A stretch of DNA of 62,822 nt, the filler included, from Asterionella formosa (taxonomy: Eukaryota): NCBI GenBank assembly GCA_002256025.1. It is 19 parts of 19 records of this genome, joined end to end, with 100 filler letters (N's around TTAATTAATTAA, not from the genome) between each part and the next. Parts side by side here need not be neighbours in the genome. Positions count along the whole stretch, not along the records: positions 34,464 to 36,263 come from NKIB01001160.1; 18 more parts are not named here. One strand, 5' to 3'. Below are positions 1 through 62,822 of this stretch, piece by piece (the first letter of the stretch is position 1; every line of letters starts with the position of its first letter). The notes under the pieces are model-generated. The model ran no database searches. It was not told the DNA's origin and saw only the letters and a program-made list of their open reading frames with translations. Both the position numbers and the translations under genes were made by a program.

Positions 1-1801
1 CCTCAACTCCTCTCCAAATTCTGGTCCAGCACGGGAGTATACTAGCTCATTAGTGTATGCATTGACATAAGCATTTCCAACATCGCCACAAAGCAGCTTC
101 AAGTTCTGCTTGTGTGCAATCACATGTAGCATTCTAACACTTATGCCTTTCACAGTTGAAGAGTAAACATTGTTGTCAAGTGCGTCAACTAGATGTCCAC
201 CAGCCACAAGTCTTGCCTTGCGCCGTAGATCTTGCTTGATGTCAAAGATCACTGTCAGTGTTGTCCATTGATATCCGACTCCAGGGTTAAAATCTGGCTT
301 CTTAAATTCAAAACATTCCATTTCGACAAGTGAGAAGATTTCACGTTTGATTGCCTCTTGCCAGAATGTGTTTCCACTTTGCTTGTCCAATTCCATTGCA
401 TGGGTGACATTTCGTGGGACCTCAACGCCATACTTGAGAATTTGCTTCCTAATCTTAGGATGCTTCTTCTTTCTTATGTCGGCACGCCTCACTGTGTACA
501 CCTGATCACATCCATCAAAATGATGCTCATATAACCTTGCAATTCTTCGGACAGCTCGTTTGATGTCTCGAACTGTTTTCTTTGCCCATTGCATGACTCT
601 ATCCAGGCGTTTGGAACGACTGACATTATTGTCTACAATGTATTGTGCTGTCATGTTTGGATGGTCAAGCTTCAAGTCCTGAAATGATTCCCAGGAGACA
701 TTTTCAGTATCCCAGTGCACCTCCAACTCAAGTTGCCCGGCCTTCCAGCGATGCGCTCGAATATCAGTTACCCTGGAACCACTCATCTTTGTTGCCTCTG
801 TATGCTCTTCAGCTAGCTCATTATTGATCTCATCACACATTTCAATGTCGTGTGTTGCGTCAAGTGGATCAAAGTCGAACTGAACATCATCGGTGTTGGA
901 TGGTGGATTTTTTGATATGTTGTTGTTGTCTACTTCTGTTGTAGTGCATTGCTTGTTGTCTACTTCTGTTGTAGTGCATTGCTTGTTGTATACTTCTGTT
1001 GTAGTGCATTGCTCCTCTTTCCCCCCCTGCTCCTCTAGACCCTTTGATGTTTCAATGATCTGAGGAGTAGGAGCAAAATGAACAATGATCTGAGGAGTAG
1101 GAGCAAAATGAACTAGACGAATAAGATTGTGATCCTCTGGTTCATCTAGAGGTTCAGGAATAATGTCCCGGATCTTGAGCTCTGCCTGGTTCTGGTTTTG
1201 GTTGTGTGTGGGACAGAATGGATTTCTTTTGTGATGTTTTCCTGGCTTGTTTTGATCCACAATGTGCCAGACTGAGTTTGAGAGTTATCAGTCAACAAAA
1301 TGTTGGGAGCTCCAACCTCACTTACAAAATCCTGGTATGCTCCATGTGAATGTGCCTCTCTAAACATACAACGTGCAAACAGAAATTGCGATGGAATATG
1401 AATGAAGAGTTGCACACATGAGTAGTTCCGGATGGACTTGATAGATGAGAAAAACGTATCCGAATCTGTCCTGCCATCAAGTCGATTAGGATGAAGAGGA
1501 ATTAGACGCTTCTTTCGATGCTGTCTGGGTGCTTCTCTATTCTCCATTTCAACTGTCTGGGTGCAGAGCTGTGTTGTTGCTTCGAGTGTCTTCTTGGTTA
1601 CAATCTCAGTTGAATTTCCAAGACGTTTCTCCCATAGAGTTGGCTCCTCTTTAACAATGCTTCCGCGTCCCCTTCTAGATGACTGCTTCAACAACTCAGA
1701 TGAGTTGCTGGGAATTCGTGGTGTCAACCAATGAATTGTGTGGGAGTTTGCTTCTTCGATTGTAGGTAGGCGAACATTGAATGTAAGAAGTTTTTCATCA
1801 T
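1..1801 (-). mobile_element. Ty1/copia LTR retrotransposon pol fragment (integrase core to start of RT), degenerate
   Basis: ORF 1146-1727 is an integrase core (DTFFS..YSCVQLF..GAPNILLTDN). Minus strand ~430-1 reads KYGVEVPRNVTHAMELD..FWQEAIKREI..IFDIKQDLRRKARLVAGGH..GDVGNAY, the copia RT N-terminus. IN precedes RT, and the frames between them are broken. Confidence 0.9.
922..1112. repeat. Two short 30-bp tandem repeats inside the copia linker
   Basis: TTGTTGTCTACTTCTGTTGTAGTGCATTGC x3 (~922-1012) and AATGATCTGAGGAGTAGGAGCAAAATGAAC x2 (~1055-1113). Confidence 0.9.
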
Positions 1802-1901
1802 NNNNNNNNNNNNNNNNNNNNNNNNNNNNNNNNNNNNNNNNNNNNTTAATTAATTAANNNNNNNNNNNNNNNNNNNNNNNNNNNNNNNNNNNNNNNNNNN
1901 N

Positions 1902-2519
1902 AATGAGCTCACGGGGAAGATTCCCAGTGCCTTGGGTCGATTGACAAAGTTGAGTTTTTTGCACCTCGGTTCCAATGCACTTAATGGGATCATTCCCAGT
2001 GCATTGGGTGGATTGACTTTGATAGATTCTTTGGACCTTAGTTACAATCAACTCATGGGGACCATTCCCAGCAGTGTATTGGGTGGATTGAAAAAGTTGA
2101 AATATTTGTACCTCAGTTCAACTGCACTCAATGGGACCATTCCCAGTGCGTTGGGTGGGTTGACGAAGTTGTAGTTTTTGTTCCTCTTTGACAATGAGCT
2201 CACTGGGACCATTCCCAGTGCGTTGGGTGGATTGACGGAGTTGAATACATTGTACCTTAGTTACAATAAACTCAATGGGACCATTCCCAGTTTGTTGGGT
2301 GGATTGACGAGTTTGAATGATTTGTACATTGATGACAATAAACTCACGGGGACCGTTCCCAGTTCGTTGGGTGGATTGACCATGTTGTATCAATTGTACC
2401 TCTTTGGCAATGAACTCACGGGGACAATGCCAGATGATATTTGTCTAATTGAAGATCTTGATCTCACTGCTGACTGCCTCAGTGAAGTGACATGTTCTTG
2501 TTGTGATACCTGCTATTAG
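1902..2519 (+). pseudogene. 3' part of an LRR protein (24-aa plant-type LRRs plus Cys-rich C-cap) with one in-frame stop
   Basis: About 7.5 repeats of NxLtGTIPSALGGLTxLxxLxL in 72-nt units, ending ADCLSEVTCSCCDTCY*. In-frame TAG at 2172-2174. The 5' end is cut by the contig edge. Confidence 0.8.
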
Positions 2520-3239
2520 ATTTCATGAATTTGATTAACACGAAGCAACAGAAAATTTTCCTACTGGGGAAAACCGGATAGGTCTGAATATTACAACTAT
2601 TTGTCATATAAATATAATCATGAACATATCTATTTAAGTTTCTTAGTGCATGCTCACTCTATTTACCTGTTCCATAAAATCAATGTATTTGACTACCTGT
2701 ACTGATCTGCTGAGTCTATCAAAGCTATGATACCAGGGAGTTTGTGGACATTGACCTTGCCCGAAATGGCATGCTCACAGCAAATAGTTTTTGCATTATG
2801 ATCATAAGACATGTCAATCATCCTAAAACAAGGTATACCGGTTTATGTATATGTTCACCAATTGTTGTCCATTTATATTGCAATCCTGTTTCCATCCTAT
2901 TCCGGTCAAAGGAGATCAGCCAGATACTGCGTCCCATCCTGCAACAGGAACGGCAATGACAATGTCAAGAATAAGCAACCGATCTTTTCATTTTGTCCTG
3001 GTGGCCTCGACAAGCGGTCGTAAGCAAGATAATGGATATACATGAATGACACCTGTAACATCGCCCATACCACCTCTCCAATTGATACTGATATTGCCAC
3101 CAACCATTTGTCGAGGAGGACCCAGCTTTGATGGAAACGGCATCGGCATCTGAAGCAAGTTACAAATCGAATCCAACAACAACAAACGAAAACAAATCCG
3201 GAAACCCATCAGATAGTTTCATACAGGGATTGCACGACT

Positions 3240-3463
3240 ACGGTAGTTACCCGTAGGACATTCGAATGTTCTCACACTCCCTTATTCGAGCAGACAACTT
3301 GCGCATCATACACGTGATGGTCACCAGCGCTGCAACGATTTGCGATGACGCAAAAAAGTCATCAGGGGGAGTGGTTTGGTGAACATATCAGCCACCTGAT
3401 CCTCCGTGTCGACATGCTCAATGCGGATAATTTTGCGCCACACATGATCACGAAAATGATGAT
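3240..3463 (-). mobile_element. Ty1/copia 3' end remnant: RNase H C-terminus, PPT and start of 3' LTR
   Basis: Minus strand 3463-3321 reads YHHFRDHV..IEHVDTEDQVADMFTKPL..RW*. It is followed by polypurine AAGGGAG (3283-3277) and then TG at 3276. Confidence 0.8.
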
Positions 3464-3802
3464 ACCCTGGTACCCTGGTACCCTGGTACCAGTTTCCCAG
3501 ATATCGGTACCTTCTGAGCGATCTTGCGCATCAATACAGATGTATATAGGGTTAGTGTTATATCATGTATGTATAAGAACTCAATAATGAGAGAACTCGA
3601 CTAACCCTCATTGTATACTTTGGTGTCGACTTGGAGAACGAGTTACACACAAGGATTAACAAATAGGCTCATATATTCAACAAATACTACTACTTCTAGT
3701 TANNNNNNNNNNNNNNNNNNNNNNNNNNNNNNNNNNNNNNNNNNNNTTAATTAATTAANNNNNNNNNNNNNNNNNNNNNNNNNNNNNNNNNNNNNNNNNN
3801 NN

Positions 3803-4368
3803 CGGCACCAGTGACTCCACTTACTCCAGCACCAGTGACTCCACATACTCCGGTACCAGTGACTCCACTCACTCCGGCACCATTGACTCCACTTACTCCA
3901 GCACCAGTGACTCCACTTACTCCGGCACCGGTGACAGCTACTACGCCACCCCCTCTGGTTGCCCCATCGATATATCCATTAGCTGCTCCTACACTACCAA
4001 CACCTACCGCTTACTCGCTGGTGGCAAAACCAAAAAGCCCAACTACAGCTGGAAGCAAAGAGGGAACAATTAAGAAAGGAGCAAGTAAGAAAAGAAAGAG
4101 CAAGAAAGGAAAGAGTAAGAAAGGAAATAATAAGAAAGGAAATAATAAGAAAGGAAAGAATAAGAAAGGAAAAAATAAGAAGAAGTTCAAAAAGGATGGA
4201 AAAGGTGGCAAAGGTAAAGGGGGCAAAGGGGAAATGCAAAACATCAGTGGGGCTCGGGATATTAATACTGGTATCACCAATGGACATGGGAATGTAAAAG
4301 ATGATGGAGTCTCGGCATTGCCAAGCTACTTTAAGAGAATACATGGCAGCAGGTTGCCTAGAGCTTGA
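3803..4368 (+). CDS. Pro/Thr-rich and Lys/Gly-rich low-complexity protein, 5' partial (possible cell-wall or secreted protein)
   Basis: PVTPLTPA 24-nt repeats, then KKGKSKKGNNKKGNNKKGKNKKG..KGGKGKGGKG. The frame is open to the stop at 4368. Confidence 0.55.
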
Positions 4369-5015
4369 TTCTCTCTATATATAACACAAATGTTAGCATA
4401 ACTGTAAATTATAAATCTTCATGCATCAAAGTGGATAGAATTTCCATAGAAAAATAGATTGATCTGACTCAGAGCACAGCAATCAAAATAGCAGGGACAT
4501 CCGGAAAACGTGCTTAAAACCGGATAGCGGCAATAATTTTGGGCGGTTAAATATTATTAGCTAATCATTCAGAACATATATACCGGTATATATATTAAGA
4601 GCGCGTTGTGCAAGGGCTGGCACGCTTCCGAGGAGGCTTGGCTTGTGCTCGTGACCCTTGCTGCTTAACTAAAAAGTGAATACCTCGTAAGCTTCTGCAA
4701 GTTGCGCTAATTTTGCTTATTTGTGTACTCATTCCCAAAACCAACAAATACTCCCCCGACTTGGCAGCCATTAAGAAATCAAAGTCTTGTGCCCACAGGC
4801 CGTATAAAGACGACTGGACAAAATTCGATAAATTCTGATCATTTGGGACAAAAAAGGTTCTGACGAATTGTAATTTTGGGTTAAAGTATTTAGGGACTAT
4901 GACAGTTTAAGGTGCATTTGAAACCCTAGGCAAAAATTTCGTTGCCCATACTGTGTGGAATTATTTTGAAAAAGACAGACCTCGTGATGTGTAACTGCAG
5001 GCCGCAACCTTTTAA

Positions 5016-6269
5016 GGTTGCTGCATTTGAACCCCTAGCTCGAGGTAGGGTTATAAAATAATATTGAGTCAGACTAATCAAACACATACTCTTCACATAT
5101 AAATCAAATATGTATAACGCTCAGCGGAGATCTCACCAATACACACCCTTTCCATATGCTTACATACAGTTTTCGGACAAAGTAGAGGTGTAGGTCCACT
5201 CTATATATCGTCAGGATATAGGATCTGGTCAGAAACTGCAGAAAGGAACTTCGGTTTTTAAACTATGCTAAAGAGACTCGAAAATTCGGGGGAAATCTGT
5301 TTATTTGGCATAGTTAAAAAACCGAAGTTCCTTTCTGCAGTTTCTCGCCAGAAGTTATATACTGATGCTATTTGAAAGTTACCTACTATGTATCGAAATC
5401 GCCATCAGACCCAGCCAACGTTTAGCTATTGTTGTCCAAATACTCGACAAAATCGGCCTTTTCTACAGTTGCCAAAATATCGGAATCAGAATTATTAAGT
5501 GCCAAAACGTCATCATTGGAATGGTAGTCGTGTGCCGGCGTTTTTAGTCCTAAAATCTCCTATCCAAAATATTCCATTGTAAGTGCCCGCTTCCACATAT
5601 ATAATATGATTGGTGAATGTGAATGACATTCCTCTGTTTGATTGGCCTAGTTTGCGAGGTCTTGCAAACCCACGCCGGCCACATTGGATAAACATGTAAC
5701 ATTTTCTTGGATGTACTGACAGTCCAGTACTATATTCACAACGGGTACCAGTTGATGATCATCATTGGACATACGCGTACCGCTCCTTGAGTGCACTTTC
5801 AAATATTTGCCAAGCCGCCGGGTCGTATACATGACAAATAGTCGTCGATTGGAGTATAGATTGTAGTATTGTAGTACTGGTGTACTGGTGTACTGGTGTA
5901 TGCACATGAAGCGATGTAGAATCTAAATATTTATATCAAAAAATAAATATAAATATTAAACAATTTGAATATGTGAAACTGATTCAATGCATCGCATATA
6001 ATATTGTCAATCGGAGTATAGAGTGTCCATGCATACATGTTGATCGTATTTTTGGCGTATACATACATACAGCGACTAAGAGTGTCTATATATATATTTA
6101 GCGATTTCGACAAGGAATCTATGTACGTATTTGCAAATTTCCATTGATTTAAATATTTCAAATTGAATCACGTCATTCAAAAATAGCACACTAAATTCTT
6201 AATTCCAGGGAATTTTGGCAACCCTAAGCAACACTTTAATTTTGGCCTAGGGTTTCAAATGCACCAACC
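5016..6269. mobile_element. Non-autonomous TIR DNA transposon, family C copy 1 (TTAA-associated, Kolobok-like ends)
   Basis: TIRs GGTTGCTGCATTTGAACCCCTAG / CTAGGGTTTCAAATGCACCAACC, flanked by TTAA and GTAA. Colinear with 12572-13714. Confidence 0.75.
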
Positions 6270-6585
6270 GTAAGCAAACATACTTTAAGCAAATCAACCC
6301 CAAGGCAAACAATAAAACATTGCTTAGGGTTGCCGAAATTCCCTGGAACTAAGAAGTTTTATCAGCTACCGTAAAACCTGGTGTCTCATATCCCCCCAAA
6401 TACCTGGTGTACCCCCCTTTGTACATCTGGCGCAACACTCCCAACTATTTCCTGTGTACAGAAAAAAAACACAACATAAACGTATTCTATTTATTGGTAT
6501 GTATTTTCGTATATTACCGGCACCCTACTGTTCCCTGTAAAGTATCATCACCTGTAAAATATCATCACATATACCGGTAGGCAAC

Positions 6586-6981
6586 ATGATAATTGCGGAT
6601 GACATACGTGATGGCGAAATCCTTGGCCTCAGATGTACCACCAATGGAAGAAGCTGTGAGCAGCATGCCTGCTGTGGGGCAATTGTGAGGCCAAATGATT
6701 GTGTTCGGTTCAAGGCAGCAGTGGTCCCGATTGATGGAGTTGATCAGGCAGGTATCAAGGCTGTTCTGATCCTTGATAGGACGGAACTGTGCACAGTTGG
6801 TTTCCTTGGCAAGAATATTGCAGCTTTGAAGAAAACAAGTGACAAGTTTGTCAAAAAGTTTGCTCAAGTTATTGAACTCTACTATGACTCCAGTGAAAAT
6901 GCTGCCAAAAGGGCAAAAAGCCACAATAACCTTGGAGTTTGTTCATTCCGGCTTCTTGAGGACATCCAGATTCAGGAATAG
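6586..6981 (+). CDS. 131-aa passenger protein in the pogo element, HIRAN-like fold predicted
   Basis: Intact ORF with EILGL..NGRSCEQHACCG..AIKAV..CTVGFL. The VG(F/Y)L strand pattern resembles HIRAN domains. It lies inside the TIRs, convergent with the transposase. Confidence 0.65.
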   Translation: MIIADDIRDGEILGLRCTTNGRSCEQHACCGAIVRPNDCVRFKAAVVPIDGVDQAGIKAVLILDRTELCTVGFLGKNIAALKKTSDKFVKKFAQVIELYYDSSENAAKRAKSHNNLGVCSFRLLEDIQIQE

Positions 6982-7229
6982 CTAGATGATACGAAAACTG
7001 GACTAGCCTTCGAATACTTCAACCAATCTACACTAGAATATTAATAATAGTATTAGAAATTGGCATTTTCAGCATTAGAATCACTTCGTTTTGGGTTTTT
7101 TGTAGTCATCAGCTTAATTTATTTGCCTATTAGCTAGGGTTTGCCATCCTGAATCTAATTGATGATAATGATTGTTTCACTAAAACTAAATGTTAAAATA
7201 GATTATCAAATAATCCAATCCTAATTGAC

Positions 7230-8504
7230 TAGTTAACAGCAGCAAAGCCCTCAAATCCAATGCTCTTCCAGGTATTGGTGATTGTTTGAATTGAGACTCT
7301 AGCCCATGCCATCTCTACCAATTGTGCAATGTGGTGCCTTTGCACCTTGGCATTATCCACATTGGCAACCATCTAGTCTTCCCAATATCCTCTCATGTAG
7401 TCCTTGAAGGGCTTATTAACTCCTAGTACATCCAACACTTGAAGTCTAGATGTGTAGCCTGGGAGGACGAAATCAACCTCAGTGCCGCAATTTTTAATTG
7501 CATCAACACAACGTCATACCTTATGGACAGTAAAATCATCCATAAGAAGGTGAGTAGGCTCACCGCCTTTTCCCAACGCAAATGGTTGCCAAACTTTTTC
7601 GATCCATTGAAAAAATATGTCTGTATCAACCCAAGCTTTGGGTTGACAAGTGTATTTAATACTGACCGGAAAAAGTTGTTGATTGTTGTCGAGTAATCCC
7701 AATTGCCTGGCAATACGTCCATCCCTTGTTCCTAAATACAATGAATGGTGGCAACTTCTCACCACTCATTGTCACCCCTAACAACACAGTGCAACGGTTC
7801 GAATTTCCTGTTGTTCGAAGCCCAATGGTCCTTTCGCCTTGGGTTGCCAAAGTCTTTGATCCAAACATGTCGAAATTGATGTTTGTCTCATCAATATTGA
7901 CAATGTTTCCAGCAGGAAATTCGAACGCAGCAATTTGATTGTTGACATAGGAAACAAAATCTTGATTTGTCTCCTGGTCCAGCCTTGTATTTTGGGCGAC
8001 ACGAGTCACACGCCTAATGGCAATGTCCTTACAGGCAAGCCAGCGCTTGATCCGTTTTTCAAGTGCCTTCAGCGACACATTTTCGTTCCCAGGTTGCCTC
8101 TTAAGCTCAACACTGAGCTTCCTGGTGGTGCAGGCCCTATCTTGAAGCCGCAACTGGTCGAAAAGAGTCTTCAATGCTTCAAAATCAACAGCACTTTTTG
8201 GAGAGCGGCCCGGGTGAGCGATTGTTTTCATCAACACCTGCCTCTGAATCAAACCTTCTTCCTGCAGAGGAATCTCCGCCACCTCCACCGGAACCACAAC
8301 CATTGCACCATCAAGCATGGACTTCCAGCTGCGGATATGCTTTGGCTGAACCAAATATGCTCTGGCGGTTGCCTTGATATTGTTGGGCTTGCTGTATGCT
8401 TCCGCAACAATATTTTTCTTTTGCCTGATACAGAGATATTTTTCGCTGTCATGCTGATGATTCCGTTGAAAATGATTTGGTTGGCTAACCTCAATTTCTA
8501 TCAC
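7230..8504 (-). pseudogene. pogo/DDE_1 transposase, frameshifted
   Basis: N-terminal HTH region, then NIDETN..RCTVLLGVTMSGEKLPPFIVF. After a frameshift near 7730 it continues QPKAWVD..LLMDDF..PGYTSRLQVLDV..NKPFK..ITNTWKSIG with internal stops. Confidence 0.9.
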
Positions 8505-9954
8505 GATGAGGTTTGTAGAACCTACACAATTTATTACATCGTAGAATCAGATACAAATTGTATGCACTCTAGAAATTTCTGTTGAAGTCATGATAAAATT
8601 TGGGCGTGCCAGTGCTCCAAAAATAGAAATTCAATTGATCCTAGAAGCCGATTGAACCTAAAACAATATATCTTTTAATGTTGCTATTTATTTTTAGACT
8701 ATGGAGAAAACGGTGGTGAAGTTGGTTTTCTCATAAAGTTTGACAATCAAAAAGGTTCCAGTGTCTTGTACTCCCCTCTAAGTAAAATCAGTCGTGGCTG
8801 TGTACATTGAGGGGTACAAGACACCAGGTTTTACGGCATTTTAAATGACATGATTCCATTAGAAATATTCAAATCAGTAGAAATTTGCGCGTCCGTGCAT
8901 AGATTCCTTTTCGAATTTGCTAAATATATAGACATAGATTGTTGTACATGTGTATATCTATACCGGTACTACTCACTCTATACACCGATGGACAGTTTAT
9001 GTGTCATATGACCTGGCGGCTCAGCAAATATTTGAAGTGCACTTTAGGAGTGGTACGCATGTGTAAAATGATAATCATCTACTGGTACCCATAGTAGATA
9101 TGGTACCGGCATACCGTTTTTTTAAATGTGTATCCAACGGATTTGAATAATTTATATCTAGAATTCACCTCGTTTTTGTTTGTCTCCTGAAAAGTGGACT
9201 CCGGCAATTCACCTTTCACCATGCCGATCGTCGTCCATCATGACCAGTTTGAAGCGAAATCAGTTCCGTGATGACGCCAGAGCGATTCTTTGCCTAACAG
9301 ATGCAGTTGATTGTTGGATTGCTTGTCTTCTCGAGGCATTCATGTAGTTGCATCGTCCATTTTTCGTTGGACGAACGATGATATCGATACATCTGATGTT
9401 GGTGGCAAGTTTTTGCTCTGGTCATGTATGTAATGATGCTTTACGGATATTCTACCAGTACTGGCAGTCATCTAGTCTACATACGTATGTGGTACTAAAA
9501 ACAACCATGCATGGTTTAAGCTATGCTTTAACGCTTACTTTGAACACGTTATAATATTATCTCTGTAGACTCGGTATTATTTTTACGAGACATGAAATGT
9601 TGAATTATATCGTTAACATATTCATTGATTTTACGTACCATATGCCCGATTTCGTCCTCACAAATATAGTTCTCACTCTATCTTGCCTGCCTTTGCTCTA
9701 TTCGGGCTTGCAATAGGCAACATTTGTCTTTCTTTTATCCCATCGTCTGCTGCTTGTTATGCTAGTTGAAGCGGATCGGTGAGTACAACAGTGAAACACT
9801 GAATGTGGATTGTAGATCGTATTTATCGACCTTCCGATTTGATTGCTTTCGTAGTTTTTTTGATCGCTTCCATCGTTGTTTGTCGTTTTGTACATATCTA
9901 CATAAGAACCAATGCATTCATCAATGACTACTCGTTGAAGATGTGGTATTGTAC

Positions 9955-10750
9955 CGTTGTTGATTGTATTTGTTGATCTGTATAGTCATTGACAATGATG
10001 TCAATATTGCCGCCAAGCAATGCTTTTCTTGTACTAACGCGCTTTACTACATTTCCACTACGAGTTCGTATCAGAAGCTACATGAATACTCAGCTAGAGA
10101 TAGTCAATAGTGCTGGAGCAGCGTGGCGATCACGCTTGCTCAGAATGGAATGATCAGGTTTGCCTGTTAAGTGGGCGGAGAGGAATGACTGTGGCGGAAA
10201 TACTGCTACTGGTGTCAGGCTACTATAGCGATGCGCATGGTTCCAGCAACCAGACCATTGACGCTAAATAACGATGCAGGTCTACATTGGGTAGAGCTTT
10301 TTTTCTTCTTCTTTCGGTCTTCGATTGTATGGTGATGGAAAGTCAATGTTGCCTGTGTAAGTACTACAATGATTCACAATGCATACGTCTCCATTGGAAC
10401 TCTTATTTTTTATTTCATTTCTAACCCAAATTTTTTTCTTCTATTTCTCATTTGATGCTACTTATTATATTACATCGCATTTCATACTTTGGTTGCTCCA
10501 AACATCATGTTCAATTTTCATTGATGTTGCATGTTAGAATCATTCTCGTGTGTTTTACGCTTATTGTACTATCTCTATGCATATTACCGTTATTCTGGTT
10601 GTCATGCTAAAATCGGCAATTTTATTGCCGAAAAATTCGATGTGCCCCATATTGCCCTTAAATAAAAATTACTTAAGAAATTACTTAGAGCCTAAAACTT
10701 ACTTAGAAGTACCTGAATGGCAAGACCATAGCTGGAGCAGGAATTGCTTA
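9955..10750. repeat. Dispersed repeat (unclassified TE remnant), inverted homolog at ~53485-54250
   Basis: About 800 bp of clear reverse-complement similarity. Both copies yield the same spurious ORF (MLKSAIL.PKNSM.PILPLNKNYLRNYLEPK). Confidence 0.8.
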
Positions 10751-11496
10751 ATTCACAAAGGACATTACGGAAGGAAATTGAGTTACCACCAGTACCCCTG
10801 GTACCGTGACACTCCTGTCAGCAGATGCATGGCTTGTCAAGTACAATCAACCCGGTTTCATATTTAGCGGCACATAGGAATGGACTGCTACAAATTACTT
10901 CGAATACAGGGCATTACCGGCAGTTTTGACGACATCACACAATGTTTCACATTTGCTGGCTTCTAGCTACAAGGACTATATGCAAATTGCCCATTTGCAA
11001 TCAATCAATTTACAGTAGATAATAGCCTTATTTCACATCTTTTGCTTTGATTATTCATGTTAATACTGAATTCGTAGTCTCATTTGTTTTGTAGCTACTG
11101 TAAAAGTGTCGCATCTGCTTGTAGCATCATCGTTTAAACATTGCGCATCTCTAAATTAGATGAAAAATGTGCCCGCAGCAACTTCAATTTTCGTTGTCAA
11201 TATTAGTGCTATTAGAATTATTCTTTTACGATTGTACTATCTATTTTGTGTTTGATATCAAAAATAAAGCATCGTTCTCAGTTTTCGTCGAGATATTCGC
11301 TATTTTCATCATGGTCAACGCTGCGACAACATGATGATGAAGGATTCTCCAGCCGCTTGCAACTACACAACTACCGGTGCGCAGTCATTATCATAGAGTT
11401 ATAGCTACAGTATTATTATGTACATAGGTTGTAGGTGACTGTGATGGCAGCAGCGTTGAAATGATGGCATCACAATAAGCAAACTTGCTACTTTAA

Positions 11497-12568
11497 GGTT
11501 GCGGCCCGCAGTTACAAATTGCGAGGTCTGTTTTTTCCCAAAATAATTATATGATGTACCTCAATCCACACATCATGTACAAGTGAATATTATAGTTAAA
11601 GGTGAAATTAGCTTTCACCATTACGATCACTTTGCGTATGCTTAGATACTGTCATTGCTAGACTTAGGGGTATGATCATTATAAAGATATGGTGAGGACC
11701 CCATTTCTGGAGAGAAATGGCAGTTATGTATCATAGATTCATAACTACCGCAAAACAAGTAAAAAAAGGGGCTACAAAGCATTTCAAAAAATCTACGATA
11801 CATAACTGCCACTTCTCTCCAGAACTTAACTCCTGACGTTATAGGGTACACGGCTACTATCTATTTCAATCGTCATGAAACCCCGTAGATGTAGAACAAT
11901 CCTCTTCCAAAAAGTCGACCCGATCGGTTTTTTCAACAGTCGCCAAAATATTGGAATCGGAATTAGTATGTGCAAAAAGTTCTCGTATACTTAGAGTCTT
12001 ACATAGGCATGTCTGCTGAATAATTCTCTGTCCAAAAAGACTCCAGGGTAAGTTCCCACGTCACTACACATATTCTGATTGGGTGAATTGAATTTACTCA
12101 CCTGCTCCAGATCGGCTGCAGTATGTCGGTCTTGTAAAATTACGCCAGCCACACTTGAACCACATGTATTAGATGTACTGTACCAGTACCTGGTAGGTAA
12201 AATAAGTACTACCGGTAGTTTCATCATCCATCGTCATTAACCAAGATTATGTACTACTGGTGCCAGGTACCCTGGTACACCGTTACTCCGGTATCATGAG
12301 TATACATTTAGGCATACATACATGTGTTCTGGCATGGAACAAAATTATGTCTACATTCAGCAATGTCGATATTGTATAAATGTTTAAATATCATTTTTGT
12401 TTGTTTAAAATGGAACTCTGTCTATCTGGCGCCAAATCCTATTTCATTCAAATATTCAAATGGACACTCAAATCATGGGAACTCATAGCAGCAAACTCCC
12501 TGTTTCATGCCTTTTTACAACCCTAACGACGTTTTCTTCAAACTAGGGTTAAGGCGAGGGCCGCAACC
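11497..12568. mobile_element. Non-autonomous TIR element, family B (related to family C)
   Basis: TIRs GGTTGCGGCCC / GGGCCGCAACC, flanked by TTAA and TAA. Internal 11930-12200 resembles 5460-5700 and 13010-13250. An inverted copy of its left end lies at ~4960-5009. Confidence 0.7.
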
Positions 12569-12571
12569 TAA

Positions 12572-13714
12572 GGTTCCTGCATTTGAACCCCTAGCTCGAG
12601 GTAGGGTTATAAAATAATATTGAGTCAGACTAATCAAACAAATACTCTTCACATATAAATCAAATATGTATAACGCTCAACAGACCTTTCACCATTAGAC
12701 ACCCTTTCCAAATGCTTAAATACAGTCTTCGGACAAAGTAGGGGTGTAGGTCCACTCTATATATTGTCAGTATATAGGATCTGGTCAGAAACTGCAGAAA
12801 GGAACTTCTGTTTTCAAACTATGCTAAAAAGACTGGAAAATCGGGGGAATTCTGTTTATTTGGTATAGTTAAAAAACCCGGAGTTCCTATCTGCAGTTTC
12901 TTGCCAGAAGTTATATACTGATGCTATTTGAAAGTTACCTATGTATTGAAATCGCCTTCAGACCCAGACGAGGTTGAGCTACTGTTGTCCAAAAATTCGA
13001 CAAAATCGGCCTTTTTTACAGTCTCCAAAAAATCGGAATCAGAATCACTATTTGCCAAAACCTCATCATTGGAAGGTAGTCTTGTGCTAAAATGTTTCGG
13101 CTTAAAATCTGCTGTACAAAAAGTTCCATTGTAAGGACCCGCTGCATTATTCATATTCTGATTGGTTATACTTACATCCGTTAGAATAGCCCGGTTTGCG
13201 AGGTTTCGCAATCCCATGCCCGCCACACTGGATACACATGCAACATTTTCTTGGGTGTTGGCCGATGCGATATCCACGACCTGGTACCGGTACCAGGTAC
13301 ATGGTGCTCCTGGTACCCTGGTACCAGGTAGCAGGTACCGGTACTGGTAGCTGATCATCATTAGTCATAGTACCACTACCGGTAATGAACGAGTACCGGT
13401 ACATCTCTTCTACATAGAATGCACTTTCAAATATTTTCCGAGACGCCGGGTCGTACAAATGACACATATTTGTTCATCTGAGCATACTAAAAGTAGCGTA
13501 GCTCTATGAACATCCAGCGATGAAGAATCTATATATGTAAATATTTACGGGATATGAGAATGAATGTACGCACGTGCAAATTTCCACTGATTTAAATATT
13601 TCAAACGTAATCATCGATATTAAAAATTAGCGCATAAAAGTTCTTAGGTCCAGGGAATTTCGTCAACCCCAAGCAATATTTTAATTTTTGCCTAGGGGTT
13701 CAAATGCAGGAACC
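12572..13714. mobile_element. Non-autonomous TIR DNA transposon, family C copy 2
   Basis: Perfect TIRs GGTTCCTGCATTTGAACCCCTAG / CTAGGGGTTCAAATGCAGGAACC, flanked by TAA and TTAA. Confidence 0.8.
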
Positions 13715-15314
13715 TTAAGCAAAACAGTCTTGCTTTAAGCAAAACAATTGAGAAGCAAATGGCAGAATAAGCAAAACAGATTGGTCTCAATATTTATGCT
13801 AAATCAGATTAAAGTTAAATATTTATAGGAACAACAAGCCGGCCGGGCTGGTTTATTAAACGGATATCAAGAAGATGCAAATGTATTAATATGGAATTGG
13901 AATCAGTATCGCCAGTACGAAGTCTTACATGGAACTAGGTATAGCAAAATTACCGCAACTTGCTAGTGCTTAAGCTTAAAGTAAATAATCTTTTGGTGCT
14001 TAGGTTGAAATTAAATATGTGTTAGGTGCTTAAGGCCGGTGCTATCCGTGGACAAAAGCGCCAATCAAACAGTGTTGTCCGCAAACGCGTTGTTTGCATT
14101 ACTGGTAGGAGATTCCGTCCCTATGTATATGCATCCCAATAAGTTTTACCTTAACACATTACCACGTTTGTTTATATAACTTTTTGCCAAAGTTACCTTC
14201 ATTTAGGATTCTGTGTTGACTACTTAGAATGTAGGAAGGACAAACCCCAATTATTCTGCTCAGCATCGTTCAGTCAGTATAGTATATTGCGTCCGTGTAT
14301 TAATATATCGGTATGTACCCTGGACATTGACCCTTGTAACAGTAAAGGTGTACCGGTACCTGGTACTGGAATAAGTCATCATTCATTTTCATCATGTCAG
14401 CAACAACTACAACAAACCGCTGACGATTTGATGACAGCAACAGGAGCTCAACAGCATCTATGTTGCACATAGCTTCTCCCATTTGTGACACAACGTAGGC
14501 CGAGTGATGCTCCATCTCGACAGGATGTCCTTTGTTGACAGTGCCGAACAAAATAATGTGATACATACTAGTAGCTTCTTACAAATGAAACATAATATGT
14601 TTTATTTTCTGCACATGTACAATATTTGGGTGCGTAGTACCAGATGTACAACGAGGAGACAAGAGCATGGGGGAGGACATGAGCACAGGATTTATGGTAG
14701 TCTATACGCCTATACTCCCACCTTTGCTATCACGTTTTACAAACTGCCAGCACTGACATCACCTGTGGGTTGTATTTACTCCAGTATGTGACATACTCCA
14801 AATACTAGTCAACATACCAACAACATCATCTGGTAATAGAGATATTTGCTTAGTTTAATCTTTTCCTAAGTAAAAAACGTGTTTACCGGACCTTCCTGGA
14901 AGATCCGGTAGCACATGTTTTGTGCGCACCTTTTCAGTTTCGACTCGCTCCCAATGATTCATCCCATGCCTGCCGGATGAGATATGCCAGCTTTCGATGG
15001 AAACAGTGCCCCTTAAGTAATTTAGGAAAACGATACTATTATTGACCGACGAGGATTTGTAGAATCAGTCACTGAGCACAACTTGGATTTACTGACTGAT
15101 GAATTTAAAAATTTCGAAAGTATAAATTACTGTATGATAATATGAAAAACAAAATGACGGGTTTATATGATCAATACGCATTGTAGAGGACCCAAAACAA
15201 AATTTGAAAATGTTGAAAGTATACATTACTGAATGATCATATAAATCAGAAAATAACGGTTTTATCAATATGCATCATACTATGATCTCATATATACACT
15301 ATACCAGCACTATA

Positions 15315-15860
15315 GACCAATACAGGGTCAACCTTGAATTGCAAAATATTGTCACCTTGTATTGGGATGAGACATAGTACCGCCAAAGCCCAATACAGGG
15401 GCCACCTTTGATTGGAAAATATTGTCACCTCATATTGGAACTTATCACCTTGTATTGGAACTCATGACCTTGAATTGGGACATGTTTTAGTACAGCCAAA
15501 ACCCAATACAGGGGCAACCTTGAATTGCAAAATGCCACCACCTTATATTGGGAAATAAACATAGCCCGATACAGGGAATACCTTGTATTGGATGATATTC
15601 TCACGAAAAACAAAGGAATACCTTGAATTGGAATGATACCTGGATTTGTTTTCACCTTGTAGTTGACTTGTCATACCAACGTTTTGCCAATACAAGCAGG
15701 TGAACCTTGTGTTGGAATGGTATATTACCTTGTATTGAAAAAAATCAAATGACTGATTCCTTTGTATTGGAAAACATTGCGAAGCCCATTATAAGGTATG
15801 CCTGGATTTGGATGTCGAAAACCGGTTGAAAACGTACCAAGAATTGCCAATGCAGGGTGC
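15315..15860. repeat. Array of an ~11-bp motif CCTTG(T/A)ATTG(G/C) in both orientations
   Basis: Roughly 20 or more degenerate copies at irregular spacing, often as inverted pairs CCAATACAGGG..CCTTGAATTG. Confidence 0.75.
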
Positions 15861-16493
15861 TTTCGTTTCCTGTGGAGTCTTAAGGAGTGAGTTGAAACTG
15901 AATAAGTGCGCCTAAAACGTGCGCAACTGGGCCGTCCTGGTACCAGGTTGCTTCGACACTGGTTCCAAACAGTACATGTGTACAGTAAAGTAACGGTCGT
16001 ACTGGCGGGAATAGGAGGAACAAGTTTACAAGAGGATTTATTTATTTATTACAAAGCTTTAAATACACATCCGTCCTGGAACCGCTAGACATGCGATCGC
16101 TCCTGAACATACCGGTATTTACATAGTATGTTCATACGTATGAGCATGTGCACTTTCGAATCGGGATCAATATGCCGGTATATAAGCATGCGCTGTACGT
16201 ATGATTCTGTGGGTGCCATAACGTGTTCATTTATATAAGATACACATATTCAATTACGAATATACTTTTTATCAATTGAAGGCAAGCAACTGTGAAGTGC
16301 TAACTCGCAGCCAAGCAAGGGCAGCCAAGAAAAGGAGATTCATTTTACGTTCAGTCCATAGAATCTTGTTTCAGTCGCGGCCTATTGTAATGATAGGAGT
16401 ACGACTGTGGTTCAGACGCACAGCAGCACATCAATGAATATTCATCATGTATGTAAGGTGAGATTCGTAGAATCTTTACTTATAATTGCAACC

Positions 16494-18362
16494 ATGTCAG
16501 CAGCAAATACAAGTTTCGTTTCTGCTTGCCGTTGGTCAAGCGGGCAATTGAACACAGCCACCGCTCCCGGCTCTGGCTGGTCAAATGGAGAAGTGCCTCA
16601 TTCCATGTACCCAGTCACGCGAGATGGACGCGTCTCGTTGTACTCTACTCACCGACGCTGGATTGGGTTGTCTAAGGGTTGGACGAGAATCGGCAATGGA
16701 TCCACTGAATTCGACTCACGCCACTCGGCGTCGCAATCTGCAGAAAGCGTTCTCGAAAGCTACGAGCATGAGGCACTGTCTGTGAAAAGTTTGATTGCTC
16801 AGCTCTGCGAAAAATTTTATAGCTTGGGATGGGCCACTGGTACCGGCGGAGGCGTCAGTATTCGTGTCGGAGGCCCCTCCGAAGACCGCCCTTGGCGCAT
16901 CTTTGTCGCCCCTTCTGGCATTCAGAAAGAAGACATGATCGCAGCTGATGTTTTTGAGCTAGACATGGATCGAAACATTGTGGTTCCACCTGCAACGCCC
17001 AATTTGAGACTTTCCGGTATGTTGACTGTTTTCTTATGAAATTCTACTTTCAATCTGACTCTCACAATTTCCTCCCGCCCCAAAGCCTGTACACCCCTTT
17101 GGTACGTTGTCTATAAGCACAGGCCAACTGCCAGATGCGTGATTCACACGCACTCGTTGAACGCGCAGTTGGCAACTCTCCTGGACACCACCGAGACCAG
17201 CGAAACTCTCAAGATCACGCACTTGGAAATGATTAAAGGTGTTGGGAACCATGCGTATGACGATGTCCTTGAAGTACCCATCATTGAAAACCGCCCCTCT
17301 GAAGACTTGCTGTCCGAGCAACTTGAGGCTGCTATTCTCAAGTACCCAAAGTGTAATGCTGTGTTGGTGAGACGACATGGATTGTACTGCTGGGGGGACT
17401 CTTGGGAACAAGCCAAAACGCAATGTGAATCTTTTGACTACCTCTTTGAATCTGTAATTCGAATGAAGTCCATGGGTGTTGATCCCGGTCTTATTCCAGT
17501 CCAAGGAAGTTATCGTGTTGAAAATGCAGAGGGACCACTCATGAAGAAAGCCAAGACGGACGATTCCGGCTTTAATGGTAAGGGTCTAGTCGACAATTTT
17601 GCCGACGTCGAAAGTTCTCCCATTCCATTGCTTCCAAAGAATGGCAAGATCTTGCTTTTGGATATTGAAGGCTGCACGACCTCGATCGCCTTTGTAAAGG
17701 ACAAGCTCTTTCCATATGTCTTGGAACGCTTGGATAATCACGTTGGAACATTGCCAGAATCCGACGTTCGATCATTATTTGAGGCATTGAAGACAGACAT
17801 GGAATTGCTATCTGATGGTCTTCCCTCCTTAATGAATGAAATCGACGAGTCAGCCGATGGTGTAATCGCCATGGTCAAAGAGTTGATGGCTCACGATGTA
17901 AAGGCAACCGGATTGAAGTCACTCCAAGGTAAAATGTGGAAGTCAGGTTATAATGCCGGTGAAATAAAAGGACATGTCTATGATGACTTTGTTCCCCTAT
18001 TGCACTGGTGTAAATCTCAAGGTATCAAAGTGTACATTTATTCATCAGGATCAATCCAAGCTCAGAAGCTCTTATTTGGAAATGCCGAATATGGTGACCT
18101 CCTGCCCTACATAACTGGTCACTTCGACACTACTTCTGGCTCGAAAAAGGAATCTACTTCTTACCAAGTGATTGCTAAGTCGATGGGTGTCAATCCTGCA
18201 GATATTTGCTTTGTTAGTGATGCAGAGGGAGAACTTGTAGCTGCAAAGGAAGCGGGAATTGGGAATATTGTCATGAGTATTCGACCTGGGAATGTACCCC
18301 TAACTGCTGTTGGCAAAAAATTCCCCGCAGTTCATTCTTTGTTGCAGCTTTGTGGCTGCTAG
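16494..18362 (+). CDS. Bifunctional methylthioribulose-1-phosphate dehydratase / enolase-phosphatase E1 (MtnB-MtnC fusion, plant DEP1-like); intron 17017-17085
   Basis: MtnB motifs: [24 protein letters not shown] restored by GT-AG splicing, IHTHS, LVRRHG. HAD/MtnC motifs: [44 protein letters not shown]. The start codon is uncertain. Confidence 0.93.
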
Positions 18363-19689
18363 AATGAGAAATGCGTGGCATGCATGCTTGTTACTAAATT
18401 TCAGTTCTGAAACGACATGATTTATCAAGATGACAACGTAGAGAAATATATATATGTATAGAAATTATTTTTTACAGAAAGGAAATGCTGGTAAATTCTT
18501 GCTACCAGTTAATAACTGCTATGACCCACTAAAAAAATTGGAACTGCTGCTGTGACCCACTGAACAGGAGAAAAAAAACGGTTTGACCCCACCAAATGCA
18601 GATTTGTTAAATTTAAAACTTTGACCCCAATCCTGAGCATGTGCACTTTAAGGCTATGCTATTAGATTTAAGTTTTAGCAATTGATTTCTCCTAAAATAT
18701 TGGTTGAAAAGTGCAATCGACGAAAATATTGCCAGAACATGGATTACCCCATGTTTTGAGGATTCATTGTTATATGATATATGCTGCTCTATACAAGAAA
18801 ATTGCCTTCAATTGATTTGGTGTCTGATTCCTGTCATATCCTTAACCCTGTCACTTGATAGTGCCTAAGTAACTTGAGCATTATAAACTGGCATGCCAAC
18901 TAGACCCACAAACCATTATTGCCAATACACTGGAAAGGAAATGTGTACATACCAGTATACAATTTTTAGCTCATAATATGCATCCAAACTATGGCAAAAA
19001 TGAAATCGACTGTGCCTTTGGGCAAGGGGGCTCAGTCTATCAGCAACACAAACAAAGCCAGGATGATTGAACATTGCCTATTGAACATTTCTACAAATAT
19101 GGAAGTGTTGAAAGCAAACAATAATGGAAAACTCATGCTGTGCACAATATACAAGAACTTGTCCCATGGGTGACAACACAGAAAGTGAAATACTTTCTAA
19201 GGAAATTGAGGTTATCTGGTGGCACCAGTACCAGCACAGACAAACATCCTGAGGAGGATGCGCATGAAAAATCACAAGAAAAAGCGATATATCTATGCTG
19301 ATAATGGATGGTGTATAAAATTACAGCTATAGCAGAAACAAAAATCATCATTCTTCCATTACTACTATGATTATGTCTACAAGTTCTAGTTTGCCTCCTG
19401 CCAGCACTTTTGCTGCATCAACTGAGAGTAGCACCACCATTCCTGCCACTATGGTGGTTGTCCAAAGGGAACAACCGCAGTAGCCAGCTCCATCATGGCA
19501 GAAAAGGTTAAATAATGTATTTCCAATTTGGCTGCAGAGTATATGAGGGTGAGAGAAGAGGAAAAAGAGAAAGGAGGAGGAGAATCACGAGATGAGAAAT
19601 ACACTTACCTGTATAATAATGAGAGAAAAGGAGGCGCTTGGTATTCCTCCTGCTGTCAATATTAATTTCGAAACAGTTAGAACACATGC

Positions 19690-19900
19690 GAAAAGAAAAA
19701 AATCAAGGAACAAACACAGCTCGCATCTCACCTATGCTTGAAGTGGAACCTTACATTGTGGAGCTCATTGGTCAGTTGGGTAAAATGCGTTTGGCCATCA
19801 CATGCCGAGAGGGACTGCAAATTGCAAATTCACTTGTAAATGGAAAGTTGACAATGGAAAACATTCAAATCTGGCGTCGTAAGCATTGTATTTCATTCAG
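19690..19900 (+). pseudogene. Probable DNA-transposase N-terminal remnant
   Basis: SPMLEVEPYIVELIGQLGKMRLAITCREGLQIANSLV resembles the CENP-B-type HTH region of pogo-like transposases. It is an isolated fragment. Confidence 0.35.
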
Positions 19901-20289
19901 GGATGATCACCAACCTGTCCAGAGTACTACAACAACACTACCTGAGCCCTACAGGAAAATGCTACCTGTTTTTTGGTAGAATTTCACTGCATAATGACAA
20001 TGCATGTATTGGTGCAATCTAATGGTATCAGGTACCAGATACCAGGTACCGCTGCGTGTACTGTGCCAATATTAACTTGCTAGATTCGCCACTGCATCCC
20101 AGAAAAACCTTGCGCTGATCAGCATAGTAGTAGATGCATATTTCCCCATCCTCCCTGCCCTGCTGCTTGGTGTAAATAGTACACTTTCTGGTTTTTTCGT
20201 TCTGCAATTCCAACTTCCTATTCTTACCAAGGAACAAATTTAGTTTGGTGTCTTGGAAGGTTACTCTTATAATCAGGATCCACATCCAT

Positions 20290-20327
20290 GTTTGTTTGTT
20301 TGTTTGTTTGTTTGTTTGTTTGTTTGT
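20290..20327. repeat. (GTTT)n microsatellite
   Basis: About 9 perfect units. Confidence 0.95.
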
Positions 20328-21049
20328 CCTCAGTACCTGCTTGCTTGATTGTTGGTGTTGTTGGTTCCTAGAGCAAGCTGTTCTACATTGACATATGGTA
20401 CATTGCTTGGCTGGGTAGCCTACTAGATAGCTATACATAAGACATTTAAATACTAGCTACAACTTATATAGCAAATGTTGACTATTCCACGAGCTCTACT
20501 AAAGTAGAATCTTAGCTAGCTCGAGAATGGATCTGACATATAGGGATAGTACTGCTATGTAAACTAACCCAGATATATGATTCATCAGTTATAGACATGT
20601 TGTACAAACACAAGGCATAAGAACTTCAGAACACTTAATACAATGTCTGATCTTGATGAAGTAAGGGTATCATACAGTGATTTCCTTACGGTTACTAGAC
20701 GGTCACCTGTACTAGAAAGAAAGTAGAACTTGTGCTCTAGTAACCAGTAACTCATAAGGAAAGGATGAGTAGCTGACAACAATTGAATTCGTAAATTCGT
20801 TAAGAAACAGTATCTCAAAGTCAGCATAAAACCTGCCTGACATAAAGAAACTAATGGTTTAGAATTTTTATGTCTTGCACATGGGTACTGAAGCTAGATG
20901 ACTAGAAAGGTTCACAATGACATACAGTGCTCAAATCATCACTTTTCCAAGCCTACTAGCTCAGCCAAGCGATCGAATATAGCTAGATTAAATAATCTTC
21001 ATCTCACTCGTTTTAATCATTTTTCACTCTGTTTGTTTCTCTAAACTTG

Positions 21050-22403
21050 TTTAGGACTGATCGCCTTGGTAGCATAGGGCAGCAGATATTTCCATTTTGG
21101 TTTGCTGTTGGCATTTGTTGAAGCAAAACCACCTTTAGAAATACTGCCCCTGATCACCATATGTGCCATCATTCATGCAATCTCATCCCATGAGCATTCA
21201 TTTCAACTTTCATTTGTTGATGATTACTCACAGATTCTTTTTTGCCAATTAACCAATGATCGATTGTCAGAACTCATGATTTTACTACACATCATCTTGC
21301 AGAATTGTCTGGCCCTTTCTTTAGTAATTTTTGGATTGTCGTTTCTTAGCTGGAAATCTCACAGATTTCCGGGTTTTTGCATTGGTTCATGCACTCCCTC
21401 TCAACTTTAATGGCCAACAAAAAAAACCAGCACAACTGCCTTTTGACAGGGATGCACACAATGAGAACATGGTTTGGAGCATCCCTCTCCTCAAAACTTG
21501 CTAAATATCAGACTCTAGAGGTTCTTTGCTTGTGATTTTTCCCTTGTCTGCAGACTTATTCCTTTTTATGGCCCTTGTGATGAAGAGGCCATTGACAGGC
21601 ACATACACAACCTATTGGATTTCCACAGTGGATGATAACATTCCAAGTGAAAGACAATTTGGCATAAAATACTACAATACCCTTTTTATTAATATTTGGA
21701 AGAATACTGGCCAAGTGTTTGGCTATCATATTTGTTTTCCCCAGGCTCCTCTACACTGAACTCACAGCTTTTAGTATAGGCTATATGCCATCATCTCTGC
21801 CTGTACAACATCATAAAAATAAGTACACATTTGAAAGCATGGGAATGTGTTAGTTCATTTACTCTCCTGGTCAACATTGTTGCCATGTTTATGTTTAGTT
21901 TAATTTAATTAATGATCTTTTACCAGTAGTAGAATCCCTCAGCAACATCACATCACACATCAGTACACCAGGTACACCCGTACAGGTCGTACGAGTCGTA
22001 CTCAACGGTACTCACCAGGCAAGTTGCGGTCATTTTGCTTAAACTAACATTTTAATCTGGGAAAAAGAAGGCTAAATCTTTTGTTTCAGCAACATTACCG
22101 CAACTTGCACAGGTACACATGCCTGGTACTGTACCAGGTACCAGGTACCAAGTAGAATTTCTTGGACAATACCATTGTATACCGCAGGTTTCCATTGCTC
22201 CGTTGGTAGAATTATTCTACCAAAATGTGAAAGAAATCTACCCCAGTAATAATGGGTAGAATTTTTGCCTTTCTCCATACCATACTTTCACCACGTCCAA
22301 GCAAGGAAGGGCGGGCAATCGGACAAGTTTGACCTGTCCAGAGTAGAACACTACCGGATCCCTACAGAAAAATACTACGTCGCTAGAATTTCGTCAATAA
22401 TGT
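21050..22403 (-). mobile_element. Decayed CryptonS copy retaining its left end
   Basis: 22403-22150 is the reverse complement of 35038-35288. 21890-21050 aligns by eye with the YR ORF at 35345 (ATGGCAACAATG.., TATTTTATGCCAAAT.., ACAATTCTGCAAGATGATG) with many indels. Confidence 0.85.
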
Positions 22404-22474
22404 ATGTGGCTGGATGCAACTTTTGGGGTCACAAGGTAGGTCCCATACCAGAGCAAAACCCCTGACCCTATGTA

Positions 22475-23457
22475 TATAATATTTTGCGCCTACTTTTTGG
22501 CCAAGTATAAAGGCAAGTTTAAGAAAGACTACTACAGTTAACAGCGGTGATCACAGAATTTAGTAGTACATGAGCTACAGGGACCTCCGGGTCCCAATAC
22601 TTAAAAAAATCCTAAAAACGACCAATTCACCATGACGAAACGCGCCATCCAAGCGGCCAACCAGGCAAAGAAAGAACAACTCATATGTGGGACAGAACCA
22701 TAAGATAGTAATAAAATCCGGCAGAAAGACGAGAATGCAGAAAGAGGAGGAGATGGAAAAACAAACAAAGATTAACGCAGGAGCGGTGAAAACCAGCGAT
22801 TGCATGGATGTTGATTTGGCGTTTTCCACAAACACTACACACAGTTGGGGAATTCACAGCAATGAAATCAACAAAACACAAACCTGGCAAAGACAGTATC
22901 AAGAGAAAAGAAAAAAATGTAGCACCTTTTTCACGATAGTGAGCGCTATTACAGTGCAAGAAGCAGAAGAATAGCCTACAAGAATGGCGATATGCCAAAC
23001 ATTAACAAGAATAAAGAAGAAGAAAGAGAAATGAAGAAGTCACTGATGAAGAAATTGCGCCCAAGCTGGATGGGCTGCTCAATGCAATAAATTTTGTGAT
23101 AACGAAGACAATGAAGACAAAGAAAAAACAATGAATTGGAAGCCCTGTAATCACCAATTGTTATGAAGACTTCAAATTGAATCACCAGAATTGGGGCCAA
23201 ACAGGAAATCTTTAACCCAATCCACATTCACCATCCCATTCTCCGGCTGACACAGGAAGTGCAGTCATAGAGAACCGAACCAAGAACAAAGCTACCACAA
23301 TTTCTTTTAAACTACTTCCACTCAAGAAAGCGACTGCCAACCAAACCTCTCCACCACTCCACCTTATATGGGCCATGGAGCGCAATGACGGCAACTCTAG
23401 AAATAGAATAGTAAGAATGCGCTATAAAACTGATTAATTTATAATATTTTGCGCCTA
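22475..23457 (+). mobile_element. 947-bp insertion flanked by an 18-bp direct repeat (putative non-LTR retroelement derivative)
   Basis: TATAATATTTTGCGCCTA occurs at 22475-22492 and 23440-23457. The interior is A-rich with a stop-interrupted reading frame. Confidence 0.6.
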
Positions 23458-24673
23458 AAACTCCTTGTTAAAATCACATTGACTATGTAGGTATTATTCT
23501 GTTGGTTTAGTCAATAATTTTACAACCTCCTGCACCGCTTGATTTATCAACTTAACCGCCATGATCAGTGCTATCGTTGAACGCATCAAGCGGCGTGGGA
23601 GCACACGATTTCGATTATGTATGACATGGCAAGTCCACGCCTACATGACCAAACAATTCATGTGCAGAAGCTCTTCAGCTTGACAGTGGGCTATCTAGAG
23701 TTGAAACTGTACAGGTATGCCTCAAATATGGTCCTATAGCAGTTATGGTTAAGCTACTACAACGATTTCACAACCATCGCTGTGCAATGGACTTCGATTG
23801 CAAGTTCATCATGAATGAACTCAACCATGACAACAACGAGATCGGATGAAGAAATTATTTAAATGGATACATAAAATTTATCCTTATGGATGTTATTTAT
23901 GTACAAATTTTACTTAAGCTAAAATTATGTTGTACTGGTAGCTACGGTGGCTACCTCATATCTTATAGTTTCAGGATGCACCCAGCCATATGCATACCGG
24001 TAGATATGTAGATAGCCCCAGCATTGTTTGCATTTGTTGTATTAGTCCGCCCGAGAGCGAAGAATCGAAAAGTCCGATTCACGATTTCCCTCCTTGATGC
24101 TTGCTTCGCTCCTCAGCAGTTTCTTACCGCCATGAGCTGCTGCTGTTGAGCCGTTAGATATATACCGGTAATAATCATTTCTTTGGCTGAAGCAACCAAA
24201 AGTCTCTTTTCTTTGTGAGTTGAAACGACGGCGATGTCCGCAATGATAGTGAAATCTGGAGTCTACCTGCATGGAGAGACGAGACGAAGATTCCGAGTAT
24301 TGCGGATATATATGACGGGGGTTGAATCATTCGTCCATGGTCGCCATGATCATCGGAGTCTTGAGACGATCCGTTGAGGCAATGTCTGCCTGTCGACCTA
24401 GTATATTGATATTTCTTCATACACGGATATACAGAAATAACCTGCCGCATTGAAATTCTGAAAATCATTTGCAAGTATGCTGTCGCCTTGCTTCCCATGA
24501 ACAAAGGCACTTACTTGGCCCTCTGTGGAGACAAGCAGCGACGCCTTTGTTCGTTTGTCGTCGCGATCATCTTCTCTCCTCGTTCATCAACGACAATATG
24601 CCATCACAATGACACCTTGCTTAATTTCTCACGTTTTGCCTCGTTTGTTCCCAGGACCGATTGGTTTTTGTGA

Positions 24674-25436
<763 letters not shown>

Positions 25437-25698
25437 TGGTAGAAAAGGCCAGGCACGTTCAAGTTGAACACACAAGAATATTGGATATGAGTTGATTCAG
25501 GAAATAATATCTATGCGAGCTGATGCTCTGCTGTGTGAAAATGCACCATTGCAGTATAACTTAGACGTATTTCTTTGAAAGCATCTACTTTTTCCGAGGA
25601 TAGCCGCTGCTGTAGGGGGCACCGTTCCTTGGTGGTTATCACAATGCATTTCTGCTGTAGAAATAGAATGCGTATCAATAAAGCTTTAACGAAGTAAC

Positions 25699-28600
25699 TT
25701 AAACGATCCATGCTTGATGCACTAGTTGCAAGATGCAACCCACGATGAATGAAGTTCCAATTGCGAAATGGGTCGAAAACACATGAGCCGAACTCTCCGT
25801 TCCACAAGCGCTTGACCCGAAAAATTTGGATCCATTAACCTGACACTTGCTGCACTCACCCGACGAGGAGTATCTTCCCTTTGGAGCTGAATAGCCTGGA
25901 GGGCAAAGGATGGCATCACAACCATATTTACCCACATCTCCTCCATTCCAGTTCTTCATGGAGCAAAGTTGACTATCTATCGTTGAGATTCGATTGTCAG
26001 CAACATAGAGACTCAGTGAATTGAATCTGCTTAAGACAGTTGGGAGTGAGCCGGTCAGGTCATTTCTCGCAAGGTCGATTTCAAGGTCAGCTTGGAAATT
26101 CACCAAAGCCAGAAAAGAGTCTGGAATAGTACCTGTAAACAAATTATCAGATAGGTCGAGCCTCCTTAATGACCCTGGAAAGTTTACCCCATGCAAGTTT
26201 CCAGTGAGAGAATTTGCCGAGAGGAGTAAAGACTTCATAAGTGTCAAGCCTTCCAAGAACAATGGAAGAGGCCCAGTCATGTCATTAAATGCCATTGTTA
26301 GCATGTGCAAGGATGTGAGCGATGCAATTTCAGAAGGAAAGCCATTCTTAAGTTGATTGAAGCGTAGGTTCAAGATTTCAAGATCTTGTGCTTTCTCAAT
26401 ACCTGCAAGTGATGACACACCCGTTTCATCCAAAATTAGTTCCTTGAGGTTTCGAGCATTTTCTATACCAGTAAAGTCAATTTTTTCCAAGGGGTTAGAA
26501 TACAATGAAAGTAAGGACAGGGCAGGAAGAGCAAACAGCTCAGTTGGCGGAGTCCCAACGATATTGTTTGCACCCAATTCAATTACTTCAATTCTGCTAT
26601 CATTGAATCCAAGGGCACATTGAATACCAGTCCAAGTGCAAATACTAGCAGGGGACATCCAGTTCTGGTTGTCGTTCCAAAATTCTCCACCGCATTCTGT
26701 GAAGAATTTCATCAGAACATCTCGTTCAATCACCGGAGGCAAAGGCGTATTGTATTTTGGAGGACAGTCTGTTGTTCCCCAAAACTTGGCTTCCTCACAA
26801 GTCTTGCAATTGTTTGTAGCCGATTCTTGACGACCATGTGGGTTGTATGTCTTCGGAGGGCAAAGGACAGCATCACAACTATATTTCTCGTATATGACCC
26901 CCCGAGATGCGGAGCACATTTCAGAAGCAACTCCCGTAATCAAGTTGTCATACAAGTGAATATGGCTGAGATGAGCCAGTGAGGACGGAATGGAACCCTT
27001 AATGGCATTTGAAGACAGGTCAGCGAATTCAAAGAGAACTGGGTTAATACCTCGGAGGAAATTAGCTGGGACAGTGCCGCTGATTGCGTTTGACTTCAGA
27101 ATGAGCTGTGTTAAACTTGACAGGCCACCAAACACTGGTAACCTACCAGAGAGACCAGGCCCACCATGTTCGGTTTGGTCAGACAAATCCAGTAACGCGA
27201 TAGACGACAAGGCATTCAGACTCGATGGAATACTGCCACTAAATGAGTTGCGACCTAGTCGCATCGTGATGAGATTATTTAAGTTCGCAATTTCGCTTGG
27301 TAAAGCTCCACACAGGTTGTTATTGTCGCCAGCTAGCAACTTGAGACTCGAAAGCTTGCCAATCCCCGAACCGAGTATACCAGAAAAATGACAGAAATCA
27401 AAATTGAGTTGTTCCAGCGTCAGAACACTGAAAATTTCTTCGGGGAACGTTCCATTGAGATTATTCGATTTTATGTGCAGCTCCTGAAGTGACCTTGCCT
27501 TTCCGATGCCTACAACATCCTTGATAGCAGTGTTGCTTAGATCCAGAGTCTGCAGCTGTGTAGCGTCTTCAATCCGGTATAGGTCCTGCATTTCAATGAA
27601 ATTTGAATCGAGCACCAGCGTTTTCAGGTAAGGAAGCTGAAATATTTCATGGGGTACGGTCCCTACCAGGTTGTTGGCACTTAATACAATTTCTTCAACC
27701 TGTCCTTCCTCTGAACATGTGATTCCGTACCATTGGCACACACTGACGCCATCTTGCTTCCAATAACTATTGCGTCTCCAGGAGCCACCGGATGTAGCAT
27801 CATAGAATTTTGACAGGACCTCATAAGAACTCAGTTTTGACTGAACGACAGGAGAAATAGTTGGATCAGATCCGCTGCCACCGCATGTAGTCATACCAAA
27901 GAACTGATTATTAGGACAGGACTCGCAGATATCAGCATCAAGGATCTGCCGACCCATTGAATTATAAGTTTTACTCGAGCAAAGGACTGCGTCACAGCCG
28001 AATGCTTCAACGACACCACCAAGACTTGCGTCACAAAGAGCAGGAGCAATCGCAGAAAACTGATTTTCAGTGACATCATATTGCTCGGCAGGAAACTTAG
28101 CCAAGCAACTTGGAACAGTGCCTGTCAGCTTGTTTCTGCTCAAATCAAGTTGCTCAAAGCTCCCAGAAGTAGTAGTATTCAAAAAATTATCCGGAATTGA
28201 TCCTGTTAGCTTGTTCCCACTCAAATTCATGCGGTGCAGCTCAGAAAAAGCAGCAAAATTTGGAACTTTTCCAGTAAGTCCCTCGCCACCACTACCATTC
28301 TGAGATGACAGGTCTATGAAACTTATTTTCGTCAACATATTCATTTGCGTTGGAATTGACCCAGTCAAACTATTCGCCTGCAATGAAAGAGACAACAGCT
28401 TACTCATTTGTCCTAATGTTGTCGGAATGGTTCCAGTCAGTTCATTGTCGTGCAGTGACAAGAACTCTAAGTGTGTTAGCACATTGATTTCCCCTGGAAT
28501 GGATTTCGATAATGCGTTGAAGGACAAATCGATCCTTTCCAAGTTCGTGAGTTTGAGCAAAGAAGTAGGAAATTCGCCTTGGAGAATGTTGGAAGCCAAG

Positions 28601-31581
28601 TAAACTGACTTGAGGCTAGGGGCGGCATCAATCCCGTCGACAGAATCCAGCTCTGTGTTTGTCAGATCCAGCGTTTCCAAACTATTTGCCTCTTTCATTC
28701 CATAAAACGGGAAAATTACAGAGTTTCCATCTAAGATTAGCGATCGAAGCGATGGGATTCCTCTCAAAACTGCACCAGTTGGGAACGTTCCAACCAAATT
28801 GGCGGCCCGAAGGGAAATACTGACAATTTCACTCTTTGCAGAGCATTCTATTCCATCCCAGAGGCAAGTACTCAGATTATATTGCTTCCAATTATTCTCC
28901 AAAGACCAGTCTGGTCCGCCACACGAGTCATAAATCAATTCTAGTGCAGACTGCTCCGACGAATTGTTGGCAGCAGAAGATGATCCTCCGCATTCAGTGC
29001 TGCCAAAATAAGGTGCACCACCAACAATGTTGCAAGGGGAACATGGTTTCTCCGCTGATACTTGTCGTCCAAGCAGGGTAAACGAGCCAGGGGAGCAGAG
29101 GACCGCATCACATCCGAATTGCAGCAATGTCGTAGGCAAGGAATCACAGACCAGCTGATCGATTCCGCTGAGCTTATTATCATGCAAGTATACATTGTGT
29201 AACCTTCCCACTGATGCTGGTACAGTACCAGTCAAGGAGTTGTCACCTATGTCAGCAAACTCGAAAAGCCCTCCATCGCTGTCACTGTTGACACCTGCCA
29301 AGAAATTTTGTGGAATTGTCCCTGAAAACGAGTTAACACCAAGATCTACACGTCTAAGTTGAGAAAAGCGTGAAAATGACGGGAGAGGACCAGAAAATCC
29401 AGATCGTCCGCTGCTATCAAAATCATCATCTTGTCCATTGGACCACTGATTAGACAAATCTAATACTGACAACGATGTCAGCGTCTCGAAACCAGAAGGA
29501 AGGGACCCAGTAAAATGATTTGTTGATAGGCGCAGAGATGAAATGTCCGTCAACTTGGACAGATTAATCGGAAGGGAGCCGCTCAATTCATTGTTTGCCA
29601 AAGAAAGAACCTCAAGATTACTTAACTGTCCAAGATCTTCCGGAAGAGTGCCGGCAGCGTTGTTGTAGTCCATTGTCAACTGTCTTAAGTTAGTGAGCTT
29701 GTAGATGTCAACAGGGAATGGTTTGCCGTCAAAACCTCCAATGTCACTTATATGCAATTCTTTGAGGCGTGACGCGGCATCTGTGATACCTTCAATACTC
29801 GAAATGATTGTCGAGGACAAGTCGAGAGCCTCCAAAGATCGCGCATTACCGATGCCCTGGAAAGAGACAGAAAGCCCGTTATTATGGCTGAGATCGATGT
29901 ACGTCAGGTTTGGCAGAGTGTATATACTTGTTGGCATCAAACCAATCAAGTTGTTACTATCCAAGTGCAAGTCCTTTACTGAACGATCTACCTCCGAGAC
30001 ACAAACAACTCCAAACCAGGAGCAAAAAGTATCTGATTTGTTTGGAGTGGACCACCCGATTGAGTTTGTCCATTGCTCTCCTCCAGAAGAAAGGTATAAC
30101 TCAACCAAAATAGCCTTTTCATCAACGCTGATAAAATCAGGAGCTTCCGATGGCATTTGCGTTGGAGTTTGTGTAGGCATAGGCACCAATGTAGGAGGCG
30201 GACTTGTTGGTCCAATGGCAGGAGCGCCGGTCGGTTTTGGAGAAACTGGGATGGGGGACGCAGTTGGAGTGTTTGCTTCCAGTCTGCATTTTATTTGCCC
30301 CCAGTATTTTGTGTTTAAAGGGCAATCCAAACATGGTCGATGTGATTCTTCTTGTCGACCAGCTCTTGGCTCATACGTTAGTGGAGGGCACAAAACTGCT
30401 GAGCAACCAAACTCAGAACTTGGACAACTAGAAACCCCTGTAATCTTGTTGTTATCCAGAAAAAGACCATCAATGGGAATTCTTTGCATTATCTGATCGG
30501 GAATATTCCCTGTGATCAAGTTGCTGCTGAGAATGATGAAATCGAAGTCTGCAAACGCTGTCGCAATCAACAGTGTTGGGGGGACAGTTCCTGAAAAGGA
30601 ATTGACACCCAAATCAATACGTCGAAGCCTCTTTTGACTATCAAAAGCCGGAACTTGTCCACTGAGACCTACATTGTTTCCAGGCGATGTACTTTCACTT
30701 CTTTGGTCACTTAAGTCTATTTGTTCCAATAACGGAGTATATTCGCCGCTGGTCAACCCTCTTGGGATGGTTCCAGTGAACCGATTCTTCTCTGCCAGCA
30801 GATAGCGTAATCGTACCAATAGATTGAACGAGCTTGGGAGAGTTCCCTCCAATGAGTTATCAGCAATGTTCAAATACTTTAGACTTTGTAATTGTCCCAA
30901 AGTCCATGGAAGGGTCCCTGTCAAAGAATTGTGTTCCAATTCCAAACGTTCCAAAGACGACATCTTCATCAAAAATTCTGGAACCAGTCCTAAAATTTTA
31001 GCTTCACTGGCATAGAAATCAGTAAGGTAAGGAGTATGAATCACAGTCCCACCATTGCCTGCAGTAAAGACTCGATTCAAGTCCTCAACCGATGTGCGAG
31101 ATAAATCCAAATGTTGCACGTTACTTGTCACAGTAACGTTTGTGACATCCAAAACAACCCCCAGCGTTTCCTTTTCCTGTTCGGCGGTCTTTCTGTAGTC
31201 AATATTATTTCCATTCAATCGTAGCAATCGAAGGTTGGGCAGCAGGAGAAGCAGTGACAAAGGCACACTACCGTCTAGATTGTTTTCAGATAAATCAATT
31301 TGTTCGACGGAACGTTCATCGACCACAACATCTGCTAGCTGCCGAGAAGTAGATCCTGGGGAGATGCATGATATACCTTCCCAGTCGCAATGATGAATCA
31401 TGGGTGAATTCCAATCGTTATTCTTTGTCCAGAACTCGCCTGCGGTGTATTGATAAAGTGCAACAAGGATATCACGTTCGACCGCAACCTCAACCACCGG
31501 ATTCGTCGCAGAAACTAGGGAGAGGAGTGAGATGAGATACAGTAGCTTAGCGGTAGCAGAGGATCGATGGTCGACAATCAT
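25699..31581 (-). CDS. Very large intronless secreted or cell-surface LRR protein with five capped LRR modules
   Basis: Signal-peptide-like LLYLISLLSLVSA. Five units of N-cap (E..L..Y/F...G..W....W......C.W.G(I/V).C), LRRs and Cys C-cap (GCDAxLC..G(R)Q..C..C). Hydrophobic C-terminus. ATG at 31581 chosen as start; the ORF is open from 31629. Confidence 0.9.
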   Translation of the reverse strand: MIVDHRSSATAKLLYLISLLSLVSATNPVVEVAVERDILVALYQYTAGEFWTKNNDWNSPMIHHCDWEGISCISPGSTSRQLADVVVDERSVEQIDLSENNLDGSVPLSLLLLLPNLRLLRLNGNNIDYRKTAEQEKETLGVVLDVTNVTVTSNVQHLDLSRTSVEDLNRVFTAGNGGTVIHTPYLTDFYASEAKILGLVPEFLMKMSSLERLELEHNSLTGTLPWTLGQLQSLKYLNIADNSLEGTLPSSFNLLVRLRYLLAEKNRFTGTIPRGLTSGEYTPLLEQIDLSDQRSESTSPGNNVGLSGQVPAFDSQKRLRRIDLGVNSFSGTVPPTLLIATAFADFDFIILSSNLITGNIPDQIMQRIPIDGLFLDNNKITGVSSCPSSEFGCSAVLCPPLTYEPRAGRQEESHRPCLDCPLNTKYWGQIKCRLEANTPTASPIPVSPKPTGAPAIGPTSPPPTLVPMPTQTPTQMPSEAPDFISVDEKAILVELYLSSGGEQWTNSIGWSTPNKSDTFCSWFGVVCVSEVDRSVKDLHLDSNNLIGLMPTSIYTLPNLTYIDLSHNNGLSVSFQGIGNARSLEALDLSSTIISSIEGITDAASRLKELHISDIGGFDGKPFPVDIYKLTNLRQLTMDYNNAAGTLPEDLGQLSNLEVLSLANNELSGSLPINLSKLTDISSLRLSTNHFTGSLPSGFETLTSLSVLDLSNQWSNGQDDDFDSSGRSGFSGPLPSFSRFSQLRRVDLGVNSFSGTIPQNFLAGVNSDSDGGLFEFADIGDNSLTGTVPASVGRLHNVYLHDNKLSGIDQLVCDSLPTTLLQFGCDAVLCSPGSFTLLGRQVSAEKPCSPCNIVGGAPYFGSTECGGSSSAANNSSEQSALELIYDSCGGPDWSLENNWKQYNLSTCLWDGIECSAKSEIVSISLRAANLVGTFPTGAVLRGIPSLRSLILDGNSVIFPFYGMKEANSLETLDLTNTELDSVDGIDAAPSLKSVYLASNILQGEFPTSLLKLTNLERIDLSFNALSKSIPGEINVLTHLEFLSLHDNELTGTIPTTLGQMSKLLSLSLQANSLTGSIPTQMNMLTKISFIDLSSQNGSGGEGLTGKVPNFAAFSELHRMNLSGNKLTGSIPDNFLNTTTSGSFEQLDLSRNKLTGTVPSCLAKFPAEQYDVTENQFSAIAPALCDASLGGVVEAFGCDAVLCSSKTYNSMGRQILDADICESCPNNQFFGMTTCGGSGSDPTISPVVQSKLSSYEVLSKFYDATSGGSWRRNSYWKQDGVSVCQWYGITCSEEGQVEEIVLSANNLVGTVPHEIFQLPYLKTLVLDSNFIEMQDLYRIEDATQLQTLDLSNTAIKDVVGIGKARSLQELHIKSNNLNGTFPEEIFSVLTLEQLNFDFCHFSGILGSGIGKLSSLKLLAGDNNNLCGALPSEIANLNNLITMRLGRNSFSGSIPSSLNALSSIALLDLSDQTEHGGPGLSGRLPVFGGLSSLTQLILKSNAISGTVPANFLRGINPVLFEFADLSSNAIKGSIPSSLAHLSHIHLYDNLITGVASEMCSASRGVIYEKYSCDAVLCPPKTYNPHGRQESATNNCKTCEEAKFWGTTDCPPKYNTPLPPVIERDVLMKFFTECGGEFWNDNQNWMSPASICTWTGIQCALGFNDSRIEVIELGANNIVGTPPTELFALPALSLLSLYSNPLEKIDFTGIENARNLKELILDETGVSSLAGIEKAQDLEILNLRFNQLKNGFPSEIASLTSLHMLTMAFNDMTGPLPLFLEGLTLMKSLLLSANSLTGNLHGVNFPGSLRRLDLSDNLFTGTIPDSFLALVNFQADLEIDLARNDLTGSLPTVLSRFNSLSLYVADNRISTIDSQLCSMKNWNGGDVGKYGCDAILCPPGYSAPKGRYSSSGECSKCQVNGSKFFGSSACGTESSAHVFSTHFAIGTSFIVGCILQLVHQAWIV

Positions 31582-32059
31582 GCCTTGCGATTTAGTGTTG
31601 ATCAGATCAAGTCTCGTGGAAGGATACAATCGACGCTTTCTTCACGTTGTTTCGTCCATTCAATAAATTAAGATCTAAGCTTTCAATATTTTAGATTGGC
31701 TTAACCGAGACAAGAATAGGGGAGACGTTTGATGGTGGGAGAAACAACAAACCTCTGTCGTATGTACGATCGAAAAGGCACGAATGTGTGAGTTTATAAA
31801 TGACCATTATTCATGTTCTTGCTAATACGAGTTATATCCTCCTCCTCAGGATGTGCCTGTATTTTTGTGGCCGCCCGTTGGACTGATTTTTCGGCGGGAC
31901 AGGAAATGCAAGAGTACACCACCAGGAGAGTAAATGATAGATATACCGTAATATGTATGATTTTGGGAGGTGCAGCACGACACTTGTTGGCTGTCTGCAT
32001 CATGCATCATCCCTTAAAATATTAGTAGTGATATTTTTCATTGTGTGTAAATCTATGTG

Positions 32060-32463
32060 ATATTGTGCCAGTATTAACAATTAATTCTACCCCCAAAACT
32101 ACCATTTTTTGCCGTAGTGAAAGCTAGTGCACTAGTAGTTTACTAGCATGACATACAAAGCATGCACTGGAGTATGGTCTCGATCATTTTTGGCTTGGCA
32201 GTACATGTCAAATATCGCCTGTATGTAAATAGCCACAATATACCGGTTTATGCATGCTATCACATCATGCATGCGAAAATAAAATGAAGTCAGAATGTAA
32301 ATTGTAAATCAAAGGAGAATGGAATGTAAGCATGTAGTAGTTTCTTAATAGTCACTATGTAAATCTAGTTAGACACGTAGTTGTGGATGCCCACCATTGT
32401 GGCGATCTTTCAACATTTGGTTGAGAATTTGAGTAACAGTCTTCTCTGGACCATATGCCTCAT
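32060..32463 (-). mobile_element. CryptonS right end integrated in unique flank
   Basis: Near-identical reverse complement of 34638-35044 (YR C-terminus ..GGHPQLRV* plus 3' region). Similarity stops at ..GGCACAATAT near 32060. Confidence 0.9.
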
Positions 32464-32565
32464 NNNNNNNNNNNNNNNNNNNNNNNNNNNNNNNNNNNNN
32501 NNNNNNNTTAATTAATTAANNNNNNNNNNNNNNNNNNNNNNNNNNNNNNNNNNNNNNNNNNNNAA

Positions 32566-33528
32566 CCTGCCGCCAGCGAAAAGGGCGAATCGCCCTGGGA
32601 GGCTGCTACCAGTAATGTGTCTCAGCAAGAGGTTTCAGGGAAAACGATCTGCTCGGGACCTGACTTTTGCTTTGATATTTATGGAACGTCGCTCCAAGAT
32701 CTCTTGAGTCCAAACGTCACAGAGCCTGCGAAGCTAGATGAAATCAGAGCGAATCTTAGGGCAGGAAAGGCGGTTGTCATTAACAACGCTTTCAAACCTG
32801 AGTTTGCTGAAGCGATGCACAGAGAGTTGCTCAAAGTCAACTTCAAACTTCAAGAACGATTCGATGCCGATGGCTTCCAAGTTTCGCAGAACAATGTCTA
32901 CAAATGGGAAGATTACAATGAATTAATGCGGGCGTTTCATCATGTCATGGACAACCCCAAGTCCAAAACCTTTATGCATGACCTTACTGATCGAGACACC
33001 TCTGGAATCATCATGAGTGGGGCAAGCTGGTTTGCCCCAAGGGAGTACGTCCTGCCTCATGACGATCATCGCGAAATGAGGACTGTGTCGTATGTTTGGC
33101 ATCTCTCGAGGAATTGGCTTCCAGAATGGGGCGGAGCTCTCTACTGGTGCCCAGAGAACCACGCGCATGCGTATGTGCATGCAAGCTTCAATACATTGAC
33201 CCTCTTCTCAGTCACTACCGGAACGATCCATATGGTAACCCCAGTGAATCCGGCAGCCACAGAGAAGCGCCTAACCTTTAACGGATGGTTTACGTCTAGT
33301 TGGTTTCCGAGCGCGACCGATGACCTTGTTTCTTATTTGGACACTCCTAAGAAGCGAAGGGAGCTCACCGAGGATCAAACTGTTAAAATTAATGAGTTGG
33401 TCAATAGCGATGTGCTCGATGCAGAAGTCAGAGACAAGGTTGGACATCTGATGGCATTGGCTTATGACGAGACGGTTGGACCTCTCCGGTTCACTCATCG
33501 TCTTGAGACTGGTGTTTCTATTTCTTAG
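32566..33528 (+). CDS. 2-oxoglutarate/Fe(II)-dependent oxygenase (prolyl-hydroxylase-like), 5' partial
   Basis: PHDD (HxD), WLPEWGGAL, FNTLTLF, IHMVTPV (distal His) and RLTFNGW (2OG-binding Arg). Confidence 0.85.
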   Translation, partial: PAASEKGESPWEAATSNVSQQEVSGKTICSGPDFCFDIYGTSLQDLLSPNVTEPAKLDEIRANLRAGKAVVINNAFKPEFAEAMHRELLKVNFKLQERFDADGFQVSQNNVYKWEDYNELMRAFHHVMDNPKSKTFMHDLTDRDTSGIIMSGASWFAPREYVLPHDDHREMRTVSYVWHLSRNWLPEWGGALYWCPENHAHAYVHASFNTLTLFSVTTGTIHMVTPVNPAATEKRLTFNGWFTSSWFPSATDDLVSYLDTPKKRRELTEDQTVKINELVNSDVLDAEVRDKVGHLMALAYDETVGPLRFTHRLETGVSIS

Positions 33529-33887
33529 ATTATGTGGGGGATATGGTAACTATGGTCATGCACCATGATTCTATCTGATTCGTATTTGCTGGTGACATAT
33601 AATCTGAACGTAGTACGTAGTACAGTACATAGTTTGTAATAAGTTAAAAAGTCCTTCAATGTGCTGACTCCTCTTTATAAACTGTCACAACCTTCCCAAA
33701 AGGATATATATATATATAGCAGAAGTCAGTCATCATATGAAAATAATTTCACGTTACGCAATCCGAGTGTCAATTATTGTGAACATAACCTATTCTTCGA
33801 TCGTAAATAAGGAGTGTCGGTTTGTAATTATACTCGAATGTTGCCTTGAATACGCATCATTCAAATCATTTGTCAATTTATTTTTGC

Positions 33888-34363
33888 TTACATCATCAAC
33901 TCAATTTTCCCGTCGCGTAGCAAATCCCGAACAGCATTGTACCTGGCAATTAAACAGGCCCCTGCCGCATGCTCTTGAATATTCATTTCATCTTGCTCCT
34001 CCTCACCTAGCGGATCAAAATTGTCTATTTCTACCTTTTCCTTCGTGCGGCAAAAGACAAACTTATCAAGATTGGGACGGTCAATCATTTCTGGCTCGTC
34101 AAGCACTCGCCACAGCTCCTTGGGTAAGTGCTCGAGCACAGTCCGGGAAAAGTGCCTTTCCAAAAGAGCCCCATATTGTTTCAAGTAGTTAATCTGAGTA
34201 AAATGCAACGATCTTTGTTAGTTTCAAGTCTTGAACAATACTTAACAATACATGACATGTGATACAATCACCTCTTCTGCGCTCATCAAGTCCAAATGAT
34301 CTCTCATGTAAAATGCAAACTGTTCAATTTTAGACAACCTTGTTCGCGCCAAATCCGTCAACA
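33888..34363 (-). CDS. SLD5: GINS complex subunit Sld5 (GINS4), 3' part; intron 34194-34271
   Basis: RTRLSKIEQFA..MSAEE|INYLKQY..HF..VL..LP..MIDRPNLDKFVF..IARYNAVRDLLRDGKIEL matches the Sld5 C-terminal half. Confidence 0.85.
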
Positions 34364-34465
34364 NNNNNNNNNNNNNNNNNNNNNNNNNNNNNNNNNNNNN
34401 NNNNNNNTTAATTAATTAANNNNNNNNNNNNNNNNNNNNNNNNNNNNNNNNNNNNNNNNNNNNTT

Positions 34466-34732
34466 CTTTGGCAAGAATGGGAAGTTGGAATTACAGGACG
34501 AAAACCAGCAAGGATATTTACAAGGGCAGAGAGGGGGAGGACAAAATTTATCTATTATCGACGCAAGGTTTTCTGGGATACAGTGGCAGGTCTTGTTCGA
34601 GCTGGGTACACTGCACATGCTGCAATCGACCGAATCTATGAGGCATATGGTCCAGAGAAGACTGTTACTCAAATTCTCAACCAAATGTTGAAAGATCGCC
34701 ACAATGGTGGGCATCCACAACTACGTGTCTAA
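34466..34732 (+). CDS. C-terminal domain of CryptonS recombinase (5' partial, absent from the ORF track)
   Basis: Open frame LWQEWEVGITGRKPARIFTRAERG..YYRRKVFWD..AIDRIYEAYG..GGHPQLRV*. It resembles the CryptonS C-terminal (GCR1_C-like) region. Confidence 0.8.
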   Translation, partial: LWQEWEVGITGRKPARIFTRAERGRTKFIYYRRKVFWDTVAGLVRAGYTAHAAIDRIYEAYGPEKTVTQILNQMLKDRHNGGHPQLRV

Positions 34733-35012
34733 CTAGATTTACATAGTGACTATTAAGAAACTACTACATGCTTACATTCCATTCTCCTTTGATTTACAAT
34801 TTACATTCTGACTTCATTTTATTTTCGCATGCATGATGTGATAGCATGCATAAACCGGTATATTGTGGCTATTTACATACAGGCAATATTTGACATGCTG
34901 TACTGCCAAGCCAAAAATGATCGAGACCATACTCCAGTGCATGCTTTGTATGTCATGCTAGTAAACTACTAGTGCACTAGCTTTCACTACGGCAAAAAAT
35001 GGTAGTATTGGG

Positions 35013-35059
35013 GGTAGAATTAATTGTCAATACTAGCACATTATTGACGAAATTCTACC
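35013..35059. other. Joined right-end/left-end junction of the Crypton (putative recombination site)
   Basis: GGTAGAATTAATTGTCAATA-ctagcacat-TATTGACGAAATTCTACC: imperfect inverted arms around a 9-bp asymmetric spacer. The left half matches the end at 32060-32092 and the right half matches the end at 22384-22403. Confidence 0.75.
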
Positions 35060-35344
35060 AAAGTAGTATTTTTCTGCAGGGCTCCGGTAGTGTTCTACTC
35101 TGGACAGGTCAATACTGTCCGGTACCCCTCCCTTGCTTGACCGTGGTGAAAATATGGTATAGACAAAGGCAAAAATTCTACCCAGTAGTACTGGGGGTAG
35201 AATTTTTTTTCACATTTTGGTAGAATATTCTACCAACGGACCAATGGAACCCTGCAGTATGCCATGGTATTTTCCAAGAAATTCTACCACGATACAACAT
35301 GGTATGAAATGGGATTGAAGTAAAAAATTAAACTAAATATCAAC

Positions 35345-36263
35345 ATGGCGACAATGCCAACAAGAAGAGTAAATGAACCTACACAATCCCCTGTTTACAA
35401 GAGTGTCCTAATTGCTATGATGTCATACAGAGATGGCATAGAATATTCTAAAAGCTACGAGTTTAGTCCAGAGGAACTTGGGGAAGTTACACCTGAGGAT
35501 GTCTACAAATGGATGGCTATGAAAGTCTATGGCCGTCCTGATCCAAACAATGATGACAATCCAACACATGGCCGGTCTTCTTCCCTGGAATACTACAAAA
35601 AGGCATTGTCGTATTTTATGCCAAATCGACTCTCCACTTGGAATGCTATTATGCACAGTGGCAATCCAACAAGGTCTGTGCCTGTCAATAATCTCATCAA
35701 GGCAGTAAAAAAGAAGGAAGTGCGCAGACAAGGGAAACCATCACAAGCAAGGCGACCCCTAGAATCCCAAGAGTTCTCCAGTACAATGCATATCCTTCAT
35801 TCATTCAAGGACAGTATTCATCGGTATCAGTTGCCTGCACTATGTGTCTTTCAATTCCACATGGTCGGCCGAATTGACGATTGTGTGCAATTAACAAAAA
35901 TAAACCTAACTGCGAATCTTCGATTTCCTTTCACTCTGATGGCCAAGCTGTGTTGGACAAAAAACGCTAAAGAAGAGAGGGAGGCACCAAACCAGGTACT
36001 CATTGCATCCATGTCGCAAGACTATTGCGTTCTCCTTGCCTTGGCTGTTCATCTTGAGACAGAATGTATGGAACAAGGCGCATCACCTGAAAATCCATGG
36101 GTGTTTTCGCTACAAACCAACAATCCATCAAATGCTAAAAGAAAGGCCTATACAATTCTGCGTGATGATGTATGGGAAAGTAGTGAGTTCAAACGAATGA
36201 ACAATGGTTTGATTGGCACACACAGCCTTCGGAAGTACCCATCAACACATGCACGTCGAAATG
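35345..36263 (+). CDS. CryptonS-type tyrosine recombinase, 3' partial
   Basis: Uninterrupted ORF with RSSSLEYYKKALSYFMPN, GNPTRS..VN.LIK.VKK.E, catalytic R (VGRIDD), WTKN and HxxR (GTHSLRK). Confidence 0.9.
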
Positions 36264-36379
36264 NNNNNNNNNNNNNNNNNNNNNNNNNNNNNNNNNNNNN
36301 NNNNNNNTTAATTAATTAANNNNNNNNNNNNNNNNNNNNNNNNNNNNNNNNNNNNNNNNNNNNCTCATCATCCTTGCCA

Positions 36380-37897
36380 CTACCTTGTCACCCCCATTCT
36401 CTTTCCATCTGCTTCCTCTTCATGGTGTTGTTCCTCTGTAGTAGCACTAGTCCTTTCCTGATTTGCTACTTCCACTGGTGGTGGTGGTGGTGGTTGTAGT
36501 AGTTGCACCAAGTTTGGTTCCAATGAGGATGTTGTTGGTTGCTGCCATGTCAAGGAAGATGACAATGATGATGTAGCAGACTGTTGCATGTGTTGTTGTT
36601 GTTGTTGTTTGGTATTTATAATTGGACTGTTGCTGTTACTGTTTCGCCCCAATAGATACAATCCACTTAAACTTAACATGGCTGAACATGTAAATCCTGG
36701 TGCATCACTGGTGGGACGTCCAAAGCTAAGACCCAAACTTGCTGTTTTAGTTCTAAGCCAATCCAATAATGGGAATGATACCAATGGTTGTTTGGATTGT
36801 CGTCGTAATTGTTGAACCAAATTTTGTTGTGCTTGTACGAGATATACCAATGTAGGTAAACATGCATAATATTGGGAGAACCGAAATTCTGTCCGAGCCA
36901 TGGTTGGATAATATCGCCAAGAAATGGAACAACCGACTTTTTCTTGTACAACTTGAGATGATTCTTGAGGTTTTGGAATAAACAGTGGTGGAATGGGGAG
37001 GGTGGGTAGTAGTATAGATAAAGACTTTGTGATTGGAAAGAACAAGAGTGCCAATGGGAGTGCTGCTACTTTGGCCAGAATATCCAGTGCCATCATAATG
37101 GCCACATGTACTATTCGGATAATGCTCTTCATGGCCCATTTCAAATAGTCCAAATTGATACTGCAGCTAATGTATGCCATCAAACACCATGGATAGTAGA
37201 GTGCAAAGGTCGAGGTGAAGGATGGCAATCCCGGATGTCGTTCCCACCAATTCCAATTGGATGAAATGGGCAGTCGCAGGGCCAGTCCCACTTGTTCCTT
37301 CAAAAAGCATGATTTGTAGAAATTAATTCCAAATCCTTTAAAGTTGAAATTTTGTTTCTGCAAGCGACGACGATTACTTTGATTATTATTTTTCTTCTTC
37401 TTTGTTGTCGTCGTCGTCGTCACAACGACATTGTTGTTGTTGTTGGTTGTACCAAAGGCTCGCAACCAAACTCTCCGCCGAACTGGCAACTGTGTTCCTT
37501 GTCTCCATTTGTATTCCCACCCAAGCGCATCCCGATGTTGTGAAGTAACGATTTTCCAATCATCCATCCAATCCACAGTATTATTATTTTCATTGCTTAT
37601 TAGTACTATATCCAGTGGAGCCGGAGAGACTCTGCCCTCTGTATCCCTCCATCGAGACGGGAAACTATCTCGCCACGTCCCCGACTCGTCGTACTCTTCT
37701 TCTTCAATGACGGTCACAACATTCTCAGCAGAAGGAGTAGTCGTAGATGTTGTTGTAGTAGTTGTTTGCAGTGGATAGGACTGATGATTGCGAGGTTGGG
37801 CTGCAAAGGGAGCCTTGCGACTGTGACAAGCTGCACTTGTCCAAAGCAGAGACGAGATCAGCAGGAAAGGAAGTAAATGTATTGTTGGTTCCCTCAT
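36380..37897 (-). CDS. Hypothetical protein with signal peptide, DysF-like W/R motif and Q/N/T-rich tracts
   Basis: 505-aa ORF with a hydrophobic N-terminus. WMDDWKI..D..GWEY..VRRRVWLR resembles dysferlin/Pex24-type domains. It also has an internal hydrophobic segment. Confidence 0.65.
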   Translation of the reverse strand: MREPTIHLLPFLLISSLLWTSAACHSRKAPFAAQPRNHQSYPLQTTTTTTSTTTPSAENVVTVIEEEEYDESGTWRDSFPSRWRDTEGRVSPAPLDIVLISNENNNTVDWMDDWKIVTSQHRDALGWEYKWRQGTQLPVRRRVWLRAFGTTNNNNNVVVTTTTTTKKKKNNNQSNRRRLQKQNFNFKGFGINFYKSCFLKEQVGLALRLPISSNWNWWERHPGLPSFTSTFALYYPWCLMAYISCSINLDYLKWAMKSIIRIVHVAIMMALDILAKVAALPLALLFFPITKSLSILLPTLPIPPLFIPKPQESSQVVQEKVGCSISWRYYPTMARTEFRFSQYYACLPTLVYLVQAQQNLVQQLRRQSKQPLVSFPLLDWLRTKTASLGLSFGRPTSDAPGFTCSAMLSLSGLYLLGRNSNSNSPIINTKQQQQQHMQQSATSSLSSSLTWQQPTTSSLEPNLVQLLQPPPPPPVEVANQERTSATTEEQHHEEEADGKRMGVTR

Positions 37898-38262
37898 CAG
37901 ATATTCGTTCGTTCCTTTTTAGGTTTATTTGTTTGAGACTTTTAATTACAGTGCTCTCTGTTATTTTACTTGTTTGTAATAAGTAGCTGTGATTATAGGA
38001 AACAATGGCTTTTGTTTGTTCCTCTCTTCTTTTTGGCCAAAACCATAAGCAAGGATCACAATCCAACCGTTGATACTACCACCATCAGGTACTACGTACC
38101 GTGCTACATTCGTTGGTAGTCTCTACCGTGATGATTCGGCTGTGAGGAATCACATCCTTTTTNNNNNNNNNNNNNNNNNNNNNNNNNNNNNNNNNNNNNN
38201 NNNNNNTTAATTAATTAANNNNNNNNNNNNNNNNNNNNNNNNNNNNNNNNNNNNNNNNNNNN

Positions 38263-40061
38263 GCCCTCGATGGCACCGCCCAACCACTGAGGGTGCTTAA
38301 CCCTAACCCTACCCCTAACCCTACCGACCCGAGTGGTATTAACCCTACCCCAAACCCTAACCCTCACCTCGCCGGTAACCCTAACCCTACCCCTAACCCT
38401 ACTCCTAGGGCCCCTCCTACCAGTGGCAGCTTGATCCTTCCGGCACCCCCTCGCACTTATCGCGATGCTGTTGTGCTGCCCATTCCCCTACCACCTTCCC
38501 CTTCGGACACTTATGACACTACCACTGTGCCCAAGAGCCGTCGACGCCGTAAAAACACACCACGTGATGCACCACATGCCAGCCAACCCCACACCCAATC
38601 TTTGCTTGCCAACTGTGCTCTCTCCGCCCCTCCTCCAACCAGTGCTACTCCCCTGGCCACTAATTTTTGTTTCCATGGCACCGCTATCAACCCTGACAAT
38701 GGCAAAATTGCTGGCTATCGCGAATTATTGACTTGCAGCACTGCTCCCCTGTGGGCCACTGCCAACGGCTTAGAAATTGGCCGGTTATTTCAGGGTTTGG
38801 GACCCCATTCTGACATGCCAACGGGTACTAATTGCTGTTTCTTCATTCATAAGCATGAAATGCCCGCACACAAACGCGCCACTTACATCCGCATTGTGTG
38901 TGCCGATCGCCCTGAAAAAACCATTCCCCAACGCGTTCGTTGGACTGCTGGGGGTGATCGTGTCATTTACACTGGCAATGTCAGCACCAAGACTGCTGAT
39001 CTCACTACTGCAAAATGTTTGTTCAACAGCACCATCAGTACCCCCGGTGGCCGCTTCATGACTCTGGATTTATCTGATTTTTATCTGGAAAGTCATCTTG
39101 CACCTGCCGAGTATGAATACGTGCGCATCCCTATATGGATGATTCCTCCACACATTCAAACCCTCTACAACCTAGCTCCAAAAATCATTGATGGGCACCT
39201 CTATGCCGAAATCCGTCGTGGCATGTATGGGCTGCCTCAAGCTGGTAAACTTGCCAATGATCAACTTGCTCAGTTCTTGCTACCACATCATTACCTCCCC
39301 TGCCCAGTCACCCCTGGCCTATGGATGGATACCACCAGTGATCTCATGTTTACGCTTGTTGTTGATGATTTTGGTGTACGTTACACCAAACGTAGTGACG
39401 TGGACCGTCTCCTCACCACTTTACGTACCAAATACCGACTCACAACTGATTGGACTGGCTCTCGATACATTGGCCTTACACTGACGTGGGACTATGAACA
39501 TCGCACAGTTGACCTCACTATGCCTGGTTACATTGTTCGTGCTCTACAACGCTTCACGCACTCCACTCCAACACACCCACAACATGCCCCCCATGCCTGG
39601 ACTGCACCTAGTTATGGCGCTCGCCAGCAATTTGTTGTTTCTGATGTCACCCCTGTCCTTGACCTCCATGATAAAACACGTGTGCAAGAGATTCTTGGTA
39701 CTTTATTGTATTATGCCCGTGCTATTGATTGTACTATGTTGCCGGCCCTTGGTACATTGGCTACACAACAAGCAACCCCCACTGTGGCTACCTTGACTGC
39801 TATTACTCACCTTCTCAATTATTGTGCCACGCATCCTGAGGCCACACTTCGCTTTACTGCCAGTGACATGGTCCTCCATGTTGAAAGCGATGCTTCCTAT
39901 CTCTCTGAAACACGTGGTCGCTCCCGCGCTGCCGGCATTCACTTTCTCAGCTGTAAACCCGTGTCTCCACCTAGCCTCACTACATCCATCCCTCCCCTTA
40001 ACGGTGCTATTTACGTCCACTGTCAAATTCTTAAGGAGGTTGTATCAAGTGCTGCTGAGGC
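38263..40061 (+). mobile_element. Ty1/copia pol (IN-RT linker, RT, start of RNase H), open frame
   Basis: EIGRLFQG, RVRWTAGGD, DLSDFYL, GMYGLPQAG, LVVDDFG, GTLLYYARAID and SDASYLSE..SSAAE. No stops. Confidence 0.93.
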
Positions 40062-40161
40062 NNNNNNNNNNNNNNNNNNNNNNNNNNNNNNNNNNNNNNN
40101 NNNNNTTAATTAATTAANNNNNNNNNNNNNNNNNNNNNNNNNNNNNNNNNNNNNNNNNNNN

Positions 40162-41282
40162 CCCTTTCGTGTAGAAGGCCTGTTCACTCTTGTTCTTGTT
40201 AGTCGTTTTGACGTCATCCCGGACATATAGATCGTAGTAGTCCCGGATGTCTGTCTTAATCTCTTCGACCGTTAGCGTGTTGCGCGCCAGGCCGAACCTT
40301 CCTACTACCAAACTCTTGTAGCTTTCAGGTAGGTTGTTGATCATGTGTGCCACATAGGCACCATCCGAAACGGCGGAGCTCGTATTGCCCAATCGTTCCC
40401 GGATTCGATCCAACTCCACATACCAGCTGTCGGGGTTCTCGTTTTCCCCTAGAGTGCACTTCGTCCATTGGTGGGACAAGGCAATGACATTCGCCATGTT
40501 GCCTGACTCATACGTAGAAATGAGCTTGTCCCATGCTTCTTTAGCATTGCCGTTAGGAAACTCGGCACTTCTTGCATTATTTACGTGTCCGAATGGCCCA
40601 GCCACTCTGGCATGCCATTATCAGACTTGCGTAAGCAACTGTGTTGCTCCTTCGGATGCGTCTCTCGTCAGCATCCGACAACACGATCGTATCGCCCTTT
40701 AGGTCTTTCTCTCCTCTTGGTAGTTCGTCACCGTTAAGTATTCCTTGAAAGTTCTTGTAGCACGCATATGCGAGAAACTTCGCTTTCCACATGTGCCATT
40801 TAGCATCTTGCCCATCGAATGTCGGCAACCTCACTGACGTGTCTTCGTCACTTCCCATGGTTCCTGAGTAGCCTGTGGCCTTAAAGTGAAACGCTTTAAA
40901 GCGTGTTGAAAGGTCTCGTACTCCTTCCCGTCTGACGGGTTCCTCTTACGTAGAACTTACCTGCTATACCACTAGTATTGTTATCTTCTTTCTGCTGCTA
41001 GCCTTCGTGCTAGTTTTCGCTATTGACCTTACTCTGTCAATTCTCACTGTTTCTTAATTATAAGATTAAACTAAAACTAAGTTTCAATCCCATTCATCAC
41101 ACTTCGAGAACCTGTTCTTCGTGTTCCCTTTTCGTTGATGTAAACCTTCTTCTGATTGATCTAAGACATCAATCTTGTTAGCAAGCTTCTTGACATGGGA
41201 ACGCACCATTTGACTCATTGGACTATAGTCGAGTCCACAGTCCTTGTGACTCATTATAGCCATTGATGCTATATTCTTGACA
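40162..41282 (-). mobile_element. Ty1/copia 5' end: putative LTR (41282-40979) and frameshifted gag (40858-40162)
   Basis: gag reads LPTFDG..WHMWKAKFLAYA..GNAKEAWDKL..NPDSWY..LPESY with one frameshift. Upstream is a ~304-bp segment bounded TGTCA..TAACA, followed by a TGGTAT PBS-like motif. Confidence 0.8.
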
Positions 41283-41469
41283 AGGCCAAGCAGCATACCG
41301 GTACCGGTACCGGTACCAGTAGGTCTATGGTGCTGCAATGTGGTGCAGCGACAAAATGACGTCAGCAAGTTAAAAATTCATACCGGTGACCTGATACCAC
41401 AGAATTTGCACTGCGTGGTCGTTTATCTGGTTTGACACATGTGAAGGGATTATTATATACCGGTAGGTA

Positions 41470-41965
41470 TTCACCTTTTATTCGACAGAGAATGCTACCC
41501 GTAGTGGAAGCTAGTGCACTAGTAATTTACTAGCACCGTGTACAAAGCCAGCACCTGATCATGAACGTTTGCATATCATCAGTACGACTATCAGGTAGGA
41601 GTACCAGGTACCCTGGTACTCTGGTACCTGGTACTTCGTCGTGCATTGCAATATATACATACATATGTGTACAGTGATTATTAACTCTATGTATTTGTCC
41701 AATACATATTAACACATTGGTAAATGAAATCAAATGTATAACAACATTAAATGGAAACAATGAGAATGTAATAACGTGCATGCTAGTTAATGTGGTGGTA
41801 GTTCACTAAATACGTAGTTGTGGCTTTCCACCTGTGCGTCGATCAATAAGCATTTTGTTGATTATTTGGGTCACTGAAAGTTCTTGACCATACACCTCAT
41901 AGATTCTGTCAATCGCTGTCTGAGCACTGTAACCACGTCTAATCTGCTCTGCAACTGAATCCCAT
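41470..41965 (-). mobile_element. Right end of a second, diverged CryptonS subfamily
   Basis: 41964-41806 reads WDSVAEQIRRGYSAQTAIDRIYEVYG..GGKPQLRI*. It shares CTAGTGCACTAGCTT(T/C)CACTACGG and a GGTAGcATT..TGTCgAATA arm with the other right ends. Confidence 0.8.
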
Positions 41966-43963
41966 NNNNNNNNNNNNNNNNNNNNNNNNNNNNNNNNNNN
42001 NNNNNNNNNTTAATTAATTAANNNNNNNNNNNNNNNNNNNNNNNNNNNNNNNNNNNNNNNNNNNNCTGTAGTTCAATGAACCCCAACCTCATTCAGCAAC
42101 AGACTTTTGGTTGGTAGCGAAATGGGCAAAGTGCTCATCCCATGATTTCGACACCAGATCATCAATGCATTTCATCCTTTCCAACAGCAAATCCAGCATG
42201 GCGCCTTTCCTTTGGGTTGAGTAAGTCTCTCTTGCATTTTGTGAGTTGGATGTTTAAACTAGGATTTGTTGTCAGGGGTAAAAATTGATGAGGCCAACAA
42301 CTGTGAATAATTTAGTGTTATAGTTACAGGTAATTTTTCTAGTGAATGAGTTGCCTTTCCCGCTTGATTTAGCTTGTGCAAATGGTACTGGATCATAGGT
42401 TTTGTTACCCAAGCCAGCAGTGTAGCCGCCTTACTAGATGAAACAATATTCAAGACTGCACCACATGGCTGGTAGTTTGCCATTGCTATTTGCCTTTTAA
42501 GTTTCTAATTCCGTAACTATATTATTTTAAATAAGTGACATGACAGGCTTTTCCAAAGTATTAGGTATCACCTTGTACTTTTTGGATGGTTGAGGCTGTT
42601 TTCTTGTTGTAAGTTTCATTGTTGTTAAGGAGATGACTGCGATTTGCTTCATTTTGTGGTAGCTCGGAAGCAATTTCTGATGTGAATTATGGTCTCGGAC
42701 ATGAATATATGGCTCGATTTTCTGGCCTTCAAGAAATATTGCATTCATTTACTAAGTGTGACTTATTGATTCATTTATTGCTATAATGCATTGTCCATGG
42801 CGGTTAAACGCAACTAAATATATATTAGACATTAAATGTTTTCCATAAATGTATATGTGTATTTCCGGGCGATGCCGGCTCAATGGTATAATATTGTTAT
42901 TGCCACTTTCGGGCCGATAGCTACTTTCCGACACATTTATCTGATTATCTAAAGCATAAACCCTATCCGACAACTAGATATGTTGTATCCGGCGCAACAT
43001 CAGGAACAACTTTGTCTTACTAAAAAGTCATAACTGGAAAATTGGAAAAAATCTATGTATACAGAGTGAATATTATATCGTTAAGTGACTCAAAGCCATT
43101 CGAAGTGGCTCAAAGCCATTTTTAACTGGTACCAGGTACCAGTATACCAACTCAATCTACAGCAAGGTTCCTTTTTCATTTTCAAGCCTTAAAACTACCG
43201 GTACTCTATTTGATGTGATGGGCAGTATGTGAGATGTCTCTTTGCATGGCTGAGCAACCAGTTTTTTTAAGGAAAACCCCCTCCTGATATCAACCTGACA
43301 TATGCAGTGACTGCTGGCGCTGTCAAGGGGGGACTGTTGTGGTAAGGAAGACACTCTCGGCCTCATGACAAGAGATGTTGGATTGCAAATGTGTGCTGCA
43401 AAGAAGTGCCAATTTTCACCTTGTCATTGGAGCTGTGAACTAACTTTGTATCTTGGTTTGTGTCTATGATGGTTTAAGTGTTAAGTTTTCACCATCATGT
43501 TTGCCTGCTTCATTCACTCAAGGAGTGAATCAACCTATATTTCCCATTGTTTGGTGGCCCTGTGTTTGCCCCTTTTGTTCGCCTGGTTGGCTGCTCTTGT
43601 GTGATCAGCCAACACTTCAGTCTTTGTCGATTTCCAGTATCATCATGTAGTTCCTTTGATGCTAGATAGTGACTCTTGTTGTTTTTCTGGTGGTCAATTT
43701 AGAATAAATGGAACTCTCTTGATCTCATAGTTGAGTCTTGTTTGCTTTTCATTCTTTCCATTCTTGTTTCTTGCTGATTACCAGCATATTTGCCTGCTTG
43801 TTTCCTTCGAGGAGAGAATCAAACTACATATCCAGTTTTTTGACAGCCCTTTGGTCTTGTTTANNNNNNNNNNNNNNNNNNNNNNNNNNNNNNNNNNNNN
43901 NNNNNNNTTAATTAATTAANNNNNNNNNNNNNNNNNNNNNNNNNNNNNNNNNNNNNNNNNNNN

Positions 43964-45624
43964 ACAAACACTTCAGGTTCAGCCCATGCCCAAAATGCAT
44001 CATTGAGCTGATTCGTTGCCGCCTCCCATTTCTCCTTGCTACGTTTCAAAATTATCCATGGTGCTGTTATCATTGCTATGCCCCCCACAGCTAAAACAGG
44101 GAGTAAGAGCATATGAGTTGCGGCCACACCAATAGTCACAACCGTCGCAGACTTTGCATTACCAATGGCTGTGCTGTGGAGAAAAATTGCAGCCTGAAGT
44201 GTGGACCACCGTCCTGTTTTGCACCATACAGCAATGCATTCTGAGTTGGAATGAAAGATGTGATATGGAGGCAAAACTTCTTCGCCGAAATCAAGGAGGA
44301 AATTAGTGCGCGCCAACACAATTTTTGTGGGATCTGACTTCGGAAGTTTGTCCAGAGTTTCCGATTTCGCATTTATGCTATGAGAATTCGTGTCAAGATC
44401 TCGTACCTCTTGATCTATATCATGCATCACTTCTATGGTGGCCCGTAGCAATGAATCTTGCGTTGGAACAGGTTCGTTCTGTGCAATATTATCTATCGAA
44501 AACACAGGTGGCGGCATAACTGGTGCCCCAGGATGCTGACCGTTTTCACCACAGAAGTCAAGATCATGACATTGCATAGCTTCCTCCAACCAGTCGTTGC
44601 CAATCGTGGCACTGCTTTCAGAAACAAGATGTGAATCATTGGAGGATTTTGGAGTCCTTCTGAACCACTTAGTGAGATGGCCAAACTTGGTTCCAGATGA
44701 AGGAAAATCAAAGAGGTTACGACCATAGTTGACTTTGGTCCACTTTCGAAGCTCAGATTTTTCAGTCAGCACTTTCACGTTGAGTCTTTGCTTTTCCTTT
44801 GGGCGAAACGAGCTCCATGCACCCTGCAAGATTTCGTTGTTCTTGTCACCAGTGTCGTCTTGTTCCAATATTCTGACAGCCTTTCCATCTACCTGTGCAG
44901 TCATACCAAAGTCAGCAATGATGACACAATTTTTTCCTGCCTCCAAGACGATACCATGGATTTGGATTGGCCAGGCAATAGGAATCAATTCCCATCTTAT
45001 GATGTGGTCACCGGGTTCGAATCCGTGATCGTGAATCCCTTCTTCAGGTGTTCCCACGATCTCATGAAGCGACTCCAACCAAATTTTCTGCTCAGCTTCA
45101 GATTCAAAACACACCTTCCACTTCTCGAGTTGATCACCTCTGGTTTTTTGTAGGTCAATGGAAAAATGTATAGACGATGAACCATTTTTGTTTTCGGCTA
45201 TTGACTGCATTGTAGCATCGTACAGAACGTCGTCCTCAAGGAGGTCCAACACTCCTCGTGGTAATTTGTACTTGTCTGTGACGCTCTGTTGTACCTGCTG
45301 ATCATCGTAGTTGGCGACAGCATCATTCAGCCAGGAAGGATATCCCACTATTTCTCCTTCCGCTTTGTCAGCCAGCTCGAAATAGAACAATCGCTGTCCT
45401 GCCAACACCAGCCATCGTTGCACCCAAGACTTTCGTATGGCGAACTTGCCTAGACCAGATCGCTGCTTGTACACTCTACTTGCCCGTTGAATCTTTAGCC
45501 CTGGATCCTCAAATGTTAAATCCGGCTTCGGGAGCCCTTCATCTCCCCACATTTGCCTCTCTAGCACATTGGTTGGTGCTGCCACATACCACTCATGGCC
45601 ATCCACGTTGTCGGAGCTGCTCAT
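43964..45624 (-). CDS. PH-domain plus LRAT/NC-domain protein, 3' partial
   Basis: PH: YKQRSG..KSWVQRWLVL..LFYF..FESEAEQKIWLESL. LRAT-like: PGDHI..HGIV..YHIFHSNSECIAVWCKTG. Followed by a hydrophobic segment. Confidence 0.8.
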
Positions 45625-45868
45625 CACCTCCTCGCGTCTAAGTCTGGCCTTTCTTTCGTTGCTTGGTTGAATGGTTTAGTCCTTGTCTTGAGATCGTGCA
45701 TCTATTTTTATTCGGAACACAATTCACGTCGAAAGCGTCAGGAAGTATGATGTATCAACATNNNNNNNNNNNNNNNNNNNNNNNNNNNNNNNNNNNNNNN
45801 NNNNNTTAATTAATTAANNNNNNNNNNNNNNNNNNNNNNNNNNNNNNNNNNNNNNNNNNNNTGGGCCC

Positions 45869-47658
45869 CTACTCCGCTGCTATCGCAGCCACAGAGGCCG
45901 CTTTCTTGGCTGCCGAGCATTCCGCCATGATTTGGCTGGAGCGGGCAATCGGATTGGTGAGGTAGAAGTCGGCAATTGTGCTGGTGAAAGGCGCTGCATC
46001 CACATCGCCTGCTACGCCCAAAAGCTTGAGCTCAAGTGGGGTGTTGGCACCTGGCGCATAATCCAGACCCGCAAAGCTCGGGCTATCGGCCATCAGCTTG
46101 GCACGCAGAGCTTCAAGATTGTCATAAGGCAAGGTCTTGCCAACCAGCGCGGAGACAGCACGGAAAATCGCCCAGTCTTCACGGGCATCGCCCTTAGGGA
46201 ACACGGCCCGGCGCGCCTGTTGCACGCGGCCTTCGGTGTTCACATAGGTGGCGTTCTTTTCGGTATAGGCGGCTGCTGGCAAGATTAAATCCGCCTGTTG
46301 CGCGCCTGCATCGCCATGGCTGCCGACATAGACGACAAAGGTTCCCGCTGGGGCTTTGACTTCGTCTGCCTCCAACAGGATCAACGTATCTAGCGCGCCA
46401 GCTTGCAGCATCTGCGCGGTCGATAAGCCTTGGTCTGTGGGCAAGAAGCCCAGATCAAGCGCCCCAACGCGACCAGCGGCTTTATGGACGACATTCCAGC
46501 CATTCCAGCCTTCACGCACGATCTTGGCCTTCATACCAATCTCTGCAGCCAGCTTCAGAACTTGTGCGCCATCTGGTCGTGCGAGCGCGTCCATACCAAT
46601 GATGACCATTGGCCGCTCTGCCTTAGCAAAGCGCTTGAAGAAGTCGCCCTTGCCCTTGGCCAAATCCGCCAAAGTCTTCGGCCCTGCGCCGACATGCTCA
46701 TATGGGTAGGTCAGGTCAGTTGCCTCACCCACAACGCCAATCAAGTCCAACGTGCCGCGCAACCACGTCTTGCGCACGCGGGCATTGATAAGCGGCGCTT
46801 CCAGACGCAGGTTAGAGCCGATGATCAATAGGGCATCGGCATCTTCAATGCCCATGATGGTGGTGTTGAACAGATATTCGCCGCGCTGGCCCGACAAGCC
46901 AATGGCTGCGCCATCTTGGCGGCAATCAGTATTGGCAACGCCAAGCCCGCGTAGCAGGTCCAAAGCGGCCTTTAAGCCTTCAGAATCGCTTAGGTCACCA
47001 GCAATCGCGCCAATTTTGGTAGCATCGCCCTTCAAGCGCGCCGCAAAGGCTTCGAGTGCTTGTGGCCAGCTGACGGGGGCCAATTTGCCATTGGTCTTAA
47101 GATAAGGCTTGTCGAGGCGCTGACGGCGCAGGCCATCGACTGCATGGCGCGACTTATCCGACAACCATTCCTCATTGATCTCTTCATTGAGGCGCGGCAG
47201 CACGCGCAGCACATCATTGCCGCGCGCATCAACACGAATGTTAGAGCCGACCGCATCCATCACATCGACGGTTTCGGTCTTCTTCAATTCCCAAGGCCGC
47301 GCATTAAACGCATAGGGCTTAGAGGTGAGCGCACCGACGGGGCAGAGATCAACCACATTGGCCGAAAGCTCACTCGTCAAGGATTGCTCAAGATAAGTGG
47401 TGATTTCCATATCTTCGCCGCGGCCAATGGCCCCAAGCTCTGACACGCCAGCCACTTCGGTCGCAAAGCGGACGCATCGCGTGCATTGGATGCAGCGCGT
47501 CATCACCGTTTTGACCAAGGGGCCCATATTCTTTTCTTCAACTGCGCGCTTATTTTCGTCATAGCGCGAACCAGCGCGGCCAAAGGCCACCGCTTGGTCT
47601 TGCAGATCGCATTCCCCGCCTTGGTCGCAAATCGGGCAATCCAGCGGGTGATTGATCA
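45869..47658 (-). CDS. nuoG: NADH-quinone oxidoreductase subunit G, alphaproteobacterial, 5' partial
   Basis: NHPLDCPICDQGGECDLQDQ, MTRCIQCTRCVRF, DLCPVGALTSKPY and EEINEEWLSDK. No introns, and visibly more GC-rich than the neighbouring contigs. Confidence 0.95.
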
Positions 47659-49656
47659 NNNNNNNNNNNNNNNNNNNNNNNNNNNNNNNNNNNNNNNNNN
47701 NNTTAATTAATTAANNNNNNNNNNNNNNNNNNNNNNNNNNNNNNNNNNNNNNNNNNNNGTATGCTCACACTCTTCGTCGATCAGCTCAATGTAATCCTAA
47801 CGGTACATGCCGGAAAATACAGAAAAGAAGTCTTCAATTAGAAGTCATAAACTAGTGATATGCAATCTTAACCGAGTAGGTGATGTATCAAGTTCCTTTT
47901 CTTGGTGAGCGAGGAGGTATCGCTGGAAACCGAACCAATCTCCCGTGGTGACAACAAGTTCACCAGTGCCCAGCCGGTAACTTCAAGGAATCGGAGAATC
48001 AGCACCAAGTTGCGGTCATTTTGCCGAAACTGGAACGCGGCGAAGGACAGGCGCTTAAGTTCTGCAAAATAAATAGAGAATGTCATCAATTCACACTTTG
48101 AAATCGACTGTGTCACACGACTTGGTGACGAAGGTATTATGCCCATTATTTTGTCCAAAAAGATCTGTAGAAATGATTACGTTAGGTCGAAAGCTAAGTA
48201 TCAATTGATCAAGCACTCCAAACGTTAGATCAAAAGGTCAATTAACTTCATCAAACAATTGCTATCATCAGATCGTAAGTTGGATAGTAACTTGGTAAAA
48301 AAGGAACTGTTCTGTATTACCAAATCATGCCATTGTTGGAATGATAAAGTTAGAGTGTCTTGATAAATGAATAGATTGAATGTATAATACTAAGGGAAGA
48401 CTACCTGATGCGACAACAAAAACTGTTTGATAAAATAACAGTATGTATGTATTATCATGCATACATGTGCTTACTATGATCAAACATGCAAAAAGTTATC
48501 TTTTGGGGCAGTCAACAATTAAGCAAAAGTGTTAGGCCTAACGCATTTTTCATTCACAGACAATACAGTTATTAATATCTTTGAATGATACTAGCGAACA
48601 CATTCCAGGATACCAAACTGTGATTAGCATCTTGATCATGTAAACAAGCTACTTTGAAGCAATCATCTGAGGAAATAAATGTCAGTAGGGATGACCATTT
48701 CCAGTGGTTTTTGTGGTACCAGATCCTCACTTCTATTACCAGGTACCACATTCTTTCGTTTTACCACCAAACAACTTTTCTAACCACTTCTCCAATTCTT
48801 TTATGTCTTCGACTTTTCTTGTACCACCTCTCCACATGTCTTATACCAAATCGCTCGAGTTACTTTGGCTTGAAAATCAGGCGCAACCCTTGTCATCCCC
48901 ACAATCACTCCCAGATGATAACGTAGTAAGTAAGCAATAGATATTATGACATCTGTCTTATTTAGAATGATTGTCCTGTACATACCTGATGGGGGGATAC
49001 ATTGATAACATTCAAACATCTGCTATCAGCATGTATGGAGCTATATGATAGACTATATTACCAATTTAAGGTATCTGGCTGGCAAACTGTAACACAGCTA
49101 GTACATAATGAAAACGTATACAGAATGGATACATGAGTTTGTATCATCTTAAAACAAATATACATTTATATATATATATTGCATATATCATAGTTTCAAC
49201 ATCATCGGAACATTGAATTTTCCGGGTTACAATCCCGACTTTCCTCTATTTTTCTTAGTACTTAGCCTACGTCAGCATACGTCAGCAGTCTGTCGCGCTG
49301 CTGCTGACACCCTCCTCAGTCACCATGTCCTTTTTGGACACTGCCGCTTCTTTCGCTTACCCCTCCTCCACTCTTGTTCATGCTCAAAATTCACGGTTAG
49401 ACCTGTTGGTCACTCCACAGCAAAAATCAGTCAAATCCACCTGTTCCTTCCTAAGGAAACGACTTTCGCCTACTTTGCGCGCCTCTGACAGCACATTTGT
49501 CAAACGAGTCTACGGACTAACCTACACGCTGCTTCTGATCCTCCTCCTGTGCGCCNNNNNNNNNNNNNNNNNNNNNNNNNNNNNNNNNNNNNNNNNNNNT
49601 TAATTAATTAANNNNNNNNNNNNNNNNNNNNNNNNNNNNNNNNNNNNNNNNNNNNA

Positions 49657-50247
49657 AATATTGATCATAGCATTCATGCGCGGCATGTAACAAACAACGT
49701 TCGAGCAATTTTAAAAAGAGGAGGTGGGTTGCCTTTGTTATTTCCAAAATTGGAACTTGGATTTGGTTATTGTTGTACAGATATGAATACTACAAGCGAT
49801 TCGAATTCAGCAGACGAGGATACTAAAAGATATACTCCAGTGATTCAAAAAGGATATCGATTGCCACATATGGAGTTTCGTGTCATACGGAGTGATGGTG
49901 TTGTGCCCTTCCCCCATGGCTCCATCGTTTGTTCAAATGACCTACCGGCCCGCTTTCTGGTTCTAGCAATTGGTGCATGGCAAACTAATGAGTTAGTGGT
50001 AGCTCAACGACAACATCTACCAGTACTTAATATTGTACAACAGGATGATGACTTGTGTCTTGCCACTACTACTACTCTACAAGAATGCCATTCATCATCC
50101 TATCTACTCAATGTCGTGGATACTTTGATTGTACTTCGTCCAGATGGCCATGTTGCATCTATCATTAGGAAAAATGATTGTGATGTGGAAGCTGCACTGG
50201 TTGCTGCTCTAGGCATCTATTCTCCATCGAAGATGATCGCAAAATAA
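49657..50247 (+). CDS. FAD-dependent aromatic monooxygenase (PheA/TfdB-like), C-terminal part
   Basis: ELGFGY..GYRLPH..VLRPDGHVA are the C-terminal thioredoxin-like domain motifs of this family. Confidence 0.7.
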   Translation, partial: NIDHSIHARHVTNNVRAILKRGGGLPLLFPKLELGFGYCCTDMNTTSDSNSADEDTKRYTPVIQKGYRLPHMEFRVIRSDGVVPFPHGSIVCSNDLPARFLVLAIGAWQTNELVVAQRQHLPVLNIVQQDDDLCLATTTTLQECHSSSYLLNVVDTLIVLRPDGHVASIIRKNDCDVEAALVAALGIYSPSKMIAK

Positions 50248-50813
50248 TCTAGGACAAATGACAACCGGTACTACTGTATTCATTTGGCAGTTTATCATGG
50301 CTATACATACCGGTAGACAACTGGTAGAATGTGACATTCACATATCGTCTAGTGCCTGGTACCAGTACCGGCATAACGGTATATGGCCTACAGGTCGTAT
50401 ACCTGTACGTACATCGAAACCAGATCGCTCATTATGCATGAAGAAAAATATCAACAAGCAAAGTACCATGGTACCTGGTACTGGTACCGGTGAGATGAGA
50501 TGAGGAATTCATGAATCAGATGGAATGTAGAATCATGTTGTATAAACAGCGAAAGTAGTCAATCGCCTCTGCCAAGTGGAAGATAACTCCTGACAACGAA
50601 AAAAGCGGCGGCTACGAAAAAAAGAAACAAAACAAGCGAACAAGAAGGCAGGAAGTAAGCAAAAAATGATGGATCTATGTACCCCATGATGAAAATATAT
50701 ATACATTTTGCATCCTCCTCTCATCAGTTGCAAGAAACATACAGAAGCTTACATTTAGCCTCCTCTTCCTCCTGCTCATTACTCTCTGATAGAGCCTTTC
50801 AATAGCCACCGCC

Positions 50814-51452
50814 ATGAGGAATCGACAACCGTCAACGTTTCTGCTGTTGATTGTTGTTCTAATGAACAGTAACATGTTTGTGGATGGCGGAAGCAGTGCC
50901 GTGAGAATGGTATGGTCAGTTCCATCATTGTCTCGACAACTAATGTCCCTTCGAGGTGGATCGTTGCGTGCGATGGAACATGTTGACAACAATGAAGAAG
51001 ACGAAGAACCCCAGCCTGCGACCATGTCTACCGCATTGCAGAAGTATTCGATGAATCTACAATTGTTGTATCAACTTCGGGCCACAATATTATCTGAAGT
51101 ATTGGCAAAACGTGGAATACCATTAGTTACCATGGAAACTGTTTCTACTCCTGAAGGTACTAAACCTCCCGAATTGGTCGATTGGGATTGCGCCATGAGT
51201 ACAGAAGAAGAACCCAAGGTATGTCGCTCTTTATTGTAGGTAGTATGCCTGGCGGGGGGAGTCGATTCCTTTAATCCAGCACATGTCAACACACACACAC
51301 ACGCACACGCACACAATCTCTCTCTCACACACACATAAATATCCATAGACTTGTCTTTACTCCTTTGATGCCGAGCCCATGACCAAAGTCATTGCTCCTA
51401 TAAATACCGATCAATGGATATCGCTATCTGCCCTAAATCGCCTTCGACGGAC
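50814..51452 (+). CDS. Hypothetical protein with signal peptide, 3' partial; intron 51219-51348
   Basis: Hydrophobic N-terminus and an SLRGG motif. A GT-AG intron containing (CA)n splices in frame: ..STEEEPK|TCLYSFDAEP.. Confidence 0.7.
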
Positions 51453-51552
51453 NNNNNNNNNNNNNNNNNNNNNNNNNNNNNNNNNNNNNNNNNNNNTTAA
51501 TTAATTAANNNNNNNNNNNNNNNNNNNNNNNNNNNNNNNNNNNNNNNNNNNN

Positions 51553-53349
51553 TCCTCGACACATGGGATATTTCGGACCACTTCCCAGTTGCTGCGGACC
51601 TACCTGGGCTTACCAGAATCCCAGAGATGGGGATTGCCCCACCACGGCCGGAAACACTATACCGGCGGATTGTGATGGAGGAGAAGGAACTCAAAGTAAC
51701 CGTGGCTAATAGTAACTATTGGCAGCCACTAGCTGACTCGCTGGAAGAGGACCTGGAGGATGTAATCGAGTGGTCACATTCACTTGAAAACCCCACCAGT
51801 TACCACCAGGAAAGGTTGGATGGTATGGCCAAGAAGTTCACTACAACATGTCACCAGGTGGCAGAGGACCTGAACCTCCACCAACGGGTGGCGGGACTAA
51901 ACCCACCAAGAGTGACAGGACAGGTACGTCGGGCGATTGAGACCCGAAGGAGGATCTTCCGGGAAACCCGGAGGGCGGAGTCGCGAGGAGACCGTGAAGA
52001 TGCAGCACGGCTTGGGGACATGTACAAGGCTGCCAAAGAGAGGGCGCGGAAGGTGATCCGCCTCTCGGGTAGGCGGGCATGGTATAAGGCAATTAGGGAG
52101 GCTCATGTCACTATGCGCGAGAAACCTCGCCATTATTGGCGGTGGGCCTCAGCGACTGCAGGATGGCGCCAGAAGAGCAGCATCGCAGGTGTCCAACCGG
52201 TCCTTGACCCGGATGGACGCCTGCTGACAGCTTTGACTGATATTCATCAGGCCTGGGGAGCGCACTATGCCTCTCTAGCAGCAGATGAAACCGGTCATAG
52301 CCAGGAGGCCCAATATTGGGAGAAATTTGACCCGCAACCACAGGCAAATGAGGGGATCCGTTCGCTGGACGAACCCTTCACAACCTCCGATATTTGGACT
52401 GCCCTGAGGAAGATGAAGAGCCATCGGGCTCCGGGCGGTGACGGGATACCCACTGAACTGCTACAGGCATGTTTGGCGGAGGAACGGGCCCTACTTTCCC
52501 ACCTTCAAAACTATCGGGAAGAGGAGCCCACCCCGCCACCATCCACTCCAATGACGGACTCACTAGGAACCCTACTCAACTTTGCGTATGAGAGGGGACT
52601 GGTGGCCCAGTCATGGGCTGAGTCACTGGTCGTCTCAATACCTAAGAAAGGGGACTTGGCTGATATGAACAACTATCGGGGGATTTCGCTCATGGCCACT
52701 GTCCTCAAGGTGGTGTGTGTGATCCTTGGTACCAGGATAAATGTGGAAGCGGAATCTCGAGGGCTGTTTAGCCGAGCCCAGGCTGGCTTTCGCCAGAGAG
52801 AGGAATGTGTAACCCAGGTGGCCTGTGTCATGGAAATCATACAACGCCGGAGGATAGTGGGAGAGCCGACCTACGTGGTATTCGTAGACCTCAAGAAGGC
52901 ATATGATACGGTGCCCCACGAGGCGCTCTTTGCGAAACTATCCCGGTTTGGGATTAGGGGACGTTGCCTTGCTTTTCTACGTGCCCTTTATCGCAGCAGT
53001 ACAATCAGGGTACGAGTGGGGGGTGGCTTGACTGCCCTTTACTCGGACCCCTGCAGACTGTTGCGAGGTGTGCGGCAGGGTTGCCCTCTTTCGCCTATAC
53101 TGTTCAACATCTTCATTGATGACTTGGCAGTGGGGACGGAGGAGAGCGGTGCCCTGGTACCAACTGGGGACAGTCGCACATGGCGGAACTCCACACCCAC
53201 ACTGACAGTGGGGTGTACCCTTTTTGCTGATGATGCGGCCGGAATCTGCCCCTCCCTGGAGGCGGCCAAACGGTTCTGTACGCACGTTACCAACTGGGTT
53301 ACAGCTAACGAGATGAGTGTGGGCATAGGGAAGTGCGGGCTGATGGAAT
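51553..53349 (+). mobile_element. Non-LTR retrotransposon (LINE) ORF2: end of AP endonuclease and RT
   Basis: ISDHFPV, APGGDG, IPKKGD..NYRGISL, QAGFR, FVDLKKAYDTV, GVRQGCPLSPILFNIFI and FADD in one open frame. Confidence 0.93.
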
Positions 53350-53484
53350 NNNNNNNNNNNNNNNNNNNNNNNNNNNNNNNNNNNNNNNNNNNNTTAATTA
53401 ATTAANNNNNNNNNNNNNNNNNNNNNNNNNNNNNNNNNNNNNNNNNNNNCTAAAGATTCCTTTCACGGAAAACTCCACATTGCT

Positions 53485-54250
53485 TGAATTGTTTGAGCAA
53501 TTCCCGCTCCAGCTATCGTCTTGCCATTCGGGTACTTCTAAGTAATTTTTAGGCTCTAAGTAATTTCTTAAGTAATTTTTATTTAGGGGCAATATGGGAC
53601 TCATCGAATTTTTCGGGATTAAAATTGCCGATTTTAGCATGACAGCCAGAATAACGGTAAAAAACATAGAGATGGTACAACAAGCGTAAAACAAATGAGA
53701 ATGATTGTAACATGAAACATCAATGAAAATTGAACATGATGTTTGGAGCAACCAAAGTATGAAATGCGATGTAATAAGTAGCGTCAAATGAGAAATAGAA
53801 AAAATTGTTTTGGGTTAGAAATTAAGTAAAAAATAAGAGTTTCAATGGAGACGTATGCATTGTAGCACTTACACAGGCAACAATGACTTTCCATCACACC
53901 ATCGAAGAGCAAAATGAAACAGATAAGAATAAAAATGCTCAACCCAATTGAAATCTGCATTGTCATGTAGCATAGATAACAATCTGGTTGCTGCAACCAT
54001 GAACATCGCTGTAGTAGCCTGACCCAAGTTGCTTGCAGTCCTTCCGCCCACAGTCATTCCTCCCATTATACAGTAGCCCTGATCATTTCATTTCATTCCA
54101 ATCCATTCTGATTGATCATGATCATCAGGAAGCTCCAGCACTCTCTATCCACACCCTCTAGCTGAGTACAAGAAAAGCATTGCTTGGTGGCAATATTGAC
54201 ATCATGGTAAACGACTGTAAAAATCAACAAATACGATCAACAACAATACG
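53485..54250. repeat. Dispersed repeat, inverted homolog of ~9955-10750
   Basis: Direct sequence similarity to the 9955-10750 copy. Confidence 0.8.
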
Positions 54251-55344
54251 TCGTCAAGCTACTAGTACACAAATGACCAGTATACTGACTAGCACGTTGC
54301 AGTCATTTGGCTTTTAAATAAACGATTTAATGAAGGATAATGGAGCTAAACCTCTAGTATCCTCATCACAATTACCGCAACTTGCATTTACCGTATGTAC
54401 CTGGTACCGGTATGTAGACAAATATATACTTTCTGAAGGACCCAAATTTACTTTCAAGTGCATTGAACGGAATCACCGCTGTCCTATAACTAAGAGCTCT
54501 CCTAGTAAGTGGACGATAGAAACCATCGATGAACAATACTACTCCGGAGTACACACATTGAAAGTGACGAAAATACTGGTACCAGGTACTATCGTTCGCA
54601 AAACGCTCATTTCTTGTGCCCCTACGTACCAGCACTTGTAGTCTATTGATACCATCGCAGCATTGTTCGATGTCGGATCGGCCGAAGTAGGTTTCGCATT
54701 CTTGTACTTCGTTTTATCTCGAATCCAACATTTTGTTAGTTGAACACAACCAGACCGTTGTCTAGTCAGCAAGGTACAACCTAATATATATTACGCACAG
54801 GCCCTTACGTCGTTGCAACCGCGATTCTTCACCTGTTCTGTTCATGGACCTGTCTGGAATAAATCTGGCCACGTTCAATTGTATAGCGCTCCTTCAGCTC
54901 TTAATCAAAATACTTCCCTTCTGTCAGTAGCCAAAGTTGATTGGAATTCCTATCCAGAAATTTCCAATCCATTTTCTCATTGTGAAAATATCGATTGCTA
55001 TGAATGCCAGAAATATGAACGCTACCGCCACGTCAATTTCATTCTCGCTTCGTGTCTTGCAACAAAGCTACACTGAAACCAAGAGCAAAGTTGCTCTGAC
55101 CATTGTTTGTCTTGTTGTTTTGGGATTGTGCTTTGTGATACCAATTTTATATTATATACGCCTTCAATGCGATGAGCAGCAATATCGAAATATGCGGGCT
55201 TTGGAGATGAATATATTACGCGATGCGTTTTTAAACAGAGTTACNNNNNNNNNNNNNNNNNNNNNNNNNNNNNNNNNNNNNNNNNNNNTTAATTAATTAA
55301 NNNNNNNNNNNNNNNNNNNNNNNNNNNNNNNNNNNNNNNNNNNN

Positions 55345-56360
55345 AAGACTGCTGGGCTCAAAAGCCGCCCAAAGATGTGGCCGTGCCAGTGTCCATGCTA
55401 CACCACGTTGTTACTGAGAAAGAATGTTTGGCACCACAACATACTCAAGAAGCCAATCATCTGCAATGCCAAAATTCTCTTTCAGGACTCACTTACTAGG
55501 ACATGCTCCACCGATGCACAATGCTGCTGCCACCTTGGCATCAGGGTAGGGTAGATTGACATCAATGTTAGTGTCCACTTGCTCTTTTGATCGTTTCCAG
55601 CGACCTTGAGAGCTGATGTCATCCTGTGAGCACCCATTTCGTTGTGCATGTGTTGATGGGAATTTTTTCGTAGGCTGTGCATGCTGATTGGCCAATCGTT
55701 TAATAGGGTTTGTTCTTCGCGTTTTCTGGAGTATTGGGGCCGAGAGAAAGCAAACATAGCATAAGGATTTTGCGATGCTGCACTGGATTCCATGCCTTCT
55801 GTTTCAAGGTGGATGGCAATGGCAAGTTAAACACATTAGGTTGTTGGCATGCATCCAATGAGTAATTGATCAGGAGCTTCTCTCGCATCGTCCACATTCT
55901 TTGACCAACAGAGCCCTACAATCAGGGTAAATTGAAAACGGTCATTGGATTTAGATTTTCCTTCTTTAGTTGGACACAGTCATTGATTTGGCAAACCATT
56001 TGGAATTGGAATGTGCAAAGGGCAGACATTTCATAACAATGAATGCTGTCAGGATAGGTGTGTATTATTTTGCTAGTCGGTTTGGCATGAAGAAGGAGAT
56101 GGCTTTCTTGTAGTACTCAAGTGAAGTTGAGTGCCCCAATGTTGGATTGTCATCACAATGGATCTGGCTGACCAAAAACCTTGAGAGCCATCCATTTGTA
56201 GATGTCATCCGGTTGGATTTCAATGAGCTGCTCATCACTAAACTCATAGTCTTTACCATAGATTATTCCATATTTATAGGACATCATGGAAAGAGGAACT
56301 ATGCCATTGTATCTCTTGCATTGTCAAGGCTCATTGAACATTTGTCGTTTTCCTGTCATG
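55345..56360 (-). pseudogene. Decayed CryptonS tyrosine recombinase
   Basis: Fragments in shifting frames: DDNPTLGHSTSLEYYKKAISFFMPNRL, HSLRK, FPSTHAQRNGCSQDDISSQGRWK..LPYPDAKVAAALCIGG. Confidence 0.88.
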
Positions 56361-57355
56361 TTAATATTAGTCAATTCTTTATTTTACACAGCATGAAATT
56401 CGATGATTTCTGGTATACCAGGTACCAGGTACCAGGTACTAGTACCACCATCAAGGTGCATCAATTTCGCTATGCTTACTGGTCTTTCTCTGACTAATCA
56501 GAGTTTTTCAACCACAAAGGGAGTACAAAATCAACTGTCAGTACAACCGTTTTCTTGATTTTTTCTTTGGCTGTTCTACAGTATTGTACTTTTTTGTCAT
56601 AGTGTATCTGTTAGGCTGTTGATGTCGACAGGTGTAAGAAGACTAGGTAGTCTGAGGAATGTCTAAACGGAAATAGACAGGATTTATATATCAAAATAAT
56701 ATGCAGACAAGCGGCAAGAGAAAGTTCTTGACTGGTCATTCCACCAGGGCAGTACTGGAGTGCGCCAGAGTAGGCGCCATATATTTTAACATGGTAGCGG
56801 GCTCGTTAGTTCAAGTGGCACGAGCGAGGATATTCATAAAACCAGAGGTCGACAGTTCGAGTCCTCAGCAAGAACAGGAAGAAAAAAGAGAAGAGAAGAG
56901 AAAAAGAAAAAGAGAGGAGACAAGTATGTTATGCAGTGCCGGTATGTTGTATTCCGATATGATAAAACCTGGTACCTGGTACCGGTATCTGGTACCAGGT
57001 ACCCGGTACCCTGTACCCTGTACTATTTGATTACCGTAGCGATGATGGTTTTCCAGAGCAAGTTGCTGTAAATTAGCAATTTAGCTCTGTTTTCTTATAG
57101 TAAAAACCGTCTTGTACAGCAACTCCCTAGGTACTGGGANNNNNNNNNNNNNNNNNNNNNNNNNNNNNNNNNNNNNNNNNNNNTTAATTAATTAANNNNN
57201 NNNNNNNNNNNNNNNNNNNNNNNNNNNNNNNNNNNNNNNTCTATATATCTCCAACGTCTGCGCGTCCTGCCAATATCTACTCATTACCTCAATCGTTTCG
57301 ACTGGTGGCATCGAGTAAAACATTTGCGAGAACAAATGGATCGATGGGATATTGA

Positions 57356-57740
57356 TCACAAACAGGAAGAAACATTCATGACAACCATGTCAGATCCGTT
57401 CCATTGCAAATCTTCCTTCAATAGGTCAAACTCGTCATCCTTGAGCATTTGCCTTCCAGTGGCATAGTAGGACTGAAGCGCGTCCAGAAAGATACGCTCC
57501 TTTTCGGCTACTGTGAGACGAATGAGTTCCCCACTTTCCGGATCGACAACACAGTATTTCTCGTCAGGAATGCATTCTTCTTCCTGCAAGTTAGTCTCAA
57601 AGAATCGTCTAGACTTGGCGTCGTAAGCGATTTCTCTCGTTCCACTCGTAATGGTGATCTTTTCGTCGCTTCCTTCTTTGGCCATTAAAAGTGGACCAGC
57701 AACACGACCAGCTGTTGTCGTTGTCTTCCTTAAAGTTCGA
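57356..57740 (-). pseudogene. PGRL1: PGRL1 (PGR5-like 1) fragment, apparently truncated
   Basis: YCVVD..RLTVAEKERIFLDALQSYY..GRQMLKDDEFDLLKEDLQWNGS is the PGRL1 N-terminal signature. No signal peptide is visible upstream and the downstream exon does not splice cleanly. Confidence 0.75.
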
Positions 57741-57764
57741 TGATCTTAAATTCATTTACCGGTA

Positions 57765-58165
57765 CTGTCCCGCTGTAGTAGCAGCAGTCATAGACATATG
57801 GTGTTCTATTTATACAATCCTAAAACTATGATGATTTACTATGGTGTTCTATTGCTTGCTTATTATTCCGACTACCGGTACCGCTTTTCAGTTTCACGAT
57901 CATACAATCCTAAAACTATGATGATTTACTGTCCCACTGTAATTGGAACACTCATGAACATATGGTGCGTGTTCTATTTGTTTTTAGTTCTACGATCATA
58001 TGATCCTAAAACTATGATGATTTACTGTCCCAATGTAATTGCAACAGTCATGAACATATGGTGTTCTTTTGAATTTCAGTTTTATGATCATACAATCCTA
58101 AAACTATGATGATTTACTGTCCCACTGCAGTAGCAACAGTCCTGAACATATGGTGTTCTGTTGCT
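57765..58165. repeat. Degenerate tandem repeat, ~90-96-bp unit, about 4 copies
   Basis: ATCCTAAAACTATGATGATTTAC at ~57817, 57907, 58003 and 58095, with similar intervening sequence. Confidence 0.9.
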
Positions 58166-59170
58166 AGTTTTACTACTCCGACTACCCCCAGTATATCACT
58201 TACTACCTGCTACTGGTACTCTGTATATATATATGATATATTGTTATTGTCATATGATGTACCGGTACACATGAAGAGCTCCCAACCAAAAAGGGGCTTA
58301 AACAATTTGCAACCAAAACCCTGGCGGCTATTTAACGGTCTAAATAATTAGTTTCAACGGACGTAGAAAATATCGATGCAAACAAATTTCAGAAACAATT
58401 CCGGAACATGTAGTCGTGGAAAATAATGGACATATAGTGCATTGAGTATTTTCGAATTATGTATATGCGAGTATGATCATCTCAACCATATCAGATGTTC
58501 CATATCGAGAGCGCCTTTGAATTTTATAAATATATAACACTTAATATATATATATATATATTTATAAATTTTATTACTATATGCATGGCATATATATTTT
58601 TGAAATCGTTCTGTCATGTTAACAAACAATGCCTGCTGCTTCATGAAAAGATACGTCGTAGTAAAGCACATTAAAAGAAAAGAAAATTTTCGCAATACAT
58701 AAGGAAAAACATTGTGACTTCGACACATTGCGCATTCGAAGGATGGAGAATGTTTAAGGTAATGAAGCCATCAATGTGGTACTTGGATGACAATCGTTGG
58801 GAGACAGGCAGCACAACAACAAATTGTTAACTAAACGCAGCCACATTTCCTTTTTTCTCAGTTGATTAAACAGCTCGTTTCGCTTGTTGGGGAGCACCAA
58901 TGTAAAACAAAACCAAACCAAATTGCGTAAGTGCTCTTGTCGCTCGTTGGACCTATTCACTTCTGTTGGAACAAAGCTGACAAAACGTTTACCTTCTCTC
59001 AAAGTTAAGATGACAAAAATGAACCGGTAAGTTTNNNNNNNNNNNNNNNNNNNNNNNNNNNNNNNNNNNNNNNNNNNNTTAATTAATTAANNNNNNNNNN
59101 NNNNNNNNNNNNNNNNNNNNNNNNNNNNNNNNNNTATACATGTTTCCCACACTCACAAAATTCCTTGACA

Positions 59171-60583
59171 ATGGCGCCGCCTACAAATAATTCCTCGACA
59201 GTTGGCATTGTTGTCATTTCCATTCTCTATGCTATTGCGCTACTCCATCAATTGCCACTAGTGTGGCAAGACGTTCATCGCTTGGAAGCCGCAACGGAGA
59301 ATTCGATGTTCCTCGCCAAATCGAAGCGTCGTCCGGCCGTCGCAGAGGCGAATCAGAACCTGACAAATGCGAAACAGCGCGCAGAGATCATTGCCGCATA
59401 TTACAACGACACTCAAGACCAGTATGACAACCAAGAGGATTACCAAAAGTGCAAAATGAATGAACCGTGGCCCCGGACAGAATCACATGGCTGTGTTGTT
59501 GAGTCAGCCCTGACGATTTCCTATTGCCAATTCGAGCATTTCAGAATAGACGTTGCCAAAATCAAATCTGTTCGAGGTGGAGAGGCATTAACTGCTGTCA
59601 TGGGGCAAGCAGAAGATGTGGAATTTCCAACCTACACCAAGGGAGCCTTCCAAACAATGACACCGCCGAATCTTCCGGACGTGATGCCACCAGCACGAGA
59701 TATGTTCTACATTCATGACGTTATCAACGCCTTGGAAACCAAAGAAACACAACACTGCGTGAAAAACTTCCTCGGGACGACTATGTTTATTACGCGATAC
59801 GAATACTGCAATCTATACCACACCATGACGGACTGGTGGAACACTTTCCTTGCGCTTTCGGATCCACAAGCCGCAAAATCAATTCACTTGGTGTTTTTAG
59901 ATGGACATCCGCAAGGCAATTTGGATGTGGTTTGGGAGGAGATATTCGCGAGCGTGACATATGTCCAGCATCTGCCAAAAGAAGGCGTTTGCTTCGAAAA
60001 AGCCATCTTGATTCCACCTGGCTACATGTCACAATTGTGGACCCGTAATCGACTTTTCCTTGTCAAGCGTTGCCCAGCCATGACAGATGCCTTTGTGAAA
60101 TTCATGGTAGCTGCTCATGGATTGAATCATGTTCAAATGATACCAGGTCTTGTCATTTTGATTGAACGTGTCCCATATATTGGCCACCCCCGATCGCAGC
60201 CTGGAAAGGCAGCTCGCATAATACAAAATATGGCATTGGTTCGGGATCGCTTAGCAAAGGAAACGACAGCAACTCAAGTCCGACTTGTACAGTTTGAAAC
60301 AATGACATTTCGAGAACAGCTTGAACTGATACGGAGTGCTCATGTCATGATTGGTAATCATGGAGCAGGGATCACGCATTTACTTTTTTTGAATGATGGG
60401 GCACATGTTCTGGAGTTTAGTCAAGGTGCTTCAACCATGATGACTGACATGTCTGCATGGAAACCGAAAATTACACATACCCTGTTGCCATCTGTGAATT
60501 CGCCACTTCTGAGCGATGAGTTTGTGGAGCATTCACTGGTTCCCGCTGTGAAGAATGCTTTGAACTGGACAAGAAGTATATAG
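59171..60583 (+). CDS. Glycosyltransferase family 61 protein (type II membrane)
   Basis: N-terminal TM helix, ITRYEYCNLYHTMTDW, CFEKAI and MTFREQLELIRSAHVMIGNHGAGITHLLF. Confidence 0.88.
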   Translation: MAPPTNNSSTVGIVVISILYAIALLHQLPLVWQDVHRLEAATENSMFLAKSKRRPAVAEANQNLTNAKQRAEIIAAYYNDTQDQYDNQEDYQKCKMNEPWPRTESHGCVVESALTISYCQFEHFRIDVAKIKSVRGGEALTAVMGQAEDVEFPTYTKGAFQTMTPPNLPDVMPPARDMFYIHDVINALETKETQHCVKNFLGTTMFITRYEYCNLYHTMTDWWNTFLALSDPQAAKSIHLVFLDGHPQGNLDVVWEEIFASVTYVQHLPKEGVCFEKAILIPPGYMSQLWTRNRLFLVKRCPAMTDAFVKFMVAAHGLNHVQMIPGLVILIERVPYIGHPRSQPGKAARIIQNMALVRDRLAKETTATQVRLVQFETMTFREQLELIRSAHVMIGNHGAGITHLLFLNDGAHVLEFSQGASTMMTDMSAWKPKITHTLLPSVNSPLLSDEFVEHSLVPAVKNALNWTRSI

Positions 60584-61796
60584 TAATTTTGGAATTTAAT
60601 TTAAACTTTGTTTTGTCTACAAATAGCTATGCCCATATGGTGGTTTCCATTCATTTTAGCCCACTTTAAACAATGCATTAAACATTCTGGTCAATTGTGC
60701 AGGCTGACTGATCATTATCCTGGCAATCAGGGCATGAGAGTGCGTTAAAATGATTTTTTTGTACATTTATTCTATGCCAATCCATGCAAGGTTAGTTATA
60801 TAATTATGCATTTGAAATCATGTTTAAAGGTTCCTTTTTTATATACCAGTACACTTCCTGGAATGAAAAATCATGCCCATCAACCACACCACAAGGAAAA
60901 ATGAAGTGACAATACAACACAATGATACNNNNNNNNNNNNNNNNNNNNNNNNNNNNNNNNNNNNNNNNNNNNTTAATTAATTAANNNNNNNNNNNNNNNN
61001 NNNNNNNNNNNNNNNNNNNNNNNNNNNNTTCAGATAATATATAGATATATTCAAGTAAGCATTTTGATGTATTCAACTAATTCATGTGATCCATTCAAAA
61101 TCAACTAGGCTTATTTACGTGATGGTCACTTCACGTAATACGCGGCTTAGATGTACAGTCGTCCTCATTCATCCGATCTTTTGTACATTGCTAACCAATA
61201 CACATATCATGACATTTTTGATGAACAGGCATCCATTTCGAGCGTGATTTGTGCTTTAATTTGATGGTCAAGAAAGCGTTTATTATTCTGTACTGTGATC
61301 ACGTCATCTTTGCATGGTCAAAGATTTAAGAAAGGGATGGAAATGAATGCAATTAATTGAATGAATTCATCTGCTTGGCGCAATGGAAGTCAAGTACAAA
61401 ATTCCTTTATAAATTTGCCTCACACCATGCTGATGATAATGCATTAACTTCCATGATGCTTCATGATGCTTCGAATGTTTGTCTTACAAATCCTCACCAC
61501 TCAATTGCGCCGATGACTGTTTCAATGCACTCTGCTTGGTATACAAAAGATGAACTGTGCCTTTCCTGACACCGACAGCTGGCAAACAATTCCTCGATAT
61601 AATGGATTGCAGCCATTGCTTTTCTACTAGCTAGATCAGCACCGGGGATAGGATGAAAAGGAGAGTGATGGGTTGTGGATGCAGGGGTAAAAGGTACCGG
61701 TGGTCAAGACCTATGCCTGCCTGAACCTGATGCTATACCTGTAATGCATACTGAACTCCATGTAGTACCTGGTACCGGTGGTAAATCCTACACTTA

Positions 61797-62822
61797 GAGC
61801 ATCTCCACCGCATCGACCAAATACCAAAGCCAATTGCAGTTGAAAATATCAATGGACGTCACTTGGTTGAGAAATTTTTTATCAATAGTCGAATTTTTCA
61901 TATTTCTTCTCACCGCATCGACCAAATCCTAGGATAGTAAAATCTCGCGCCGAAACTTTTAGCAAATAGAAATATAGTACATTGTCTTTATATGTGTATC
62001 GTTGATATAGCGGTTCGTACTAAATAGCTATATAAACACAAAATGAAACAATGATTAATGATATTGAGGACTCATCTGATGATGATTGCCTCTACCATTT
62101 CCGCAAGATGCATCGTCAACAAAGAAGTGAGAATGATGCAAAGAAAATACAAAAGAGGGGAGAAGGTTCCAAGGTTGGCAAGGCTACTAACGTGAATCGC
62201 TTTCGCGCAGAGTATGATAAGCTGTTGAAGGACAACTATTTTGGCGAGAATCCAATCTACTCTCCTGCACATTTCAGGAGGCGCTTCCCCATGAGTCGCT
62301 CTTATTTAAAAAGATTCTTGAAGATTTGGTTGATGCGAATCCATACTTTGAACAGAAGAAAGATGCCTTGGGTCTGGTCGGTTTTCGCCGCATCAAAAGT
62401 TAACCTCAGCACTTCGAATGTTGGCTTACAGAACTTCGGTAGATCAGCTGGATGACCTCACAAGAATGGCTAAATCGACTCCACTCCACAACCTAAAAGT
62501 GTTTTGTAACTTAATAATCAGCAGGTATGGACAAGAATATTTGCGAGCTCCTACAAAGGATTACATGGAAATGGTTTGATGTTTACATGAAGCAAAGGGT
62601 TGGCCGAGACTTCTTGGTTCTTCATTGGATGTGATGCAGTGGGAATGGAAGAATTGTTCCAATGCACACAGAGGAGCGTTTCAAGGAAAAGATGAAGTGG
62701 CTACTGTTGCTTTGGAAGCTGCAGTTGATTGTAGACTTTGGTTCTGGCACGCATGGTTTGGAATGCCAGGTGCTAACAACGATCTCAATATTTTGGATCG
62801 TTCTCCGTTTTTCCGGGATTTG
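61797..62822 (+). mobile_element. PIF/Harbinger element: left TIR and degenerate transposase (~62051 to end)
   Basis: TTA|GAGCATCTCCACC terminus. YF..NPIY....FRRRF.M, GWP.LLGS..D.M.WEWKNC, LEA..D.RLWFWHAWFGMPGANNDLNILDRSP with frameshifts. Confidence 0.9.

Follow-up and report, generated by a model that had tools for sequence, protein, structure and literature searches.

Known Cryptons and related recombination systems

Cryptons have been known since 2003. Among the better-known sites of tyrosine recombinases, loxP and FRT have a 13-8-13 layout, and a lambda-type attP consists of a short overlap region in a larger site that contains several recombinase-binding words in both orientations. Bacterial integrative elements can integrate at pseudo-sites via a shared core, and they form head-to-tail arrays in which autonomous and defective elements use the same site.

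In the Crypton model, short terminal repeats are the recombination substrates (PMC3212892). These repeats are described as 4–6 bp long and the ends as hard to define, and the description given there is of elements without inverted or long direct terminal repeats (PMC3212892). The same source gives inverted repeats of 11–13 bp, which are 6–8 bp apart, as the typical tyrosine-recombinase site. CryptonF-1_cRei of Chlamydomonas reinhardtii is reported to be active, with a terminal CACCG, a target CAYCG, clean excisions, copy gain and a preference for gene-proximal intergenic DNA (PMC9977147). The circle-and-reinsert model of Cryptons was still termed a hypothesis in a 2026 preprint (10.64898/2026.09.21.753150).

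The element described here is probably an autonomous Crypton whose unit contains only a recombinase gene, whose ends are joined via ACATTAT and which recombines at the surrounding site. Its origin is probably a freshwater diatom. The system is not of a new kind, as the Crypton type is already known. Its domain layout is that of CryptonF as published, with a predicted GCR1_C domain C-terminal to the recombinase region.

Similar to CryptonF of fungi and oomycetes and CryptonF-1_cRei as described, the element encodes one protein in which a tyrosine-recombinase region is followed by a GCR1_C domain, and it ends in short constant direct repeats that are the presumed crossover substrate (6 bp in CryptonF; CACCG in Chlamydomonas). 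Different from CryptonF as these sources present it, the element has a 7-bp core, sub-terminal inverted repeats, seven copies of an 8-mer and a joined form in assemblies. Moreover, NDC10_II is common in the fungal atlas cluster, whereas this Pfam domain went undetected among the 36 family members at E ≤ 0.01.

Similar to CryptonS of oomycetes and Phaeodactylum tricornutum, the element would have a stramenopile host if the diatom origin holds, and it shares the recombinase-only content, terminal repeats of comparable length (5–6 bp in CryptonS) and a conserved C-terminal region (PMC3212892). CryptonS is described in the same source without GCR1_C and mostly with TATGG ends. The element here has a GCR1_C-like domain and ACATTAT termini, and it was not placed in CryptonS. 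Starships of fungi are also eukaryotic tyrosine-recombinase transposons in which a joined-end junction was sought as evidence for a circle; different from the element here, they are presented as giant cargo carriers with a DUF3435-type recombinase (10.64898/2026.09.21.753150). The DUF3435 cluster was a distant atlas neighbour of the recombinase here (score 0.90).

Layout of contig 5 and the 2,730-bp unit

The window, i.e., the whole stretch of 62,822 nucleotides from the Asterionella formosa assembly that was analysed, consists of 19 contigs with spacers (N/TTAATTAATTAA) between them, of which contig 5 spans 34464–36263 and contig 3 spans 3803–32463. Contig 5 covers part of a 2,730-bp unit in permuted order, and this unit has a single tyrosine-recombinase gene (705 aa). 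Its features are as follows.

34466–34732, plus strand: final 89 codons of the recombinase gene and its stop, with the GCR1_C-like DNA-binding domain (translation, Pfam; identical to the C-terminus of the homologous protein P0151)
34733–35037, plus strand: 3' non-coding region up to the crossover core (98% identical to the right end of contig 3, 32368–32060, minus strand)
34942–35289, plus strand: terminal block that combines about 100 bp from the 3' end with 250 bp from the 5' end (near-identical in the autonomous type and a decayed X-type)
34995–35073, unstranded: extended imperfect palindrome of 79 nt, formed from the two sub-terminal regions (DNA fold)
35013–35059, unstranded: nested inverted arms around CTAGCACAT (outer arms GGTAGAATT/AATTCTACC, inner arms GTCAATA/TATTGAC)
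35038–35044, unstranded: crossover core ACATTAT (overlap of two contig-3 matches; loose ends in four public runs)
35045–35344, plus strand: 5' non-coding region, with six of the seven GGTAGAAT copies, a second inverted repeat and a 20-nt palindrome
35345–36263, plus strand: first 306 codons of the recombinase gene from ATG, open frame, with R176 (GRIDD) and H293/R296 (HSLRK)

The sequence-only reading had taken contig 5 to be permuted, with the C-terminus and stop codon of the recombinase first and the N-terminus last. Translations agreed, as did a 2,505-nt contig of public run X2 that runs through 35242–36263, 930 extra letters and then 34464–35016 and shows the permutation independently. The unit sum also closes, as 300 (5' region) + 2,118 (ORF and stop) + 312 (3' region) = 2,730 = 1,800 + 930. 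The tyrosine recombinase is the only mobility gene of the unit, which has one ORF, and the only Pfam match on P0151 was GCR1_C. By ORF content and Pfam, the 2,730-bp unit has neither a reverse transcriptase nor a DDE transposase, and it has no further mobility gene. Rfam gave zero matches in the whole window.

The recombinase

The catalytic residues R176, H293 and R296 are encoded in the window, and W319 and Y329 were seen in P0151 and in the fetched locus L001. The Tyr329 codon falls in the 930 bp missing from contig 5, so that the catalytic Tyr lies outside the window. P0151 (705 aa) was 99% identical across all 306 N-terminal residues encoded in the window, and its C-terminus was equal to that of the window. 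L001 contained an intact ORF of 706 aa, and the copy in locus L002 had a frame break. In an alignment of 36 sequences (A4), H293, W319 and Y329 were invariant and R176 and R296 were at least 90% conserved. Between contig 5 and L001, the N-terminal 918 nt differed at 7 positions, 2 of which changed a residue (dN 0.0028, dS 0.0255), in keeping with constraint on the gene.

The catalytic region is N-terminal and the GCR1_C-like domain C-terminal in the 705-aa protein. Pfam GCR1_C was found in 34 of the 36 family members at E ≤ 0.01 (best 1.9e-7) and exceeded the 23-bit cut-off in three of eight close homologues. Both the C-terminal fragment of the window (E = 4.3e-4, 21 bits) and P0151 (21.2 bits) scored under this Pfam cut-off. 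Pfam Phage_integrase was detected in 6 of the 36 members, PHROGs integrase families matched 10 and 4 of them, and P0151 itself matched none of the Pfam or PHROGs integrase models. A search of the family profile against solved structures reached a best E of only 0.89, and the NCBIfam search returned nothing relevant.

Ends of integrated copies

Elsewhere in the window, the following copies and remnants were recognized.

19913–20011, minus strand: decayed end-to-end junction on the 3' side of copy B, in chromosomal context, with about 75 bp of the 5' end that follows (matches 35028–35109, 72.7%, 99 columns)
19913–22403, minus strand: copy B, decayed and X-like (left end begins ACATTAT at 22403; 77–87% identical to X-type locus L005)
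32060–32463, minus strand: copy A, integrated, with a 98%-identical 3' end (terminates in ACAATAT)
41499–41964, minus strand: contig 8, 3' end from a third subfamily (63% identity in the C-terminal 52 aa and 94.6% over 37 nt of the 3' terminal region)
55636–56344, minus strand: decayed relative of the recombinase gene, contig 16 (frameshifts; Asn at the catalytic Tyr position)

By BLAST within the window, 34638–35044 matched 32463–32060 on the minus strand (98.0%, 407 aligned columns), a match that begins at the very end of contig 3, and 35038–35287 matched 22403–22152 (87.5%). The two contig-3 matches overlap by 7 bases: contig 5 has ACATTAT there, and the right end in contig 3 has ACAATAT. 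These are the termini that had been proposed from the two contig-3 ends, with the overlap ACA(T/A)TAT, and public contigs repeated them many times. Thirteen loose-ended contigs from four public runs (X1, X2, X9 and X15) left the element at these positions. Eight ended behind it at 35044 (5 from X1, 2 from X2 and 1 from X9), and five ended before it at 35038 (1 from X2, 1 from X9 and 3 from X15). The flank consensus beyond the element ends differed from run to run. Thus, the terminal direct repeats are constant (ACATTAT, 7 bp) in copies with different flanks, unlike variable target-site duplications. The sequence-only assignment to a Crypton-type element, made on a lone tyrosine recombinase and short constant terminal direct repeats, stands, and the gene is intact elsewhere, in P0151 and L001.

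The contig-3 flanks carry host-type genes (LRR and Ras-family). Similar to the gene proximity reported for CryptonF-1_cRei, copy A lies upstream of a 1,960-aa LRR gene, 478 bp away from where this gene starts. Its flank was unique in the window and the fetched loci, save for one 17-nt word, and the flank of copy B was also unique. The two contig-3 ends are 9.6 kb apart, and the segment that separates them was considered as a transposon inserted in a tandem joint with a 7-bp duplication. This was rejected, because the segment contains the 1,960-aa LRR gene and a Ras-family exon without repeat or transposon features, and because the flanking copies are unequal in age (98% vs. 87.5%). The word ACCTACC, which recurred in some left flanks, was considered as a hidden neighbouring element and treated as chance; the contig-3 flank is unique.

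The joined ends

In contig 5, the 3' and 5' ends meet through a single copy of ACATTAT (35038–35044). That the contig holds the two ends of the element joined had been read from the sequence alone, and the single-repeat junction recurred in metagenome contigs. Six contigs with the 32-base junction pattern were fetched, and all six had the joined form and the full arm-spacer-arm arrangement. L001 carries 1.2–2.8 kb on either side of the joint, contig 5 and L002 each consist of one unit in permuted form, and L005 has an exact 120-nt overlap of prefix and suffix that gives a unit of 3,052 bp. The junctions were seen in three contexts, which were autonomous-to-autonomous, X-to-autonomous and X-to-X. 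The decayed junction at 19913–20011 is in a chromosomal context.

No piece bridging 35022–35038 was among the listed pieces of X2 and X9, which is uninformative either way. The junction pattern had 0 matches in viral contigs. No report of a Crypton junction was found in the literature covered, which excluded subscription journals.

Architecture of the junction site

The inverted arms GGTAGAATT..GTCAATA and TATTGAC..AATTCTACC around CTAGCACAT were present at 35013–35059 just as the sequence-only reading had described them. When the whole window was shuffled, any site with such a nested 9+7 arm architecture occurred in just 5 of 200 shuffles. In addition, the 81 nt at 34995–35075 folded into a DNA hairpin of -12.4 kcal/mol (z = -4.72; 0 of 200 shuffles equally good). 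The spacer comprises 9 bp (35033–35041), and the exchange region defined by the element ends is 35038–35044. The description of the site as loxP-like was therefore not confirmed: the inverted arms are real and were kept in all six loci, but the exchange region is not confined to the spacer.

Similar to Cre/loxP and Flp/FRT, the system has tyrosine-recombinase chemistry and two inverted arms around an asymmetric spacer, and its 7-bp exchange region is within the 6–8-bp rule stated in PMC3212892. Different from these systems, the exchange region is 4 nt to the right of the palindrome centre and overlaps the right inner arm by 3 bases. Moreover, neither arm is continuous, the gap between its two blocks being 4 nt in one and 2 nt in the other, and the outer-arm word recurs five more times within 240 bp. 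The sequences immediately beside the crossover core are not inverted copies of each other. Given its off-centre exchange region, interrupted arms and extra outer-arm words, the junction resembles a complex attP more closely than it does a minimal 13-8-13 site. Similar to lambda-type attP, it has a short overlap within a larger site that contains several candidate recombinase-binding words in both orientations, and it would share with bacterial integrative elements the integration at pseudo-sites through a common core and the head-to-tail arrays in which an autonomous and a defective element use one site. Different from lambda-type attP and bacterial accretion, the element here is eukaryotic and nuclear and has no accessory excisionase or bending-protein gene, and its second DNA-binding domain is C-terminal and GCR1_C-like instead of N-terminal and arm-binding.

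The window contains 14 copies of the 8-mer GGTAGAAT, where 1.74 are expected, and 0 of 100 shuffles reached this count. Of the 14 copies, 12 were in element ends. Seven copies in both orientations surround the junction, including those of the 5' region at 35052 (-), 35175 (-), 35196 (+), 35219 (+), 35227 (-) and 35281 (-). The 5' region also has a second inverted repeat at 35171–35207 and a perfect 20-nt palindrome at 35217–35236. In the sister (W-type) block of locus L004, GGTTGAAT/ATTCAACC is found in place of GGTAGAAT, with the same-position change in all 6 aligned canonical copies and in both copies of a GTAGTA variant. The sevenfold occurrence at the junction and the concerted change to GGTTGAAT in the sister subfamily suggest that the GGTAGAAT copies are candidate recombinase-binding sites.

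Terminal block and the X-type partner

The X-type has a unit of 3,052 bp without an ORF of at least 150 aa. For the terminal block, L001 and L005 were 99.7% identical over 389 nt, and their bodies were 72–75% alike. The summed contig depth of the terminal block in X2 was 4–8 times that of the body, a measure that is not convertible to copy number. The X-type is probably moved in trans. The X-type-to-autonomous joints in L001 and L006 cross a stretch of about 275 bp in which the two types are identical, and these joints could be assembler paths without real linkage. Junctions also follow the dead X-type, and a junction is thus no proof of the present activity that the sequence-only reading proposed.

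As a tentative extension, the 350-bp block may be a shared attachment module by which a small Crypton community, consisting of an autonomous element and dead partners, accretes head to tail, like bacterial integrative elements or integron cassettes, with the arrays as launch pads. If so, recombination between adjacent junctions would free circles while the donor copy is kept, which would explain the copy gain of active Cryptons despite clean excision. The GGTAGAAT-to-GGTTGAAT switch would then represent naturally orthogonal recombinase-site pairs in a eukaryote.

Proposed mechanism and source of the joined form

In the proposed mechanism, the recombinase would bind the GGTAGAAT words with its catalytic region, with its GCR1_C-like domain or with the two together, pair the two ends and exchange strands inside ACATTAT. 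The exchange would release a circle with the junction on board, and the circle could re-enter T-ACATTAT-C-like sites or the ends of resident copies, entry at the latter producing head-to-tail arrays. The joined form in the assemblies would most likely come from such chromosomal arrays, and circles would be transient intermediates. Among the public contigs analysed, neither an empty site nor a de novo event was seen. We favour chromosomal arrays as a source of the junctions that is at least as likely as free circles, because of the decayed chromosomal junction at 19913–20011 and the junctions that follow a dead partner.

The joined form could instead be mainly a free and fairly abundant extrachromosomal circle (2,730 bp; 3,052 bp for the X-type), either a long-lived intermediate or a plasmid-like episome, which we consider rather unlikely. 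The permuted single units of contig 5 and L002, the self-closing L005 with its exact overlap and the near-unit size (2–4.8 kb) of most contigs with relatives of P0151 are in keeping with a circle. Moreover, circles are predicted by the Crypton model as set out in PMC3212892 and are reported for Starships, which are also eukaryotic tyrosine-recombinase elements (10.64898/2026.09.21.753150). However, the public data are assembled contigs, for which a circle and a tandem array yield identical sequences and the same closing overlap, and multi-copy repeats likewise assemble to unit-sized contigs. A rare intermediate is not expected in seven separate assemblies, the single-ORF unit is without a replication or partition function, the decayed junction is chromosomal, and L001 and L006 join two different units, possibly through an assembler path.

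It is much less probable that the site is internal to a tandem array or satellite derived from an immobile Crypton, with the apparent ends as array borders or old breakpoints. Junctions in all three contexts and the junction remnant on copy B would fit such an array. However, the break falls at the same two nucleotides in at least 9 right-end and at least 6 left-end contexts, with differing flanks; this indicates site-specific exchange and not random array borders. Moreover, the ORF is intact and silent changes in it outnumber replacements, and copy A is solitary beside host genes.

Contig 5 is short (1,800 nt) and its halves have just 7 bases in common, and an assembly chimera that joined a right and a left end through these bases, a concern already raised by the sequence-only reading, was rejected as highly improbable, since 7 bases are far under the assembler word size and contigs of 6 other assemblies span the junction. 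A DIRS/Ngaro-type tyrosine-recombinase retrotransposon with an internal region that matches its joined termini would account for the roughly 75 bp of 5' end repeated past the 3' end of copy B, as DIRS-like elements have internal copies of joined ends, but this is equally improbable because one ORF fills the unit without a match to reverse transcriptase or RNase H and the 98%-identical copy A stops at the core and lacks the additional 75 bp.

For the preferred reading, a recombinase-only Crypton joined through ACATTAT, one family is described here at nucleotide resolution, with its exchange core, joined form, candidate co-varying binding words and an intact 705-aa enzyme. This makes the Crypton model directly testable, in a cultured alga or with a heterologous reporter, and provides a candidate eukaryotic recombinase with its cognate site.

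Relatives and RNA libraries

The recombinase matched 2,128 representative clusters at E ≤ 0.001. The nearest atlas clusters, which are to be taken as leads only, were GCR1_C/Bacillariophyta, fungal NDC10_II+GCR1_C, Oomycota and DUF3504. In viral contigs, a search for relatives of P0151 gave 104 pattern matches, none of which was confirmed.

All 30 bins were covered in RNA run X15, whose library may contain DNA and whose contigs are without transcript ends, and this coverage is a weak hint of expression. Five further RNA runs contained 28–47% of the words.

Joined Ends and Termini of the Contig-5 Element

The finding spans the whole of contig 5 (34464–36263, 1,800 nt); contig 3 occupies 3803–32463. 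The spacers between the 19 window contigs are artificial (N/TTAATTAATTAA), and the evidence from outside the window came from public contigs and protein collections. The sequence-only reading regarded contig 5 as a Crypton whose ends are joined through a loxP-like site, and the features that it named were all found where it had placed them:

34466–34732, recombinase C-terminus (final 89 codons and stop of the ORF)
35013–35059, inverted arms, GGTAGAATT..GTCAATA and TATTGAC..AATTCTACC
35345–36263, intact recombinase N-terminus (306 open codons)
32463–32060, minus strand, right end in contig 3, matching 34638–35044 at 98.0%
22403–22152, left end in contig 3, matching 35038–35287 at 87.5%

The overlap between the ends, proposed as ACA(T/A)TAT, was also confirmed: the two contig-3 matches share exactly 7 bases, ACATTAT, with ACAATAT in the contig-3 right end. 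Outside the two matches, the contig-3 sequences enter DNA unlike contig 5 (alignment A1). Between the two element ends lie 9.6 kb that contain an LRR gene of 1,960 aa and an exon of the Ras family. Save one 17-nt word, neither flank recurs in the window or the fetched loci. The end of copy A (98%) sits 478 bp upstream of the start codon of the LRR gene, and copy B is a decayed relative of the element.

Contigs from the DNA runs X1, X2 and X9 and from the RNA run X15 were aligned on contig 5. Loose ends fell exactly at 35044 with contig 5 left behind that base (at least five X1, two X2 and one X9 contigs) and exactly at 35038 before that base (at least one X2, one X9 and three X15 contigs), and the flank consensus differed between runs, so that the ends are true termini. 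Together with the contig-3 ends, these loose ends indicate that copies in different locations are bounded on both sides by the same 7 bases. Short repeats of constant sequence at the termini are a Crypton signature, as opposed to target duplications, which vary. The last base is T in all four left-flank strings, and the first base is C in 3 of 4 right-flank strings. These data, few and in part at consensus level, hint at T-ACATTAT-C as a preferred target. Words based on GGTACC (GGTACCTGGTACC...) occur in runs in contigs 3 and 16 (13280–13328, 22100–22150, 56420–56450 and 56960–57020), in the X-type interior, past the block in L004 and L005 and in several integrated-end flanks; they may represent a microsatellite spread through the genome or a zone preferred for landing.

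Contexts of the Joined Form

A pattern of 32 bases spanning the joint, with three variable positions degenerate, was found in six metagenome contigs (L001–L006), all of which contain the whole arm-spacer-arm. The joined form is thus real, and an assembly chimera in contig 5 is excluded, because a 7-base overlap is unable to mislead an assembler. Where identified, the sequences beside the joint are:

L002, autonomous type left of the joint, as in contig 5
L001 and L006, decayed X-type left, autonomous type right
L004 and L005, X-type left and right

The X-type body is 72–75% identical to the autonomous type. Its frames are broken, with protein identity of 33–41%, and L005 lacks any ORF of at least 150 aa. 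L005 closes on itself through an exact 120-nt overlap into a 3,052-bp unit. The autonomous side of L001 contains an intact 706-aa ORF. The X-to-autonomous linkage could be the assembler's path, because approximately 275 bp around the joint are identical between the two types in these assemblies.

At 19913–20011, a decayed junction and approximately 75 bp of 5' end follow the 3' end of copy B and then give way to unique DNA. This is the remnant of a head-to-tail arrangement within a chromosomal context. Chromosomal arrays are somewhat favored as the source of the assembled junctions; free circles are a less probable source, and a mixture of both is slightly less probable still. The remnant frame of copy B (20028–20438, minus strand) contains a tandem NKQT-coding repeat where it corresponds to the low-complexity middle of the recombinase.

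Geometry of the Joint

The inverted blocks at 35013–35059 are no chance feature. When the whole window was shuffled 200 times, only 5 shuffles contained any nested 9+7 inverted site. The symmetry reaches 34995–35073, and the z-score of the single-strand DNA fold (-4.72) was equaled in none of 200 shuffles. The palindrome is centered at 35037, and its loop is the 9-bp spacer of the sequence-only reading (35033–35041). The exchange region set by the ends is 35038–35044. The comparison with loxP therefore held in part only: the inverted blocks do surround a spacer, but the exchange region lies off the palindrome center and reaches three bases into the right inner arm. The bases immediately beside ACATTAT do not form an inverted pair, and the gap within the left arm is 4 nt, that within the right arm 2 nt. 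Further elements in the 5' region are:

35171–35207, second inverted repeat
35217–35236, perfect 20-nt palindrome

A minimal recombinase site has a 13-8-13 layout. With its extra words, second inverted repeat and palindrome, the joint region resembles a complex attachment site more closely. The layout described in PMC3212892 has repeats of 11–13 bp, 6–8 bp apart. Inside the 5' region, a junction-like second site (35185–35236; GTAGTACTGGGGGTAGAATT...CACATTTT...ATTCTACCAA) parallels the real joint (GTAGTATTGGGGGTAGAATT...CACATTAT...ATTCTACCAA), with 86% identity over the first 28 nt.

Terminal Block and Candidate Binding Words

The block from approximately 34942 to 35289 is near-identical in the autonomous type and X-type (99.7% over 389 nt, L001 versus L005), and their bodies are approximately 27% diverged. 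In X2, the summed contig depth of the terminal block was 4–8 times that of the body. The borders of the block between subfamilies are sharp (34942–34968 and 35289), and loose ends recurred in several runs at 34956/34968 (before) and 35281/35289 (behind). The 35289 border comes after a copy of the right half-site, 35269–35289 being 81% like 35040–35060.

The word GGTAGAAT occurs 14 times in the window versus 1.74 expected, a count reached in none of 100 shuffles. Twelve of the 14 are in element ends, and 7 lie, in either orientation, inside the 276 bp that surround the joint. L004 holds the 5' block of a further subfamily, in which the architecture is as in contig 5 and the word is GGTTGAAT/ATTCAACC:

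L004:500–815, minus strand, W-type 5' block, laid out as 35038–35300, with GGTTGAAT in every aligned copy versus GGTAGAAT in contig 5

To the right of the core, the same single-base change was found in 6 of 6 canonical copies, and it also marks 2 of 2 GTAGTA-variant copies (A5). A word change in every copy looks like co-evolution of protein and binding site, as judged from one sequence pair. No recombinase match was found downstream of the W-type block in the 1,849-nt L004.

The Unit and Its Recombinase

The unit is 2,730 bp, because one 2,505-nt X2 contig bridges 35242–36263, 930 letters not in the window and 34464–35016, in that order. It consists of a 300-bp 5' region, a 2,118-bp ORF with stop and a 312-bp 3' region, and can house one gene only. 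Protein search found P0151 (705 aa), which is 99% identical to the window across all 306 N-terminal residues and has an equal C-terminus. Its 90% cluster has 165 members, every one unnamed or "hypothetical."

The recombinase family comprises 2,128 representative clusters (E ≤ 0.001), with full-length members of 610–720 aa. Among 36 aligned members (A4), H293, W319 and Y329 are invariant, and conservation is at least 90% at R176 (GRIDD) and R296 (HSxRK). Pfam GCR1_C matched 34 of the 36 (best 1.9e-7), Pfam Phage_integrase 6 (best 6e-6) and PHROGs integrase families 10 and 4. The window C-terminus scored 21 bits with GCR1_C, slightly below the 23-bit cut-off; P0151 alone did not match the integrase models of Pfam and PHROGs, and the family profile found no solved structure. 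The nearest clusters in the protein atlas, as leads only, are:

GCR1_C, its few labelled members being Bacillariophyta
fungal NDC10_II+GCR1_C
oomycete
DUF3504 (more than one cluster)

Comparison with Known Cryptons and Proposed Mechanism

Cryptons were already established, as were the short repeats at their termini and the circle model (PMC3212892); the same paper gives the CryptonF layout as recombinase then GCR1_C. Similar to CryptonF, the contig-5 family has this order. Different from CryptonS, which is reported from a diatom and described there as without GCR1_C and with mostly TATGG termini, it has GCR1_C and ACATTAT ends. The element probably represents a diatom CryptonF-like family, of an already known Crypton kind; it does not demonstrate a new kind of system. 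According to PMC9977147, CryptonF-1_cRei of Chlamydomonas is active, has CACCG ends and a CAYCG target and excises cleanly, yet gains copies. A search of a non-subscription literature library did not find a report of a Crypton end-to-end junction. The family is unusually well resolved, with an exact core, a joined form, candidate words for binding and partners of both the autonomous and the non-autonomous kind.

Established are the unit with its constant terminal repeats of 7 bp, the one-repeat joined form, the word array with its co-variation and the dead partner with the same block. In the proposed mechanism, the recombinase would bring the ends together, with strand exchange inside ACATTAT, and the product would be a circle bearing the junction. 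This circle would enter ACATTAT-like sites or the ends of resident copies, producing head-to-tail arrays, and the X-type would be mobilized in trans. The Crypton circle is still labelled a hypothesis in a 2026 preprint (10.64898/2026.09.21.753150), and we infer it as a stage in the contig-5 element.

Intact ORFs (P0151, 705 aa; L001, 706 aa), few replacement changes, occurrence in 15 runs and RNA coverage may be signs of a living element. Contig 5 and L001 differ at 7 of 918 nt, 2 of which alter a residue (dN 0.0028, dS 0.0255, from few sites). At least half of the sampled words of the stretch were found in the 15 runs, from several studies, and the whole stretch was covered by an RNA library that may contain DNA.

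Other Features in the Window

40114–40945, minus strand, contig 8, Copia-type gag (Pfam Retrotran_gag_2, 1.2e-11)
55636–56344, minus strand, contig 16, decayed recombinase-gene relative, frameshifted and with Asn at the catalytic tyrosine position (VDTNID)
51555–53348, plus strand, frame open through the whole of contig 14, RVT_1 reverse-transcriptase domain (2e-27)
45872–47656, minus strand, frame open through contig 11, complex-I 75-kDa/NuoG-type subunit

Contig 8 is transposon-rich, since its gag lies approximately 500 bp past the 3' end of a third Crypton subfamily. The GC content of contig 14 is approximately 56%, above most of the window. Contig 11, with Molybdopterin (7e-95) and NuoG iron-sulfur domains, is possibly from an organism other than the alga, because its GC content is approximately 58%.
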